The notes beneath the pieces are model-generated. The model did no database searches. It saw only the letters and a program-made list of their open reading frames with translations, and was not told the origin of the DNA. From assembly GCA_964554805.1 (NCBI GenBank), contig CAZKPX010000001.1, positions 124,818 to 188,817 of the forward strand: 64,000 bases of DNA. The letters are read 5' to 3'. Shown piece after piece: positions 1 to 64,000 of this stretch. Position numbers and translations under genes: made by a program. The number at the start of each line of letters is the position of its first letter. Positions within the stretch are counted from its first letter, which is position 1. The stretch comes from an uncultured Candidatus Saccharibacteria bacterium. Lineage in GTDB: Bacteria; Patescibacteriota; CAZHWT01.

Positions 1-719
1 CCGGCTACTTTTGAGGCATACTGGACTGGAATCGGTCGCTGACCTTCAGTAATATAGACGATTCCGGCAATTACTGCTACGGCAATAATGGCTATGATGA
101 AGAAGGCGCCATAGCCTCCGGTGGCTGCGGCAACAGCATTGCCAATCGTGACCGGGAAGCCTGCCAAGATGCCAGCGAAGATGAGAATAGAGATACCGTT
201 ACCGATACCTCTTTCGGTGATTAATTCACCTAGCCAGACAACTAGCATGGTGCCGGCTGTTAAGGTGATCAGAAGAAGGATAGTATGGGTCAGATCCATG
301 GCATTGACTACGCCGTAATTGCGCAGCAAGGCGAAGATGCTAATACCTTGGAGGATGGCTAGCGGAACCGTTAAGTAGCGGGTGTAGCGGTTGATTTTGT
401 TCTGACCACTCTCCCCTTCTTTGCTCAATTCTTCGAGCTTGGGGATGGCCATGGTCAATAACTGGATAACGATGGAGGCGGTGATAAATGGACCAAGTCC
501 GAGGGCGGCAATAGAAAAGTTGACCAATCCTCCGCCGGAGAATAAGTTCAGCATTCCCAGCAGTGCGTCACCGTTCATAGCTGACTGCAATTGAGCCACA
601 TTGGCTCCAGGCATAGGAACATGAGCCAAGACTCGATATAGCACAACAATGCCGATAGTAAAGAGAAGCTTGGACCGGAGATCCGGGGTACTCCAGACAT
701 TACGCAAGAATTTAATCAT
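1..719 (-). CDS. secY: Preprotein translocase SecY, N-terminal part (gene continues beyond window start)
   Basis: Reverse-complement translation from the ATG at 717-719 gives MIKFLRNVWSTPDLRSKLLFTIGIVVLYRVLAHVPMPG..., a SecY-like N-terminus with TM segments. It sits directly downstream of rplO, as in the spc operon. Confidence 0.85.
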   Translation of the reverse strand, partial: MIKFLRNVWSTPDLRSKLLFTIGIVVLYRVLAHVPMPGANVAQLQSAMNGDALLGMLNLFSGGGLVNFSIAALGLGPFITASIVIQLLTMAIPKLEELSKEGESGQNKINRYTRYLTVPLAILQGISIFALLRNYGVVNAMDLTHTILLLITLTAGTMLVVWLGELITERGIGNGISILIFAGILAGFPVTIGNAVAAATGGYGAFFIIAIIAVAVIAGIVYITEGQRPIPVQYASKVA

Positions 720-771
720 ATGTTCGTTGACCCCTATTAGCAGCTAGCGCTTTGCGTAACTGAAACGTGTC

Positions 772-1188
772 TTATTGCTTAGAGTTTAACTTATCTTGAG
801 CAGCTTTGGTCAGAACTACACCTTCGAACTTGTAGTTCTCTTGGCCGGTAAGGCCAATAATCTTGATTGGACCACGGTATGAAGCTTCGACTAATCCGCG
901 CTGAACAAGAACTTCAGGTGAAATAGTACTACCATCCGGGAAGGCAGTCAATCGAGCAGCATTGATGGCTACTTTTTTGGTGCTGAGAACGGTGTTGCCG
1001 AAACCACGCTTGAATGGAAGTCGCTTGATTAAAGGTAGCTGACCACCTTCAAACCCTGGACGAGTTTTGCCGCGAGCCTTTTGCCCTTTGGTGCCACGAC
1101 CACTGGTCTTAGCTTTGCCGCTTCCGTAACCGCGACCAAGACGCTTCTTTTGCTTTTCGGTTATAGAGGTTAAATTTGTTAAATCCAT
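772..1188 (-). CDS. rplO: 50S ribosomal protein L15
   Basis: ORF translation has a GRGxGSGxGKT-type Gly/Arg-rich N-terminus and the spc-operon position. Confidence 0.9.
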
Positions 1189-1230
1189 AGTAATTCCTTC
1201 GGAATTGGCGGCTAGAACTAGTGACTAGAA

Positions 1231-1767
1231 CTAGCTAGCAGCCTCAACTTCCTTTGCTTTCTTGGCAGGATCAGCCTTCTTGTCAGTGCGTTCAGGGCGA
1301 GCCTTTAGCTGGCGAAGTGCTTCCATAGTAGCATAGACATTGCTGGCTTTGTTGTTGGTACCGAGTACTTTTGATAATACGTCGCGAATACCGGCGGCTT
1401 CTACAACTGCACGAACCGCACCACCGGCAATAACACCGCTACCTTCTGGAGCTGGCTTTAGCATAATACGAGCTGCGCCTAACTTGACTTCAATTTGATG
1501 AGGGATAGTAGCATGAAATAGCGGCACAGTAATCATACTCTTTTTGGCTTTGGAAGATCCTTTACGAATAGCGTCAGCTACTTCTGGAGCCTTGCCCAAA
1601 CCAACGCCAACGCGACCTTTTTTATCACCAACAACCACAACGGCGCTGAATGACATGGTGTTACCACCTTTGGTCTTTTTGGAAGTGCGATTGACTTGAA
1701 CTACAGCTTCGGCGAATTCGCTCTTTGTTTCTTCATTTGTTCTTGATTGACGTGGTTGAAATGCCAT
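1231..1767 (-). CDS. rpsE: 30S ribosomal protein S5
   Basis: S5 core motifs (VVVGDxxGRVGxGxGKA). It abuts rplO directly with no L30 gene between them. Confidence 0.9.
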
Positions 1768-1769
1768 AG

Positions 1770-2120
1770 TTAGAATATCAATCCTTTCTGTCGCAGCTCT
1801 TCTGCAACAGCCTTAATACGACCGTGATATTTGTATCCGCCTCGATCAAAGACGATATGGGTAATCTTCTTTTGCTGAGCTTTGTCAGCCAATAGATCAG
1901 CTACCATGATGGCCTTTTCGGTCTTGGTGCCTTTTTTGTCTTTTGGTAAATCTAGGCCAGAGGCTGCTACTAAGGTGTGACCAGCTTTGTCATCTATAAG
2001 CTGACAAACAACATGCCGGTTAGAGCGGAACATGGACAAGCGGGGCTTGGTGGCTGTTCCACTGACAGTTGATCGAATTTTGGCGTGACGACGAGCGCGT
2101 CCTGTTTTGGTTTGCAACAT
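1770..2120 (-). CDS. rplR: 50S ribosomal protein L18
   Basis: L18-like sequence (ARRHxKIR ... FDRGGYKYHGRIKA). Confidence 0.9.
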   Translation of the reverse strand: MLQTKTGRARRHAKIRSTVSGTATKPRLSMFRSNRHVVCQLIDDKAGHTLVAASGLDLPKDKKGTKTEKAIMVADLLADKAQQKKITHIVFDRGGYKYHGRIKAVAEELRQKGLIF

Positions 2121-2132
2121 AATAATTACCTC

Positions 2133-2687
2133 TTACTTTCCGACTGCCTTGGCTGCTTTACCTGCTTTGCGGCGGATAACTTCACCAGCATAGCGGATAC
2201 CCTTGCCCTTATATGGTTCTGGTGGCTTAACGGCGCGGATCTTGGCGGCTGATTCGCCGACTAATTGCTTGTCGATACCAGAAATACTGATCTTGGTGTT
2301 TTCGGCTACAGCGTAGGTGATTCCTTGTGGAGGAGTCATAAGAACTGGGTGAGAAAAACCAACCGATAATTGGAGCTTTGACCCCTGCATCGAAGCTCGG
2401 TGACCAACACCGGCCATTTCCAGATTCTTGGTGAAGCCTTCTGATACTCCGGCAATCATATTTGCAACAAGAGTTCGTGATAGACCCCACAGAGCTGCGG
2501 TCTGCTTGGTTGGACGTGCGATGGCAACTACAACTTGATTATCTTCAAGTTTAACTGAGATTTCAGGCAGAATCTCTTGAGACAGCTGACCTTTTGGTCC
2601 AGACACCTTAACCAATGTACCTTCGATTTCGACTGATACACCATTAGGTATAGATATAGGCATTTTTCCGATACGTGACATTACCAA
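2133..2687 (-). CDS. rplF: 50S ribosomal protein L6
   Basis: MSRIGKMPISIPNGV... L6 N-terminus with two repeated domains. Confidence 0.9.
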   Translation of the reverse strand: MVMSRIGKMPISIPNGVSVEIEGTLVKVSGPKGQLSQEILPEISVKLEDNQVVVAIARPTKQTAALWGLSRTLVANMIAGVSEGFTKNLEMAGVGHRASMQGSKLQLSVGFSHPVLMTPPQGITYAVAENTKISISGIDKQLVGESAAKIRAVKPPEPYKGKGIRYAGEVIRRKAGKAAKAVGK

Positions 2688-3076
2688 ACCCTCCCTAGGA
2701 ACTCGCCACCGACACCCTTTTGCTTGGCTTCTTTGCCAGTCATGATACCGGATGGAGTGGAGAGGATAGCGATACCCATACCGCCTAAGACGTTTGGAAT
2801 ATCTTTGGCACCGATATACTGGCGACGACCTGGAGTGGAAGCGCGTTCAATGCGAGTGACTGCGGGACGACGACCATCATAGCGCAAGGTAATAACAAAC
2901 ATCTTGCGACCTTTACGGTCTTCGATCTTGGAGTCCTGAATAAAATTGGCTTGCAATAGAACCGCCAGAACAGACTCCTTCATCTTGGAATAAGGAGCTT
3001 CAACCTGTTCGAGGTGGGCCATGTAGCCATTTCGAATTCTTGTAAATAAATCAGCAATTGGATCAAGTGTCATCAT
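2681..3076 (-). CDS. rpsH: 30S ribosomal protein S8
   Basis: DPIADLFTRIRNG motif typical of S8. Confidence 0.9.
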   Translation of the reverse strand: MMTLDPIADLFTRIRNGYMAHLEQVEAPYSKMKESVLAVLLQANFIQDSKIEDRKGRKMFVITLRYDGRRPAVTRIERASTPGRRQYIGAKDIPNVLGGMGIAILSTPSGIMTGKEAKQKGVGGEFLGRVW

Positions 3077-3082
3077 AATAGT

Positions 3083-3268
3083 TTACCAGCTAGATTTTGT
3101 AATACCTGGGATCTGTTCCTTTAGAGCTAGCTCTCTAAAGCAGATACGGCAAATGCCGAAATCGCGCATATAACCACGAGGTCGACCGCAGCGTCGGCAG
3201 CGATTGTGAACTCGAGTGGTGTATTTAGGAGCTTTGAGGCTTTTTTCAATAAGTGCTTTTTTGGCCAT
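3083..3268 (-). CDS. rpsZ: 30S ribosomal protein S14, type Z (zinc-binding, 61 aa)
   Basis: 61-aa protein with CRRCGRPRG...CRICFRE, the CxxC...CxxC zinc form of S14. Confidence 0.9.
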
Positions 3269-3281
3269 ATAGGTAATTCCT

Positions 3282-3845
3282 TTAAGCGGTCTTCTCCAGC
3301 GGTAATCCCAGCTTGGTTAGGAGAGCTTGAGCATGCTGAGGGTCTTGTGACTTAGTAACAAGCGTGATTTGTAAGCTACGAGTCTTGTCGATACGATTAG
3401 GATCAATTTCCAAGAATACGCCCTGCTCGGTAACACCGAAGGTATAGTTACCGCTTCGATCAAAGCCATTTTTGGATAAACCTTGGAAGTCGCGAGTACG
3501 AGGCAAAACAATGCTGAACAGCTTGTCGGTAAAGTCCCACATACGGGCACCGCGAATGGTTACCTTGGCGCCGATCTTGTCGCCCTTGCGGAGCTTGAAG
3601 CCGGCGATAGCCTTTTTGGCTTCGGTAACAATTGGCTTCTGACCAGTAATGATGGTCAAATCTTGAACCGAGCGCTCAATTTCATCCTTATTACCTTGAG
3701 CACGACCGAGGCTCATGTGAACCATGACTTTCTCAAGTCTTGGTGCGGCCATAGGATTGGTAAGCTTGAATTCCTCGATGATGGCAGGAGCTATTTCGTT
3801 GTTATATTTGTCTTGTAATCGTGACATATTGTTTACCTTTTGCAA
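3282..3845 (-). CDS. rplE: 50S ribosomal protein L5 (true start probably the internal MSRLQDKYN near 3827)
   Basis: L5-like sequence and spc-operon order. Confidence 0.9.
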
Positions 3846-3856
3846 TGGTATACCCT

Positions 3857-4180
3857 TTAAAGTGTAGCTCCGCTGGCTTTGCTCTTGCGGACTTTTTTGC
3901 CGTCAATGATGGCGAATGAGACCTTGGTTGGCTTGCCAGTTGATGGATCAACTAGAGCCACGTTGGAGATGGCAATTGGCATGGTCTTGTCGACAATACC
4001 GCCCGGATCGCGCTGATTAACTGGCTTGCGGTGACGCTTGACCATGTTAATACCTTCAACCAGAACTTTGCTATCTGCAGGCATGACTCGGAGAACCTTG
4101 CCTTGCTTGCCTCGGAATTTGCCTGAGGTTACTATGACTGTGTCGTCTTTTTTAATACGTAGAGCTGACATGTTATACAA
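3857..4180 (-). CDS. rplX: 50S ribosomal protein L24
   Basis: KOW-type motif [21 protein letters not shown]. Confidence 0.9.
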
Positions 4181-4541
4181 CCTCCGGAGCGAGAGAAATA
4201 ATTTTCATATAGCCGCCGTCTCGAATTTCACGAGCGATAGGACCGAAGATACGAGTTCCGCGTGGGTTTTTGTCCTTGTCGACAATAACGGCTGCATTTT
4301 CGCTGAAACGAACATAAGAGCCATCATCGCGACGAACTTCTTTACGAGTTCGAACAATCACGGCCTTAACGATTTCGCCATCTTTGACGCTACCGTTTGG
4401 ATTGGCACCTTTAACAACGCCAACGAACTGCTCGCCAAGACGGGCTTTCTTTTTACCGGTTCCGCCCGGGACGTTAATGCACATTAAACGCTTGGCGCCG
4501 GTGTTGTCTGCAACATTTAAGTAAGATCTGTTCTGAATCAT
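4173..4541 (-). CDS. rplN: 50S ribosomal protein L14
   Basis: [17 protein letters not shown]..., an L14 signature N-terminus. Confidence 0.9.
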
Positions 4542-4571
4542 GGCGATTACCTATCTTTGACTTTGCGGTCC

Positions 4572-4916
4572 TTACTTGGCCTTTTTCTTGGCAGCTGCTT
4601 TGGGCTTGGCAGCGCTGGCGGATTTTGCTTTAGTAGCTACTTTGACCTTAGTAGCAGAAGCTTCGCGGATAATTTCGGTAACTACCCAGCGCTTTAGCTT
4701 AGACAAGGGGCGGCTTGATCGAATACGAACAGTGTCGCCAATCTTTGGCTGAACTTCGGCTGAATCGGATAAATACTTGGTGGTCCAGCGGAAGCGCTTG
4801 TGGTAGAGAGGATGTACCTTGAAGGTTGTAACTTCAACGGTAACTGTTTGTTGCATCTTGTCGGATGTAACAATTCCTACCATGGTTTTTTGGGTGGCTG
4901 GTTGCTGTTGGTTCAT
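4572..4916 (-). CDS. rpsQ: 30S ribosomal protein S17 with Lys/Ala-rich C-terminal tail
   Basis: S17 OB-fold core (VGIVTSDKMQQTVTV...HPLYHKR), followed by a KAKSASAAKPKAAAKKKAK tail. Confidence 0.85.
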   Translation of the reverse strand: MNQQQPATQKTMVGIVTSDKMQQTVTVEVTTFKVHPLYHKRFRWTTKYLSDSAEVQPKIGDTVRIRSSRPLSKLKRWVVTEIIREASATKVKVATKAKSASAAKPKAAAKKKAK

Positions 4917-5116
4917 GCTAATTCCTTTACCTGTATCAAAGACTTGAGTTGGGCAATTTGACGACGAAGAAGACCGTGGCTGCGGACATTGTTAATAGTG
5001 CCCTGAGCGCCCTTCATTCGGTTGTCGATCAGCTCATGCTCCAGCTTAGCTACGTCTTGACGTAGTTCAGCAGCAGTTTTTTGTCGAGCTTGATCTAGTT
5101 GTTGTCGCTTCATCAT
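4913..5116 (-). CDS. rpmC: 50S ribosomal protein L29
   Basis: 67-aa helical protein in the conserved position between rplP and rpsQ. Confidence 0.8.
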   Translation of the reverse strand: MMKRQQLDQARQKTAAELRQDVAKLEHELIDNRMKGAQGTINNVRSHGLLRRQIAQLKSLIQVKELA

Positions 5117-5120
5117 ATAA

Positions 5121-5555
5121 TTAATCCTCTTCAGCCTTTACTGGTTCGCTGTCACGAGCGACGATGAGTGTGCCCACAGAAAGTTTGTGAGAAGCGCGTC
5201 GCATGGCTTCGCGAGCCAATTCTGGAGATACTCCAGACATTTCAAATAACATAGTTCCAGGACGGACAACGGCGACGAAGTGATCAACTGATCCCTTACC
5301 GCTACCCATTCGGACTTCGGCTGGTTTTTTGGTGACTGGCTTGTCAGGGAAGACTCGAATCCAAATCTTACCACCACGCTTGGTGTGGTGAGTCATGGCG
5401 CGACGAGCAGCTTCGATCTGACGAGCAGAAATCCAACCGCATTCAGTGGACTTGAGTCCAAATTCACCGAAGTTTAAAGTTGATCCTCGCCAAGCCATGC
5501 CTTTCATACGGCCACGGAAGGTTCGTCGATACTTTTGCTTAGATGGTTCAAGCAT
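5121..5555 (-). CDS. rplP: 50S ribosomal protein L16
   Basis: L16 sequence ([19 protein letters not shown]...). Confidence 0.9.
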
Positions 5556-6237
5556 GGCGAGGTCCTCCTTGTCGACGAGCTGGTTGTGGAGCAGATGAGT
5601 CTACATTCTGAGCCTGATCCTTATCGCGATGGATCCAAACCTTAACACCGATGGTGCCATAGGAGGTCATAGCTGTGTCGGAAGCGAAGTCGATATTGGC
5701 ACGAAGGGTGTGGAGTGGGATAGTGCCGATACTCTTTTTCTCACTTCGAGCAATATCAGCGCCATTGAGACGACCGCTGATCATAATCTTGACTCCCTTG
5801 GCGCCTGCTGACATGGTGCGCTCGGCAGTCATGTTAATAGCACGACGAGGGGACATACGACGCTCAATCATCTCAGCAACATTGCGGGCTACCAACGTAG
5901 CGTACAAATCAGGGCGACGGACTTCAATGATGTTGAGCTTGAGCTTTTCACCATTTAGGCGAGACTGCAATTCAGCCTTAAGAGCTTCGGAGCTAGCACC
6001 GCCTCGACCAATAACCATACCTGGCTTGGCGACGTGGACATTGATAGTAATTTCGTTCACAGAACGCTCGATCTCAACACGCTGACAACCAGCATTCTTG
6101 AGCTTTTTGGTGATGTAATCACGCAATTCCAAATCCTTGTGCAACAACTCAACAAATCGCTTGCTGTCGAACCAGGTTGAACTCCAGTTTTTGGTTAAAG
6201 CTAAGCGAAGGCCTAGCGGGTGTGTTTTATGACCCAT
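5548..6237 (-). CDS. rpsC: 30S ribosomal protein S3
   Basis: [12 protein letters not shown]... KH domain followed by the S3 C-terminal domain. Confidence 0.9.
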
Positions 6238-6719
6238 TATTCTGTACCTTTTTCTGTGCTGCTTTTAGCAGCGGTGACGCGCGACGAGCGACGAGCGACG
6301 GGTTTGGTTTTCTTGTCGCTTGTTGCTTGTTGCTTGTTGCTTGCTTTTGCTTCGGCTAAGGCGGCGCGGCGCTTGCCGAGAATCAGTGGCTCATCTGTCA
6401 ATATGACGCGGACATGAGATGTGCGCTTCATTATAGACATGCCACGACCGCGAGAAGCTGCGCGCATTCTCTTGAGTGTTGGCCCTTCGCCAATTTCAAG
6501 AGTACGGATCCGCAGATTGCTCACAGGTAACTGATGATTGTTAGTAGCGTTTGCAATTGCAGATTGTATCACATCTTGGACAGTTTTGGCAGCCCTCAAA
6601 TTCATGAGGCTCAAAGCGTTGACGGCTTCGGTTGGTGAAAGGTCACGAACTGCAGTGGCTACAAGGCGAACCTTGCGTGGCGACTGACGGACGTACCGAG
6701 CGGAGGCAACAACGTTCAT
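6237..6719 (-). CDS. rplV: 50S ribosomal protein L22 with basic C-terminal extension
   Basis: L22 core. The C-terminal tail is encoded by the GCGACGAG repeat region at 6271-6345. Confidence 0.85.
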   Translation of the reverse strand: MNVVASARYVRQSPRKVRLVATAVRDLSPTEAVNALSLMNLRAAKTVQDVIQSAIANATNNHQLPVSNLRIRTLEIGEGPTLKRMRAASRGRGMSIMKRTSHVRVILTDEPLILGKRRAALAEAKASNKQQATSDKKTKPVARRSSRVTAAKSSTEKGTE

Positions 6720-6721
6720 GG

Positions 6722-7003
6722 TTATCTACCTGCCTTTCCGGCCTGCTTCTTGGCGTGAGTACGGAAGGTGCGAGTTAGGGAGAATTCGCCTAGCTTGTGG
6801 CCGACCATTGACTCCGTGACGAAGACTGGGACATGAATACGGCCATTGTGGACGCCGAAGGTATGTCCGACCATGTCAGGGCTGATAGATGAAGAGCGAG
6901 CCCAAGTCTTGATGACTTCTTTGGTGCCAGCTTGATTCATTTTCTGAACCTTGATTATTAATTTTTCGTCCAAATATGGACCTTTTTTGCTAGATCGAGA
7001 CAT
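6722..7003 (-). CDS. rpsS: 30S ribosomal protein S19
   Basis: [15 protein letters not shown]... S19. Confidence 0.9.
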
Positions 7004-7005
7004 AA

Positions 7006-7833
7006 TTATTTCCTACGACGAATAATAAGTTTATTTGAAGCCTTATTCTTCTTGCGAGTGCGGAGACCCATGGCTTTCTTACCCCAAGGTGTCTTAGGTG
7101 CCATACCGATACCGGACTTACCTTCACCACCACCATGAGGGTGAGCATTGGGGGCCATAGCCACACCGCGAACAGCTGGGCGAATACCTTTGTGGCGATT
7201 GCGACCGGCTTTGCCGATTTTGATCGTACCGTGCTGAGTATTGCTGACGACACCAATTGTAGCACGGCAAGACAAGTTAACCTGACGAACCTCGCCACTT
7301 GGCAATCGAAGCTGAGCTTTGCCGTTGTCTTTTGACATCAATTGGACAGAAGCTCCGGCTGAACGAGCCAGCTGGGCACCCTTGCCTGGAATAAGTTCAA
7401 TGTTGTGAACCACAGTACCGAGTGGAATCTGCTCTAGAGGCAGTGAGTTGCCGTTGGCGATTTCAGACTCTGGACCAGAACTGATTGGTTGACCAACTAC
7501 CATTTTGTCGGTAGCGATGATGTATCGCTTGTCGCCATCAGCATAGGCGACCATGGCGATATGAGCCGATCGGTTTGGATCGTACTCAATAGTCTTGACG
7601 ACGCCTGGCACACCAGTCTTGCGACGAGCGAAGTCAATTTCGCGATAGAGACGCTTGTGACCGCCGCCTTGGTGACGAACAGTGATGCGACCTTGGTTGT
7701 TACGGCCGGCCCGTTCTGACTTACCTTTGGTCTTGCTCTTGAGAGGTTTGACGTTCTTGGTTAGTTCGGGGTGTGTTAGTCCAGTGCGGTGGCGCTGACC
7801 TGGAGTAAGTGGTCGATAAATCTTGATAGCCAT
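7006..7833 (-). CDS. rplB: 50S ribosomal protein L2
   Basis: 275 aa with L2 motifs (GGGHKRLYR..., [10 protein letters not shown]). Confidence 0.9.
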
Positions 7834-7834
7834 A

Positions 7835-8128
7835 TTATTCTTCTACCTCCAATAGGTTAAGACTTTGGCCAGCTTTCAAAGTGACGTAGGCCTTCTTGTG
7901 CAAAACACCTGCATTCTCAACGCGGCGCTTAGTCTGACGACGTGGGCTAGCTGGGAATTGGACGGTTTTGACAGTGACAACGGAAACGTCGTAGAAGCGC
8001 TCTACAGCTTTTTTAATGTCTTCTTTGGAAGCTGCGATATTAACTATAAAAGCATACTTGCTTTGACTAGCTAACTGGACGGCTTTCTCAGAGATGACTG
8101 GTTTTACTAATACATCAATGACTTGCAT
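7835..8128 (-). CDS. rplW: 50S ribosomal protein L23
   Basis: L23-like sequence in its S10-operon position. Confidence 0.85.
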
Positions 8129-8130
8129 AA

Positions 8131-8865
8131 TTACTCCGACTTAGCCTTAGTGGCTGTGGCTGACTTTTTAGTCGCAACAGGTTTTTTTGTCGTCTTTGCA
8201 GCTGGCTTGGCTTGTGGCTCAGCTTTACTTGACTCTGTCTTAGTAACGAATGTGTCTTCAAGAACTGACAGACTGTCCTTGAGGATAATAACGGTTTGAT
8301 AGTGCAAAACCTCGTATGGGTGGAGCACTGGAGCAACCATGACTTTGACATTATCGAGGTTGCGAGCAGCCTTGATTAGTTGCTCATTTTTTGTTGGGGC
8401 GACAATCAAAGCTGAGCGACCGATGGTCAACTTGGCGAGAATGTCTGAAATTAGCTTAGTTTTGGATTGCTTAAGATCGAGGTTGTCTAGGACAATAATC
8501 TTTTCCTGTTGAAGCTTGTCGCTCAGAGAGGAGAACAAGGCAGCGCGACGCATACTGGTAGGCATGGTAGCGTGCGGCTTGTGGAAACGAGGACCAAAGG
8601 TTATACCACCACCGGTCCAAATTGGAGAACGAGTGGAACCGTGACGAGCACGTCCTGTACCCTTTTGACGCCATGGCTTGCGGCCACCACCGGATACTTC
8701 GGCTCGAGTCTTGGTATGAGCAGTACCGGTGCGAGCGTTGATTAAACGAACTCGGATAGCCTGGGCAACTAAGCTTGGATTGATTGGGGCATCAAAGATA
8801 GCAGCATTTAGCTCTACCTGTTCAACTGATTTACCTGTTTGGTCTAGTACGTCGATCTTTTTCAT
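8131..8865 (-). CDS. rplD: 50S ribosomal protein L4 with Lys/Ala/Thr-rich C-terminal tail
   Basis: L4 core plus a low-complexity tail. Confidence 0.85.
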   Translation of the reverse strand: MKKIDVLDQTGKSVEQVELNAAIFDAPINPSLVAQAIRVRLINARTGTAHTKTRAEVSGGGRKPWRQKGTGRARHGSTRSPIWTGGGITFGPRFHKPHATMPTSMRRAALFSSLSDKLQQEKIIVLDNLDLKQSKTKLISDILAKLTIGRSALIVAPTKNEQLIKAARNLDNVKVMVAPVLHPYEVLHYQTVIILKDSLSVLEDTFVTKTESSKAEPQAKPAAKTTKKPVATKKSATATKAKSE

Positions 8866-8869
8866 ACAA

Positions 8870-9526
8870 TTATCCTTGCTTAGACTGCTCTTGCTTCTTA
8901 ATAACTACCCAAGTTGAGCGAGCTCCTGGAACTGCACCTTTGACTGAAATCTTGTTGCCGTCGATAGCGATGACCGTTAGGCCACGAGTGGTGATTTGCT
9001 TATGTCCCATATGACCAGCCATACGAGTACCTTTCCAAACTTTTCCTGGTGAACTACCAGCACCGATACTTCCTGGGGCGCGGTGACGATCTGATTGACC
9101 GTGAGTCTTGGGTCCGCCGGCGAAACCATGTCGCTTAACACCACCTTGGAAGCCTTTACCCTTTGAAACGGCGGTGACTGAGATAGTGTCACCGACACTG
9201 AGGATATCGGAAATAGCAACAGCTTGGCCAACTTCTAGGCCTTCGATGGACTCTAAGCGTTCTTCTTTAAAAATACGAGGCTTGGAATCAAGCTTTTGAA
9301 CCTGACCCGCCACAGGCTTGGTCAGCTTGTTGGCACGAGCGGTGCCGTAGCCTACTTGAACTGCAGAGTAGCCGTCTTTGTCGTTAGTTTTGAGACGAAC
9401 GATAGTGGCAGGTTGGACTTCGACAATGGTAATTGGCAATTGCTTGCCTTCATCGTTGAAGACCTGGGTCATTTCGAGTTTTCGGGCCATGAGTTGCTGC
9501 ATAATGTTATTTCCTAAATTGGGCAA
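8870..9526 (-). CDS. rplC: 50S ribosomal protein L3
   Basis: L3 sequence (MQQLMARKLEMTQVF...). Confidence 0.9.
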   Translation of the reverse strand: MPNLGNNIMQQLMARKLEMTQVFNDEGKQLPITIVEVQPATIVRLKTNDKDGYSAVQVGYGTARANKLTKPVAGQVQKLDSKPRIFKEERLESIEGLEVGQAVAISDILSVGDTISVTAVSKGKGFQGGVKRHGFAGGPKTHGQSDRHRAPGSIGAGSSPGKVWKGTRMAGHMGHKQITTRGLTVIAIDGNKISVKGAVPGARSTWVVIKKQEQSKQG

Positions 9527-9659
9527 ACAAAAACCCGGGGAGTGCTTTACCTTGGTAACTGTCTCCGCCCTGTGGGCGGACTGTGCTACAAAGGCTTCCT
9601 GGTTCCGCCGGTTGGCGGAGGGATTAAAGCAAAGCCCTAAGCTTTCGCTGCTGTTACGT

Positions 9660-9968
9660 TTACATTTTTACTTCAATGTTCACACCAGCCGGAACGGTTA
9701 GGTGCATGAGCGAATCAATAGTCTTAGGAGTTGGTTCTAAAATATCGATCAGGCGCTTATGAGTGCGCATTTCAAAAGCTTCGCGCGAGTCCTTGTCAAT
9801 GTGGGGACCACGGATAACAGTAAAGCGCTGCACTTCGGTAGGAAGTGGTACTGGACCGGCGATTTTGGCGCCAGTACGCAGGGCTGTGTCCAAGATCTCT
9901 TCGGAGGTCTGGTCAAGCACTTTGCTGTCGTATGATTTTAGTCGTACTCGAATTCGTCCTTTAGCCAT
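9660..9968 (-). CDS. rpsJ: 30S ribosomal protein S10
   Basis: [14 protein letters not shown]... S10. Confidence 0.9.
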
Positions 9969-10026
9969 AATGTGATACCTTATACACTATTCTTGCCTGA
10001 AAGGCAAGCCTTAATCTTTGATTAAG

Positions 10027-10096
10027 GCAGAGAGAAGTGAGAAGAAAGAAGTAAAAGTTTTGGTTATATTCTACTTTTCTCTTCTCGCTTCTCTCT
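10027..10096 (-). promoter_or_regulatory. Long GA/CU-rich inverted repeat (about 25-bp arms) in the S10-operon leader, between tuf and rpsJ
   Basis: GCAGAGAGAAGTGAGAAGAAAGAAGTAAAAG ... ACTTTTCTCTTCTCGCTTCTCTCT form an extended stem-loop. It lies about 60 nt upstream of the rpsJ start. Confidence 0.5.
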
Positions 10097-10116
10097 ATTT
10101 ACTAGTCGCTGGCTCA

Positions 10117-10152
10117 ATTCTGGAAGAGAAGATTGCTCGACTCTTCCAGAAT
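10117..10152 (-). terminator. 12-bp perfect-stem hairpin just downstream of the tuf stop (ATTCTGGAAGAG...CTCTTCCAGAAT)
   Basis: Inverted repeat seen directly. It is not followed by a U tract on the minus strand, so it could be a partial terminator or a processing structure. Confidence 0.35.
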
Positions 10153-10179
10153 GGCCTGCAAAATCAGTTATTGAGCGAC

Positions 10180-11379
10180 TTAAGCAATAACCTTGGTGAT
10201 GATACCTGCGCCAACAGTACGTCCCCCTTCGCGAATGGCGAAGCTGAGGTTCTCTTCTAGAGCTACTGGAACGATCAACTTTACTTTTACAGTAACGTCG
10301 TCACCAGGCATGACCATTTCCTTGCCTTCTGGAAGAGTTACTTCACCAGTAACGTCAGTGGTTCGGAGGTAGAATTGAGGACGGTAGCCGTTCAAGAAAG
10401 GAGTGTGGCGTCCGCCTTCGTCCTTCTTAAGAACGTATACTTGGGCTTCGAATTCTACGTGTGGCTTAATGCTGCCTGGCTTGGCCAGAACCTGACCACG
10501 CTCAATGCCTTCGCGGTCAACACCACGAAGTAGAAGACCGACGTTGTCGCCAGCCTGACCTTCGTCAAGCATCTTCTTGAACATTTCAACACCAGTAACA
10601 ACAGTACTCTTGATTTCAGTACCCATACCAACGATTTCAACGCTTTCGTTAACCTTAACAACGCCGCGCTCGATACGACCAGTTGCAACTGTACCACGTC
10701 CGGAGATAGTGAATACGTCTTCAATTGGCATCAAGAAAGGCTGGTCAACTGGACGCTCTGGTACTGGGATGAATTCATCAACAGCTTCCATCAAGTCAAT
10801 GATAGCTTTTACATTAGGGTCTTCGTCAGTCAAAGTAGCAGCTTCTAGAACACCTAGAGCGGATCCACGAAGAACTGGAGCGTTATCGCCGTCAAAACCA
10901 TTCTTGGTCAACAGCTCACGAATTTCCATTTCAACGAGGTCGGCTAGTTCAGGGTCAGAAACCTGGTCCATCTTGTTCATGAACACAACGATCTTAGGAA
11001 CATTAACCTGGTGAGCCAATAGAATGTGCTCACGAGTCTGAGGCATTGGGCCGTCAGCAGCTGATACAACCAAAATTGCACCATCCATCTGAGCAGCACC
11101 AGTAATCATGTTCTTGATATAGTCGGCGTGTCCAGGAGCATCGATGTGAGCGTAGTGGAACTTGTCAGTTTCGTACTCAGTGTGAGAGATGGAAATGGTG
11201 ATACCACGCGCCTTCTCTTCTGGAGCGGCGTCGATAGCGTCGTATGCCTTAAATTTTGCTCCACCCTTGGTTTCCAAGACGCGAGTGATTGCCGCTGTCA
11301 GGGAAGTTTTACCATGGTCAACGTGACCGATGGTGCCCACATTTTTATGTGGCTTGCTTCGTTCAAACTTTTCTGCCAT
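10180..11379 (-). CDS. tuf: Elongation factor Tu
   Basis: [22 protein letters not shown] motifs; 399 aa; AGGAGG-type RBS upstream. Confidence 0.95.
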
Positions 11380-11472
11380 GTGTGGCCTCCTAAAATAATG
11401 TAATCTGCTCGGTCTTTAAGCCCGGAGCTTTATGGCACTTGCCATGATATCTTATACCAGATTTCTAGGTTT

Positions 11473-13554
11473 TTATCTAGCTCGGTTTTCGATAATTGTT
11501 TGGGCTACGTTGCGTGGAACTTCTTGGTAGTGGCTAGGCTCCATAGCGGAGCTAGCACGTCCCTGAGTCATACCACGTAACTGAGTGGTGTAGCCAAACA
11601 TCTCGGAAAGAGGTACTGTGGCGTGGACAACACGGACGTTGCCGCGCTGCTCCATTTCCTGGATCTGACCACGCTTAGCGTTTAAGTCGCCGATGACATC
11701 ACCCATGAACTCTTCGGGGGTGGTGACTTCGACTTTCATAACTGGTTCAAGGAGAGAAGCTTCGGCTTTGCGAGCTCCATCTTTGACTGCCATGGAGGCG
11801 GCTACCTTGAAGGCAACTTCGGATGAGTCGACTTCGTGGTATGAACCATCATAAACGGTAACTTTCATATCTACAACAGGGTAGCCTGCCAAGACACCTG
11901 AATCCCAGGCCTCTATAACACCTTTTTGAACTGCAGGAATAAATTCACGAGGAATGGATCCGCCAACGACTGCGTTCACAAACTCATTGCCTTCGCCTGG
12001 GTTTTTTGGTTCCAAGCGAAGCCAAACGTGACCATACTGGCCACGACCACCAGATTGCTTGACATACTTGCCTTCGATTTCGACCGGCTTGCGGATAGAT
12101 TCTCGATAGGCAACCTGTGGGGCGCCGACATTGGCCTCAACTTTGAATTCACGCTTCATGCGATCGACCAAGATTTCGAGGTGCAACTCACCCATACCGG
12201 CAATCAGAGTCTGAGAAGTCTCAACGTTTGAAGTGACAGCAAAGGTTGGATCTTCTTCGGCCAAGCGACGTAAGGCCAGACCCATCTTTTCCTGGTCACC
12301 CTTAGTTTTAGGCTCTACAGCTACCTGGATAACTGGAGCTGGGAATTTGATGCTTTCTAGTACAACAGTTCCGCCATCAACAGTTAGAGTATCGCCAGTA
12401 ACGGTGTCTTTTAGCCCCACAGCGGCTGCGATATCGCCAGCGTAGCAGGTGTCGATTTCTTCACGGTGGTTAGCATGCATCTGCAGGATACGTCCTACAC
12501 GCTCTTTAGCGCCTTTGGTAGAGTTGGTAATGTATGATCCAGACTTAAGAGAACCTGAGTAAACTCGCAAGTAGGTCAAACGACCAACGAATGGGTCAGA
12601 CATGATCTTGAAAGCTAGGGCGATGAATGGTGCGTCATCCTTGGTTTCAACAACGACTTCTTCCTCGGAGCTAGCACTGATGTGACCGATGATTGGAGGA
12701 ACATCCATTGGAGATGGCAGGTAGTCCAACACTGCATCAAGCAGCAATTGAACCCCTTTGTTTTTTAGGGCGGTACCAGTCAATACTGGGAAAATCTTTA
12801 CATCAATGGTGGCTTGACGAAGGGCCGGGATAAGCTCTTCAACAGTGATTTCTTCACCAGACAGATACTTTTCTAGCAACACATCATCAGTTTCGGCTAC
12901 TTTTTCAACTAGTTCGGCGCGCCACTTGGTGGCTTCTTCGAGCATGTCGGCTGGAACATCAGTGATTTCCATTTCCTTACCCATATCATCTTTCCAGATG
13001 GTAGCTTTCATATCGAGCAGGTGAACTACTCCGGTGAAGCTGGATTCGGAACCGATTGGTAACTGAAGCGGAACTGGATTGGCGCCCAGACGCTGTTTGA
13101 TGGAATCTACACAGTGGTAGAAGTTTGCACCCATGCGGTCCATTTTGTTAATAAAGCAGATACGTGGCACATGATACTTATCAGCTTGGCGCCAGACAGT
13201 TTCTGATTGAGGCTCAACACCAGCTACGCCGTCAAACAAGACTACACCGCCATCAAGAACACGCAAGCTGCGCTCTACTTCAGCGGTGAAGTCAACGTGC
13301 CCTGGGGTGTCGATGATATTGATACGAGTATCTTTCCAGAAACAAGTAGTGGCAGCAGAGGTAATGGTAATACCACGCTCCTGCTCTTGCTCCATCCAGT
13401 CCATGGTGGCAGCACCTTCATGTACTTCACCGATTTTATATGTCTTGCCGGTGTAGTAAAGGATTCGCTCGGTTGTGGTGGTCTTGCCAGCATCAATGTG
13501 AGCAATAATACCGATGTTGCGAATTTTTTGGAGGTTATGTGTCGTACTGTCCAT
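11473..13554 (-). CDS. fusA: Elongation factor G
   Basis: [25 protein letters not shown] motifs; 693 aa. Confidence 0.95.
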
Positions 13555-13607
13555 GGTATTGATCCTAATTGGTAATAGTGGGTCGGGTAGTTAACGGAAC
13601 CGACAAT

Positions 13608-14075
13608 TTAATACTTAAAGTGAGAGAAGGCACGGTTGGCATCTGCCATTTTCTGCATGTCTTCGCGGCGCTTTACAGAAGCACCGGTGTTCTTGGAAGC
13701 ATCCAAAATTTCGCCAGCTAAACGCTCTTTCATAGAACGACCTGGACGCTTTTTGGCGAAGGAGATCATCCAACGAGCGGCCAAAGCTTCTTTGCGATCA
13801 CCGCGAACTTCGATGGGTACTTGGTATGACGAACCGCCAACACGACGAGACTTAACTTCTTGTCGAGGAGCAACGTTCTTCATGGCTAATTCAAAAGTCT
13901 CTAGTGGGTTCTCTTCGCCCATTTCTTTGAGCTGATCAAAAGCGCCGTAGACGATGCCTTGAGCAACAGTCTTCTTGCCGCCAATCATAACTCGATTGAT
14001 AAACTTGGCTACTACACGTGAGTGATAGATAGCATCTGGTTCAATAATTCGTTTTGGTGCTCTTTTACCGCGCAT
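13608..14075 (-). CDS. rpsG: 30S ribosomal protein S7
   Basis: S7 sequence in str-operon order. Confidence 0.9.
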   Translation of the reverse strand: MRGKRAPKRIIEPDAIYHSRVVAKFINRVMIGGKKTVAQGIVYGAFDQLKEMGEENPLETFELAMKNVAPRQEVKSRRVGGSSYQVPIEVRGDRKEALAARWMISFAKKRPGRSMKERLAGEILDASKNTGASVKRREDMQKMADANRAFSHFKY

Positions 14076-14102
14076 AATAAAAATCCTCTAGGGGTAAATC
14101 CC

Positions 14103-14537
14103 TTAGGAAGCCTTGGCTCCCTTTACTACTTCAACCTTCTTGGCGCCATATAGTGAACGAGACTGACGACGCTTTTCAACGCCCTTGGCATCGAGAACAC
14201 CACGAATAATGTGATACTTCACACCTGGCAAATCTTTAACACGACCGCCGCGAACAAGAACGATTGAGTGTTCCTGTAGGTTGTGGCCTTCGCCTGGAAT
14301 GTAGGCAGTAACCTCTTGCTTGTTGGACAAGCGAACACGAGCAACCTTACGCAAAGCTGAGTTAGGCTTTTTTGGAGTCATGGTTTTGACGATGGTGCAG
14401 ACACCGCGCTTTTGGGGGTTGGTGGTAACACTGCTCTTGCGCTTGTTAGAGTTGTAACTACGACGCAGGGCTGCAGCCTTGACTTTGGTATTTTTGCTGG
14501 AACGTCCTTTGCGGACAAGTTGGTTAATTGTTGGCAT
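14103..14537 (-). CDS. rpsL: 30S ribosomal protein S12 (144 aa, with an internal basic insertion)
   Basis: [12 protein letters not shown]... and the [26 protein letters not shown] motifs. Confidence 0.9.
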
Positions 14538-14671
14538 ACATGATTGCTCTTAAATAATTTTATTCTTGCTAATGATATTTTGCTAAAAACTTAATCTAAT
14601 TTCAGTCAACCTCACGATTGGATCGGAGTAAAAATTGCGCCCTGCTTTTAAGTGGGCGCTCAACAGGGGGG

Positions 14672-14700
14672 ATTATATACAAAAATCAGTGACGGGTCAA
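14672..14700 (-). promoter_or_regulatory. Sigma70-like promoter for the rpsL (str) operon: TTGACC, 17-nt spacer, TATAAT
   Basis: On the minus strand: cTTGACCcgtcactgatttttgtaTATAATcc. This is a perfect -35/-10 consensus with 17-bp spacing, about 135 nt upstream of the rpsL ATG. Confidence 0.55.
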
Positions 14701-14718
14701 GCCCCATTCTGCTTTATG

Positions 14719-14750
14719 GAGCGACGAGCGACAGGCTACGGGCGACGGGG
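14719..14750. repeat. Copy of the dispersed GCGACGAGCGACRGG heptad-repeat element
   Basis: GAGCGACGAGCGACAGGCTACGGGCGACGGGG. Related copies lie at 6271-6302, 34489-34520, 50001-50038, 51860-51889 and 60165-60194. Confidence 0.6.
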
Positions 14751-14822
14751 AAGAAATTGCTCAAAACTTAGGCAAATAATACCCCTCCTCTAGACCTCGG
14801 GGTTGTTTGCTAAATGGTGGGG

Positions 14823-14854
14823 AATCAGAGCTGGCTAGGTGGCCAGCTCTGATT
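14823..14854 (-). terminator. 12-bp perfect inverted repeat (AATCAGAGCTGG / CCAGCTCTGATT) overlapping the stop codon of the 229-aa gene
   Basis: Palindrome seen directly. The TAG stop (14835-14837) falls in the loop. There is no strong U tract, so the function is uncertain. Confidence 0.4.
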
Positions 14855-15524
14855 CGGCGTCCTGTCGAACTTTCTCTTCGATCAGCCTGATGGTCTCATC
14901 CTCAGTGTTAGTCATCATGCCATACAGCAACTGCTGTATGGGGAGTCCTGCTTGACGATAGGGGGCGTAAAAGAACCTCTCGAAGTAATCCCGGATTCGC
15001 CAAGTGACGGTTGAATCAGTGTCCGGATTGAGTTGGCGGAACAAGTCTCCTTCAAATACTCGACTATCTATTTGTCGCATAAATTCAAAGATTTGATTGT
15101 CTCCAAATCTCTGAATGAGTAGTTCTGGATGCTGAGTGGCTTCCAGAGACACACTGATTGCAACCCAGCATAGCTCGACTTGATGGCGGTCGTTTAATGA
15201 CCAGACTAGTCGGATAGATAGAAGATCTACTTCTGACTGTCGCAGATTGAGAACCAGACCAAAGCCGGGCAAATAGGTATCTTGGTCACCTACTTTGTCA
15301 TATGTTTCAGGGATGTATGTCTCCAAGCCTACTGCTACCCGGTAGTCGCTATCTGGGTGGAGTATGCACCACTGTCCATAGCTAAAGTCGAGGTGCGGAC
15401 TGCCGTCCTTTGGATCCAAGCGCCTATCCGGATGGATAATGGCTTTTATCATTTCCATCAGATCTTCAAGCTGGACAATACCAGCTTTATAGTCTCGCTC
15501 TTCACTCATTGCCCTGCTCTCCAC
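14835..15524 (-). CDS. Hypothetical protein (229 aa), first gene of the accessory island
   Basis: Long ORF between the rpsL promoter and the island. No recognisable family. Confidence 0.5.
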   Translation of the reverse strand: MESRAMSEERDYKAGIVQLEDLMEMIKAIIHPDRRLDPKDGSPHLDFSYGQWCILHPDSDYRVAVGLETYIPETYDKVGDQDTYLPGFGLVLNLRQSEVDLLSIRLVWSLNDRHQVELCWVAISVSLEATQHPELLIQRFGDNQIFEFMRQIDSRVFEGDLFRQLNPDTDSTVTWRIRDYFERFFYAPYRQAGLPIQQLLYGMMTNTEDETIRLIEEKVRQDAESELAT

Positions 15525-15654
15525 TGGCCGCCTGATTACGGCGTGGCCATTCTATAGCGATTCATTGGTAATGTCAAAAAAGTGACGGACGACGAAGTTT
15601 CAACTAACCTAAAATCATAGCTATAGGCAAAACTACGTCTTAAGCCAATGGTTT

Positions 15655-15688
15655 TTGGCTGAAGGTTGTTAGATGATGTGATACAATG
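15655..15688 (+). promoter_or_regulatory. Candidate extended -10 promoter (TGaTACAAT) for a small plus-strand transcription unit
   Basis: tgtgATACAAT at 15679-15687. The -35 is weak (TTGGCT at non-optimal spacing). Confidence 0.3.
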
Positions 15689-15740
15689 TGGCGGCCTTGA
15701 GGGTCAGGGCGAGACAGATTGGAAGAGTTTGGAGGAGATC

Positions 15741-15938
15741 GTGCTGCTTGAAAAAATTGTAAATGGGACTCCATTTCAATTGCTGGCGACTGCAGTGCTG
15801 GCGGTTGGTGTGGTCAGAGTCATCGCTGCGAATCGTGGGCTACGGCCTCGCCAAACAAATACGGGACGGCCTGGAAGACAGACGGCAGGACCAAGGCGGG
15901 AGCTCGTCCGGTTAAAAATTCATCCGATTGAAATCTAG
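15741..15938 (+). CDS. Small ORF (65 aa, GTG start): hydrophobic helix followed by an Arg/Pro-rich tail
   Basis: GGAGG RBS (15731-15735) sits 5 nt before the GTG. The protein is VLLEKIVNGTPFQLLATAVLAVGVVRVIAANRGLRPRQTNTGRPGRQ.... A strong terminator follows. The ATG at 15666 on the ORF track lies inside the candidate promoter. Confidence 0.35.
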   Translation: MLLEKIVNGTPFQLLATAVLAVGVVRVIAANRGLRPRQTNTGRPGRQTAGPRRELVRLKIHPIEI

Positions 15939-15968
15939 CAGGCTGCTACAGTCATGCGTTTGCAAGTT

Positions 15969-16007
15969 GAGCCCGACCAGACATTTAAACTGGTCGGGCT
16001 ATCTTTT
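15969..16007 (+). terminator. Rho-independent terminator (AGCCCGACCAG-loop-CTGGTCGGGCT plus a T run)
   Basis: 11-bp perfect stem followed by ATCTTTTTG. Confidence 0.6.
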
Positions 16008-16019
16008 TGACCATTAATC

Positions 16020-16046
16020 TTACCTATAGGCTTATTATGGTATAAT
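16020..16046 (+). promoter_or_regulatory. Extended -10 promoter (TGgTATAAT) upstream of the 111-aa gene
   Basis: ttattaTGGTATAATtaat at 16038-16046, about 95 nt upstream of the ATG at 16143. Confidence 0.45.
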
Positions 16047-16142
16047 TAATTTAAGATTGATGAGCTGAGAACTAGTGAGGAGGGTAGCACGGGTCTTGAT
16101 TGTGGATTGGACTGAGTCGATCGATATCGACTGGAGGCGGCC

Positions 16143-16478
16143 ATGTCATGGGTAAAATCCTGGTGGGCGGGGCTCTGCGATTTTTTTGTTAGCCCATTCG
16201 ACTTCAGCATGTCTTTCCCTGATGAGCAGGGAGTAATCCACTCCGTTGTGAGCCGAGACGGCAAAGATTTGTTTGAAGCCGTCGACGCTATCAACCTCAA
16301 ACCGATGGCGGCTTATAGCCCGCTTTTCGATCAGAATGTGGTACGGATACCTTTGGATGAAACCTTAAAACTCCAAGAGGGTTGGAGGGTGGAGTTCGAG
16401 AAGGGCTTTGCTCGTCATGAGCAAGCGCTATTCCAATCGTTTATCAACAACCCTCTGGAGTACGGGCCGGGAGTGTAG
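16143..16478 (+). CDS. Hypothetical protein (111 aa)
   Basis: ORF with a promoter upstream and a terminator downstream. No family recognised. Confidence 0.5.
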   Translation: MSWVKSWWAGLCDFFVSPFDFSMSFPDEQGVIHSVVSRDGKDLFEAVDAINLKPMAAYSPLFDQNVVRIPLDETLKLQEGWRVEFEKGFARHEQALFQSFINNPLEYGPGV

Positions 16479-16549
16479 AGTAGCTGTCGACTTCGCGGAT
16501 GTTTTACGAGAGCTTTTTCCGGAGAGACGTCGCTTGAATGTTAGATGAA

Positions 16550-16589
16550 GGGCCATAGCAAAAAAATGCTATGGCCCTCGTTCATTTTT
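16550..16589 (+). terminator. Rho-independent terminator (GGGCCATAGC-A7T-GCTATGGCCC plus T-rich tail)
   Basis: 10-bp perfect stem followed by TCGTTCATTTTT. Confidence 0.6.
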
Positions 16590-16669
16590 GCACAAGAGAA
16601 TCTTTGCTTTTTGAATTGCTAAGTGGTATATAGAAGTCATAGATTTTGGTTTGAGACAAGGGAGGAACC

Positions 16670-17215
16670 ATGTCGCCGCATGTTGGCCTCTCGTTGCACG
16701 AGGGGCTCAATGACTCAGATGACCTGAAGCGATACACTACTAGTTCGTTTGCATTTAAGAGCAAGGCGGACGGAGTATGGTATCTCATTGAATGCCGGGA
16801 GGATAACTGGGTCTATGACTACCGCGGTAGCAGCTGGCTGCGGAGTATGGTTGGCAAATCCATCCATAAGCACCCCAACCGCCAAGTGGTGGAAGATCTC
16901 CGAAAAATGCGCAATCGGATAACTCAAGACACTTTTGCGGACGACGATGCTAAGATTGATGAGAAAGCCAGACAAGTGGATTTGAGGCCGCTACTACGCT
17001 GGTACTGGAATCCGTGGGATTTGTTTTGGATTGGAGTGTGTATCGTAATTCTCCTGGCTTGGGTGATGGTGAATATGGCCTTTGTGGTCGGTGTTCAGCT
17101 GAAGGAGATATGGCGAGATCCTCGATGGTACTGGGGCTGGTATATGCAGGGTGTCCGTCGGAGAATTCAACCTGTGTGGAGAAAGTGTGCCCAGGCACTG
17201 CGCTTCCACCAATGA
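16670..17215 (+). CDS. Hypothetical membrane-anchored protein (181 aa) with a Trp-rich C-terminal TM region
   Basis: AGGGAGGAA RBS before the ATG. Soluble N-terminal part, then WYWNPWDLFWIGVCIVILLAWVMVNMAFVVGV..WYWGWY. Confidence 0.55.
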   Translation: MSPHVGLSLHEGLNDSDDLKRYTTSSFAFKSKADGVWYLIECREDNWVYDYRGSSWLRSMVGKSIHKHPNRQVVEDLRKMRNRITQDTFADDDAKIDEKARQVDLRPLLRWYWNPWDLFWIGVCIVILLAWVMVNMAFVVGVQLKEIWRDPRWYWGWYMQGVRRRIQPVWRKCAQALRFHQ

Positions 17216-17229
17216 TAGAAATGTCTGCG

Positions 17230-17266
17230 GCCCGTCTCGAAATTCGAGGCGGGCTATTTTGTTATT
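17230..17266 (+). terminator. Rho-independent terminator (GCCCGTCTCG-AAATT-CGAGGCGGGC plus TATTTTGTTATT)
   Basis: 10-bp stem with one G-U pair, followed by a U-rich tail. Confidence 0.55.
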
Positions 17267-17348
17267 AAAAGTAGCAAGCGTCTTGATTATAGACTTATAG
17301 TATGTTATATTTCGTGTAGTCTTTTGGGTTTCTTTCAATGAAGGAGAA

Positions 17349-17786
17349 GTGCTGGTGGCCAGACAGACTATTTTTGCAACTGGGGAGAGGTATGATGCTA
17401 TTCGCCGAGCCGAGGCTCGAGGCGAAATTTCGGCCCAATTGGCCCAATTGGAGCGACGACGGCAAAAAGCGAGCATCAATGGGTCTCAGCCAACGGTAAC
17501 GTCCAAAATCATGGACTACCTTTTTGGCTGGACCATTAGCGATCGGTGCTACATTGGTCACGGCGAAGTGTTGGCTGTTGAATGCCACAAACCCGCCCGA
17601 GGGGGCGACTTGCAGTATCGGTGGCTCGAACACTGGGAGACTGCAGGGGGTGTTCTCAATGACAAACCATGGCAGTCTTTTGGTGAGATGGGGAAATGCT
17701 TGGGCAAGAGCACAGCCCTGAAGGTTCGCCAAGAACTGGCCAGAAAAAGACCGGAGATATTGCAGGTACGGATTCTGAAAGACTAA
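17349..17786 (+). CDS. Hypothetical protein (145 aa, GTG start)
   Basis: AAGGAGA RBS 4 nt upstream and a terminator downstream. A fully overlapping minus-strand ORF (17295-17813) was judged spurious. Confidence 0.45.
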   Translation: MLVARQTIFATGERYDAIRRAEARGEISAQLAQLERRRQKASINGSQPTVTSKIMDYLFGWTISDRCYIGHGEVLAVECHKPARGGDLQYRWLEHWETAGGVLNDKPWQSFGEMGKCLGKSTALKVRQELARKRPEILQVRILKD

Positions 17787-17817
17787 GAATCTGGACCGCT
17801 GCATCCGTAACAACTAT

Positions 17818-17864
17818 GAGGGTTGGTTAGCAATTTGGCTAACCAACCCTCGCATTCGTTTTAA
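17818..17864 (+). terminator. Strong rho-independent terminator (14-bp perfect stem GAGGGTTGGTTAGC / GCTAACCAACCCTC plus GCATTCGTTTTAAAAG)
   Basis: Inverted repeat and U tract seen directly. Confidence 0.65.
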
Positions 17865-18099
17865 AAGCATTATGTGATTGTAAGCACGCTAAGGCAGAGC
17901 TATAAAATCATATTGGCATGACTTGCACCTTAAAGTATGAACATGCAATAACTATTTAAAAGTATAAGATTTGACTCTTTGATCTACCTACTATATGGAG
18001 TATGAATTAGATACACCATACTCATTATATCTTATAGTTATTTACATAATGCTTCTTATATGTTAGTATACTATAGTTCCCTGTTGTTTAAGGCTTTGA

Positions 18100-18516
18100 A
18101 TGAAAGGTTGTCATGTGGGCTTAAACACACAGCTAATAGCTGTTCCTGGCGATATGGCATTGCCTAACCACCTGAGCAGCGAATGGCTTGATGAGCATGA
18201 ATCAGAGATCTGCTATCTAGCAGAATGGAGAAAGGACTATGTCCTACACAGATGGTTCACTGCAAAGGTCGAGCATGCTTCTACCCTAGACCATGAAGGG
18301 TCGGGGTGTCGTATCGTTCGACAAGTTCTCGAGGAGCTTTTGGAAGTAGTGCGAACTATTCGCACCTGCACTAAAACCGAAGCAGAGATACTGTTTCCTG
18401 GTGCTTGGGGTTCGGGTCATCTTCCAGATGAAGATTACCTGGATTCAATCGAAGGCTCTCTGACTGACGCTCTGGCTCACCGAGATATTACAAATTTTTA
18501 CTACATTGCATCCTAG
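18100..18516 (+). CDS. Hypothetical protein (138 aa), preceded by a 220-bp AT-rich segment
   Basis: ORF followed by a terminator. No family recognised. Confidence 0.45.
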   Translation: MKGCHVGLNTQLIAVPGDMALPNHLSSEWLDEHESEICYLAEWRKDYVLHRWFTAKVEHASTLDHEGSGCRIVRQVLEELLEVVRTIRTCTKTEAEILFPGAWGSGHLPDEDYLDSIEGSLTDALAHRDITNFYYIAS

Positions 18517-18540
18517 CTTTGGGAATGCAGTGGAAGATGT

Positions 18541-18581
18541 CCCCGACTTTGGCTTGCTTGAGTCGGGGATCTTTCATTTTT
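18541..18581 (+). terminator. Rho-independent terminator (CCCCGACT...AGTCGGGG plus ATCTTTCATTTTT)
   Basis: 8-bp stem and a T run. Confidence 0.55.
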
Positions 18582-18619
18582 ACTCATTATTAATTATCAA
18601 GATACCAGTTATATACAAC

Positions 18620-18648
18620 AAAACCCCACCTACAATAGGTGGGGTTTT
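18620..18648 (-). terminator. rpoC terminator: perfect hairpin AAAACCCCACCT-ACAAT-AGGTGGGGTTTT (reads as a terminator on either strand)
   Basis: 12-bp perfect stem flanked by A and T runs, 28 nt after the rpoC stop. Confidence 0.6.
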
Positions 18649-18675
18649 GTAATTGATAATTCTTAATCCGCAGAT

Positions 18676-21600
18676 TTACGAATCGATGCGAGCGGAGTCG
18701 CCGGTTGGGATGAGGCGGCCGATGATGACGTTCTCTTTTAGTCCAACCAGACGATCGATCTTGCCCTGGGTAGCGGCATTGGTTAGGACGCCGGTGGTTT
18801 CCTGGAAGGAAGCGGCTGATAACCAAGACTCGGTTAAGAGTGACGAGCGGGTAATACCGAGAATAGTCATCTCAGCAGTAGCCACTTCTCCACCCTCAGC
18901 TAAGATGCGGCCGTTTTCCTCTTCGAACTTGATGCGCTCAATGAGGTCTCCTGGCATCATACTGGAGTCACCGGAAGACATGACACGAACCTTATCGAAC
19001 ATTTTGCGAACGATGATTTCGGCATGCTTGCTCTGGATGTCGATACCTTGGCTCTTATAGACGTTCTGAACTTCTTGCAGCAGATACTGCTGAACAGCTT
19101 TGACGCCGCGGATAGCCAACATTTCTCGGAGGTCGAAGTGACCTTCGGTGAGAGCTTGACCGGCTAGAACAGTTGCGCCATTGGCAACGGCTACTACTGA
19201 TCCAATCGAGATGACGTATTCACGCTCATCACGAAGCTGGTAAGATAGAGTGATGGTAGTCTTCTGGCCGGACTTGGTTGCCACTTCAACAGTAGCATTG
19301 TCGCGGGCTTTGACTTCACCGTCGGCAGTCTTGTAGATAGGTTGACCCTTAACTACTTCAGCGCCGTTCTTAACAAGAGCTTTTTCGTCTTCTTTAAGAG
19401 TAATAGACTCGCTCAAGATTTCGATAGACTCTACCTTGGCGATGGTGCGGCCGTTTTCTTGCTTATCAAGAGTAACAGCACCGCTGATTTCTGACAGAAT
19501 GGCTGGATCTTTAGGTGTGCGAGCTTCGAAAAGCTCTTCAACACGTGGCAGACCCTGAGTAATATCTTTACCAGCAACGCCACCAGTGTGGAAGGTACGC
19601 ATGGTTAGCTGTGTACCAGGCTCACCGATTGACTGAGCGGCGATAACACCAACTGCAGTACCCATCTTAACCAACTGTCGGCTACCGAGATCTCGACCAT
19701 AACAGAGAGCACAGATGCCGTATTTGGCTTGGCATGTCAGGGCGGTGCGGTAGGTGACTTCAGCTACGTCAGCTGCTTCAACAATTTGCTTCATTTCAGC
19801 TTCGCCGATTAAAGTACCGGCTGTCATGACAACCTTATCCTTGGCATCAACGATGTCTCGGGCGATGACACGGCCGAGAGCCTGATCTTGCCAACCATTG
19901 GTTTGGGTGGAGACTGTTAGGCCATCCTTGGTGCGACAGTCGTCGGTACGGATGATGACATCATGAGCAACGTCGACTAAACGACGGGTCAAGTAACCAG
20001 CTTCGGCGGTCATCAAGGCGGTATCGATCAATCCCTTACGGGCGGCACGAGCACCGATGAATCCGTCAAAAGCGGTAGAGCCTTCGATAATATTGGTCTT
20101 GATTGGAGTTTCGATAAGTCGACCCATTGAGTCGTTCATCAATCCTCGCATACCGCTGAGCTGCTTGATGGTATCGCGGTTGGCACGACCAGCCTTGGAG
20201 GCGACGATGAAGGATAGGATGGAATGGGGATCGAGTTGCTCGATAGCCAAGTTTCCAACTTCTTCATTAACGCGGCTCCATAGATCGATGATCAAAGCGC
20301 GACGTTCGCGAGCAGTGGTCAATCCACGTCGGTAGTTCTTTTCGATAACGTCAAGTTCTTTGTTGGCCAAAGCCAGAATCTCGGTACGTTCTACAGGAGT
20401 GTGGAAGTCTCCGACACCAAAACTAGTACCAGCGATGGTGGAATAGTGACGACCAAGTTCCTTGAAGGCGTCGACGAGCAAGACCGTCTGATCGGTTCCG
20501 AACTGATCAAATGACTGAGCCAGAAGGTCGCGCATGGCACGACGATCAACTGCACTGTTGTGGTAGCGCAACTCAACTGGTAGAACCTCGTTGAGATACA
20601 GACGACCAACAGTGGTTTCGACCGGCTGGCCATCCATATAAATGGTGACCGGAGCTTGGATGTGAACAGTCTTGTTTTGCTCAGCCAAAATAGCTTCGGC
20701 GCTGGACAGGAAGGTGCGACCCTTGCCCTTAGCTTGATCGTTGGCGACGGTTAGGTAGTACAGACCAATGGCAAACTCGTTCTTCATGTCGATAACTGGA
20801 GCACCATCAGACAACTTAAGCATGTTGTGAGGAGCCAGCATTAAACGCTCAGCTTCTTCAATAGACTTAGATGACAGTGGAATGTGGACAGCCATCATGT
20901 CTCCGTCGAAGTCAGCATTGAAGGCGTTACAGACTGCAGGGTGCAGCTTGATAGCGTTGCCCTCGATCAGGACTGGATAGAAGCCTTGGATACCAAGACG
21001 GTGAAGGGTAGGGGCACGGTTGAGGAGGATTGGGTGATTTACCGAAACCTGCTCGAGGATGTCCCAGACTTCAGTGCCGCGACGTTCGAGAACGTTTTTG
21101 GCGCTCTTGACGTTAGGGGCGAACCCTTGGGCGATGATTTCTCGGAGAACGAAAGGCTTGAACAATTGGAGAGCCATTTCTTTGGGCAGACCACACTGGT
21201 CAAGACGCAGCTCAGGACCAACGACGATAACTGAACGACCGGAATAGTCGACACGCTTACCAAGTAGGTTTTGGCGGAAACGACCTTGCTTACCCTTAAG
21301 CATTTCGGACAGTGAACGCATCTTCTGCGCGGCTCGACGAGTGGTAGCTCGCTTTTCGCGCTGAGATGAGTCGATCAACGCGTCAACTGCTTCTTGGAGC
21401 ATGCGCTTTTCGTTGCGCAAGATAATCTCAGGAGCACCGAGATCCATCAAACGACGAAGACGGTTGTTGCGGTTGATGACGCGACGATACAGGTCATTCA
21501 GATCTGAAGTGGCGAAACGACCACCGGATAACTGAACCATGGGACGCAACTCTGGTGGAATAACTGGTAAGACCGTGGTGATCATCCAAACCGGATTGAT

Positions 21601-22557
21601 ACGAGCCATCTTGAGGCCTTCAACGACACGCAGACGCTTGGTAGCCTTGGTGCGCTTTGCCAATGAAGGACTCTTGGTTTCCAATTTGAGCTGCTGAGCC
21701 AGTTCGTCCAAGTCAACGACTTCGAGGACGCGCATGATGGCTTCGGCACCCATGCCAACCTTGACAATGCTATCAGCATCCCAGAATGCTAGTTCGGCGT
21801 AATCATTTTCTGACAGAAGATCAAGTGGCTTAAGGGCCTTAATCTTGCTCTCTAGTTCATGGAATGACTTATCGAGCAGGGCTTGTTCTTTGGCAAGATC
21901 TTCGCGAAGAGAGCTGATGCGCTTCTTAAGGTTAAGATGACGCTCTTGCTGACGGATTTCGGTTGATTCGGCTTTGGACTTCTTGCTCTCGGCAGCAACT
22001 TCATCAGCAGCGGCTTCAATTTCTTGAATGCGCTCGTCAGTATCTTGCTGTAATTCTAATTTCTTTTCGGCTAATTTGGTGTGCAACTGGTTAACTAGTT
22101 GTTCACGAGCACCTTCATCGACCTGCTCAATAAGGTATTGGGCGAAGTAGATAACGCTTTCCATGTTGCGAGGACTGATGTCGAGCAACAGAGATAGTTT
22201 GGAAGGAGCGCCGCGGAAGAACCAGACGTGAGCTACAGGGGCGGCCAGGTTGATATGAGCCATACGCTCACGTCGGACCTTGGAATGAGTGACTTCGACA
22301 CCACACTTATCACAGATAACACCCTTATAGCGAATACGCTTGTATTTACCACAGTAGCATTCGAAATCGCGAACCGGGCCAAAAATACGTTCGTCAAATA
22401 GACCGTCTTTTTCTGGCTTGAGGGTGCGATAGTTGATTGTCTCAGGCTTGGCAACTTCACCAAAAGACCATTGCTTAATGTCTTCTGGAGAAGCCAAGGT
22501 GATTTTTAAGGCCTGAAAGTCTTTTAACTCAGTCATATTAGGCATCCTCCTCTTCAT
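18676..22557 (-). CDS. rpoC: DNA-directed RNA polymerase subunit beta'
   Basis: 1293 aa. N-terminal zinc-binding CxxC...CxxC, NADFDGD catalytic motif, and C-terminal cysteines. Confidence 0.95.
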
Positions 22558-25500
22558 CTACAACTTGGGTGACCTCGACTACATGGACGCTGTCGTCGGG
22601 GGTTTCAATGAACTCTTGTTCGCTACCAGCAGCGGCGGCAAAGGCGGCTGCTTCAGCTTCGTCTTCGGCTTCGACGGTTAATTCTTCAACTGAAGCGTCA
22701 ATTTGGCTTTCAACATCGTCGGTAATTTGAGTACCGGCATCTGTTTCGCCAGCCACTACTATTTGTTCTTCTTCGTCAATTTCTACGACTTCGCCGATAA
22801 CATCTACTGCCAATCCGAGAGAGTTGAGCTCTTTGACAAGAACCTTGAATGACTCTGGGATACGGGCTTGAGGAATGTCGATGCCTTTAACAATAGCTTC
22901 AAAAGCCTTGGCACGGCCGACAATATCATCAGACTTAATCGTTAACATTTCCTGCAAGGTGTGAGCGGCACCATACGCTTCGAGAGCCCAGACTTCCATT
23001 TCACCGAGACGCTGACCACCCATTTGAGCCTTACCGCCGAGTGGTTGCTGAGTAATGAGTGAGTATGGTCCGGTTGATCGAGCGTGAACCTTGTCTTCAA
23101 CCAAGTGGATCAGCTTCATAATGTGAGCATGACCGACTGTAACATCCTGATCGAAGGCGTCACCAGTTCGACCATCATAGAGAGTCGCCTTACCGGAAGC
23201 TGGTAAACCAGCTTTTTTGAGTTCTTCAACAACAGAGTTGGTTGAGTTGAGTTCGTAAGCAGGTACAGCGTAGTACTTGTTTTGAGCATGAGCAGCCCAG
23301 CCAAGGTGAGTTTCTACGATCTGACCGACGTTCATACGAGCAATAATAGACAGTGGGTTCAAGATGATGTCGACTGGAGTACCGTCGGCCAGATATGGCA
23401 TATCTTCCTGAGGGAGAACCTTGGCGATAATACCTTTTTCACCGTGACGACCAGAAATCTTGTCACCAACCGAGATCTTGCGACGCTGAGCCACCTTGAC
23501 CTTGATTGACATCAATTCTCCAGGGCCTAACTCATCGCCCTTTTCCTTATCAAGGATTTGGATGTCGATAACGGTTCCCCGATCTCCGTGAGGCATAACC
23601 AATGAGGTATCGCGAACTTCGCGAGCCTTTTCACCGAAGATTGCACGGAGCAAACGCTCTTCAGCAGTTAACTCTGTTTCGCCTTTAGGAGCAATCTTTC
23701 CGACCAAGATATCGCCAGGTCGAACTTCGGCTCCGATATAAACCACACCGGTTTCGTCAAGGTTGGCTAGAGCTTCTTCGCCAACGTTTGGAATATCACG
23801 AGTGATTTCTTCCGGACCCAACTTGGTGTCCATAACGGTGGCTTCGTACTCTTCGATGTGAATCGAGGTTAGTAAGTCTTCGGATAGCAGTCGCTCATTG
23901 ACGACAACTGAGTTTTCGTAAGTGAAACCTTCCCATGGCATGAAGGCGGTGACCATGTCGCGACCAAGTGATAATTCACCACCATCGCTGGATGGGCCAT
24001 CGATCAGAACATCGCCGGCAGCCACCTTTTGGCCGACAACAACAGAAGCTTGCTGGTTATAACAAGTATCGTTGTTAGTACGCTTGAACTTTTCGAGGTA
24101 ATGAGTGGCTTTATCGCCATTGTCGTAGATGACTTCAACACGTCGACCATCTACATAGGCGACAGTACCAGCATCCTTGGCAACAATGGTTCGACCTGAG
24201 TCAACCACCACTGGGCGCTCCATACCTGTACCAACAAGTGGGGCGGCAGGATTGATCAATGGTACAGCTTGGTTTTCCATGTTGGATCCCATCAATGGGA
24301 ACTTACCAACGTCGGAAGAGATGAATGGAATTAAGGCAGCGGAAATGGAAACCATTTCGAATGGAGAGGCATCTACGTAGTCAACGTTTTCAACAACTTC
24401 ACTAGAGAAGTCGCGCAAGTGACGGACGTTAACACGAGAATCAGTCAATCGACCCTTGTCATCAGTGTTAACTGTGGCTTCGGCGATGTGATACTTCTCT
24501 TCTTCCTGAGCATCCATGTAGACAATTTCATCAGTGATATAGCTACCGTCTTGCTTGTGCTCAACCTTACGGTATGGAGCCTCAATAAAGCCGTGCTCGT
24601 TGATCTTGGCAAAGGTAGCCAAGGCTGATAGTAGTCCTACAGAAGCACCTTCCGGAACTTTGATCGGACAAATACGACCGTAATAGGAAGAGTGAACGTC
24701 GCGGACTGAGAAGCCGGCGCGATCGCGGGTCAAACCACCTGGACCGTATACAGATAAACGGCGAAGATGTTCGATTTCGGCTAATGGGTTGATCTGGTCC
24801 ATGAACTGAGATAGCTGAGATGAACCGAAGAATTCATTAAGAGAGGCGACAATTGGACGAGCGTTTACCAACAGAGATGGTGATAGCTTGCGGTCAACCA
24901 TAGCTACACTGAGTCGCTCGCGAACAAGACGCTCAAGACGCAAGACACCGATACGCAGGTTGTGTTGAATCAATTCACCAGCCTGACGAACTCGTCGGTT
25001 GGACAAGTGGTCAATGTCGTCGGTTTGCCCTTGAGTATTGTTTAGGACAATTAACTCTTTGAGAGAAGCGACTACATCTTCAAGAGTTAGTAGCCAATCT
25101 TCTGGGGTGTTAGAACCTTCAAGTCCGAGACGCTTGTTGAGCTTGTAGCGGCCGACTTTACCCATTGAGTAACGACGATCATTAGAGAACAGAGCCTCAA
25201 AGAAGCTGCGGGCGTTTTCCAGAATAGCTGGATCGCCTGGTCGCATCTTGGAATAAATCTCGATAAAAGCTTCGTTTTGATTGGAAGTTGGGTCTTTTTC
25301 TAGAGTAGATTCGATGAACTTGTGCTCGTCGCTGGTGTCAACATCAGCAAAGAGAGCTTTAATTTCGTCATCAGAGCCGGCACCAAAAGCGCGAAGCAAG
25401 GTCGTGGCGGTCATCTTGCGACGACGATCAATCTTAAGAGTTAGCACATCGCTCTTAGCGGTTTCGAATTCGATCCAGCTACCGCGAGTTGGGCGGAGAG

Positions 25501-25999
25501 AAGCAGTGTATAGCTGACGACCACTGGCTGGGTCAGTAATGCTGGAGTAGAAAACACCTGGAGAACGGGTTAACTGGTTAATAACAACACGCTCGTTACC
25601 ATTAATAATAAAGGTACCGTTTGGTGTCATAAGAGGAAGATTACCGAGGTAAACATCCTGCTCGATTACTTCACCGGTTTGCTTGTCGATCAGCTTGGCT
25701 GGAGCCATCATAGCTGTTTCGTAGCTGGCACGCTTGAGAATTGCTTCTTCGACGCTGTGCTTGGGATCTTCGAAACGGACATCGCCGATTTCGAGAGAAA
25801 GGTTTTTGCCAGTGTAGTCATCAATTGGATTTACTTCGCGGACGACTTCATTGACGCCTTCCTGAAGCAACCAGTTGTATGAATCGTGCTGGACTTTGAT
25901 AAGATTTGGCAATTCCAGTCCGGATGCGGAACCACTGAGGTAGGTTCGCTCAACGCGGGTGCTTGGAACAGCTGGAGTATTTTTGACTGTTTTTGCCAT
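22538..25999 (-). CDS. rpoB: DNA-directed RNA polymerase subunit beta
   Basis: 1153 aa with typical beta-subunit motifs and an acidic C-terminal tail. It overlaps the rpoC start by 20 nt. Confidence 0.95.
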   Translation of the reverse strand: MAKTVKNTPAVPSTRVERTYLSGSASGLELPNLIKVQHDSYNWLLQEGVNEVVREVNPIDDYTGKNLSLEIGDVRFEDPKHSVEEAILKRASYETAMMAPAKLIDKQTGEVIEQDVYLGNLPLMTPNGTFIINGNERVVINQLTRSPGVFYSSITDPASGRQLYTASLRPTRGSWIEFETAKSDVLTLKIDRRRKMTATTLLRAFGAGSDDEIKALFADVDTSDEHKFIESTLEKDPTSNQNEAFIEIYSKMRPGDPAILENARSFFEALFSNDRRYSMGKVGRYKLNKRLGLEGSNTPEDWLLTLEDVVASLKELIVLNNTQGQTDDIDHLSNRRVRQAGELIQHNLRIGVLRLERLVRERLSVAMVDRKLSPSLLVNARPIVASLNEFFGSSQLSQFMDQINPLAEIEHLRRLSVYGPGGLTRDRAGFSVRDVHSSYYGRICPIKVPEGASVGLLSALATFAKINEHGFIEAPYRKVEHKQDGSYITDEIVYMDAQEEEKYHIAEATVNTDDKGRLTDSRVNVRHLRDFSSEVVENVDYVDASPFEMVSISAALIPFISSDVGKFPLMGSNMENQAVPLINPAAPLVGTGMERPVVVDSGRTIVAKDAGTVAYVDGRRVEVIYDNGDKATHYLEKFKRTNNDTCYNQQASVVVGQKVAAGDVLIDGPSSDGGELSLGRDMVTAFMPWEGFTYENSVVVNERLLSEDLLTSIHIEEYEATVMDTKLGPEEITRDIPNVGEEALANLDETGVVYIGAEVRPGDILVGKIAPKGETELTAEERLLRAIFGEKAREVRDTSLVMPHGDRGTVIDIQILDKEKGDELGPGELMSIKVKVAQRRKISVGDKISGRHGEKGIIAKVLPQEDMPYLADGTPVDIILNPLSIIARMNVGQIVETHLGWAAHAQNKYYAVPAYELNSTNSVVEELKKAGLPASGKATLYDGRTGDAFDQDVTVGHAHIMKLIHLVEDKVHARSTGPYSLITQQPLGGKAQMGGQRLGEMEVWALEAYGAAHTLQEMLTIKSDDIVGRAKAFEAIVKGIDIPQARIPESFKVLVKELNSLGLAVDVIGEVVEIDEEEQIVVAGETDAGTQITDDVESQIDASVEELTVEAEDEAEAAAFAAAAGSEQEFIETPDDSVHVVEVTQVVDEEEDA

Positions 26000-26483
26000 A
26001 AAATGCTGCCTTCTGGGGTATTGGTTAGTTGTCAGTTGGACTAGCTGACTAATAAACAGATAATCTGTAGAGATCGTGTCGCCGCCGTACCGCAGTAAAC
26101 GCTCTGCCGGCTAGACGCACGCTCCGTATTATCCAATCTATTGTCTGGACTAGAAAAACTGGAACTATCTAAGAAGTTGACCGTGCTTCTTAGGGGTGAT
26201 GCTAAGGTTTTAGTTTTTTGTTTTTAAACTGATTCGTTGGTGCGTTTATGTAGTTCAATCGAGCAAACTAGGTAATTTTGGAGCTTGCTTGATCGTCTAA
26301 ACAACGAAAATTAGACGCATGTACCGACTGTCCCCGGAGGAACCCAATGCGTCTTCTGAAAGAAGTGTAAGTTTTATTGTTGTGTTACTAATCTCAGAGT
26401 AATTACCCAAACTAAATTTAGTGGAGTCACTGTACCACAATAAGCCTCGACCGTCAAGGTGCAGGCATGGCATGATTCGATAG

Positions 26484-26511
26484 TTGATTTGTGGAATATA
26501 TGCCCTATAAT
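26484..26511 (+). promoter_or_regulatory. Sigma70-like promoter (TTGATT, 16-nt spacer, TATAAT) for the 26534 gene
   Basis: agTTGATTtgtggaatatatgcccTATAATagg. The ATG at 26534 follows about 22 nt downstream. Confidence 0.45.
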
Positions 26512-26533
26512 AGGCGACGAAGTGGCGAGTCGA

Positions 26534-27073
26534 ATGCAGAAGGAGAAGATCGTGGACAAGTGGCTTGTTTTCAGTGTAGTAGCCGTTCTGGGCTTGGCGG
26601 TGATTTGGTTTATCGTGAGAAGATGCTGGCCGAATAAGGTCAAGCCTGAATTGAGTGCTGGTAAAGATACAAAGCAGGAGACTGCAGAAGCTCCGGTGGA
26701 GATCGTACCGTACCGTGAGCCGACTGTTAACAAAGTCAGTAGTTGCACAATTTCAGTTCAACCAACCATCGCTGCGGCCAATCCCTACTTCAAGGTACGA
26801 CGCGATATGAAATCACTGTTGTTTGAGCTTTCAAAGGAAGTGAGCCTTCACCAGCAAAGATCTATTCGCAACAAGCTGACTAATGAGCTGACCATTAAGG
26901 CGACTCACATACACTGGGTCAACTCGAATGAGCTGCTCGTTGTTCGCCCCCACCAAAAGCGGAAAGATAGTAGCTGGCAAGCACAGACGATCAGTGCTGT
27001 ACAAAGCTGTTTGAAGAGAGAGTTTCCCTGGTGGGAGATTGACTTGGTCTCGAATGGTATTCAGAAGCAATGA
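26534..27073 (+). CDS. Hypothetical membrane-anchored protein (about 180 aa; N-terminal TM, then a soluble domain)
   Basis: MQKEKIVDKWLVFSVVAVLGLAVIWFIV... The ORF-track start at 26459 lies inside the promoter. Confidence 0.5.
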   Translation: MQKEKIVDKWLVFSVVAVLGLAVIWFIVRRCWPNKVKPELSAGKDTKQETAEAPVEIVPYREPTVNKVSSCTISVQPTIAAANPYFKVRRDMKSLLFELSKEVSLHQQRSIRNKLTNELTIKATHIHWVNSNELLVVRPHQKRKDSSWQAQTISAVQSCLKREFPWWEIDLVSNGIQKQ

Positions 27074-27082
27074 TGCTAGCAG

Positions 27083-27120
27083 ATGGCGCTCCCTATGTTG
27101 GGGGGCGCCATTCCTTTTTT
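27083..27120 (+). terminator. Rho-independent terminator (ATGGCGCTCCC-loop-GGGGGCGCCAT plus TTCCTTTTTT)
   Basis: 11-bp stem and a T run. Confidence 0.65.
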
Positions 27121-27179
27121 AAAAAATATAAACTGACAGTAGCATTCCCAAAGTTTGACTATTAAGGCATACTTAACAT

Positions 27180-27677
27180 ATGCAAGAACCACTTCACCCT
27201 GAAACTAAGATTGGTCATATTCATTTGAAAGTGTCGGATGTGGCGAAGTCTATTGAGTTTTATCAGGATGTGTTGGGGTTTGAACTGGTGGATGACTTTG
27301 GGCATGCGGCTTTTTTGTCGGCTGGTGGGTATCACCATCATATTGGCTTGAATACTTGGGAGAGCCATAAGGGGCGTCCGGCTGATGGGCATACCGGTTT
27401 GTATCATGCAGCCATTTTGTATCCGAGTCGCAAGGAATTGGGTAAGGCTTTGGAACGGCTGATGAAACATAAATACCCAATCATTGGGGCTTCTGATCAT
27501 GGGGTGAGTGAGGCTATATATTTGGAAGACCCGGATGGTAATGGTTTGGAATTGTACTGGGATAGGCCGCGCGAAGATTGGCCAATGAAGGCTAATGGTA
27601 AGCCTGAAATGTTCACTAAACCACTTGATTTGGACGACTTATTAGCTCAAGCTCATCGACGAGCTCATTTGGACTAG
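27180..27677 (+). CDS. VOC-family protein (glyoxalase / extradiol-dioxygenase-like fold)
   Basis: IGHIHLKVSDVAKSIEFYQDVLGFELV ... GYHHHIGLNTWES ... AIYLEDPDGNGLELYWDR. These are typical paired beta-alpha-beta-beta-beta modules with metal-binding His/Glu residues. Confidence 0.7.
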   Translation: MQEPLHPETKIGHIHLKVSDVAKSIEFYQDVLGFELVDDFGHAAFLSAGGYHHHIGLNTWESHKGRPADGHTGLYHAAILYPSRKELGKALERLMKHKYPIIGASDHGVSEAIYLEDPDGNGLELYWDRPREDWPMKANGKPEMFTKPLDLDDLLAQAHRRAHLD

Positions 27678-27807
27678 TTTTCCATGGAGTGCTAGTTGAT
27701 TATCAGAGACAATAGTGCATGGAAAGGGCTAGAGTGCTAACCATAATTAAGCCATGAGGGCGTGGAAATTGACTGGTTTGCAGACTCAAGACGACCACTC
27801 CTCTAGC

Positions 27808-29334
27808 CTAGTCTACTAACTGGAGAGTGTAATTGGATGTTTGCTGAATGACTGGCAGGTCGGGATTGAAGGGTTTGTCGGCTTGGCGTTTGTTGAGGTC
27901 TTGGATGTAGAGGGTCAGATAGCCTGGCTGACAGTCTTGAATGAAACGAATGTCCTGACGCTTAGTGATATAAACATTAAGATAATCTAGGTCAGTATAG
28001 TCTTGGCCATAGTATGAGCAGATGGTGGTATTTGAAGGAAGTTCGTTTATAATGTCTCTTTTTTGAACAACTGAAATCCTGTGGTCAGTAGTTAGGTCGG
28101 TTTTGATGGCTTTGGCGGTGTAAAAAGTGTTGAGGGTAAGTGATCCAACGAGTAATAAAGCCAATGAGGTAACAACAATATTGCGGATTGGTGGATTATT
28201 TTTAGAAACTATAAATGAGTAACCAATGAGGGAAACGAGTAAAAGGGTTGGTAGCCAATAGCCGATCAGGATGTAGTGATGATGAATGGTGTCCTGGTAG
28301 CCTGAGCCAAAGATGATGAATAGTAGCCAGGGTGCAATAATGAGGATGGCTAGCGTTTTATTTAGTTTGAAGAAAGCATATCCGCCTGCTAGCAAAAGTA
28401 GGGTCGCCAATAAACCTATGATGGCTGGTTGGGTTAGTTGAGGCATTAGCGCGGCTTGAATAAGGGTGAAATTGTAGTCGATGGCCCTGCCTAGTCGCTC
28501 CAGCAAAGTACTGGATGAGGATTGACCAAGGTAGCTGATGATGGCTGAAGTGTTTTGCCAGTTGGAAGTGAATTGGCCGATGAGATATGGGATATGAATG
28601 ATAATCGCAGTGAGGGCAAGGATGGCTGGGCCTGGCCACTGGGATATTTTGTTTTTATAGAGCCAGTAGCCACAGAATAGCATTGCCCAGAGTGGTAAGA
28701 CAAATAGAGCTGTGGAATGAAGCCCCATGCTGAAACCGAGACATATGCCGGCTATGGCCCACCATGATAATTGAGATAGCTGGCGATTCTTTATTTTTAA
28801 TGGCAGGTCTTTTTGAATGGCGTAAAAGCTACAAGTTAGACCTAATACTGCCAGAGGTAATGGATTGGGATTCCAGACGCCGATCGATAGGCCGAAATAC
28901 CAATAACCGACAGCTATGAATAGGCTGGCTAAAAGTGCTAGCAGCTGGCGCGACCGCCGACTTAGTGATTGTAAAAGCCAGTGATAGCAAACCAGATAGA
29001 TGAGGCCGATGCCGAATAGACAGGCTAGCGTATTAACTAACAAATGGAGCTGCGGCCATGGGCCGAGGGCTGCGAATGGCAGCATGGCGTAATAATATTG
29101 TGGTGGCAAGGAGAAAGCGCTGACTGAGGCTGATGGTCCGAGAGTCGGCCAGTTTCCAGCCAAAGCTTGTTGGAGGACAAAAGCATCACGAGCTTGGTCG
29201 TAGTAAAATTCGACGTAGTGAAATAAGGGGAATGCTCGAAGGCTAATAGCCAGAACAATGATTGTCAGGACTAATCCGCCATAGAGTAATGGCCAGAATT
29301 GATTAGAAAATTGGAACCGACTGTTTGAGTTCAT
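27808..29334 (-). CDS. GT-C-fold glycosyltransferase (ArnT/PMT-like, about 12 TM)
   Basis: 508-aa polytopic membrane protein. The first loop carries a YYDQARDAF motif resembling the DE-motif loop of GT39/GT83 enzymes. Confidence 0.55.
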   Translation of the reverse strand: MNSNSRFQFSNQFWPLLYGGLVLTIIVLAISLRAFPLFHYVEFYYDQARDAFVLQQALAGNWPTLGPSASVSAFSLPPQYYYAMLPFAALGPWPQLHLLVNTLACLFGIGLIYLVCYHWLLQSLSRRSRQLLALLASLFIAVGYWYFGLSIGVWNPNPLPLAVLGLTCSFYAIQKDLPLKIKNRQLSQLSWWAIAGICLGFSMGLHSTALFVLPLWAMLFCGYWLYKNKISQWPGPAILALTAIIIHIPYLIGQFTSNWQNTSAIISYLGQSSSSTLLERLGRAIDYNFTLIQAALMPQLTQPAIIGLLATLLLLAGGYAFFKLNKTLAILIIAPWLLFIIFGSGYQDTIHHHYILIGYWLPTLLLVSLIGYSFIVSKNNPPIRNIVVTSLALLLVGSLTLNTFYTAKAIKTDLTTDHRISVVQKRDIINELPSNTTICSYYGQDYTDLDYLNVYITKRQDIRFIQDCQPGYLTLYIQDLNKRQADKPFNPDLPVIQQTSNYTLQLVD

Positions 29335-29450
29335 GTTTTTTAAGATTAGCAGACAATTGTTGTAAGTACAAAGGATATTTGAATTTTATAATGGAAATGG
29401 TAAAGGCTGCCCGACAAATGATATCGGACAGCCTGTTTTGATGGTGCTAG

Positions 29451-30020
29451 CTAGTGAGACCAGTCACGCTCCACTTGGTCTATCCAGTACCATTCGATAT
29501 GGCAGTCGGAACAGCGCGACATAAAACATTGACCGGGCTCAGTATCAAGCCTTAGGACACCCGTAACCCCCGATTCATCCAAGCGCTCGATCCGCTCGCC
29601 GATTGAGATTGTATTCTCAAAGCGACCAGCAAAAACAATGGGGTCTTGGTATCTCTCTTGATGCTTGCCGCATGACGGGCAACAGATGACGGCCGCTCCG
29701 CAGTCGAGACATAGACCAACAGACTCTCCCAGGTAGCAGTTTTCCTGGGCGGTTGTCAGGAGCTGTGGCAGCTTTGATTGGAGCAGTGTGGTTTGCTGGT
29801 GACGACAAGCTCGCTGCACTGCCAATGCCTCGCGATTGCATACTTCGATATTCTGATTCTGATGATCAATCCGTGACTGCAGAGCCTTAATCTGTTCTTG
29901 AGCCAGGCTTATTAGCAAGGCTCGCGGATGAAGACCATCTATGTCTTGCTTAGCAAGATCCTGAACCGCCGTTGACTGGGCCAGATCGTTAGCTGGACGA
30001 TTCGTTTCAGTCTGACTCAC
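29451..30020 (-). CDS. Cys-rich zinc-ribbon protein with coiled-coil N-terminal half (COG1579-like)
   Basis: CLDCG...CPSCG and CFMSRCSDCH cysteine clusters after a predicted helical region. Confidence 0.35.
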   Translation of the reverse strand: MSQTETNRPANDLAQSTAVQDLAKQDIDGLHPRALLISLAQEQIKALQSRIDHQNQNIEVCNREALAVQRACRHQQTTLLQSKLPQLLTTAQENCYLGESVGLCLDCGAAVICCPSCGKHQERYQDPIVFAGRFENTISIGERIERLDESGVTGVLRLDTEPGQCFMSRCSDCHIEWYWIDQVERDWSH

Positions 30021-30140
30021 TTTGTACTCCCTACTCTACCAGGTCGCACCTTTGACCTACTGCCTGACATTATAGTTTAAAAAGGCAGCTAGTCAAGCAA
30101 AGATTTTCTGAGATGGAAAATGCGAAGAGGTGAAGAATTT

Positions 30141-30407
30141 TTAAATTCGTTTTAACTTTGCAAGTAGACCACCAATAAGCCCAGCTATTGGTAGTACTGA
30201 CAACCATATTACGGTTAATATATCCAACAATCCAAGAACTAAATACACAACCATAGCGATTGCTGCTCCGTAGACGAACATCATTTGACTGCTAGGCAGG
30301 CTTTTATTGCATTCTTTTACACTCAGACAACTAACTGCTAACGTCACTACAATGACCGCTAGCCCATATAGTAGACCATCTAGAATCACATAATTTAATA
30401 AAGCCAA
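30141..30407 (-). CDS. Small membrane protein (88 aa, 2-3 TM)
   Basis: Strongly hydrophobic ORF with no homology assessed. Confidence 0.3.
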   Translation of the reverse strand: MALLNYVILDGLLYGLAVIVVTLAVSCLSVKECNKSLPSSQMMFVYGAAIAMVVYLVLGLLDILTVIWLSVLPIAGLIGGLLAKLKRI

Positions 30408-30574
30408 GATAACGGCACTAGCACCGCCATATAAGAGAAAATTTTAAGTTGGATTAATTTATGTTTATCCATAAGGTTTTCAGCCTGCCCAGGTGAGTAT
30501 TATATTATATTAAGCATTTGGCTCATGATATGGAGGAGGTGTTCTGAGATGCACACCCGGAAGGGGTGAGACTT

Positions 30575-30991
30575 TTAGTCGTCTTTGATGAGGTGCTTGT
30601 CTACTACAGATAGGAGATAGTCGACGTCGAAGGGTTTCATGATGAAGTCGTCGACTTGGAGGTCGCGGGCGATTTGGGGGGTGGACATGTTGGCGGAGAC
30701 GAAAATGACGGGGATGGTTTGGCCGACGGGGTGTTGGCGGAGTTGTTTGAAGACATCGCGGCCGTCTCCCCCACCGACCCAGATATCCAGGAGGATGAGC
30801 TGCGGAGGATCTTTTTCAATCAGTGGCATAACCTGATCGGCAGAATCAATAGCTAAGACTTGATAACCCTTTGTTCCAAGGATGGCAGTGAGTGCATCGA
30901 GAATGTCTTGGTCGTCTTCGACTACCATAACCGTGCTATTGTTTGAACTGGCTGGGGCTAATTCTAATTCAAGGGCGACTGATGAGTCCAT
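30575..30991 (-). CDS. Stand-alone response-regulator receiver domain (CheY-like)
   Basis: VMVVEDDQDILDAL ... LILLDIWVGGGDG ... FVSANMS ... K at the expected positions (phospho-acceptor Asp, Thr/Ser, Lys). Confidence 0.7.
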   Translation of the reverse strand: MDSSVALELELAPASSNNSTVMVVEDDQDILDALTAILGTKGYQVLAIDSADQVMPLIEKDPPQLILLDIWVGGGDGRDVFKQLRQHPVGQTIPVIFVSANMSTPQIARDLQVDDFIMKPFDVDYLLSVVDKHLIKDD

Positions 30992-31012
30992 ATGTTAGTC
31001 TGCTTGGCAGTG

Positions 31013-32203
31013 TTAAAGGTATTTGGCTACATTTGCATAGTGCTCACTCAGAGTCTCAGCATAATACACATTTCCATCACTATCATGCAAGTAGTAAAGG
31101 TATGGTGTGTCTTTTGGCATGGCTACTGCCTTGATGGCTTCGAGGCTGGGATTGGCAATTGGAGCGGGCGGAAGACCCACATTTCGACGGGTATTATAGG
31201 GTGATGGGGTGGCCAGATCCACCTCGGTGATAGCATGTCTCCACCAGGTCTTTTCGGCATTTGAATAGCCGAGGAAATACTGAATGGCTGCATCAGCCCC
31301 AAGTATTTCTCCGGTACGTAGGCGGGTTAGCATGATATCGCCGATAATTGGTCGTTCGTCTCCTGAATATGATTCTCGCTCAATAATAGCAGCTAGGATC
31401 AACGCTTGGTACTCAGTCAGATTCTGCTTGGCAAAGCCGGCTTGAACATCTGGGGTAACCTTTTTAAGGTAATTGTCTAGCATTTTGACAATAAGCTCTT
31501 GGGCGGTGGCGTCACTGTCGATGTGATAGGTATCAGGAAACAAGTAACCCTGGAGGCTGGAGGCTGGAGGCAGTCGATTGCCTAGTTTTTGGCGGAGGGC
31601 GGCGTTTGGGGTAAGGGCAAGATCCGAAAATTCCTTGCCGGTAAAGCTGATTTTGCCTTGCTGATACTGTTTATCTATTTCTTCGGCTAATTCTTCTCGT
31701 CGCCAGCCTTCCGGGAAGGTGATGATGGCTTGTTGTCGTTCAGCAAGCGATAGTCGGTCGGTTAAATCTTTCATTGAAATATTTTGAGGGATGGAAAAGT
31801 TGCCGGCTTGAATGGCGCTCTTGGGATTGAGGCGCAGATACATCTTAAAATACTCAATATTGGCAATTAATCTGGCTTGCAGCAATTGCTGCGATATCTG
31901 ATCGGCAGTTACGCCGGGCTCAATAGTCAAGGCAACCGGCTGGCCGGACGGCTGAGCAGGAGTGTAGGCAGCTTGGTAATACTGATAGCCGAACCAACCA
32001 GCGATGGCTATAGCTAGGATAGCTACGGCGGCGATTGCTAGGCCAATCCATTTGAAGAGCGCGCGTCTAGGTTTGGAGACTGGAGGCTGGAGGCTGGAGG
32101 CTGGGTTGGAAAATTCTAGTGATGGCATACTTGATGACTCTGATGGTGATTGGATGGGGTCTGGATTGGTTGGGGTATTTGGTTCGAGGTTACTATTATT
32201 CAT
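31013..32203 (-). CDS. mltG: YceG/MltG-like endolytic transglycosylase with a Pro/Ser-rich N-terminus and TM anchor
   Basis: Single TM anchor, then a C-terminal YceG-like domain (ITFPEGWRREE..., GLPPAPIANPS). Adjacent to ruvX, as commonly seen. Confidence 0.55.
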   Translation of the reverse strand: MNNSNLEPNTPTNPDPIQSPSESSSMPSLEFSNPASSLQPPVSKPRRALFKWIGLAIAAVAILAIAIAGWFGYQYYQAAYTPAQPSGQPVALTIEPGVTADQISQQLLQARLIANIEYFKMYLRLNPKSAIQAGNFSIPQNISMKDLTDRLSLAERQQAIITFPEGWRREELAEEIDKQYQQGKISFTGKEFSDLALTPNAALRQKLGNRLPPASSLQGYLFPDTYHIDSDATAQELIVKMLDNYLKKVTPDVQAGFAKQNLTEYQALILAAIIERESYSGDERPIIGDIMLTRLRTGEILGADAAIQYFLGYSNAEKTWWRHAITEVDLATPSPYNTRRNVGLPPAPIANPSLEAIKAVAMPKDTPYLYYLHDSDGNVYYAETLSEHYANVAKYL

Positions 32204-32609
32204 ATGATTCTAAGTAGTGGTTAAGAATGGCAGCGGCGGCATAGCTGTCTTCGAGCAGGCGGCGGCGTTTTTGCGATAGACCTGAGGCGATCATCATGGC
32301 CATGGCTTGTTTGGTAGTCATTATTTCGGAGTGGAAATGGCTGGGTAGGCTGGTTTGCCGACTGACGAGCTCAGCTAGTTTGGCGATAGTCTGGGTGGCT
32401 GGGGTATTGGTTTGCAGATTGTCGGCTGGCCAACCCCATAACAAGGCTTCTGGTCGCTCTTGGTCGACAACTGTCACGATGCGACTGATTAGCTCAACCT
32501 GCGAGTTGTAGCGAATAACTTCGAGCGGACGAGACGGAGTCATACTGCCAATGGCTAGGCCGACCTTGGAAGTACCATAATCAAGACATAAAAAAACTGG
32601 CTGATCCAT
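32196..32609 (-). CDS. ruvX: Putative Holliday-junction resolvase / pre-16S rRNA nuclease RuvX (YqgF)
   Basis: Starts at the internal MDQPVFLCLDYGTSKVGLAIG (RNase H-like DxGxxxxGxA motif). The ORF-track N-terminal extension (PHLPPPTSY) is encoded by a CCTCC repeat and is probably not translated. Confidence 0.65.
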   Translation of the reverse strand: MDQPVFLCLDYGTSKVGLAIGSMTPSRPLEVIRYNSQVELISRIVTVVDQERPEALLWGWPADNLQTNTPATQTIAKLAELVSRQTSLPSHFHSEIMTTKQAMAMMIASGLSQKRRRLLEDSYAAAAILNHYLESYE

Positions 32610-32828
32610 TACCTGTATTGTACAACACTCTTGGGATTGAAGGTAGGAGGTGGGAGGTGGGAGGTGGGGCGAACTGGTACGGGTGACGAGCACGGGTAAA
32701 GAATCACTATCCATGTATTGACGCGTACTCGTCCTTGTTGCTCGCCCTACAACAACCTCCTACCTTCCACCTTCTGATCTGGGTTATTGCAGCTGGACTA
32801 ATTGTGGATAAAGGGCTAAAATGCGCCC

Positions 32829-34484
32829 ATGTCACAATCAGTGGGGCTAGGCAAGCCTGGCCAAAAACATGGGCTGCCTGAATCTAGCTTTACCCTCGGT
32901 CATACCGGATCTTCTGGGCAGATTTCTCCTGTTATTCAACAATTTATAGATTTACGCCAAACCTTGATTGGTCAGGCCGGATCCAAACAGCCGATGGTCG
33001 AGGTTAATGAGGCAGTAGGCATGTGGGCGTTTGCCTATGAGAAACTGCGCAATAGTGTTGAATATCGCGAAGAGACGGTATTGCTTCGAGCAGCTATTAA
33101 ACGTATTTTGAAACGACGACTGAGCCCTTTATGGAACTATGAATCTACTGCCAGCGCGCTGGTAAGAGAATTGATCTGGGCTCGATATTTGAAGAATGAT
33201 GCCGTGCCTCAGTCTAAAGTCGAAGAGATTGAGAAGTTGTTGGCCAAATATAGCGTATTGCGGCAAGCTATGGTGGGCAACAAAGAGGCGGAGGAATGGG
33301 AAGATTGGATATTGGGTATTGCGGCTTGTGATATTGAGCAGGTGTTGCTGAGTCGACAAGCTAGTTATGCCCTGGCAGAAGTGATGTTGCTGTGGTTGAA
33401 AGATAACATGGTGGTCAAGGGGATGCCGGCTGGAGATGTCGAGTTGCAATTGTATCTGGCGGTACACCGAACATTGCTCAAATCTGATCGCAGTCTATTA
33501 AACTATCATTTATTTTTGATAAATGTAGCTGGCTGGCATCAAGCTGACGAGAAAAAGGCTTTGGAGGTTGCTAAACAGCTGGCCTCAATACGCAAGAGAT
33601 TGGATGAGCAGCTTAACTACGAACATGGCCAGGCTTTGGCTAGAGCGGTTAAGAAGCAGACCCCACCTTTTATTGTACTGGATGATATAGTCAGCGCTAA
33701 TCTGGAGATGGCTACTGCGAATGTAGGAGATGCCGACACTCTTGATAAGAAGGTTGAAACGGTTTGCCAAAGCCGCTATCGGCAAATTGGCCAGCGTATC
33801 AGGACGGCTATTTTCCGAAGTATTATTTATATCTTTATTACCAAAGTTGGCTTGGCGCTATTGCTTGAAGTGCCGTTTGATAATTATTTTTATGGTGAGA
33901 TCCATTGGCCTCAACTGGCTTTTAATATTGCCTTTCCCCCACTGTTTATGGCTATTCTAGGTCTGAGCATCAAGACGCCGAGCGATAAAAATACAGAGGT
34001 CATAGGGCAAAAATTGCTGCGAATTGTGCAAGGGCTGCCTGATAAAGAGGTAATTAATCTGGATAATGGCTCATCACGGGCATCCGCTTGGTCGTGGATT
34101 TTCTTTGTAATATCTGCCGCGACATTTATTGGCGTATCGCTGCTGCTGTGGCAGTTCGACTTTACCATCATGGGCATTGGCTTATTCTTGTTCTTCTTCT
34201 GCGTGGTGGTGTTCTTTACCTATCGGGTGAGGCAGATTGCCCGCGAGATGAGCGTTATTCGGGAGAAGGAAAACTTTATAGAAAGTTGGATTACGATTAT
34301 TACTTTGCCATTTTTGGCACTTGGTTATCGATTATCAACCGAGTTCGGCAAGATCAATGTGACAACCTTTATTCTGGATGTATTGTTGGAAGCACCGTTT
34401 AAATTTATTCTGGATATGGCTGAAAGCTGGGTGAGTTTTGTTCGAACTAAACGGGATGAAGTGATTGATCGGCATGATTACTGA
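32829..34484 (+). CDS. Hypothetical protein (551 aa): soluble N-terminal domain of about 330 aa plus a C-terminal multi-TM domain
   Basis: Long ORF with no family recognised. It is followed by a GCGACGAG repeat and a hairpin. Confidence 0.5.
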   Translation: MSQSVGLGKPGQKHGLPESSFTLGHTGSSGQISPVIQQFIDLRQTLIGQAGSKQPMVEVNEAVGMWAFAYEKLRNSVEYREETVLLRAAIKRILKRRLSPLWNYESTASALVRELIWARYLKNDAVPQSKVEEIEKLLAKYSVLRQAMVGNKEAEEWEDWILGIAACDIEQVLLSRQASYALAEVMLLWLKDNMVVKGMPAGDVELQLYLAVHRTLLKSDRSLLNYHLFLINVAGWHQADEKKALEVAKQLASIRKRLDEQLNYEHGQALARAVKKQTPPFIVLDDIVSANLEMATANVGDADTLDKKVETVCQSRYRQIGQRIRTAIFRSIIYIFITKVGLALLLEVPFDNYFYGEIHWPQLAFNIAFPPLFMAILGLSIKTPSDKNTEVIGQKLLRIVQGLPDKEVINLDNGSSRASAWSWIFFVISAATFIGVSLLLWQFDFTIMGIGLFLFFFCVVVFFTYRVRQIAREMSVIREKENFIESWITIITLPFLALGYRLSTEFGKINVTTFILDVLLEAPFKFILDMAESWVSFVRTKRDEVIDRHDY

Positions 34485-34488
34485 TTGC

Positions 34489-34520
34489 AAGCGACGAGCG
34501 ACGTGCGACAGGCGACGAGG
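34489..34520. repeat. Copy of the GCGACGAGCGACGTG... heptad-repeat element
   Basis: GCGACGAGCGACGTGCGACAGGCGACGAGG, immediately after the stop of the 551-aa gene. Confidence 0.6.
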
Positions 34521-34545
34521 TTGAGTTTGAAATATTTTGATGTGG

Positions 34546-34579
34546 TACGAAAAAGCGCTTGGATTGGTATCCAAGCGCT
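34546..34579 (-). terminator. Terminator of the tRNA cluster: 9-bp perfect hairpin AGCGCTTGG-loop-CCAAGCGCT followed by TTTTTCG on the minus strand
   Basis: Inverted repeat seen directly. It may also terminate the convergent 551-aa gene. Confidence 0.55.
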
Positions 34580-34610
34580 GTGGCCGAAATGGCCGGTGTC
34601 TCTGACCTTG

Positions 34611-34681
34611 AGCGGATGAGAGGATTCGAACCTCCAGCCTTCCCAGGAGTCGGGATGCTCTGCCTTTTGAGCTTCATCCGC
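34611..34681 (-). tRNA. tRNA-like gene with a non-canonical anticodon arm (4-bp stem, loop GACUCCU); isotype unassigned, possibly a pseudo-tRNA
   Basis: Perfect 7-bp acceptor stem (GCGGATG/CATCCGC). D arm GCTC-AAAAGGCA-GAGC. T arm GGAGG-TTCGAAT-CCTCT. The anticodon region is 2 nt short and lacks U33 and R37. Confidence 0.5.
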
Positions 34682-34697
34682 ACTTCCTCATGAAGGG

Positions 34698-34773
34698 CGC
34701 CCGCAGAGGGATTTGAACCCCCGATCTGCTCTTTACGAAAGAGCTGCTCTAGTCCAGGCTGAGCCACACGGGC
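34698..34773 (-). tRNA. tRNA-Thr (anticodon CGU)
   Basis: 76-nt cloverleaf. Acceptor GCCCGTG/TGCGGGC, anticodon stem GCTCT/AGAGC, loop TTCGTAA, T loop TTCAAAT. No encoded CCA. Confidence 0.8.
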
Positions 34774-34817
34774 GATATGCCGACTTGCTTTATGCTCTGG
34801 CGAAACCTGAGCAGTAG

Positions 34818-34891
34818 TGGGCGAGAAAGGATTCGAACCTCTGACCTCAGAACTGTCAGTCCTGCGCTCTTACCATCTGAGCTACACGCCC
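34818..34891 (-). tRNA. tRNA-Val (anticodon GAC)
   Basis: 74-nt cloverleaf. Acceptor GGGCGTG/CTCGCCC, D arm GCTC-AGATGGTAA-GAGC, anticodon loop CTGACAG, T loop TTCGAAT. Confidence 0.85.
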
Positions 34892-35211
34892 GTCTCCGTT
34901 TTGCCTTGGCTATATTGGCCTGGGCACATTTTCTTAGGGGAGGTAGTTGAGGAATACTCCTCAACTCCTCCTGCATTTACGCTCAACGATAACAGATAGC
35001 ATCGTGCATCAACAAACGATTTTCTCGGGGAAGACCTCGTTGGATGCTGGACCTATCTGCTGCTTCCGCTGTTCCGAGACGGCGCGCGAGCGTGTCTGAA
35101 TCTTATATCATGTTTATAAAATAGCTGTCAACAAGATGTTTGCACTACAATTAGTTGCATCGCATTGGTGACGAGGACGAGGAATGCCAATTTAAAAGCA
35201 CTTACGAGCCA

Positions 35212-36774
35212 TTAGTCCGATTTGATTTCGACTTTGATTTGGATGGCTGAGTCTCGGCTAGGGAGATTGTCGAATGGTGCAGGGAGTTTGGGGCTGAGTT
35301 TGATGTCGTAACCGCTGAAGTTGGGTTGCCCCTTGAGATACTCTTCGACAATACTAGGATTTTTGCCTTTGACTTGGCTGATAAGGGAGGCCGTGTCGAT
35401 GTCAGGGATTATCTGGGCGCGGAAAGTTGAGGTTATTTGCATTACGCCATCATCCTCCACTTCGGTTACGGCGGTTTCAATAGCCGGCTCCTGATCAGTT
35501 AGTTTGTAGCCTTCAGGTACTTTGCCCTCAATAGTCTCACTGAGTAGTGAATTTAGATCTGTCTTGCTAACCACAGGAGAGGAGGCAGTCATAGTCAGAT
35601 TGAGAGTAAAGTTTTCTGCTTCTTCGTTAGTGGCTTTGCTGAAATCGGCGGTGGTAACTTTTATTTCAATAGCGTCATCGAGTAGAAGCTGGTCTGAGGT
35701 GATTTTGGCTTGGAGATCCTTGATGGCTTGCTTCTCTACTTCATCGGTTAATGACTGCAGTGCCTCTTGCCTGTCTTGGGAGGTGACTACGGTGACATTC
35801 TTTTTGGTTCCGCCAGTAAAAGCTGCATCATTACGGCCGGTCATGGAAGAGCTGCCAAAATTGCCGATGCTGAAGGTGCTCTTGGCGGCTACATTATATT
35901 CAGGACCAATTTGAGTAGCGGTCACTGCAGCATCGATCTTGCCGGGGGTGGTCTTGTTGATGGTTTCGAGAGTGTCGGGATCAATGGCTACTTCGGTCGT
36001 TGCGGCAGGTGCGGTAACTGAGCGGTTTAAGGCAAAGCTGACGTTGTCGGTTTTGACGATGGTGCCCTGTGGCAAAGTGCGGGGCTGCGTGGTTTGATTG
36101 AAAATAGTGATGGTGCCAGTGGCTTTTTCACCAACATCTTTTTTGCCAGTGGCGGCAAAGGATTTTTGCTGACTCGTTTCAACGGATACAACAGTTGCTG
36201 GCACCACCATATCTTGTTGATTGACAGAGGTGGCATCTGGGTTGGCGGTTAATTGAACATCACGATCAATGGTTCGCTCCTGAGTGTAAATGGTAATAGT
36301 GGCTTGTGGTAGGAAATAGAGGGCCATCATGATGCCGCCAATACCAACTGCCAGGAAGATAGCAACGAGGCTGACGGCTACCTTATGGCCGGCTAGCCAG
36401 GCCTTGATGGACTGTAGTTTGGAGGTGGGAGCTTGGGGGCTGGAGGTAGTGGGGGGCGCTACTTCTGCTGGTTCAGCGAGAGCGGCTGAGGGGTCGACGA
36501 TGGGGGCAGGGCTGTCAGTCTTGAGACCGGCTCGGGCGGCTAGGGCGGCTGTTTGGTGGCTGGCGGTGCTGATAGTAATAGATTTGCCAAGTTGAGCGGC
36601 GCGGTCGGCTAAAACTCGAAAGGCAATATCTCCTTGAGCAATACTGGCTCGGGCCGGCACGTCAATGGTAACTGAGGCAGCTGGCTCATCTATCAGCTTT
36701 TGAATAAGTTGACCCAGCTCTTCTTGAGGGCTGAGGTGAATAGTGGCAGAGGTGAGGGTGTTTGATTGATCCAT
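35212..36774 (-). CDS. Hypothetical bitopic membrane protein (520 aa): cytoplasmic N-terminal domain of about 135 aa, one TM, large Thr-rich extracytoplasmic domain
   Basis: ORF immediately downstream of the FtsA-like gene (13-nt gap). Confidence 0.5.
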   Translation of the reverse strand: MDQSNTLTSATIHLSPQEELGQLIQKLIDEPAASVTIDVPARASIAQGDIAFRVLADRAAQLGKSITISTASHQTAALAARAGLKTDSPAPIVDPSAALAEPAEVAPPTTSSPQAPTSKLQSIKAWLAGHKVAVSLVAIFLAVGIGGIMMALYFLPQATITIYTQERTIDRDVQLTANPDATSVNQQDMVVPATVVSVETSQQKSFAATGKKDVGEKATGTITIFNQTTQPRTLPQGTIVKTDNVSFALNRSVTAPAATTEVAIDPDTLETINKTTPGKIDAAVTATQIGPEYNVAAKSTFSIGNFGSSSMTGRNDAAFTGGTKKNVTVVTSQDRQEALQSLTDEVEKQAIKDLQAKITSDQLLLDDAIEIKVTTADFSKATNEEAENFTLNLTMTASSPVVSKTDLNSLLSETIEGKVPEGYKLTDQEPAIETAVTEVEDDGVMQITSTFRAQIIPDIDTASLISQVKGKNPSIVEEYLKGQPNFSGYDIKLSPKLPAPFDNLPSRDSAIQIKVEIKSD

Positions 36775-36786
36775 GATTTGTCCTGT

Positions 36787-38079
36787 TTAGCTCATTTGCT
36801 TGACGATATCCTGAAAGGCAGAGGCTACTTCGGTGTCTTCTTGTTGTCGTTGCAACCAGAATAAGGAAAGGGCGGCTAGAGACATATCGGCGGCGGATAA
36901 AGATTTGGTCTGATCAAATAACTTGGGCAAGATATCTATGTGCAAAATTTCTATAGTTGGCTGCTGGCTAAAGCCAAGAGCTTTGGTCCATTTTTCTTTG
37001 CCCAAGGTGCTCACTAAGTCTTCTAGCTGACTACCCCCACCGGAAAGATATACTTGGTTGGGTAAGGCATTTTCGTTATCTAGTTGTGACAAGGCAATAC
37101 TTAGGCCATGTAGCCAGATATCAACTTCTTCTTTGATAATTGGTTTAATTGTTTTTTCTTGGGTGGCGGAGATAGCTTTTTGGTTGTAGTCTATCTTTAG
37201 TTTTTCAGCTTCATCCATGGTCATGGAATATTGTTTGGCGAGACGCGTGGTGATGGCGCGGCCAGCAATAGGGAAAGTGCGAGTATTGGTGACCGAGCCG
37301 CTCTCAACAAGCGTAACTGTGGTTGTGCCGGAACCAATATCAATGACGATGGCGTTGGCTTGCTGAGGTTTAGATACGACTGAAATAGCTGCTTCGGCCA
37401 ATGCATAGGCTTCTGAAGTGAGAGAGGACAGGTCTACATTGAGCTGATTAAGAATTTGTTGTAAGGCTACTACTGTTTGGTCGGCAACGTAGGCTGTAAA
37501 GAGACTGACTTCGACTTCTTTGCCGGCGAAATTAATCGGCGAGGTTACGGTGTAGCCGTCCAAGCTAAATCGAGTTACACCGGCATTGACCAGACGGACT
37601 TGATCGGCCGTAATGGCCATATCTTTGGCAACAGTTTCCTGATTGTCAGCTAGGACATTTTGAGTGACTCTTTCCAGGATTAGCTTGAGTTCTTTGTGGT
37701 CGATTTTGTCTTTGGCATTGGGACGGTTGAGACGAGCCAGAGTGCTGACTCCGGAGACAAGGGCTCCGCCGAGGCCCAAAATGAGTTGTTCGGATAATAC
37801 GCCAGCTTGGTCAATGGCTTTGGAAGATGCTTGGTCCATGGTCTCGACCAGAACATCGAGATTGGCAATTAGACCAGCATTCATAGTGGATGGCTGTTGC
37901 GGTACATAGCCATATCCTAGGATGTGAATACCGTCTGGCTGGGCTTCAATAATGGCAGCGCGTACTGCAGAAGCACCGACATCGATGACTGTGAAGTACT
38001 GGGATTCAGAGGGTTGATCAGATTTTTTGGGCTTTAAAGCGGGAACCGAGGGCAGTTTGGGCAATTTCATAAGCAACAA
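36787..38079 (-). CDS. Actin-fold ATPase of the FtsA/PilM family
   Basis: VIDVGASAVRAAI (phosphate-1-like), ...DIGSGTTTVTL, SGGGSQLEDL (adenosine/phosphate-2-like), and a C-terminal amphipathic segment. Confidence 0.6.
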   Translation of the reverse strand: MLLMKLPKLPSVPALKPKKSDQPSESQYFTVIDVGASAVRAAIIEAQPDGIHILGYGYVPQQPSTMNAGLIANLDVLVETMDQASSKAIDQAGVLSEQLILGLGGALVSGVSTLARLNRPNAKDKIDHKELKLILERVTQNVLADNQETVAKDMAITADQVRLVNAGVTRFSLDGYTVTSPINFAGKEVEVSLFTAYVADQTVVALQQILNQLNVDLSSLTSEAYALAEAAISVVSKPQQANAIVIDIGSGTTTVTLVESGSVTNTRTFPIAGRAITTRLAKQYSMTMDEAEKLKIDYNQKAISATQEKTIKPIIKEEVDIWLHGLSIALSQLDNENALPNQVYLSGGGSQLEDLVSTLGKEKWTKALGFSQQPTIEILHIDILPKLFDQTKSLSAADMSLAALSLFWLQRQQEDTEVASAFQDIVKQMS

Positions 38080-38284
38080 ATGAGTATCGCAATTGATACT
38101 GTTGTTTATATATTAAAGCATTTTTGGGGGGTAAGGGGCAAGGTGAAGGATTTGGAGTGGTGATGAGGATGGGTGACGAGGACGAGTTTGTATAGTTAAA
38201 TTTGACAGAGTACTGGTTTGTAAAAGCGAGACACCCCCGGCGACAGTGTTGTCGACGGGGGTGGAAGTTTTAGCAATGACCCTG

Positions 38285-38593
38285 CTACCTTTCTGAGCTG
38301 AGGTGTATATTGACCACCTCTACTGGAAGTTGTTTTATTTGATCGCGGGCTACTAGCCCCATTGTGTACAAACCGCGTAGATCTACAGTTTGGAAAGCTA
38401 AGTCAAAGTTTTCGAATCCTTCTCCAGACCATTTTTCCTCAACTTGCCGGACTACCTCCTGGCGTACTTGCTCTGTAATGAGATCGCGAGGTGCAATAAG
38501 GGTTATTACCCCGCTCTTTCCCCCAGGCAAGCTGAAAGGTAGCTGTTCACTGTAGGGCTGATCAACAGTCTGAGATGCATCCTGGCCAGTCAT
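38285..38593 (-). CDS. Hypothetical protein (102 aa)
   Basis: ORF only. Confidence 0.4.
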   Translation of the reverse strand: MTGQDASQTVDQPYSEQLPFSLPGGKSGVITLIAPRDLITEQVRQEVVRQVEEKWSGEGFENFDLAFQTVDLRGLYTMGLVARDQIKQLPVEVVNIHLSSER

Positions 38594-38789
38594 GTCTCAA
38601 CCTTTCACCTAAATCTCGTCCGGTCTCCTCTATAACTATCTCCTTTTAACTCTTGGACGAGGTAATGTCAAGCATTTTCTTCCTGCCTAATTATTTAAGA
38701 CGGTTAACGCATTTGATATGAGAATGAATGAATAAAAACAGAAGCGATCTACTTCTTGTAGGATTATTTGTTTTGTTATAGCAATTTGT

Positions 38790-38833
38790 TTTTAAATAAA
38801 AACGAAGAACCCCGCCTGGTAGACCGGACGGGG
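38790..38833 (-). terminator. GC-rich hairpin followed by a U tract (terminator of the 125-aa gene)
   Basis: CCCCGCC...GGACGGGG stem, with TTCTTCGTTTTTATTT on the minus strand. Confidence 0.5.
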
Positions 38834-38859
38834 TTGTATTCCTCGAGACGAGGTGTGTC

Positions 38860-39237
38860 CTAGCCGAAGCTGAGGACCGGAGCGGGCAGATAGAAGGTCT
38901 CGACGACCTCCTTGGCGCCCGCGATGATGACGCCGCGCTGCTTGAGCTCGATAACCTCTTCTACGGCGTGATGATCACGCTGAGAAAAAGGCACTGAGAG
39001 CCAGTGGTCGACGACATCGACATCGCCGGCATCTTCGATGAACTTGCGCATGTCGGCAATGGTGCCAGTGGCAAGTGGCAAGTTCGGACTTCCCTCCTCC
39101 ATGAAAAGGAAGACCGGGCCTACCGCCTCAGCCTGGCCGAAGAGGCTGTCTCCTTGGAGCTCCCGGATTGCGGTCACGCCATTGTTCGAAAACTGTCCAA
39201 AAGTGCGACGCATTATATTCTCCAATGCGCTATCCAT
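38860..39237 (-). CDS. Hypothetical protein (125 aa), encoded in a compositionally atypical GC-rich segment (about 58% GC)
   Basis: ORF with strongly GC3-biased codons, unlike neighbouring genes. Confidence 0.5.
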   Translation of the reverse strand: MDSALENIMRRTFGQFSNNGVTAIRELQGDSLFGQAEAVGPVFLFMEEGSPNLPLATGTIADMRKFIEDAGDVDVVDHWLSVPFSQRDHHAVEEVIELKQRGVIIAGAKEVVETFYLPAPVLSFG

Positions 39238-39611
39238 AAGCTTCCACTCTGCACCTGCAGGGATTACTTATGTACATTTTTATTATATCAACCATTGAGC
39301 TGTTTGTCAGGTACTATAGGTCTTATCTGTATAAATTAATGGTCTGTCTTCGCTGTCATCCTGAACTTGTTGGCTTCGCTTTCAAAATGCGCAGGATCCG
39401 TAGATAGTGGCGATATAGAATGATTCTAAACGAGAACTGCAGCGAGCTGCGAATAAATCCAAACAGGACGGACATGACATGGTTAGATTGCCGCGCTTCG
39501 TTCGCAATGACGGCAGAACAAAATGCAGCTGGATTGCCGCGCTGCGCTCGCAATGACACTTATAAATGGTGCCTGCTCTCTATTCTCTGCTCTCTGCTCT
39601 CTGTTCTCTGC

Positions 39612-41555
39612 TTACTGCAAAACCGCTTTGATGCGGACGACGTCTCGGGAGATTTTTTCGTCTTTTTGGATGGTAAACTTGCCTTCGATAAGGTTGGTAT
39701 TAGCTATGTGAGGGCCGCCGCAGAATTCTCGGGAATAAACTTGTTCGCGGGGGTCAATAGACTCAACTTGAGTGGCTTGATTGTTCTCGTTTGTAGTTGA
39801 CTTCTGTGATCCACCGATTGAGTAGACTTTAACTGTATCGCCGTATTTTTCGCCGAAGAGGCCGATGGAGCCGGATTTTTGGGCTTCTTGTAGCGGCAGG
39901 ATGGCATAGGAAACTGGTAAGGCTTCGGTTATTTTTTGATTGACGATGTCTTCTACTTGTTGCTTTTGCTCCGGAGTTAAGCGGTTTTCGGAAGTGAAAT
40001 CGAAGCGGAGTCGTTCAGGTGTAATATTGGACCCGCGCTGGGCAATGGTGTCCCCTACTACGTCTCGCAAAGCCTGTTGAAGGAGATGGGTTGCAGTATG
40101 ATACTGAACTTCTTTGAAACTGTCTCCGCCGAGTCCACCTTTGAACATGCCGGCTGAACCTTGGCGAGATAGTTCTTGGTGCTTAGTAAATAGTTCCTGG
40201 TATTTGTCTTGGATTTCCAAGCGATCATCGATTGAATATTGGTGAACATTTTCATTTAGTTCATCAATAAAGATGTCAGCTGGGAGACCGAAGGTTTGGA
40301 AGAAGTCAAAAGCCTTGGCTGCTACTTCATCTAATGTGGGTGTTTGACCGCTTAGATTTTTAGTGTATTTTTCAACTTCTTTTAATCCCCTATCGAGAGT
40401 TTGCAAGAATTTCTGCTCTTCTTCGACAAGCTGGTTGAGAATATTGTCACCCACTACTTGAGGATAGGCTTCGGCATATATATTTTGAATAGCCTTGCCG
40501 ACTTCATGTAAAAATGGCTTGTCTATACCGAGTTTCCGACCTTGTCCGATGGCACGTCGTATAACGCGGCGGAGAACATAGCCTTGAGTTTTGTTTGAAG
40601 GCGTTACGCCGTCAGACAATAACCAGATGGCGGCCTTAAGATGGTCTGCGATGACTCTGTAGGAGTATTCATTGCCCTGGTATGCTCCCAGATTGGCAAC
40701 GTTTTCTACGGCTTCAATGATGGGCCAGAATAGGTCGGTTTTAAATACATCCGGAGTATTCTGCTGGGCCGCAAGCATGCGCTCCAAGCCTCCACCAAAA
40801 TCAATATTCTTTTGAGGAAGTTGTTTAAAGCTGCCATCAGCTTGTTTTTGGTATTGCATGAAGACGTTATTGCCGATTTCGAGGTAGCGACCACAGTCGC
40901 AGTTGGGGTGACAATGAGGACCAAATTCTGGGGTATGCTCCACGTCTTCAAATTCATAGAATATTTCTGAGTCTGGGCCACCTGGCTCACCGACTGGCAT
41001 CTTGTCTGGAGTACCAGAGCGGGACCACCAATTCTTTTTGGCACCATAACTAAAGATTCGACCACCTTGCATGCCTTGCTGTTCAGCATTGTCGATGACT
41101 TTGGCATCTATGCCAACCGAAGCGTATAAATCTTCCCAAAGCATAATAGCTTCTTGATCTCGGTCAATGCCATTCGATCCGGCGAAGACGCTGACATATA
41201 ATTTGTGAGTATCTAGGCCGACTTCTTGAGTTAAAAATTCAAACATCCACTGCAACTGCTCTGTCTTGAAATAATCGCCGAGACTCCAGTTGCCCAACAT
41301 CTCGAAGACAGTGGTGTGGCGATTGTCGCCGACTTCTTCAATATCCTGGACGCGAAAACATCGCTGACTGTCGGCGATGCGGGTTCCTTGAGGATGAGCT
41401 TCGCCCAGTAGATATGGCAACATGGGCTGCATTCCGGATCCAGTAAAAAGGGTAGTCGGATCGTTGTCTGGCACTAATGGTGCCGATGGGACAATGGCGT
41501 GCTGCTTTGATTTATAAAAATCTAGATATTTTTGGCGAAGTTCATTTCCGGTCAT
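39612..41555 (-). CDS. alaS: Alanine--tRNA ligase (short form without C-Ala domain); start at the internal MTGNELRQKY
   Basis: N-terminal class-II catalytic domain (FTGSGMQPM, RCFRVQDIEEVG, WSLGDYFK) and an editing domain with HxxxH...CGGPH. Confidence 0.9.
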   Translation of the reverse strand: MTGNELRQKYLDFYKSKQHAIVPSAPLVPDNDPTTLFTGSGMQPMLPYLLGEAHPQGTRIADSQRCFRVQDIEEVGDNRHTTVFEMLGNWSLGDYFKTEQLQWMFEFLTQEVGLDTHKLYVSVFAGSNGIDRDQEAIMLWEDLYASVGIDAKVIDNAEQQGMQGGRIFSYGAKKNWWSRSGTPDKMPVGEPGGPDSEIFYEFEDVEHTPEFGPHCHPNCDCGRYLEIGNNVFMQYQKQADGSFKQLPQKNIDFGGGLERMLAAQQNTPDVFKTDLFWPIIEAVENVANLGAYQGNEYSYRVIADHLKAAIWLLSDGVTPSNKTQGYVLRRVIRRAIGQGRKLGIDKPFLHEVGKAIQNIYAEAYPQVVGDNILNQLVEEEQKFLQTLDRGLKEVEKYTKNLSGQTPTLDEVAAKAFDFFQTFGLPADIFIDELNENVHQYSIDDRLEIQDKYQELFTKHQELSRQGSAGMFKGGLGGDSFKEVQYHTATHLLQQALRDVVGDTIAQRGSNITPERLRFDFTSENRLTPEQKQQVEDIVNQKITEALPVSYAILPLQEAQKSGSIGLFGEKYGDTVKVYSIGGSQKSTTNENNQATQVESIDPREQVYSREFCGGPHIANTNLIEGKFTIQKDEKISRDVVRIKAVLQ

Positions 41556-41641
41556 AGTGATATCCTTGTAGGTTTGGATTATAAAGGTTACTTGGCTAGG
41601 ATACAAGCTTGATGATTTAAAGCTTATAGTTTGCATGCTTG

Positions 41642-41650
41642 TGGTATAAT
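41642..41650 (+). promoter_or_regulatory. Extended -10 element TGgTATAAT upstream of the 122-aa gene (divergent from alaS)
   Basis: gcttgTGGTATAATccgg, about 40 nt upstream of an AAGGAGAA RBS and the ATG at 41689. Confidence 0.4.
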
Positions 41651-41688
41651 CCGGCAGTAGGGCTTTAGGTTTATTCAAGGAGAAGACA

Positions 41689-42057
41689 ATGCCCAAACCG
41701 GTTGATCAGATATTACTGCTGGACGAACTGAGCACCTCTCAGATCGAATTCGTAAAATCTTTTGTAGATCAGTCCTCTCATGCAATTGAGGTGAGAAATG
41801 ACTCATCTGCTATAGGTGGATTACCGTTGATGGCTATTCACTGGGCCATGATTGAGACAATCGAGAATACCGGCTCGGCCTTACTATCTCACGCTCAACT
41901 GACCGGATTGGTTGCGCAGGCAATCGTAGACCACGGCTTGAGTGCTCGGAATGGCGAGACTGCCGAGCAATACGGTCTGAGAGCACTTGCTGCGCTGCAG
42001 CAAGATATAGACGACATGGAAAGGCTTCGTTGTTCGTCTTTATCGAAGCACAAGTAA
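41689..42057 (+). CDS. Hypothetical protein (122 aa)
   Basis: Strong RBS, ORF, and a terminator downstream. Confidence 0.45.
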   Translation: MPKPVDQILLLDELSTSQIEFVKSFVDQSSHAIEVRNDSSAIGGLPLMAIHWAMIETIENTGSALLSHAQLTGLVAQAIVDHGLSARNGETAEQYGLRALAALQQDIDDMERLRCSSLSKHK

Positions 42058-42074
42058 ATCTATTGTCACAAAAT

Positions 42075-42112
42075 AGGCGGCCCTCGAAAGAAGGCCGCCT
42101 GTTGAATTTTTT
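42075..42112. terminator. Bidirectional rho-independent terminator (AGGCGGCC-loop-GGCCGCCT flanked by A and T runs)
   Basis: 8-bp GC stem sitting between convergent genes. Confidence 0.65.
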
Positions 42113-42830
42113 AGTACTGGTCAGCGGTGTAGTAGTGGTGTTTTTCTTTGAAGCTGATATCTGTTTGATGCTGCCATTCAAGGATGGGGTTTTCGATGCC
42201 TTCAAAGGCTCGGTCCAATTGCTGGATTTCTTCGACAGTCATAAAGGCATTTTTGCCACCTTCGATATCTTCGATAAGCTGGCCTTGAGGATTTATACCC
42301 AGTAGACCAAAAAAGATTTTATCTTCCAGAAGTGACTGATCTTCCTGATTAACATCGATTTTGTGATAAATGTTAATAACTTTTAAGTCGCAGGTTAAAC
42401 CTGTTTCTTCTAGTAATTCTCGTTGGCCAGCCTGGATGATGGTTTCGCCCCAGCGTAATTTACCGCCTGGTGTGCACCAATAACCAAAGAAAGGCTGCTT
42501 GAGTCGTTGTTGAACCAGCACTTTGTCGGGCTGACCTTCATGCTGTTGGACGATGCCGATAATGACGCTGACTTTTGGTTGGCGCTCGATGGTGTTGTTG
42601 TCGGTATCGATTTTGTTGGCATGCTCTTTGCCGACGGCGGTCAGGGTGTATTTTGATTGATCATTTTTGATGATGTAGCCTAGCTCAATCAACTTTTTGA
42701 GATGAAAGTTGAAGTGGTCGCTATCGAGGCCAGATTGCTTCTGAATATGAGCGTAACCAGCATATGGTGTGAAGAGCAGGACCTTCAGAATGTGGATTTG
42801 GACAGGATGAATTTTGGTTTGATGAGACAC
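42111..42830 (-). CDS. Winged-HTH + NUDIX hydrolase fusion protein (GTG start)
   Basis: NUDIX box GGKLRWGETIIQAGQRELLEETGL. N-terminal HTH-like segment (LKKLIELGYIIK). GGAGGT RBS. Confidence 0.7.
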   Translation of the reverse strand: MSHQTKIHPVQIHILKVLLFTPYAGYAHIQKQSGLDSDHFNFHLKKLIELGYIIKNDQSKYTLTAVGKEHANKIDTDNNTIERQPKVSVIIGIVQQHEGQPDKVLVQQRLKQPFFGYWCTPGGKLRWGETIIQAGQRELLEETGLTCDLKVINIYHKIDVNQEDQSLLEDKIFFGLLGINPQGQLIEDIEGGKNAFMTVEEIQQLDRAFEGIENPILEWQHQTDISFKEKHHYYTADQY

Positions 42831-42838
42831 TGCTTACC

Positions 42839-42854
42839 TCCGGTGGCTCGTTTA
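42839..42854. promoter_or_regulatory. Perfect 16-bp palindrome GCTCGTTTAAACGAGC immediately upstream of the HTH-NUDIX gene RBS (candidate operator)
   Basis: Seen directly. A related GCTCGGTTTAAAACGAG occurs at 63741-63757. Confidence 0.3.
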
Positions 42855-43084
42855 ACGAGCGAATATTGAATATGGGATATGGGATATGGGGTATGAAAGT
42901 TTATATCTAGAGACTTTTTAACACGCGTTTAGAGAAAATGCTAGTGAAGTAGGGTTTAGTGGTGATTTAAAACTTATACCGTAAAGGTCAAAACTGCAAC
43001 TTAAAACTAAAAACTCTGAGATTCGAGTTAGAAATTTTTGGTTGCAGTTTTGCCTTTTTCATCTTGAGTTTTACGTTTTAAGAC

Positions 43085-44053
43085 TTAAGATCCGCGGCGG
43101 AAGAAAAGTTTCTTGGTCGACTTGGCGTCTTTGTCTTCTTTGCGACCTTTGTCTTCTGCGTCAGCAGCCTTTGGCTTTGACTTGGCTTCTGCCTTGGTTT
43201 CTTTATCTTTGGCTTTGTCCGAGAAATGCTTGGTGGATTTATCAGAATCTTGGGCATCCATCTTGTCTTCCTTCACAACAGGAGTGGCTTCTTCTAAAAT
43301 TCGGGTGGTGTAATGAGCAGTGACTGGTGCTTTAGGCGCTTCGGCGATTTCTTCTGAAGCTAGCATTGGTCGAGCAGTTGATTCCTCCTGGGGCTCCTCT
43401 TTGGCTACCTCTTCAATAGCCTCTTCGGTGGCAGTTTGACTGTGCATAGCGTAATGATGGCTGTGAGATCGACGACGGGTTGAATGAACTGAGACAGGCG
43501 CAGGCCTATGGTCCTCTGGGCTATCTTCCTCGTCTTCAATTTCTCTAATCATGAGGACATCTGGTACTTCAAGTTTGCTGGAGTCTAATTTATTAGAATC
43601 TAATTTATTTGAATCGGCCTTGGCTTCCAGCTGGTTGGCCGGGACTATTTCTTCGCCATACTCTTCCCAGCCACTGCGGAAAGCTTCGGCTATTTCGGAG
43701 ACGGTTTCGCGAGCGGTTTCGATGTGTTGCTCGATAGTTGAGGCTAGATGTTGAGCCTGGTGAGTAGCTTCGCCAATTTTTTGCGGAGCAGCCTCTACCA
43801 AACCGGCTGCACCTTCATTTAACGCTTGGTGCAGGGATTTGCTGACACCTTTGGCTTCCTTGGCTAGTTGGTAGGCTTCGGTCTCCCACTCTTTGGCGTA
43901 TTGCTTGACTAAATGACGCATTTCCTGGCCGTTTTTGGGGGTTAATAATAGGGCAGCAGCAGCTCCGGCCATAGCACCAACTACGGCACCGACGATGAAT
44001 TCGGCTTGTTTTGGATCTACTGGTTGGTGTTCTTGATTAGTCTGATGATCCAT
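43085..44053 (-). CDS. YtxH-like protein with a long acidic/basic low-complexity C-terminal region
   Basis: FIVGAVVGAMAGAAAALLLTPKNGQEMR matches the YtxH/DUF948-type N-terminal helix. Contains KLDSNKLDSSKL tandem repeats. Confidence 0.55.
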   Translation of the reverse strand: MDHQTNQEHQPVDPKQAEFIVGAVVGAMAGAAAALLLTPKNGQEMRHLVKQYAKEWETEAYQLAKEAKGVSKSLHQALNEGAAGLVEAAPQKIGEATHQAQHLASTIEQHIETARETVSEIAEAFRSGWEEYGEEIVPANQLEAKADSNKLDSNKLDSSKLEVPDVLMIREIEDEEDSPEDHRPAPVSVHSTRRRSHSHHYAMHSQTATEEAIEEVAKEEPQEESTARPMLASEEIAEAPKAPVTAHYTTRILEEATPVVKEDKMDAQDSDKSTKHFSDKAKDKETKAEAKSKPKAADAEDKGRKEDKDAKSTKKLFFRRGS

Positions 44054-44423
44054 GGCGATGTTGATCCTCCTTGGATTGTTCTTGTTGTTTAGCAATGATG
44101 CGCGAGACAGTCTGGAAGGCGGTCAGGCCAACTGAAGCAGGGCCTAAGAATTTGGTGGTGAGGTGAGAAACGGAAGAGGTGGCACTGGAAACTGAGCTGA
44201 CCATGGTACGAAGACCTTGGAGAACTTCGTCTGCGTATTGCTGCTGAATCACGGCCTTGGCTGAGACTTTTTCAACATCAGCCAGGATACGCTCGGTGCG
44301 AGCCAAGCTCTTGCGAAGATCTTTGAGTACGAAGAATAATTGAATACCAATAACAATCAGTGTTACACCAAGCAACACGATCATAATAGAGAGCAGAATC
44401 TGAGTTCCGGTTAATGAAAACAT
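44037..44423 (-). CDS. DUF948-like small membrane protein (N-terminal TM, then coiled coil)
   Basis: 128 aa. ILLSIMIVLLGVTLIVIGIQLFFVL followed by a helical region. Upstream of the YtxH-like gene, as in ytxG-ytxH arrangements. Confidence 0.45.
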   Translation of the reverse strand: MFSLTGTQILLSIMIVLLGVTLIVIGIQLFFVLKDLRKSLARTERILADVEKVSAKAVIQQQYADEVLQGLRTMVSSVSSATSSVSHLTTKFLGPASVGLTAFQTVSRIIAKQQEQSKEDQHRHGSSD

Positions 44424-44464
44424 GGGCAGTGTCCTTTTTATGTGGTTATATCTATGATACTAAA

Positions 44465-44640
44465 TCATGAGTCAAAGGGCAAAGGTCAAATCTAGCAAGC
44501 ATGGGAGAGTTAAGGCAAAAATCAAAAGGCAAAGGGCAAAAGTTAAGCTTTGAAAGTTAAATGTTTAACCACGACATAAAATAAACTTTATACTTTTGAT
44601 TTTTATTTTTGCCTTTTGACTTTGGACCTTTGACCTTACT
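44465..44640. repeat. Imperfect inverted repeat built from AAAGGCAAAGGGCAAAAG / CTTTTGCCTTTTGACTTT units (5' region of the DUF948 gene)
   Basis: Left arm 44469-44542 and right arm 44593-44637 are reverse-complementary with G/T substitutions. The same unit occurs at 55672-55763. Confidence 0.4.
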
Positions 44641-45652
44641 TAACATATTCTTTCTCGATAACTTGGTTGGGTTGACCGAGTAGGCCTTGGTCTATGCCGT
44701 GAAGTAAAACGCGAGTAGAGCCGGCGTTGCCGGATTTGAGCCGAATTTTGGTATTGGCGCTAAATGATTGGCTGGATGAAGGGAGCAGTAAACCGCTGAA
44801 TAACTGTTTGTCATCACCACTAACCTCTATCCAGGCTGGTGAGGCACCGATGACTACCTCGATGTTGACATTGGATAAGGTGGCTGAAGCAGTAGACTGA
44901 GTGGGCGTTGGACGTCCAGCAGATGATGAAGCTTGGATAGTAGCCTGGCTGGCAAGTTTGACAGGTCCGACCACGGTTCTTTCGACGACAGTTGATTTGC
45001 CTAGCTTGTTGACTGCTTCAAAGCGAAGAGTGTTGCTGCCAGTAGCCAGGCCTACGGTAAATTTAAATTTGCCATCTGGATCCAATTGCACTGATTGGCC
45101 ATTGAGAGTTAGGGTGGAGTCAGGATTGGTTTGGCCCTCAACTTGGAGCTGGCCATTGGTTGAGGTAGAGTTTGATTGCGGTTGAGATAAAGATAAATCG
45201 GGATTTAGGGCTACAGAAACATACTGATTGTAGCTGTAGCCGATGACTACCAAAATTGCCAGGGTTAAAAATCCTACGACCACCCATCCGGGAGTAATTT
45301 TTGATTTCTTTGGCTCAATGGGAGAAAGTGGTTGACTAAGCTGTTGCTGTTCGCGCTGTTCATCATACTCACGTCGGAAAAAAGGCAGTACTTCATGCTC
45401 GTCTAGGCCAACATATAAGGCATAGGCTTTGATGAAACCTTTTAAATAAAGTGGATCGGTTAGGCCAAAAAACTTGCCCTGCTCAATGGATTGAAGCATG
45501 GGAACTCTGACTTTAATGGCTTTGGATACGTCTTCGAGCGATCTGCCTTTAGCTTCACGAGCAGCTCTCAAAATATCACCCGTACGTTTGGTGTTGAGGG
45601 TCGAGGGGTTATTTTTCTTAGTTTTAGAGGGAATGCGAGTCTGAGTGGGCAT
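44636..45652 (-). CDS. rodZ: RodZ-like cytoskeleton protein (N-terminal XRE-type HTH, TM, C-terminal beta-rich domain)
   Basis: ILRAAREAKGRSLEDVSKAIKVRVPMLQSIEQGKF..., then a single TM and a Ser/Thr-rich periplasmic region. Confidence 0.6.
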   Translation of the reverse strand: MPTQTRIPSKTKKNNPSTLNTKRTGDILRAAREAKGRSLEDVSKAIKVRVPMLQSIEQGKFFGLTDPLYLKGFIKAYALYVGLDEHEVLPFFRREYDEQREQQQLSQPLSPIEPKKSKITPGWVVVGFLTLAILVVIGYSYNQYVSVALNPDLSLSQPQSNSTSTNGQLQVEGQTNPDSTLTLNGQSVQLDPDGKFKFTVGLATGSNTLRFEAVNKLGKSTVVERTVVGPVKLASQATIQASSSAGRPTPTQSTASATLSNVNIEVVIGASPAWIEVSGDDKQLFSGLLLPSSSQSFSANTKIRLKSGNAGSTRVLLHGIDQGLLGQPNQVIEKEYVK

Positions 45653-45854
45653 GACAATGAGCTGTTAAGCCTATGATAGCATCGATGTTGCCTTGGGGGA
45701 ACAGGCAGGCTGCTGCACTGGCCGCCTTTGGCGGCGAGACGCGAGACACGGATATGGAGACAAGACATTACAAAATATAAACTCAGCTCTATCCCTTGTT
45801 GCCGGGCCGTGTCTCGATATCCATGTCTCAATATTCTCCACCACAGGTGGCTGC

Positions 45855-48044
45855 TTAGAATTCTTCTGCGGAGGCTTGGTTGCTGCTGCCGCCAAGGATG
45901 CCGTCAACATCTCGACGGAGAACTTCTCGAGGCTTGGAGCCTTCACCTGGACCCACGACGCCTGCTTCTTCTAATTGATCAAGAATTCTGGCCGCCCGGG
46001 CGTAACCGACTGACAAACGACGTTGCATGAGTGAGGATGAGGCTTTTTCGCTGGCGCAGATAAGCTTGACGGCTTCGCCAAAGAGCGGATCTCTATCCTG
46101 GCTATTGCCGCCTCCCCCACCAACTCCAGTACCAATGTTGGTGGTTGTGGTCAACACTTCTTCTGTGTAATCGGCTTGAACACCCTGGCCGCGGATATGA
46201 TCGAGCATCTTTTTGATTTCTTCATCGCGAACCCAGTTGCCTTGAATACGCATTGGTTTGGCAGCATCGGGTGGCATAAACAGCATGTCCCCCTTGCCGA
46301 GCAGTTTTTCTGCGCCAGGATGATCCATAATAACGCGGGAATCAGTGTTGCTGGAGACGTTAAAGGCGATTCGGGCAGGGATGTTAGCCTTGATTAAACC
46401 GGTAATAATATCGGAAGATGGCCTCTGGGTAGCCAAGATAAGGTGGATACCGACCGCACGAGCTTTTTGAGCAATACGAACGATAGCGTCCTCTACTTCG
46501 GCCGGGGCGGTCATCATCAAATCGGACAACTCATCAATGATAATAACGATGTAGGGCAAGGCTTGGAAGCCAGACATCTCGTTGAAGCCTTCGATATTAC
46601 GCGCGCCAACTTCGGCCAATTTTTTGTAGCGACGATCCATTTCGCCAGTGGCCCACTTGAGAGCTGATACGACCTTGTCGTTTTCAGTGATAACGGGGGC
46701 CAAGAGGTGGGGGATGCCATTGTAGCCAGTTAATTCGACAAACTTAGGGTCGACTAAGATTAACTTTAATTCTGAAGGACTGTTGTTGAACAACAACGAA
46801 CTAATAAAGGCGTTGATGGCTACTGACTTACCAGAGCCGGTTGAACCGGCAACCAGTAAATGCGGCATGCGAGTCAAGTCGGCGATAACGGCATGGCCAG
46901 AGACACTTTGGCCTAGTGGCAATAAAAGTCGTGATTTAACTTCTTTGGCTTCTGGGGATTCAAGGATTGATCGGAGACCGACCACGGCGGCTTTGTTGTT
47001 AGGTATTTCAATACCAACTAAACTCTTGCCGGGGATTGGGGCTTCGACGCGAACAGCACCACTCTTAGCAGCTACAGCCAAAGCCAGGTCATTGGATAAG
47101 GTGGTAATTTTGGAAATCTTGGTTCCGCTGGCTAATTCAAGAGCATATTGAGTGACGGTCGGACCAATATTCACCTCAACCACTTTGGCTTGAATGCCGA
47201 ATGACTCTAGGGTTCGCTCGATAATTGCGGCTGTGCCCTTGATGTCGCCGGGCTCGCCTTTGCTATTTTGATTGCTCAATAAGGTTAAGGGTGGGTAGTC
47301 CCAAACAACACTTTCACCGGCAGCATTGGACAGTACTTGGGTTGAGTTGAGCGGAGTGGCGGCTGGTTTTGGCTCAATAGGTGCGGCGGCGGCAACTGCT
47401 CGAGTCCCAACCTCATTAACCGCAAAGGCAGCTCCGGTGTATGAGGGGGTGGGCTGAGAACTTTCTTTATCTTTTTTGGCTAGGGCTTTTTTGCTGGCCC
47501 TGGCAGCAGATTCTGAAGCTTGGAAGAAGAAGCTGAGTGAGGTATTGAGTAGGACTAAGAAGCCGGCTATTATCCATAGCATGAGTAAGAACCAGGCCCC
47601 AAAGGGTGTGACGAACCTGGATACGCCATCGAAAATAACATAGCCCACTGCTCCACCGCCAATGCCTAATTCAGCACGCTGGAGCGCGCTAAATGGAGAG
47701 AACATGGATGATATGGGGTGCAGCAGAGCGGCCAGACCGACAGTGATGATGGTTAGGCCGAGTAGTACATTGGGCTTGCCTAGCCCCCATCCGACATGGC
47801 TCAGCAAAAGAGCCAAGGCTAACAGAATGACGGGCACCATGAATGAAGCCCAGCCCACCAGGCCATTGAGCCAGGCTTGAAGAGTGTTGCCGGCTCCAGC
47901 TGCTTGTCCAATAAAGGCTAACAGCGTTAACCCGGCAAGCGCAAAACATACCAAGGCGATCAGAGACTGGATGCTCTCGGCTTTTAGCTTAAATTTTTGC
48001 TTCTTCTTATATTTGGTGGGTCTTTTGGCTTTTTTGGCAGGCAT
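45855..48044 (-). CDS. ftsK: DNA translocase FtsK/SpoIIIE
   Basis: 4 N-terminal TM helices. Motor domain with GSTGSGKS Walker A, LLFNNSPSELKLILVDPK, and a C-terminal gamma-like wHTH. Confidence 0.9.
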   Translation of the reverse strand: MPAKKAKRPTKYKKKQKFKLKAESIQSLIALVCFALAGLTLLAFIGQAAGAGNTLQAWLNGLVGWASFMVPVILLALALLLSHVGWGLGKPNVLLGLTIITVGLAALLHPISSMFSPFSALQRAELGIGGGAVGYVIFDGVSRFVTPFGAWFLLMLWIIAGFLVLLNTSLSFFFQASESAARASKKALAKKDKESSQPTPSYTGAAFAVNEVGTRAVAAAAPIEPKPAATPLNSTQVLSNAAGESVVWDYPPLTLLSNQNSKGEPGDIKGTAAIIERTLESFGIQAKVVEVNIGPTVTQYALELASGTKISKITTLSNDLALAVAAKSGAVRVEAPIPGKSLVGIEIPNNKAAVVGLRSILESPEAKEVKSRLLLPLGQSVSGHAVIADLTRMPHLLVAGSTGSGKSVAINAFISSLLFNNSPSELKLILVDPKFVELTGYNGIPHLLAPVITENDKVVSALKWATGEMDRRYKKLAEVGARNIEGFNEMSGFQALPYIVIIIDELSDLMMTAPAEVEDAIVRIAQKARAVGIHLILATQRPSSDIITGLIKANIPARIAFNVSSNTDSRVIMDHPGAEKLLGKGDMLFMPPDAAKPMRIQGNWVRDEEIKKMLDHIRGQGVQADYTEEVLTTTTNIGTGVGGGGGNSQDRDPLFGEAVKLICASEKASSSLMQRRLSVGYARAARILDQLEEAGVVGPGEGSKPREVLRRDVDGILGGSSNQASAEEF

Positions 48045-48050
48045 TTTTTT

Positions 48051-48100
48051 AAAGTGAGCAGAGAGAAGAGAACAGAGAGAAGTCTTTCTGCTCTCACTGC
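48051..48100 (-). promoter_or_regulatory. GA/CU-rich inverted-repeat element immediately 5' of ftsK (the mRNA leader is CU-rich, with no Shine-Dalgarno)
   Basis: AAAGTGAGCAGAGAGAAGAGAACAGAGAGAAG...CTTTCTGCTCTCACT. A second copy lies at 48170-48200. Confidence 0.4.
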
Positions 48101-48255
48101 AGTACGATTATTAATTGTACGGGTTTGGCAGCCTTAATGGCTGGTCGATATTTAGTATAACACTTTATATTTAAGTGAGAAGAGAGAAGCAGAAGCGATG
48201 AGGTGTTTGAGCTTCTGACGAGAAACACCCCTGCCATCCAGACAGGGGTGTATGA

Positions 48256-48807
48256 CTAATCAAAGCCAGGTCCATGCAAATCGATGCTTCGATTGCCGAG
48301 CAGGGTGTTGATACATGCGCTGCCAGCGCGTCGCACAACTGACTTAAGTCCAGACCAGCAGACTCTCATCCCTTGCATAATCAGGAGCCCGGTCAGGTGG
48401 AGACTGATGATGCAGACTGTGACAAAAGCCCCTTTTACAACTTCGACCAACAACTGCTGGAGTTGGTAGTAGTTGAGATGGCCCACTAAGGGCAGATAGG
48501 GCGAGGGCTGACTGACAGTGCTCGGCGCAGCTTTGTAGTCTAGCCAGCCGAGCCATCTGTACCCTAGATATAGCCAAGACGCGACTAAGCACCCGATGAA
48601 ACTTAGCCATAGTACAGCTACAACAATTCGTCCCAACAGGCTCAGCCGATAGACGAATGACCAGGAAATCATTTCAACGATCAAGGCTGCAGCTAAAATG
48701 ACCGCAACTGACCAAATGGTCAAGAGGTTGGCATCCGACACGAACCGGGTCAAGAATTGATCCAGACTGCCAGACAGGAGATTGATCGGAGTTCTTTCCG
48801 TTTCCAT
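48256..48807 (-). CDS. Hypothetical membrane protein (183 aa, about 4 TM)
   Basis: Hydrophobic ORF. A terminator hairpin (ACACCCCTG...CAGGGGTGT) follows at 48200-48240. Confidence 0.4.
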   Translation of the reverse strand: METERTPINLLSGSLDQFLTRFVSDANLLTIWSVAVILAAALIVEMISWSFVYRLSLLGRIVVAVLWLSFIGCLVASWLYLGYRWLGWLDYKAAPSTVSQPSPYLPLVGHLNYYQLQQLLVEVVKGAFVTVCIISLHLTGLLIMQGMRVCWSGLKSVVRRAGSACINTLLGNRSIDLHGPGFD

Positions 48808-48992
48808 GTGCTCTCTCCTTGGCGAGGCAGCAAATTAAGCTTGTCTAGGCAAAGTATAGCACAGACTTGGGTTAAGATTAGCTTGCTGAAGCTAAGGCAA
48901 AGTGTATACCTGAGTTGCTTCCAGGAGGAGCAATACGACATTGTACGAACCGAGAATAAGCTAAGCCATTGGACAAGGGAGGCAAATCTGCA

Positions 48993-49055
48993 CCGTACAA
49001 GATTTAATCCCGCGCGGCGCGTTGGGATTAAATCTTAACATGGTGCGTTGGGATT
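48993..49055. repeat. Palindrome plus direct repeat of GGGATTAAATCTT in a 470-bp non-coding gap
   Basis: AAGATTTAATCCC-GCGCGGCGCGTT-GGGATTAAATCTT-N13-GGGATTAAATCTT. Confidence 0.5.
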
Positions 49056-49274
49056 AAATCTTAACCTCACTTGCTGGTTCTTGCTTTCTTGGATATCTAC
49101 ATATAGCAAACTCTACGGGCCCCGCCTGTAGAGTTTCGGTTTTAGTAATAAAAAACAGCCCTGAGAGCCGTCATTCAAGGCTAATGATTAATCTTTTTGA
49201 CGACTAAATAGCCTAGCCCAGCGACTCGGTCTCTGAGCAATATCTTCAATGGCGGCTGATTCAGGTGGACTGGT

Positions 49275-49790
49275 CTACTGCTCATCTATTTCTGGCCGAT
49301 CTTCAAGAGCAAGGGGCTCATCCTCTAAAACACTTGGATCTTCATAGCTAGAAACGGTGAGATTGTGCTCGCCGGCCCACTTATGTTCCCCAAGTAATCC
49401 AACTTGAATAGTGCCACTACCATAAAACCTTACGCCAATAACCGTACCACTAGAAAGTCGATGAGAGAACTCACTATAGGATCCGCTTCTTTCCTTTTGA
49501 GCTTCGTTCCACTGATTGCAGAGTTGTGTGGCCTCTTGTGTATCACCACCTAATTGATCAATGGCGGCTACTAGTTGAGCAAACTCTGGGCTCAACTCTT
49601 GGAGTGTGTCTAAGTTACTCTGGGCGTTTTCTGCGAATTCTAGTCTGGCATGTTGGCCGTCGGGGCGCACCTTATTATTAGATGTTGCCTGCTGATAAAA
49701 ATCACCATCTTTGGTTGTGTCTGACTCCGGGCTTGGCATTTTGAAACCCTGTGGAGCTTCTGAACCTGGATTCTCAGCACTCATATACAT
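49275..49790 (-). CDS. Hypothetical protein (171 aa)
   Basis: ORF only. Confidence 0.4.
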   Translation of the reverse strand: MYMSAENPGSEAPQGFKMPSPESDTTKDGDFYQQATSNNKVRPDGQHARLEFAENAQSNLDTLQELSPEFAQLVAAIDQLGGDTQEATQLCNQWNEAQKERSGSYSEFSHRLSSGTVIGVRFYGSGTIQVGLLGEHKWAGEHNLTVSSYEDPSVLEDEPLALEDRPEIDEQ

Positions 49791-49903
49791 TCTCCTTGAT
49801 GATAAATAATTGTTTTAAGTATAGCAAATAAGATACTGGTTATCACCCAATAATACAAAAAGACGACTCAGTGAGTCGTCTTTTTGTTACCTATCGGCCG
49901 AAT

Positions 49904-52081
49904 TTATTCAGCCTGAGGTTGAGTGTCTGTTGGGGCGTCGGATGAGTCGACTGAATCAGGGGCGATGGCGGCTGATTTGGGGGCCTTGGTCGCTTCGGTG
50001 GCGGAGCGACGAGCGACAGGCGACGAGCGACGAGCGGGTGCTGGCTTGGCGGCTGCGCTGGCTGGGGCGGTGATTGGGCGGCGAGGAGTCGAGGTGCCGG
50101 TGCCGCGCATTTCGATGAGAACTGGCAGAACAATTGGGGTTCGGTCGGTTTCTTGCTTGAAGTACTTGCCGAGACGATCTTGAATGCGAGAGCGGATAGT
50201 TCCCCACTCTTGGTTCTTGGTTTGCGGATCGGTGATAACAGAGCGAGCAATAGAACGAGCTTCAGCCATTAACTTTTCGTTGAGACGAGCGTAAACAAAG
50301 CCGCGAGTTTGGACTTCGACTTCGCCAATCAGTTCTTTATCTTTGTTGAGTGTCGCACCGACGATGAAGACACCGGAATCGGCTAGCTGTTTGCGATCGG
50401 CAATGACAACTTCGCCAATGTCCCCTACTCCCAGACCATCGACCATGACGGAGGTATATGGGTGCTCTTCGCCCAGCTTGGCGTTGCCTTGGTTATCAAA
50501 GAGGACTTCCTGACCCGCGACAACCGTGAAAATGTGACCTTCAGGGTATCCCATTTTTTGGGCCATCTGCTTGTAGGCCTTGAGTTGACGCATCTGACCA
50601 GAGATAGGTACTAGGTATTTGGCTTTGACTAAAGCAATAGTTGTTTTGAGTTCTTCGGCGGCGGCATGTCCGGATACGTGAAGATTGTTCATAATATCGG
50701 AATAAGCGATGGTGGCGCCCAGGTCGGTCAGCTCGTCAATGATATCGTTGATGCCGCTTTCGCTACCAGGAATTGGATCGGCGGAGAAAATGACTTTGTC
50801 TTCCGTCTTAATGGTAAAGAGCTTGTGTTGACCTGATGTCAGTCGGGCTAAGGCCGAACCTTCTTGGCCATACGCACCAGTTAGAATGATTAATTGCTGA
50901 TCATCTGGGTAATCAGAGATAGCAGTATCGCGAACGACAACGCCGTCAGGGATTTGAGCATAGCCCAAACGTGTGGCGATGCCCATGACGTTATCAATGC
51001 TTCGACCAGCAAAGGCAACCTTGCGGTTGTAGCGCATGGCCACATTGATGGCTTGCTGCATACGGGTAACGTTGGAAGAGATGGTTGTTAGGAAGACGCG
51101 GCCTTTGGCGTTGCGCATTTCGGTATCCAGGCGATCTTCTACAACTGCTTCGGATGGGGTGTAGCCGGGTTTTTCGACACGTAGACAGTCGGACATGAGG
51201 GCCAGAACGCCTTCGCCACCGGCGCGAGCCAATTTGTCGACTTCGATAATAGTACCGTCAACGCTAGTCCAGTCATACTTGTAGTCACCGGTGTGGATAG
51301 TTGATCCAATTGGCGTCTTGATGACATAGCCAAAGGTGTCTGGGATGGAGTGGTTGACGCGGAATGGATTGAGGGTGAAATGACCGAAGGTGTATTCTTG
51401 GTCTGGCTCTATTTCGTGTAAGTCTAATTTGGCTCGGAACTCTGATAGTTTGCCTTTGATTAATTCAAGGGCAAAGCGAGGAGCGTAGATTGGAACATTC
51501 ATTTTGGGTGCTAAATAAGGGACAGCACCGATATGATCCTCGTGACCATGGGTGATAACGAGGGCCTTGATGCGATGTAGTTTATCCTTTAGATAGGTCA
51601 TATCTGGGATAACAATATCGATACCAAGCATGTCGCTAGAAGGGAAGCCCATGCCGCAGTCAACAACAATAATGTCGTTGCCATACTCGTAGACAAACAT
51701 GTTTTGGGTGACAAAACCATTACCTCCTAATGGTAAGACTTTTAGGACTGGGGCGCCTTCAGGATTGAAGGACCCTTGCTCGTTGAGAGACTGTTGTGCC
51801 ATACGAGCACGATTGATTGGCTGATGGCGATTGCGTCGGACTGGAGCGCCGCTGTTGGCGGGAGCGACAGGCGACGTGCGACGAGTAGGAGCAGCACCTG
51901 TACTACCTACGGCTTTGGGGGCTGCAGGTCGAGCAGTTGGGCTGGTAGCACCTGTTGGGGTGGTTGGAGTCGAAGCTGAAGTAGGAGCGCTTGGCTTTGA
52001 GCCGGCGCTGGCATTGATGCCATTGTTGGTCCGAGGACGGCCGCCTGATCTATTTGGGTTTGGTCGGAAATATTCTGACAT
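49904..52081 (-). CDS. rnj: Ribonuclease J (beta-CASP metallo-beta-lactamase) with low-complexity N- and C-terminal extensions
   Basis: VITHGHEDHIGAVPYL motif and a beta-CASP region. Ser/Pro/Ala/Arg-rich tails of about 130 aa (N) and about 90 aa (C) contain GCGACGAG repeats at 51860-51889 and 50001-50038. Confidence 0.85.
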   Translation of the reverse strand: MSEYFRPNPNRSGGRPRTNNGINASAGSKPSAPTSASTPTTPTGATSPTARPAAPKAVGSTGAAPTRRTSPVAPANSGAPVRRNRHQPINRARMAQQSLNEQGSFNPEGAPVLKVLPLGGNGFVTQNMFVYEYGNDIIVVDCGMGFPSSDMLGIDIVIPDMTYLKDKLHRIKALVITHGHEDHIGAVPYLAPKMNVPIYAPRFALELIKGKLSEFRAKLDLHEIEPDQEYTFGHFTLNPFRVNHSIPDTFGYVIKTPIGSTIHTGDYKYDWTSVDGTIIEVDKLARAGGEGVLALMSDCLRVEKPGYTPSEAVVEDRLDTEMRNAKGRVFLTTISSNVTRMQQAINVAMRYNRKVAFAGRSIDNVMGIATRLGYAQIPDGVVVRDTAISDYPDDQQLIILTGAYGQEGSALARLTSGQHKLFTIKTEDKVIFSADPIPGSESGINDIIDELTDLGATIAYSDIMNNLHVSGHAAAEELKTTIALVKAKYLVPISGQMRQLKAYKQMAQKMGYPEGHIFTVVAGQEVLFDNQGNAKLGEEHPYTSVMVDGLGVGDIGEVVIADRKQLADSGVFIVGATLNKDKELIGEVEVQTRGFVYARLNEKLMAEARSIARSVITDPQTKNQEWGTIRSRIQDRLGKYFKQETDRTPIVLPVLIEMRGTGTSTPRRPITAPASAAAKPAPARRSSPVARRSATEATKAPKSAAIAPDSVDSSDAPTDTQPQAE

Positions 52082-52084
52082 ACT

Positions 52085-52180
52085 ACTTTGAAGGAGAAAG
52101 GAGAGGGATCCGCCAGTTGGCGGAGTGAGAAGTTCTTTTTAACTTCTTTTTCTGTTATCTCTTTTCTCTTATTATTCTTT
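52085..52180 (-). promoter_or_regulatory. GA/CU-rich leader element with two short hairpins immediately 5' of rnj
   Basis: GGAGAAAGGAGAGGG, CCGCCAGTTGGCGG hairpin, and GAGTGAGAAGTTCTTTTTAACTTCTTTTTCTG. Confidence 0.35.
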
Positions 52181-52313
52181 CTGGCCGAAAATCGGCCTAT
52201 TACTTACGATACGCCATGAAGCGCCTGTGGCGCGGATATTGGATATGGGGCATAGACAGATATGTTAGTCTATGTCCAGGTTGTGGCGTAAGGTTATTCA
52301 AAGGGGCACTGAG

Positions 52314-53435
52314 TTACCAGTTGGGCAAGAACTGCTTGATGTTCTGGGGCGTTATATAAAACTGCTGAGCCTGACCGCTGACCATTTGCAGAGCGATTTT
52401 TCGAACAAGGCCATTAATAATACGCTCCATAGTACGAATGCCTGCGTCAAAACCGAGCGGACGGACTAGCATGGGCCAGACCGCATCGTCCATAACGACG
52501 GAACCTTGAGGAATATTAGCAAATCCCAACTGCCGTGGAAAGAGGTACTCTCTGGCAATATGGATCTTTTCCTCATCAGTATAGCCCGGCATTTGAATGA
52601 CTTCGAGACGATCAAGAACTGCATTGGCAATGCCGTTGGTATTGTTGGCAGAAGCAATAAACAGCACCTCTGACAAATCGAAGGGATGATCGATATAGTT
52701 ATCGCTAAAGGCGTTATTTTGCTCGGGATCCAAGAGCTCGAGTAGCACACCCATGATTTCGGCTCGAGCACTTTCAGCTGTTCGGTCAATTTCATCGAGC
52801 AGAATGACGGGGTTTCTGACACCGACTCGACGCAGGGACTTTATAATTTGGCCCGGTTCGGCAGATGGAAGACTCCGACCCTGACCGCGCAATTGCTGAG
52901 CGGTGCCCATACCACCCATGGGGATACGAATGAAGGGACGGCCCAAGCTTTCAGCCACCGAGGCAGCAATAGAGGTTTTACCAATACCGGGCAGACCGAC
53001 AAAACATAGGATGGGTGATCGAGCGATGCCTGAGGCTTGACCACGAGATTGCATGATAAGGACGGATAAATGCTCCAAAATGCGCTGTTTGATCGGCAAT
53101 AAACCGTAGTGATGCTGATTTAGAACATCTTGAGCATACCGTAAGTCTAATATATCCTGATTCCTCTTGGACCATGGTAGGGCTGTTACCCATTCCACGT
53201 AGGCGTAGACCTCCTCATAGAGGTTGAGATACCCAGTAACGCCGGCTGAGCGATTGAGGCGGCCGACTGTGCCTTCGAGACGAGCTTGTAGCTCGGGCGG
53301 CAGGTCGGCTCCACTGATTGCCTGGAGCATGCTTTGCAATTCTTGAGTTAAAGGTGCGTCAACAGTAGGAACCGTACTGAGCTGCGGCTCAGTTGGTGCA
53401 GCGGTTGACCCTTGGGGCAGCTGGGCAGAATTCAT
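52314..53435 (-). CDS. Lon-like AAA+ ATPase lacking both the N-terminal LON domain and the C-terminal S16 protease domain
   Basis: YVEWVTALPWSK...LDLRYAQDVLNQHHYGLLPIKQRILEHLSV, Walker A GLPGIGKTS, ILLDEID Walker B, LELLDPEQNNAFSDNYIDHPFDLSEVLFIASANN, LDRLEVIQMPGYTDEEK. All are collinear with Lon. The protein ends at the AAA/protease boundary. Confidence 0.7.
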   Translation of the reverse strand: MNSAQLPQGSTAAPTEPQLSTVPTVDAPLTQELQSMLQAISGADLPPELQARLEGTVGRLNRSAGVTGYLNLYEEVYAYVEWVTALPWSKRNQDILDLRYAQDVLNQHHYGLLPIKQRILEHLSVLIMQSRGQASGIARSPILCFVGLPGIGKTSIAASVAESLGRPFIRIPMGGMGTAQQLRGQGRSLPSAEPGQIIKSLRRVGVRNPVILLDEIDRTAESARAEIMGVLLELLDPEQNNAFSDNYIDHPFDLSEVLFIASANNTNGIANAVLDRLEVIQMPGYTDEEKIHIAREYLFPRQLGFANIPQGSVVMDDAVWPMLVRPLGFDAGIRTMERIINGLVRKIALQMVSGQAQQFYITPQNIKQFLPNW

Positions 53436-53446
53436 ACAAGCTTAGT

Positions 53447-53491
53447 ATACATGATTTTGCTTAGCAAAATCATGTATACTAAGCGCGACTC
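53447..53491. promoter_or_regulatory. Perfect 21-bp inverted repeat GCTTAGTATACATGATTTTGC-TTA-GCAAAATCATGTATACTAAGC between pnp and the Lon-like gene
   Basis: Seen directly. It lies 12 nt upstream of the Lon-like start codon and about 70 nt downstream of the pnp stop. Confidence 0.5.
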
Positions 53492-53561
53492 GAATATAGA
53501 ATACGGAATATAGTTTGATGAATTTGACTACAACCGATATTCTATATTCACTATTCTCCGG

Positions 53562-55655
53562 CTAGGCTTGCTCCGGCTTCGGCAAGAGGGCTTTGCGGGA
53601 TAGATTGATTCGGCCTTGATCGTCAATCTTAACGACTTTGACGTTGACCATATCGCCTTCATTGACGACATCAGTCACGTTGTCGACTCGAGCATGCTCT
53701 AGTTCTGAGATATGAATCAGTCCGTCTTTGCCTGGAACTAGTTCGACAAAGGCACCGAAGTCCATAACTTTGACAACTTTACCAATATATTCTTCATCTA
53801 CCTTAATTTCCTTGGTGAGATTCTGGATCCATTCGATAGCTCGCTGCAAACCTTGAGGATTGTCGCTAGCAATAGTGACCGAGCCATCGTCTTCGATGTC
53901 GATTTGAGCGCCGGTTTCATCAATGATTTGGTTGATCATTTTGCCACCCGGTCCGATAACAATACCGATCAGTTTGGGATTGATCTTGATCATCTGAACG
54001 CGTGGTGCGTATTGTGACAATTCAGGGCGAACATCAGTGATGGTCTTCATCATTTCGTTGAGGATATGAGCTCGACCAACCTTGGCTTGAGCCAAAGCTT
54101 CTTGGAGAATCTTCTGGCTAATACCGGTTAATTTCATGTCTAGCTGGAGAGCGGTAATACCTTTGGAGGTACCGGCTACTTTGAAGTCCATATCGCCCAT
54201 GAAGTCTTCGAGACCTTGAATGTCGGACAGGATGGCATACTGATCACCGTCAGTGATAAGCCCCATGGCAATACCTGATACAGGAGCTGTGATTGGCACA
54301 CCGGCGTCCATGAGGGACATGGTTGAGCCACAGACAGAACCCATGGATGAGGAGCCATTGGAAGAGAGGGTTTCTGATACAACACGAATGGTGTAGGGGA
54401 ATGACTCTTCTGAAGGGATAACTGGCACTAAGGCGCGTTCAGCCAAGGCGCCGTGACCGATTTCGCGTCGGCTAACCGAACCAATGCGACGGACTTCGCC
54501 AACTGAGTAAGGAGGGAAGTTGTAGTGGTGGAGATACTTTTTGCTTGATTCGCCTTCCATGCCATCAATGATTTGGGCTAAGGAGGTTGAACCTAATGTG
54601 ACGACTGACAGGACCTGAGTTTGTCCGCGAGTAAAGAGAGCTGAGCCATGGGTTCGAGGCAACACACCAACCTGTGTCCAGATATCACGAACCTGATCGA
54701 GGCTGCGACCGTCTACGCGCTTCTTTTCGGTCAAGACGAGCTGGCGGACAACTTGCTTGACAGCCTTTTCGACAGCACCGGACATTTCCTTTTTAGTAGC
54801 GCGATCTTCAAACTTGGCCAGCACTTCGGCTTTGAACTCACCGACCGCATCTTCGCGAGAAGTTTTGTCTGGAGTCAGAAGACTGGTGGCTACATGTTCC
54901 TGAACATACTGATTAATTTCTTTTTCAAGTTCAGGGTCAATCTTGATGGCTTCAAAGGCATACTTTGTTTTACCTGCCTGAGACTTAAAGTCTTCGATGA
55001 GACTGACTATTTCAGAGATTTGTTCATGACCAGCCTGCATGGCGGTCAACATCTGTTCTTCAGTTACCTGATTGGCACCTGCTTCAACCATGGCAATGGC
55101 CTGATTGGTTCCGGATAAGGTCAAATCGAGATTGGTGGCTTGGCGATCAGCAGCTTGAGGATTGGTAACATAGTTGTCTTGACCTAACAGACCCATTCGA
55201 ACTGCACCGACAGGACCTGCCCATGGAATAGAAGAGATACTTAAAGCTGCTGAGGCTGCAATAACACTTAGGATATCTGGCTCGTTGTCGCCATCAATCG
55301 ACAGGACGGTAATGATTACCTGAACCTCGTTATAGAAGTCTTTGGGGAAGAGAGGGCGGATTGAACGATCGATGATACGAGCAGTTAAGGTGGCGTGATC
55401 GGTTGGACGGCCTTCGCGCTTGATGAAGCGTGAAGTGTGAATTCGTCCACCAGCGTATAGACGCTCAGCATATTCAACTGTTAAAGGGAAGAAATCCATG
55501 TCTTCTCTGGCTGTGGCGCTACAGACACTGGCTAGAACCATGGTGTCACCATACCGAGCTACTACAGCTCCATCGGCTTGTTCAGCCATGCGGCCAGTCT
55601 CTAATGACAGGGTTCGACCGGCAATTTGACGTTCGACTTTTATTGTTTTATTCAT
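53562..55655 (-). CDS. pnp: Polyribonucleotide nucleotidyltransferase (PNPase); start at the internal MNKTIKVE
   Basis: Two RNase PH-like domains, KH domain (IGPGGKMINQI), and S1 domain (GKVVKVMDFGAFVEL). Confidence 0.9.
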   Translation of the reverse strand: MNKTIKVERQIAGRTLSLETGRMAEQADGAVVARYGDTMVLASVCSATAREDMDFFPLTVEYAERLYAGGRIHTSRFIKREGRPTDHATLTARIIDRSIRPLFPKDFYNEVQVIITVLSIDGDNEPDILSVIAASAALSISSIPWAGPVGAVRMGLLGQDNYVTNPQAADRQATNLDLTLSGTNQAIAMVEAGANQVTEEQMLTAMQAGHEQISEIVSLIEDFKSQAGKTKYAFEAIKIDPELEKEINQYVQEHVATSLLTPDKTSREDAVGEFKAEVLAKFEDRATKKEMSGAVEKAVKQVVRQLVLTEKKRVDGRSLDQVRDIWTQVGVLPRTHGSALFTRGQTQVLSVVTLGSTSLAQIIDGMEGESSKKYLHHYNFPPYSVGEVRRIGSVSRREIGHGALAERALVPVIPSEESFPYTIRVVSETLSSNGSSSMGSVCGSTMSLMDAGVPITAPVSGIAMGLITDGDQYAILSDIQGLEDFMGDMDFKVAGTSKGITALQLDMKLTGISQKILQEALAQAKVGRAHILNEMMKTITDVRPELSQYAPRVQMIKINPKLIGIVIGPGGKMINQIIDETGAQIDIEDDGSVTIASDNPQGLQRAIEWIQNLTKEIKVDEEYIGKVVKVMDFGAFVELVPGKDGLIHISELEHARVDNVTDVVNEGDMVNVKVVKIDDQGRINLSRKALLPKPEQA

Positions 55656-55671
55656 ACTTGGTTGTGGGGCA

Positions 55672-55763
55672 GAAATCAAAGGGCAAAAGGCAAAGGGCAA
55701 AAATGTGTCAAGTTATATTTTTGACTTTCATTTTTGACTTTTGCTTTTTGACTTTTGACTTTC
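55672..55763. repeat. AAAGGGCAAAAGGCAAAGGGCAAAAA / TTTTTGACTTTTGCTTTTTGACTTTTGACTTT inverted-repeat element in the pnp 5' leader
   Basis: Arms at 55672-55705 and 55716-55763. Same unit family as 44465-44640. Confidence 0.4.
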
Positions 55764-55880
55764 TAAGCCCCTTCTCCTTTAGGATAATGGATTTAATTCT
55801 GGATTAGCTAGAATATAGGTTAATTGCTCTTAGAATGACACAGCCTGCAGTTGAAGGCAGGCTGAGCAAGAAATTTTGAT

Positions 55881-56150
55881 TTACTGCTTGAGACCGAGCT
55901 TGTCGACGATAGCCTTGTATCGCTCGGCATCTTTTTGAGTCAAATAGCGAAGTAAACGACGACGCTTGCCAACCATCTGTAATAGACCACGGCGAGAGTG
56001 ATCGTCGCCTGCGTGCTCTTTAAGGTGATCGGTTAGCTTCTTGATCTTCTCGGTTAGCAGAGCGATTTGCACCTCAGGAGAACCCGTGTCTTGCTCGTGA
56101 GTCTTGTAAGAAGTAATGATTTCGGTTTTATGGTTCTTATTTAATGCCAT
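55881..56150 (-). CDS. rpsO: 30S ribosomal protein S15
   Basis: [46 protein letters not shown]... S15. Upstream of pnp as in the classic rpsO-pnp arrangement. Confidence 0.9.
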
Positions 56151-56275
56151 AGGTTTATTATTGTTCTGCGCTGAGGCGCTGCTTTGTCTATTGTAGCCCA
56201 CAAAAATATATGTGACAAGCCACTAACATGCTGCCGTATCTTACCAGATATAGCATATAGAATGCAACTATTTGG

Positions 56276-57517
56276 TTATTGGGCTTGATTGACTGCTGAC
56301 AAATCAGGCTGTTCGGGCGCATCCTCCTGTTGTTGTGCTGGAATTGGTGATGATGTAGGTTGGGCAGATACTTGTGCTTGTATCTCTGCTTGCACTACTT
56401 GAAGCACTTTTTGGCGGGCTTCGGCCAGTGTAATATCGGTAAGCCTAAATCCGGAGGCCAAGATATGACCGCCACCATTGAGCTGGCGGGCCATAGCTTG
56501 AACATTGATAGTAGGATCGATGGAGCGCAAGCTACCGCTCACTTCTCTATCTTCCTTTTCTTTAATTACGATGCCTACTTTGGCGCCTGGGACTGACGTG
56601 ATGTAGCCATTAACCAAGTTGCCCAATGTATCTTGATCGGCTTCAGAAGCGCCGGTTTCGGCTATATCTGCCAGCTGAACATCGGTGATAATAATGTCGT
56701 CGCTAATTGTTTCTATGCGACCCAAGACAAGTGCCCATAGTTTAAGGGCTGGAACTGACATGGTTCGGAATAAGCTCTGCATAAGACCGGCCAAATTGGC
56801 GCCACCATCTACAAGATCAGCTGCCTGTCGGAGACTGGCTGAGGTGGTGTTGCGATTCATAAAGGCAGAAGTATCGGATAGGAGGCCAGCTAAGAGGTTG
56901 GTAGCCATATCAGGGGTGGCTGGCTGCTCTAGTTCTGCAATAACATCAGCGACAACATGAGAGGCTGAGGCGTAATTCGGATTAATTACATTAAGCGTGC
57001 CAAAATTGTTATTATCGGCATGATGGTCAATATTTACCACAGGGATACGGCTGATCTGGCTGGCAAAGGTGATATACCATTGGCCGAGCAACTTGGGGTC
57101 AGCAGTATCGACGACAAAAATAGCGTCAAAATCTAGGCCAGTTTGAGAATAGCTGATTTGATCGGCGGTAATTTCGCCAGTGGCAGGGGTGAGAATCAAA
57201 TTAAATTTTGAATCTTCGGCGTTATAATTGATTTTTTCAATGGGGTTGGTGCCGAGGTTGATAGAGATAATAAGGCTCTTCTGTCCGACGGCGCTGCCGA
57301 CCTGATCAATGCCCGGCAAAAAAGACATTGCGCCTTGATCGAAGTCTTCGATAGCGACAACTACTTGCTTGCCGGCATTCTTTAGGGCTGAGGCTAATGC
57401 CAGAGCAGATCCGACGGCGTCAGGGTCAACATTAGTTCCGGAGGTGACGAGAACCCGCTCAATGGCAGGGTTATCGACCAGTTCTTTGATTTGTTGGATA
57501 GTTGTGTCTATCTGCAT
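56276..57517 (-). CDS. nrnA: DHH-family phosphoesterase (NrnA-like oligoribonuclease / pAp phosphatase)
   Basis: DHH motif (NIDHHADNN), DHHA1-like C-terminal region (GGGH), and a Gln/Pro-rich tail. Confidence 0.7.
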   Translation of the reverse strand: MQIDTTIQQIKELVDNPAIERVLVTSGTNVDPDAVGSALALASALKNAGKQVVVAIEDFDQGAMSFLPGIDQVGSAVGQKSLIISINLGTNPIEKINYNAEDSKFNLILTPATGEITADQISYSQTGLDFDAIFVVDTADPKLLGQWYITFASQISRIPVVNIDHHADNNNFGTLNVINPNYASASHVVADVIAELEQPATPDMATNLLAGLLSDTSAFMNRNTTSASLRQAADLVDGGANLAGLMQSLFRTMSVPALKLWALVLGRIETISDDIIITDVQLADIAETGASEADQDTLGNLVNGYITSVPGAKVGIVIKEKEDREVSGSLRSIDPTINVQAMARQLNGGGHILASGFRLTDITLAEARQKVLQVVQAEIQAQVSAQPTSSPIPAQQQEDAPEQPDLSAVNQAQ

Positions 57518-57535
57518 AAGATTTAAAAATAATGA

Positions 57536-57595
57536 AAAGTGAGAAGGAGAAGTGAGAAGTTTTTGATTTCTTCTGGCTTCTTCTTTTTACTTCTA
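57536..57595 (-). promoter_or_regulatory. GA/CU-rich imperfect inverted repeat immediately 5' of nrnA
   Basis: AAAAGTGAGAAGGAGAAGTGAGAAG...CTTCTGGCTTCTTCTTTTTACTTCT. Confidence 0.35.
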
Positions 57596-57757
57596 GCTTA
57601 TATGTATCACCTATATGTACAGTCTTTACTCTGTAGACAAGTGCGATAACAGTTTATATCACTTATCCTATAGGTATGTCAAGTATTTGATATAAGCGGT
57701 TCTATTGAGGTGATGTATTGATTATAAAGGTAGTGTCAACAGACAGGCTAAATTCAA

Positions 57758-57805
57758 TAATTTATTCAAATTTAACGCGAAAGGCGACCCCGCTTGGGGT
57801 CGCCT
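57758..57805 (-). terminator. Terminator: 10-bp perfect hairpin AGGCGACCCC-GCTT-GGGGTCGCCT plus a U-rich tail
   Basis: Seen directly, downstream of the 146-aa gene. Confidence 0.5.
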
Positions 57806-57847
57806 GTGATCTTGAGTCTTGGAGTAAAATCCCTCCATATACGCTCA

Positions 57848-58288
57848 CTAAACGTAGCGAGCGTACTGATTACCATCTCGGGGTTTTGGCAGACCCTTGA
57901 AGTTCGGCAACTCGCCGGTTTTAAAGAACTTTTGAAGATCTGAGTAGAACCGCTCTGCTTGGCCATTGGATCCGGTTGACCACTGCGGTTCCATAACGAG
58001 GGACAATACCATTATTCCGCATTTGGATTTTTGCGGCATTTCCCCGTAGAGAGTCTTCGATCCATTGACCACAGAGTTCCAGACTTGGGTGAGCTGGAAT
58101 CTCAGATGGATCTCATCCTTTGGTGCATCCCCACCATTATTATTGACCGTGCTGAGCAAGGTTGCGTATTTATCTCGCAGCTCTTGCACAGCCGCTGCTT
58201 CTTTCTTGAAACTTTCAATGTTCAACATCACATCCTCCATCCTATCTACCTTGTCGGAAAGTTCCGACAGGTTGGAATTCTTGTCCAA
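57848..58288 (-). CDS. Hypothetical protein (146 aa) in an AT-rich segment between nrnA and infB
   Basis: ORF only. It occupies the position where rbfA/truB usually lie, and is not RbfA-like. Confidence 0.4.
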   Translation of the reverse strand: MDKNSNLSELSDKVDRMEDVMLNIESFKKEAAAVQELRDKYATLLSTVNNNGGDAPKDEIHLRFQLTQVWNSVVNGSKTLYGEMPQKSKCGIMVLSLVMEPQWSTGSNGQAERFYSDLQKFFKTGELPNFKGLPKPRDGNQYARYV

Positions 58289-58561
58289 TCAGAGCGCAGT
58301 CTAAAAAAGTGCTGTGCCCTAGTTGGACAAGATGAGGAACGAATTGTTAATTATGCTACAAGCCCCGCTTCTTATGTACTTAATAATCACAAAAAGCGGT
58401 TTTTAGGTTGGCCTTTTTGCAAGGCTTGCGCATAGTTCACTACTATTGAAGTAGTTCTTCAATAGTGCTTCCTCACTCTAATGACCTTTTGGCAATAGTG
58501 TCGAGTGAATGCACCAACAGTTAGTCATTGAGGATTAGCAGCCGCTACTCAGATGTAGGTA

Positions 58562-58596
58562 CAAAAAAGACGGCCATTGAGGGTCGTCTTTTTTGT
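58562..58596 (-). terminator. infB terminator (AAGACGGCC-ATTGAG-GGTCGTCTT flanked by A6 and T6)
   Basis: 9-bp stem with one G-U pair. Reads as a terminator on either strand. Confidence 0.55.
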
Positions 58597-58618
58597 TGTA
58601 TTTAAGAATGGACTAAGT

Positions 58619-60145
58619 TTACAGTGCTTCGATGATGTCGCCGGATTGGAATTCGAAGCCTGGTTTGAGGAGAATACCGCATTCGGTATTTTTCTTGGCT
58701 TCACCAACCTTTTCGACGCCGTGGCGGATTTCACTGATCACGCCTTCTTCAAGCACGACTTCATCGCCGCGAGTGACATTTACTTTCCAGTTGCGACGCA
58801 TCAGGCCGTCGGTAATGCGACAACCAGCCACGATATCTCCAGAGCGTAGTTCGAAGGTTTGCAGGACTTCGGCGCGACCTTTGATAGGGACTTCTTTTTC
58901 GGGTATGCCGCCGGCCAAAACGTCTTCGATATCTTCGAGGAGCTGGTAGATGATTTCGTATTCCTGAACCATGACTTTTTCGAAGTCGATGGCCCGCTTG
59001 GCTGCTGGGTCTACTTTGACTCTAAAGGCCAGCAATAGTGATCCGGATGTGGCGGCCAGCATAACATCTGACTCTGATACGCTACCGGTGCCAGCAAGAA
59101 TAAATCGCGGACGATCACCTGCTTCAGACTGGATTTGTTCAATGCTGCTGACTATAGCTTCCAAGGAGCCTTGGGTGTCAGCCTTGAGGATGAGTTTGAG
59201 TTCGCGGACTTCGCCGGTATTGGCAAAGAGGGCTGTCAGATCGGTTGGATCATAGGCAGCTGCTTCGATGGCATCTTGATCTTTGACTTCCTGTTCTTGG
59301 CGGGTCTTAGCAAGAGCCATAGCTTCTTTTTCACTAGCTACAACTTCAATAACTGCTCCGACGGACGGTACTGTCTTGAGACCTAAGATTTCTACGGGAG
59401 TAGATGGTCCTGCTTGACGAATTGATTGGTTTTGATCGCTAGTTAAGGCTCGGACCTTGCCAAACGATGTGCCTGAAATAATAACATCGCCCACTTTTAA
59501 GATGCCTTTTTGGACAATTACGTCGGCAATGGCGCCGCGCTTGGCATCTTGATTGCTTTCGACAACTATTGCCTGAGCAGGGCTGGTGGTGTCTGCTTGC
59601 AGCTCTTGTAATTCGGCCAGCAAGACTACCATTTCAAGTAATTCATCGATGCCGATGTTTTGGGTAGCAGAAGTTTGGACTAAGGGTACATTTCCGCCGT
59701 AGCCTTCTACTAGAACATTTTCTCGAGCTAGTTGCTCTTTGACGCGTTCAGGTTGAGCACCGACGGCATCTATTTTGTTCATAGCGACGATGATTGGTGC
59801 TTCGGCAGCTTGCGCATGGGAGATAGCTTCTTTGGTTTGAGGCATAACGCCGTCGTCAGCAGCCACTACCAAAATGACGATGTCGGTTAGCTTGGCACCG
59901 CGAGCGCGCATTTGAGTAAAGGCGGCGTGACCAGGAGTATCAATGAAAGTGATCGGATGACCATTCTTGGTGACTTGGTAGGCGCCGATGTGCTGTGTGA
60001 TACCGCCGGACTCACCGGCTGCTTGTTGAGTGCTGCGAATTGCATCGAGCAGGCTGGTTTTGCCATGATCGACGTGACCCATGATGGTGACGATGGGTGG
60101 GCGGGTTGAGGATTGGGTTGTAACTGTTTTGTCTTTTTTAGCCAT
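58619..60145 (-). CDS. infB: Translation initiation factor IF-2 (short form, 508 aa, lacking the N-terminal domains)
   Basis: G domain ([21 protein letters not shown]) followed by the beta-barrel and C-terminal domains. Confidence 0.9.
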   Translation of the reverse strand: MAKKDKTVTTQSSTRPPIVTIMGHVDHGKTSLLDAIRSTQQAAGESGGITQHIGAYQVTKNGHPITFIDTPGHAAFTQMRARGAKLTDIVILVVAADDGVMPQTKEAISHAQAAEAPIIVAMNKIDAVGAQPERVKEQLARENVLVEGYGGNVPLVQTSATQNIGIDELLEMVVLLAELQELQADTTSPAQAIVVESNQDAKRGAIADVIVQKGILKVGDVIISGTSFGKVRALTSDQNQSIRQAGPSTPVEILGLKTVPSVGAVIEVVASEKEAMALAKTRQEQEVKDQDAIEAAAYDPTDLTALFANTGEVRELKLILKADTQGSLEAIVSSIEQIQSEAGDRPRFILAGTGSVSESDVMLAATSGSLLLAFRVKVDPAAKRAIDFEKVMVQEYEIIYQLLEDIEDVLAGGIPEKEVPIKGRAEVLQTFELRSGDIVAGCRITDGLMRRNWKVNVTRGDEVVLEEGVISEIRHGVEKVGEAKKNTECGILLKPGFEFQSGDIIEAL

Positions 60146-60164
60146 AGATGTAACCTTTGGTTAT

Positions 60165-60194
60165 AGCGACGAGCGACGAGAACGAGCGACGAGG
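60165..60194. repeat. Copy of the GCGACGAGCGACGAG heptad-repeat element in the infB-nusA spacer
   Basis: AGCGACGAGCGACGAGAACGAGCGACGAGG. Confidence 0.6.
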
Positions 60195-60245
60195 AATTTA
60201 AACCTACCAAGATTGCTCACTTCCCTGCTGGCCGACCATACTTGT

Positions 60246-61442
60246 TTAGCTTTGTTCGTTTTCTTCAGTAGATTCTTCGGTTGCTTGTTCGATATCATCG
60301 GCCAATTCTTCAACTACTTCTTCAGTAATGGTTGGTTCTTCTTCAGCGGCTTCGATGATGGCTTCGTCTAGTTCCTGGTCAGGATCTGGTTGAGTGGCTT
60401 GGGCTTCGACAGTGGCTTCGATGGAGGTTTCGTCGGAGACTCGGGTATCCTGGGCGTCTTGGGTATCCTGGTCATCTTGGGGGGCTGCAGAAACATCGGC
60501 GGCAGCGGTTTCGCCGCTGATGTCGATGCGGAAACCGGTTAGTTTGGCAGCCAGACGAACGTTTTGGCCTTCTTTGCCGATAGCCAGAGATAGCTGATCG
60601 TCCATGACGACAACTTTGGCTTCTTTGCCTTCGGTATCAACCTTGATGTCAATAGCTTTGGCTGGAGACAGGGCGGCTACGATGAAACGCTCTACATCTG
60701 GACTCCACAGAATAAGATCGAGCTTTTCACCGTTCAGTTCATTGGTGATAGCCTGGACGCGAACGCCTTTTTGACCAACACATGAACCGACTGGGTCGAC
60801 GCCTTCTTGGTTGGAGGTGACTGCTACCTTAGAGCGATTACCTGCTTCGCGGGCAATGGCTTTGATTTCAACTGCACCGGAGGCTACTTCTGGGACTTCT
60901 AGCTCAAATAGAGCAGCTAGCAGATTAGGATGTGAGCGGGATAGGATGATTTCCTGACCACGTGGACCATCTTTGATTTCTGAGACATAGACCTTTAAGC
61001 GCTGGTTGAGACGATAGTTTTCGCCTTGAGCTTGCTCTTGCGGAGGCATAATACCGATGGTACGACCGATGTCGAGCATCCAGTTTGGGCCTTCTTTGCG
61101 CTGGATCATGGCAGAGATAACGGTGCCGATTTTTTTGCCGTAGTCGTCCATGATGGCTTCTTTTTCGGCTTCACGGATGCGCTGGAGAATAACTTGCTTG
61201 GCGGTCTGGGCAGCAATGCGGCCAAACCCAGCAGGAGTTACATCTTTGCCATCGAGAAGAATGCGAACTTCGCCGGTGTCTGGATCGACATCAGCAATCA
61301 GTTCTTGTTCTTCGGTAATCTCGCCAAAATCGCGGCGATAGGCTGCTAACAAAGCATGACGAAGTGATTCTAAAATAATATTTGGATCGATGCCGCGCTC
61401 GGAAGCTACTTGATTGAGGGCGGCCATAAATTCTGTACGCAT
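60246..61442 (-). CDS. nusA: Transcription termination/antitermination factor NusA (no AR1/AR2; acidic C-terminal tail)
   Basis: N-terminal domain, S1, and two KH domains. The C-terminus is Glu/Asp-rich. Confidence 0.9.
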   Translation of the reverse strand: MRTEFMAALNQVASERGIDPNIILESLRHALLAAYRRDFGEITEEQELIADVDPDTGEVRILLDGKDVTPAGFGRIAAQTAKQVILQRIREAEKEAIMDDYGKKIGTVISAMIQRKEGPNWMLDIGRTIGIMPPQEQAQGENYRLNQRLKVYVSEIKDGPRGQEIILSRSHPNLLAALFELEVPEVASGAVEIKAIAREAGNRSKVAVTSNQEGVDPVGSCVGQKGVRVQAITNELNGEKLDLILWSPDVERFIVAALSPAKAIDIKVDTEGKEAKVVVMDDQLSLAIGKEGQNVRLAAKLTGFRIDISGETAAADVSAAPQDDQDTQDAQDTRVSDETSIEATVEAQATQPDPDQELDEAIIEAAEEEPTITEEVVEELADDIEQATEESTEENEQS

Positions 61443-61570
61443 ATTTAATTTTCCTTTCGGTATTCTATTGTTTGTCTGGAGTAGTCTCGCTTATTTGTAA
61501 AAATGAAAAAAGGCGGTCTGCTTGCGCCCGCCAACTAAAGATACTACATCAGACTGGTTATTTCTGGGTG

Positions 61571-61599
61571 ATTATAGCACAGAAAGCGACTGGAGACAA
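61571..61599 (-). promoter_or_regulatory. Sigma70-like promoter for nusA (TTGTCT, 17-nt spacer, TGcTATAAT)
   Basis: Minus strand: cTTGTCTccagtcgctttctgTGCTATAATcacc, about 130 nt upstream of the nusA ATG. Confidence 0.5.
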
Positions 61600-61654
61600 G
61601 CTGCAGGAGACTAAATCTTTTCAGTGATTTAGTTTTGAGTTTTGAAAAATTAGG

Positions 61655-61740
61655 CGGTTTTAATAAGGTGCTCGGAAATGAGACCAAAGTCGTCTTTGGA
61701 AATGCCGATCAGGCCGTGACGGAGGGTGAATTGCCAGCCC
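61655..61740 (-). pseudogene. Duplicated 3' fragment of the EVE-domain gene (about 88% identical to 62775-62870)
   Basis: The reverse complement translates in frame to WQFTLRHGLIGISKDDFGLISEHLI, matching the C-terminus of the 62770-63204 gene. There is no start codon and no upstream similarity. Confidence 0.45.
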
Positions 61741-61880
61741 TTCCAACATAATAGTGTCTCTCTGAGGATGACTGGCATATTTAAGTTATGCTATTTTGTC
61801 AATTACAATACATCAGCGCAGCTTCAGTTTCAACCCAGTGTGTAACTTTTTATAGGATAGAAATTGACGAGGAAGTGGGA

Positions 61881-62723
61881 TTAAAATTTGATGGCGCTGA
61901 AGATAGTTTGGCCAATTGTGGAGTCTTGGGGCTGACCGTCGATCTGCTTGAGCTGAATGACATAGTTGCGCTGATTGGCCGCAACTACATAAACATCTTC
62001 GGTTATATAGCTATCTGTGTCTGAATTATAGGAGGTTTGAGTCAGACTGATGGCTTGCTGATTGCCCAGTTTGAAAGAGTGCTGATTGGTGATTTTGTTA
62101 GGCTGTGGGTTGAATGTAGCTCCATCGCGCCATACTCCAACTGGAGCCTCCTGCCAGGATTTAGTATATATCTGAGCGAGTTGGTCTAGACTCAATGAAT
62201 CAACTAGAGGGCTGCTACAAATGACTCGAATAGAGGTGCCTTGACTACTATCGGATAGCTTGTAGCTAACTGAGGCAGTAGCGACTAGACCGAGACCCTT
62301 ATATTCAATGCCGGGCGTAAAAATATTAGACTTCCCCTCATAACTCCACCCCCCTTCTCTTTGATTGATAACAGGAGGAATAGCCAGGCTGACTTGACAG
62401 GAATTAGTGTCTGGTCCTTGATAGGTCCAGCCTTGAGGCAAGGCTGCTGTCTGCGAGGCAGATGTGGTTGTTTGCTGAGAGTTGGGTGTGGGGGTTGGTG
62501 CTGAAGGTATTACTTTGGGTTGTGAATTAATTTGATAAAACGCGGCTACCGCAACAGCTCCGGCGACAGCGAGTGTGATAATGGCAATTAGACTGATGAT
62601 AGGCCATTTGCTGGTGGACTTGGTTGATGGCTTTGGTGATATTTGAGTCTGCGATTGTGCTGATTGAAGCGGCACGATGGATGCTTGGCTTTGGTCGTCG
62701 AGCGAAGATTGAGGATCGTCCAT
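61881..62723 (-). CDS. Hypothetical membrane-anchored/secreted protein (280 aa; N-terminal TM, Ser/Thr/Gln-rich linker)
   Basis: ORF with IISLIAIITLAVAGAVAVAAF TM. Flanked by about 90-bp direct repeats. Confidence 0.5.
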   Translation of the reverse strand: MDDPQSSLDDQSQASIVPLQSAQSQTQISPKPSTKSTSKWPIISLIAIITLAVAGAVAVAAFYQINSQPKVIPSAPTPTPNSQQTTTSASQTAALPQGWTYQGPDTNSCQVSLAIPPVINQREGGWSYEGKSNIFTPGIEYKGLGLVATASVSYKLSDSSQGTSIRVICSSPLVDSLSLDQLAQIYTKSWQEAPVGVWRDGATFNPQPNKITNQHSFKLGNQQAISLTQTSYNSDTDSYITEDVYVVAANQRNYVIQLKQIDGQPQDSTIGQTIFSAIKF

Positions 62724-62769
62724 ATGTTAATTAGAACAGAAGCTGCAATATGAAGCAAACACGTAAGGG

Positions 62770-63204
62770 TTATTTTGCCAATAAGGCTTCGGATATCAGA
62801 CCAAAGTCGTCCTTGGAGATGCCGATGAGGCCGTGGCGGAGGGTGAATTGCCAGTTTTTCTTGTCAGGAATGAACTTGAGCTGATCGATGAGGGGTTTGA
62901 TATCAGTTGGGTTGGAGGAAAGATAGTGGAATGGCCGGCGATAAGGCTGGTAGTGTTCGTTGACAGTTACTTTGGTGATTTTACCTTCTTCGACTTGACC
63001 GATAGAAATGAAGGCCTCGACAGGCGTTTTGTCATTGAGTGAGACTTTGGGAGCGTAAAAAATGACCCAGTCATCTTTTTTGATTCGGGCTAAGGGTGCA
63101 CGTTTGCCATGGCCGATTTGTAAAAATTCGCCGGCTTGGCCTCTTTGGGTATGTTCTTGGGTGGCGACGGAGATCCAGTATTTCATAGAGATACATTGTC
63201 TCAT
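62770..63204 (-). CDS. Putative EVE (PUA-like) domain protein; probable start at MKYWIS (63186)
   Basis: About 138-aa protein with MKYWISVATQEH...WVIFY...pattern suggestive of an EVE/PUA-like fold. Assigned by resemblance only. Confidence 0.4.
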   Translation of the reverse strand: MRQCISMKYWISVATQEHTQRGQAGEFLQIGHGKRAPLARIKKDDWVIFYAPKVSLNDKTPVEAFISIGQVEEGKITKVTVNEHYQPYRRPFHYLSSNPTDIKPLIDQLKFIPDKKNWQFTLRHGLIGISKDDFGLISEALLAK

Positions 63205-63279
63205 GGATGGGCAAGAGGGTCGCCGGCTGGCGGATTAAGGAGGCGTGAGGAGGAGGAGGAGAAGGAGGAGTTTATTAAT

Positions 63280-63316
63280 GTAGAAATGCGAAAGCGCCGG
63301 GGGGGTTCCCCGGCGC
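63280..63316 (-). terminator. Terminator (GCGCCGGGG-GGGTT-CCCCGGCGC plus U tract) downstream of the 80-aa coiled-coil gene; copy 1 of a duplicated module
   Basis: 9-bp GC stem. The minus strand continues TTTCGCATTTCTAC. Confidence 0.5.
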
Positions 63317-63358
63317 CGTGATGGTGGCTTGGTTAGGCAGCTGATGACTATCAGGGAT

Positions 63359-63601
63359 TCAGGACTTTGTGTCCATTGGCTGCACGGTCTCGGCCATAAG
63401 AGCTATGCCTTGCTGGAGCAGTGCTTTGACCTCTGCGATTTCCATCCGAAGTCGCGCCACCTCGTCAGTGAGGATTTTCGCCTCTTTGACTTCCCGCTGA
63501 AGCAGCCCAACCTGATCGGCGAGTCTTTCCGTTCCGCCCCTCAGCTCTCGGACTGCGCCAACGACGAGGTCGACATCAGTCGAATCGATAGTTTTTGCCA
63601 T
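63359..63601 (-). CDS. Hypothetical small coiled-coil protein (80 aa from MAKTIDSTDV)
   Basis: ORF with heptad-like charged repeats (EVKEAKILTDEVARLRMEIAEVKALLQQ). Confidence 0.4.
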   Translation of the reverse strand: MAKTIDSTDVDLVVGAVRELRGGTERLADQVGLLQREVKEAKILTDEVARLRMEIAEVKALLQQGIALMAETVQPMDTKS

Positions 63602-63744
63602 CTTAAAATCTTTCACGAAGGCCTCAGTCATAAGCACGATGCTTAAGACATACATCTGTTATTCTATGCTACTATGGGTTATTTGTCAATTTAATTCTTT
63701 GAGGTTTTACATTCTTAGCTTTTTGCAAACACAAGCAGATGCTC

Positions 63745-63785
63745 GGTTTAAAACGAGAAAGCGCCGGGGAGATTTCCCCGGCGCT
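63745..63785 (-). terminator. Terminator (GCGCCGGGG-AGATTT-CCCCGGCGC plus U tract); copy 2 of the duplicated module, downstream of the partial gene
   Basis: The same stem sequence and flanks (GTGATGGTG..TTGGTT) as at 63280-63330. Confidence 0.5.
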
Positions 63786-63817
63786 GTGATGGTGTTTGGT
63801 TTGTGTCCAATGATGGA

Positions 63818-64000
63818 CTATTCCTCTGAGATGAGGTCGATAATCTGCTCCATGCGAGGGAGCGGGTTGTCGGGAGTGATGGCCAGATGCTGCAGCCAAG
63901 TGCTCGGCGCAGAAATCCTGGTCGCCCGACCGATCGTCATCACCCTGACGGTCTTGTTTTCAGCTTCAGTTTCTTCAGAAGCACCAAGCTGAATCAGGTT
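63818..64000 (-). CDS. C-terminal 60 codons of a gene that extends beyond the window end (hypothetical)
   Basis: Reverse-complement frame from 64000 reads NLIQLGASEETEAENKTVRVMTIGRATRISAPSTWLQHLAITPDNPLPRMEQIIDLISEE and ends at a stop at 63818-63820. Confidence 0.4.
   Translation of the reverse strand, partial: NLIQLGASEETEAENKTVRVMTIGRATRISAPSTWLQHLAITPDNPLPRMEQIIDLISEE

Follow-up and report, generated by a model that had tools for sequence, protein, structure and literature searches.

A displaced EVE gene end between a membrane-protein gene and nusA as a probable recombination scar in a Saccharibacteria genome

In the window, the whole 64,000-nucleotide stretch of Saccharibacteria DNA analyzed here, the 3′ end of an EVE-domain gene occurs twice in the same orientation, with a gene for a 280-aa protein between the two copies. 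We consider it probable that recombination of the homology-facilitated illegitimate type with allelic DNA from a related lineage inserted the 280-aa gene and displaced the tail of the resident EVE gene, which survives as the second copy (copy B). Along the minus strand, which carries all the genes discussed here, the locus consists of an intact EVE gene (63186–62770), the insert (62769–61738), and an orphan EVE tail in the same orientation (61737–61650), followed by nusA. On the recombination reading, copy B would now be a nonfunctional scar with no role of its own.

Copy A of the repeat (62770–62854, minus strand) comprises the last 28 codons of the EVE gene including the stop and encodes a C terminus ending in WQFTLRHGLIGISKDDFGLISEALLAK, and copy B (61650–61737, minus strand) is an orphan EVE tail that encodes WQFTLRHGLIGISKDDFGLISEHLIKTA in 29 codons including the stop. 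The repeat core (61672–61737 versus 62789–62854) is identical at 60 of 66 positions (91%) in the same orientation with a spacing of 1117 nt, and over the full extents 74 of 91 gapped alignment columns are identical. The copies share no exact match longer than 18 nt, and the next identical run within the core is 14 nt. A blastn comparison of the repeat with the whole window gave 88.2% identity over 76 nt (E = 1.5e-21), in line with the two direct, about 88% identical copies described in the initial annotation. The bounds proposed there hold for the core, but the outer 8 to 16 nt (61738–61745 and 62855–62870) lie outside the repeat. Likewise, the genuine EVE C terminus assigned there to the upstream copy does exist, but with all genes on the minus strand it is the higher-coordinate copy A. 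One 18-mer of the repeat has exactly two occurrences in the window against an expectation of 0.03. The pair is the sole long direct repeat in the 64 kb that is not of low complexity, and a search throughout the window found no third copy, so within the window the repeat does not belong to a wider family unrelated to EVE, as had been considered.

The EVE-domain gene (62770–63186, minus strand) is intact and encodes a 138-aa protein that begins with MKYW, the length also called in an independently assembled Logan contig; an in-frame ATG farther upstream at 63204 would make the ORF 144 aa long. This longer ORF matches Pfam family PF01878 (E = 3.5e-10; 40.5 bits against a cut-off of 23), and the alignment covers profile positions 1 to 144 of 145 and residues 8 to 139 of the ORF. 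EVE homologs in related genomes are 64 to 68% identical. Copy B alone has no match in Pfam; in tblastn, it matches EVE over 27 aa at 89%, and it sits within a mechanically called 42-aa ORF (61650–61778).

The two copies differ in the manner of coding sequences. Over the 22 codons that they share, 7 of 66 positions differ, and all seven differences are synonymous third-position changes, giving a dN of 0 and a dS of about 0.73, a value with a wide error because it comes from 22 codons. The claim that both copies encode the same peptide therefore holds for the 22 residues WQFTLRHGLIGISKDDFGLISE and fails beyond them, where the final six to seven codons differ in length and sequence (HLIKTA before the stop in copy B, ALLAK in copy A). 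In simulations of random substitution, the chance of all changes being synonymous was about 1e-4 for six to seven changes and 0.004 to 0.015 for three to four. That all seven are synonymous implies that copy B diverged while it was part of a functional EVE allele under selection. For nusA, comparison with the congeneric L056 gives a dS of 0.82, with 97% protein identity over the NusA N terminus; as the tail dS is of similar size, the donor and recipient alleles would differ at about the species-to-genus level. This comparison indicates two diverged alleles that came to lie side by side, and not a single sequence copied at the time of insertion. Attempts to polarize the seven differences gave ambiguous results, because the EVE genes of L048 and L059 are too distant to act as outgroups. 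The databases searched contained no EVE allele with the ending ISEHLIKTA. When a same-species donor or empty site was sought, a metagenome scan returned only EVE relatives at 41 to 42% identity and exact-protein look-ups returned matches from the same sample only; neither a donor genome nor a same-species empty site was found in the collections searched.

The similarity between the copies ends sharply, one base ahead of a Trp codon. Upstream of 61737 and 62854, no similarity exceeded that of shuffled sequences (colinear comparison, 374/1000; local alignments, 190/500 and 52/500). No degraded or extended EVE homology was detected 5′ of copy B, where a CCxxTCATC..TCAG match and an inverted repeat (I3) are at chance level. 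Copy B is thus an orphan 3′ end with no EVE body upstream, as the earlier description of a tail copy lacking its gene had it. The recombination breakpoint is 61737/61738, at the right end of a unique 143-nt spacer (61738–61880, minus strand) that separates the stop of the 280-aa gene from copy B. This spacer has no similarity to the EVE body beyond shuffles and none to the relatives, no match to it was found in the collections searched, and it presumably belongs to the inserted DNA. The 46 nt that separate the EVE stop codon from the 280-aa gene (62724–62769, minus strand) are unlike the sequence 3′ of EVE in relatives.

The 280-aa gene (61881–62723, minus strand) lies between copies A and B, just where the initial annotation had placed it, and no other ORF in the insert, whose GC content equals that of the background, reaches 60 aa. 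The 280-aa product has a disordered N terminus, one transmembrane helix (approximately residues 42–65), a Ser/Thr/Pro-rich linker, and a beta-rich C-terminal domain with two conserved cysteines. This domain is predicted, with modest model confidence, to adopt a PsbP/DcrB/LpqN-like fold (the PsbP/Mog1/DcrB/LpqN type). AF2 modeling from the single sequence gave no informative structure (pLDDT 37), and the protein has no match in Pfam. The gene is a fast-evolving membrane-protein gene, and its closest homolog, P0014, is located in the same dnaJ–nusA interval of L056 at another position (after dnaJ), without EVE repeats.

On its other side, copy B runs directly into the conserved region of the nusA promoter and leader, and its stop lies about 50 nt before the −35 element. 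The promoter (TTGTCT-17-TGcTATAAT; 61571–61599, minus strand) scored 10/12 in a promoter scan and has an extended −10 element. The leader contains a hairpin (GGCGG-N11-CCGCC followed by T6; 61506–61532, minus strand) that is kept in relatives and may act as an attenuator. The nusA gene itself (60246–61442, minus strand), assigned by Pfam NusA_N and KH_5 and by its relatives, forms the conserved right-hand border of a variable interval. Conservation with relatives begins at the nusA promoter, and homology with L056 starts at about 61605.

The initial annotation had asked whether EVE abuts nusA where the 280-aa gene is absent, and an arrangement that fits is seen in the distant relative L059. 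In this 795-bp contig, which ends before nusA, the stop of an EVE ortholog (64% identical) is followed after 17 nt by a promoter and leader hairpin of the nusA type, both similar to the sequence that precedes nusA in L063 and L048, with moderate significance (E = 3.5e-5 and 1e-3, respectively). By this promoter and leader similarity, the L059 arrangement reads as an empty site with EVE directly abutting the nusA-type promoter and leader. In another relative, L048, a foreign ORF of 60% GC separates EVE from nusA and represents an independent insertion at this EVE–nusA junction. The similarity between the sequence 3′ of copy B and that 3′ of the L048 EVE gene was nonsignificant (63/1000 shuffles) and was not used as evidence. 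Within the handful of contigs examined, the gene content between dnaJ and nusA differs in every relative and includes a restriction–modification system with a PIN/Phd toxin–antitoxin pair, a gene for a 1691-aa protein, NUDIX and methyltransferase genes, and genes for small membrane proteins; several of the contigs break 73 to 435 nt upstream of nusA. The dnaJ–nusA interval is a gene-turnover hotspot in this clade.

The proposed event would start from a resident EVE allele located directly ahead of the nusA promoter. Incoming DNA from a related lineage would carry the 280-aa gene linked to an EVE allele or, at a minimum, to the 3′ end of one. One end of this DNA would pair by homology within or upstream of EVE, and the other would join illegitimately inside the resident EVE gene, just ahead of the codon for Trp-111 of the 138-aa protein. 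The outcome would be an EVE gene with a new tail (EALLAK), followed by the 280-aa gene with its 143 nt of donor sequence, the former EVE tail of 88 nt, and the unchanged nusA promoter, leader, and gene. Such an event would be a case of homology-facilitated illegitimate recombination (HFIR), or 3′-end displacement, and would most plausibly have followed natural transformation. Its direction, with copy B as the resident and the tail of copy A as the incoming sequence, is suggested by a single feature, the contiguity of copy B with the nusA promoter. The mechanism with homology at one side only would fit the layout, and DNA uptake would be its likely route. Natural competence and the integration of DNA by recombination have been described in Saccharibacteria (PMC10633639), and HFIR and 3′-end displacement that leaves orphan 3′ fragments have been documented in other systems (PMC3240628, PMC5361080).

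Several other histories could place direct repeats around the 280-aa gene. Circular DNA may have integrated by one crossover in the EVE 3′ end, either by homologous recombination of a circularized fragment of a related genome (Campbell-type) or by site-specific recombination of a decayed or trans-mobilized mini-island with a replacement tail, the copies being attL and attR. We regard this as unlikely, although direct repeats that flank an insert and each span the homologous segment are the expected product of a single crossover, and the crossover of a circular fragment is consistent with the same data as HFIR. Coding selection would act on a replacement tail carried by an element as well, so that all-synonymous differences fit, and the identical runs of 18 and 14 nt are compatible with an att-type core without being diagnostic of one. 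In addition, the adjacent 98-aa ORF likewise lies between duplicated segments. Against this account, the insert is 1.05 kb long with one gene that is not a mobility gene, and no integrase, transposase, or excisionase gene was found in it or in the visible flanks (EVE, the 98-aa ORF, and nusA). No tRNA or tmRNA gene was found in the seven loci searched, and the locus matched nothing in phage, plasmid, and viral-contig collections. Moreover, the only close homolog of the cargo is located elsewhere without EVE repeats, the other occupants of the hotspot are mutually unrelated with no common ends, and no recurrence of a site-specific element with the same ends was found in other genomes or mobile-element collections. 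Very improbable is a reading in which the EVE-tail repeats bound a tiny cassette that has no recombinase of its own, is mobilized in trans, specifically targets the EVE 3′ end, and brings a replacement tail with it. The 98-aa ORF would then be another such cassette, and the dnaJ–nusA hotspot of Saccharibacteria would be the work of a cassette-capture system not yet described.

An old tandem duplication of EVE, with both paralogs long under selection before the 280-aa gene replaced the first approximately 110 codons of the downstream one, would explain the all-synonymous divergence without horizontal transfer. We judge it improbable, however, since it needs a redundant small gene to be kept for long in a reduced genome and then a second event. 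No relative has a tandem EVE (L048 and L059 have one each; L002, L056, L063, L068, and L069 have none near nusA), and the single EVE gene of L059 abuts the nusA promoter. The insertion or recombination at the EVE 3′ end envisaged in the initial annotation is supported by the L059 empty site, but its suggestion of a cassette with target duplication is not. If a transposition-like or cassette insertion had duplicated its target site and the noncoding copy had then decayed neutrally, an insert flanked by direct repeats would be accounted for. However, 85 nt far exceeds transposon target duplications, neutral decay predicts mostly nonsynonymous changes where all seven are synonymous, and the C-terminal tails are unlike in length and sequence, which leaves this history highly improbable. 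A transposon or IS insertion was rejected, the repeat being 85 to 88 nt long and 9% diverged, without terminal inverted repeats or a transposase; the only inverted repeats in the locus are four weak ones (16–34 nt, 76–81% complementary), none of them at the cassette ends. An integron cassette was likewise rejected, with no attC-like site at the ends and no integrase. A functional role for copy B, as part of a small gene (the 42-aa ORF) or as a nusA regulatory element, seems very improbable. The frame is open with 22 EVE residues unchanged, and a weak promoter-like site lies upstream at 61833–61805. However, the 42-aa ORF has no family match, Rfam gave no match in 61300–64000 or in four related loci, the arrangement has no homolog in relatives, and the opening 14 codons of the ORF bear no relation to EVE. 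In addition, a 28-residue tail of an approximately 140-aa PUA-like fold would be unlikely to fold alone, and the nusA promoter and leader of relatives lack copy B. Least credible of all is an assembly artefact in the form of a chimeric join or a misassembled repeat, even though the genome is a metagenome-assembled one and the locus lies in a strain-variable region. The independently assembled Logan contig L001 is 100% identical to the window over 10,120 bp spanning the whole locus, so the collapse considered in the initial annotation is countered by a second assembly, although the two may stem from the same reads and their agreement is not proof. With an exact match of at most 18 nt between the copies, below assembler k-mer sizes, a de Bruijn graph would not have been misled, which makes collapse or chimerism unlikely.

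The favored history, displacement by HFIR, resembles several known systems in part. HFIR in natural transformation has been described in Streptococcus pneumoniae, Acinetobacter baylyi, and Pseudomonas stutzeri (PMC3240628). The present locus shares with it foreign DNA beside a homologous anchor, a sharp nonhomologous far junction, and a competent host group (PMC10633639), and the donor here appears to be a related lineage (dS approximately 0.7). The one-sided anchor is putative here, as is any microhomology at the joint. Unlike experimental HFIR, which usually deletes resident DNA, the joint here is upstream of the resident gene end, and 88 nt are duplicated. C-terminal displacement and orphan 3′ fragments have been described at Rhs, CDI, and T6SS effector loci (Jackson et al. 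2009, as cited in PMC5361080; Kirchberger et al. 2017, PMC5361080). As at those loci, the inserted DNA separates an intact gene from a displaced, like-oriented 3′ remnant of the former allele, a conserved coding stretch before the variable tail is retained in the orphan, and the site is a recombination hotspot with perhaps repeated events (a second repeat pair, T1/T2). However, EVE is not a polymorphic toxin; its variable tail is six to seven residues long with no toxin or immunity module, and a PADLOC defense search of the locus gave no match. Moreover, there is one orphan and no array, and no sign of selection to keep it. Integrative elements at gene 3′ ends (islands, ICEs, and prophages, with attL and attR) similarly leave the target gene intact and the insert flanked by direct repeats of the gene 3′ end, but the locus differs from them in having no integrase or excisionase, no tRNA, a 1.05-kb cargo, no recurrence, and an identical core of at most 18 nt. 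As in replacement or additive flexible genomic islands, the dnaJ–nusA borders are conserved and the contents are unrelated in each relative; unlike in descriptions of such islands, the setting here is a small-genome Patescibacteria clade represented by a handful of contigs. The scar is of a known, ordinary kind and reveals no new mechanism or functional element.

For its kind, the scar is unusually readable. If the displacement history is true, the locus would be a clean natural footprint of the gain of a surface-protein gene in a naturally competent Patescibacteria lineage with a reduced genome, and the route would be recombination with DNA of a sister lineage at a fixed hotspot upstream of the nusA promoter, where displaced gene ends are left behind. 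The scar would also provide a relative date, since the alleles differ by a dS of about 0.7 and the truncation would be recent, no nonsynonymous change having accrued yet. The dnaJ–nusA interval would likewise offer a concrete locus for studying gene turnover in Saccharibacteria, or for use as a neutral insertion site.

Upstream of EVE, a terminator hairpin (T1; 63751–63794, minus strand) follows a gene termed geneX (stop at 63818), and in L002 a hairpin resembling it lies just after the geneX homolog. A terminator-like hairpin (T2; 63284–63326, minus strand) that is a near-copy of T1 (34/38) follows the 98-aa coiled-coil-like ORF (63359–63655, minus strand), which thus lies between the T1/T2 direct repeats. 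This ORF had no match in Pfam or PADLOC, and a conserved pairing of a coiled-coil gene with EVE is not supported, as no homology was detected between the ORF and the 139-aa ORF upstream of EVE in L048. The 98-aa ORF between T1 and T2 may represent a second displacement-type insertion in the same hotspot.

The relevant genes at the locus all lie on the minus strand. In 5'-to-3' order, an upstream gene that continues past the edge of the window (geneX, stop at 63818) is followed by a terminator hairpin, T1 (63794-63751), a 98-aa ORF (63655-63359), a near-identical hairpin, T2 (63326-63284), and a 138-aa EVE-domain gene (63186-62770; Pfam PF01878, E = 3.5e-10). A 46-nt spacer leads to a 280-aa ORF (62723-61881) and a 143-nt spacer to an orphan EVE tail, copy B (61737-61650). 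The nusA promoter (61599-61571) begins about 50 nt beyond copy B, and the nusA leader hairpin with its T-run (61532-61506), nusA (61442-60246) and infB complete the arrangement.

The initial annotation had described a direct repeat of the EVE 3' end around the 280-aa gene, and this repeat is genuine. The EVE gene's own 3' end (copy A, 62770-62854) and copy B (61650-61737) share an ungapped 66-nt core, identical at 60 of 66 positions and spaced by 1117 nt, and blastn of the repeat against the whole window gave 88% identity over 76 nt (E = 1.5e-21). An 18-mer derived from the repeat occurs exactly twice in the window, against 0.03 expected, and a scan of the whole window found no further repeat comparable to this pair. 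The similarity ends at the base that precedes the Trp codon; upstream of copy B, colinear and local alignments with the EVE body did not exceed shuffles.

Translated in the EVE frame, the two copies give the same peptide, WQFTLRHGLIGISKDDFGLISE. Their DNA differs at seven places in 22 codons, all third-position and all synonymous; the Nei-Gojobori method counts 7 differences across 15 synonymous sites (dS = 0.73) and none across 51 non-synonymous sites. When random substitutions were simulated, the frequency of an all-synonymous outcome was ~1e-4 for 6-7 hits and 0.004-0.015 for 3-4 hits, the latter being the case in which drift affected copy B only. Past the 22 common codons the tails are unlike (ALLAK* versus HLIKTA*), and both resemble the poorly conserved C termini of EVE homologs. 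Copy B therefore gained its differences inside a functional EVE gene, and its truncation is recent. For nusA, comparison of this genome with the congeneric L056 gave a similar dS (0.82; protein 97% identical over 136 residues), so the two EVE alleles are about as far apart as congeneric species.

An empty counterpart of this site was found in a relative's 795-bp contig, L059, where an EVE ortholog (P0003, 64% identical) is present. Behind the ortholog's stop codon come 17 nt, then TTGACC-N17-TATACT and a GGCGG...CCG hairpin with a T-run. Matches to this segment lie ~190-260 nt upstream of nusA in contigs L063 (E = 3.5e-5) and L048 (E = 1e-3), and the segment can be aligned with the promoter and leader layout that all relatives have, which argues that EVE directly adjoins the nusA promoter in this relative; the contig ends short of nusA itself. 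Copy B stands in the same relation to the promoter as the L059 EVE gene, so that copy B and the promoter would be the resident, ancestral joint, and the incoming DNA would then be everything from the tail of copy A to 61738. The promoter, short GC hairpin and T-run, a considerable distance ahead of the nusA start codon, are conserved in all relatives (window 61506-61599, minus strand; L056 4880-4990; L048 7410-7500; L002 ~5700-5790; L059 637-735). The hairpin and T-run may form a leader attenuator; NusA autoregulation through termination is known in other bacteria.

No recombinase, transposase or tRNA accompanies the insert, nor do terminal inverted repeats or an attC-like site. An intact gene is followed by new DNA and then, across a sharp junction, by the displaced 3' end of an allele. 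This order is the known product of homology-facilitated illegitimate recombination ('3'-end displacement'), a process reported in bacteria capable of natural transformation (PMC3240628) and also inferred at the loci of Rhs and T6SS effectors (PMC5361080). Saccharibacteria have natural competence and take DNA into the chromosome through recombination (PMC10633639). Given this fit and this competence, the locus is probably a transformation-mediated recombination scar: donor DNA would have entered by transformation and recombined at EVE, so that the 280-aa gene was gained and the resident EVE tail pushed downstream. Within this reading, the specific one-sided-homology mechanism is less secure than the view that the locus is an allelic recombination scar. 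Scars of this kind are already known; this one would be a further example, from a phylum that has received little study and from a clearly hypervariable locus.

Of the two origins initially proposed, the recombination scar was essentially right. Target-site duplication followed by decay is unlikely and was not borne out, since 7 of 7 differences are synonymous, the tails differ, and copy B diverged while it still belonged to a working EVE gene. That one crossover with a circular fragment, or an integrative mini-element that has since decayed, produced the arrangement is rather improbable, and an old tandem EVE duplication is somewhat less probable again. It is also unlikely that copy B persists as part of a functional 42-aa ORF; we found no evidence for a function of the repeat. 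An assembly artefact is unlikely because the longest exact run common to the copies is 18 nt, and a Logan assembly (run SRR16798008) holds the same 10,120 bp, identical to the window.

The 280-aa protein had no Pfam, PADLOC or phage match, and a word-indexed search returned no homolog besides itself. Exhaustive HMMER searching recovered two remote relatives: P0014 (34% identical), directly after dnaJ in the dnaJ-nusA interval of L056, and P0015 (L057 271-1068; 23% identical), which has a prepilin-type N terminus. The methylation motif of P0015 is canonical (AGFTLVEV; Pfam N_methyl, E = 3e-7) and replaces the long N-terminal region and the TM anchor that the 280-aa protein has; P0015 may display the same C-terminal domain on a type IV pilin-like scaffold.

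NusA- and EVE-based searches placed the genome among Saccharibacteria-labelled Patescibacteria, and the interval upstream of nusA has unlike contents in every relative examined. L002 carries dnaK-dnaJ, a 129-aa deoxyribosyltransferase-like gene and a geneX homolog before nusA. L048 has dnaJ, small ORFs, a methyltransferase, NUDIX, a 139-aa ORF, EVE and a reverse-strand, multi-TM 115-aa ORF (6800-7250). At ~60% GC against a background of 44-48%, this last ORF is compositionally foreign, possibly from a high-GC organism. L056 has dnaJ, P0014, a broken methyltransferase and a 205-aa ORF; L069/L070 have dnaJ, NUDIX, a methyltransferase and a reverse 197-aa ORF; and L068 has a 1691-aa protein. In L063, a restriction-modification pair, a Phd/PIN toxin-antitoxin pair and an HTH gene precede nusA; the stretch at 2147-6589 encodes an N6/N4 DNA methyltransferase, a DpnI-like endonuclease, the Phd/PIN pair, DUF6996/6997/7226 proteins and the HTH gene, and is defence-island-like. 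Conservation with L056 starts at about window position 61605, where the nusA promoter lies. Seven Logan contigs, assembled from several samples of related populations (L060-L067; SRR118438xx), all break off 73-435 nt before nusA, on its upstream side; this pattern suggests that strain-level variation makes the assembly graph branch in the hotspot. In L056 (3533-4100) the same hotspot contains a pseudogene of the TehB-like methyltransferase, broken into a 111-aa ORF and out-of-frame pieces; L048, L069 and L063 have the gene intact.

T1, which follows geneX, and T2, which follows the 98-aa ORF, are direct repeats flanking that ORF (34/38 identical), with the terminator-like hairpin sequence CACCATCAC[A/G]GCGCCGGGG...CCCCGGCGCTTTC. 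A similar hairpin follows the geneX homolog in L002, directly before the nusA promoter. Together these suggest that the same kind of displacement-type event may have occurred twice in the interval, the 98-aa ORF being the second insertion. Elsewhere in the window, a 7-nt unit (AGCGACR on the plus strand, CGTCGCT-like on the minus strand) is repeated in short tandem arrays, with 12 matches against 0.03 expected, at 6273-6341, 14720-14759, 34490-34529, 50005-50044 and 51856-51895. Some lie inside ORFs, and the array at 14720-14759 is ~20 nt upstream of a TTGACC-17-TATAAT promoter.
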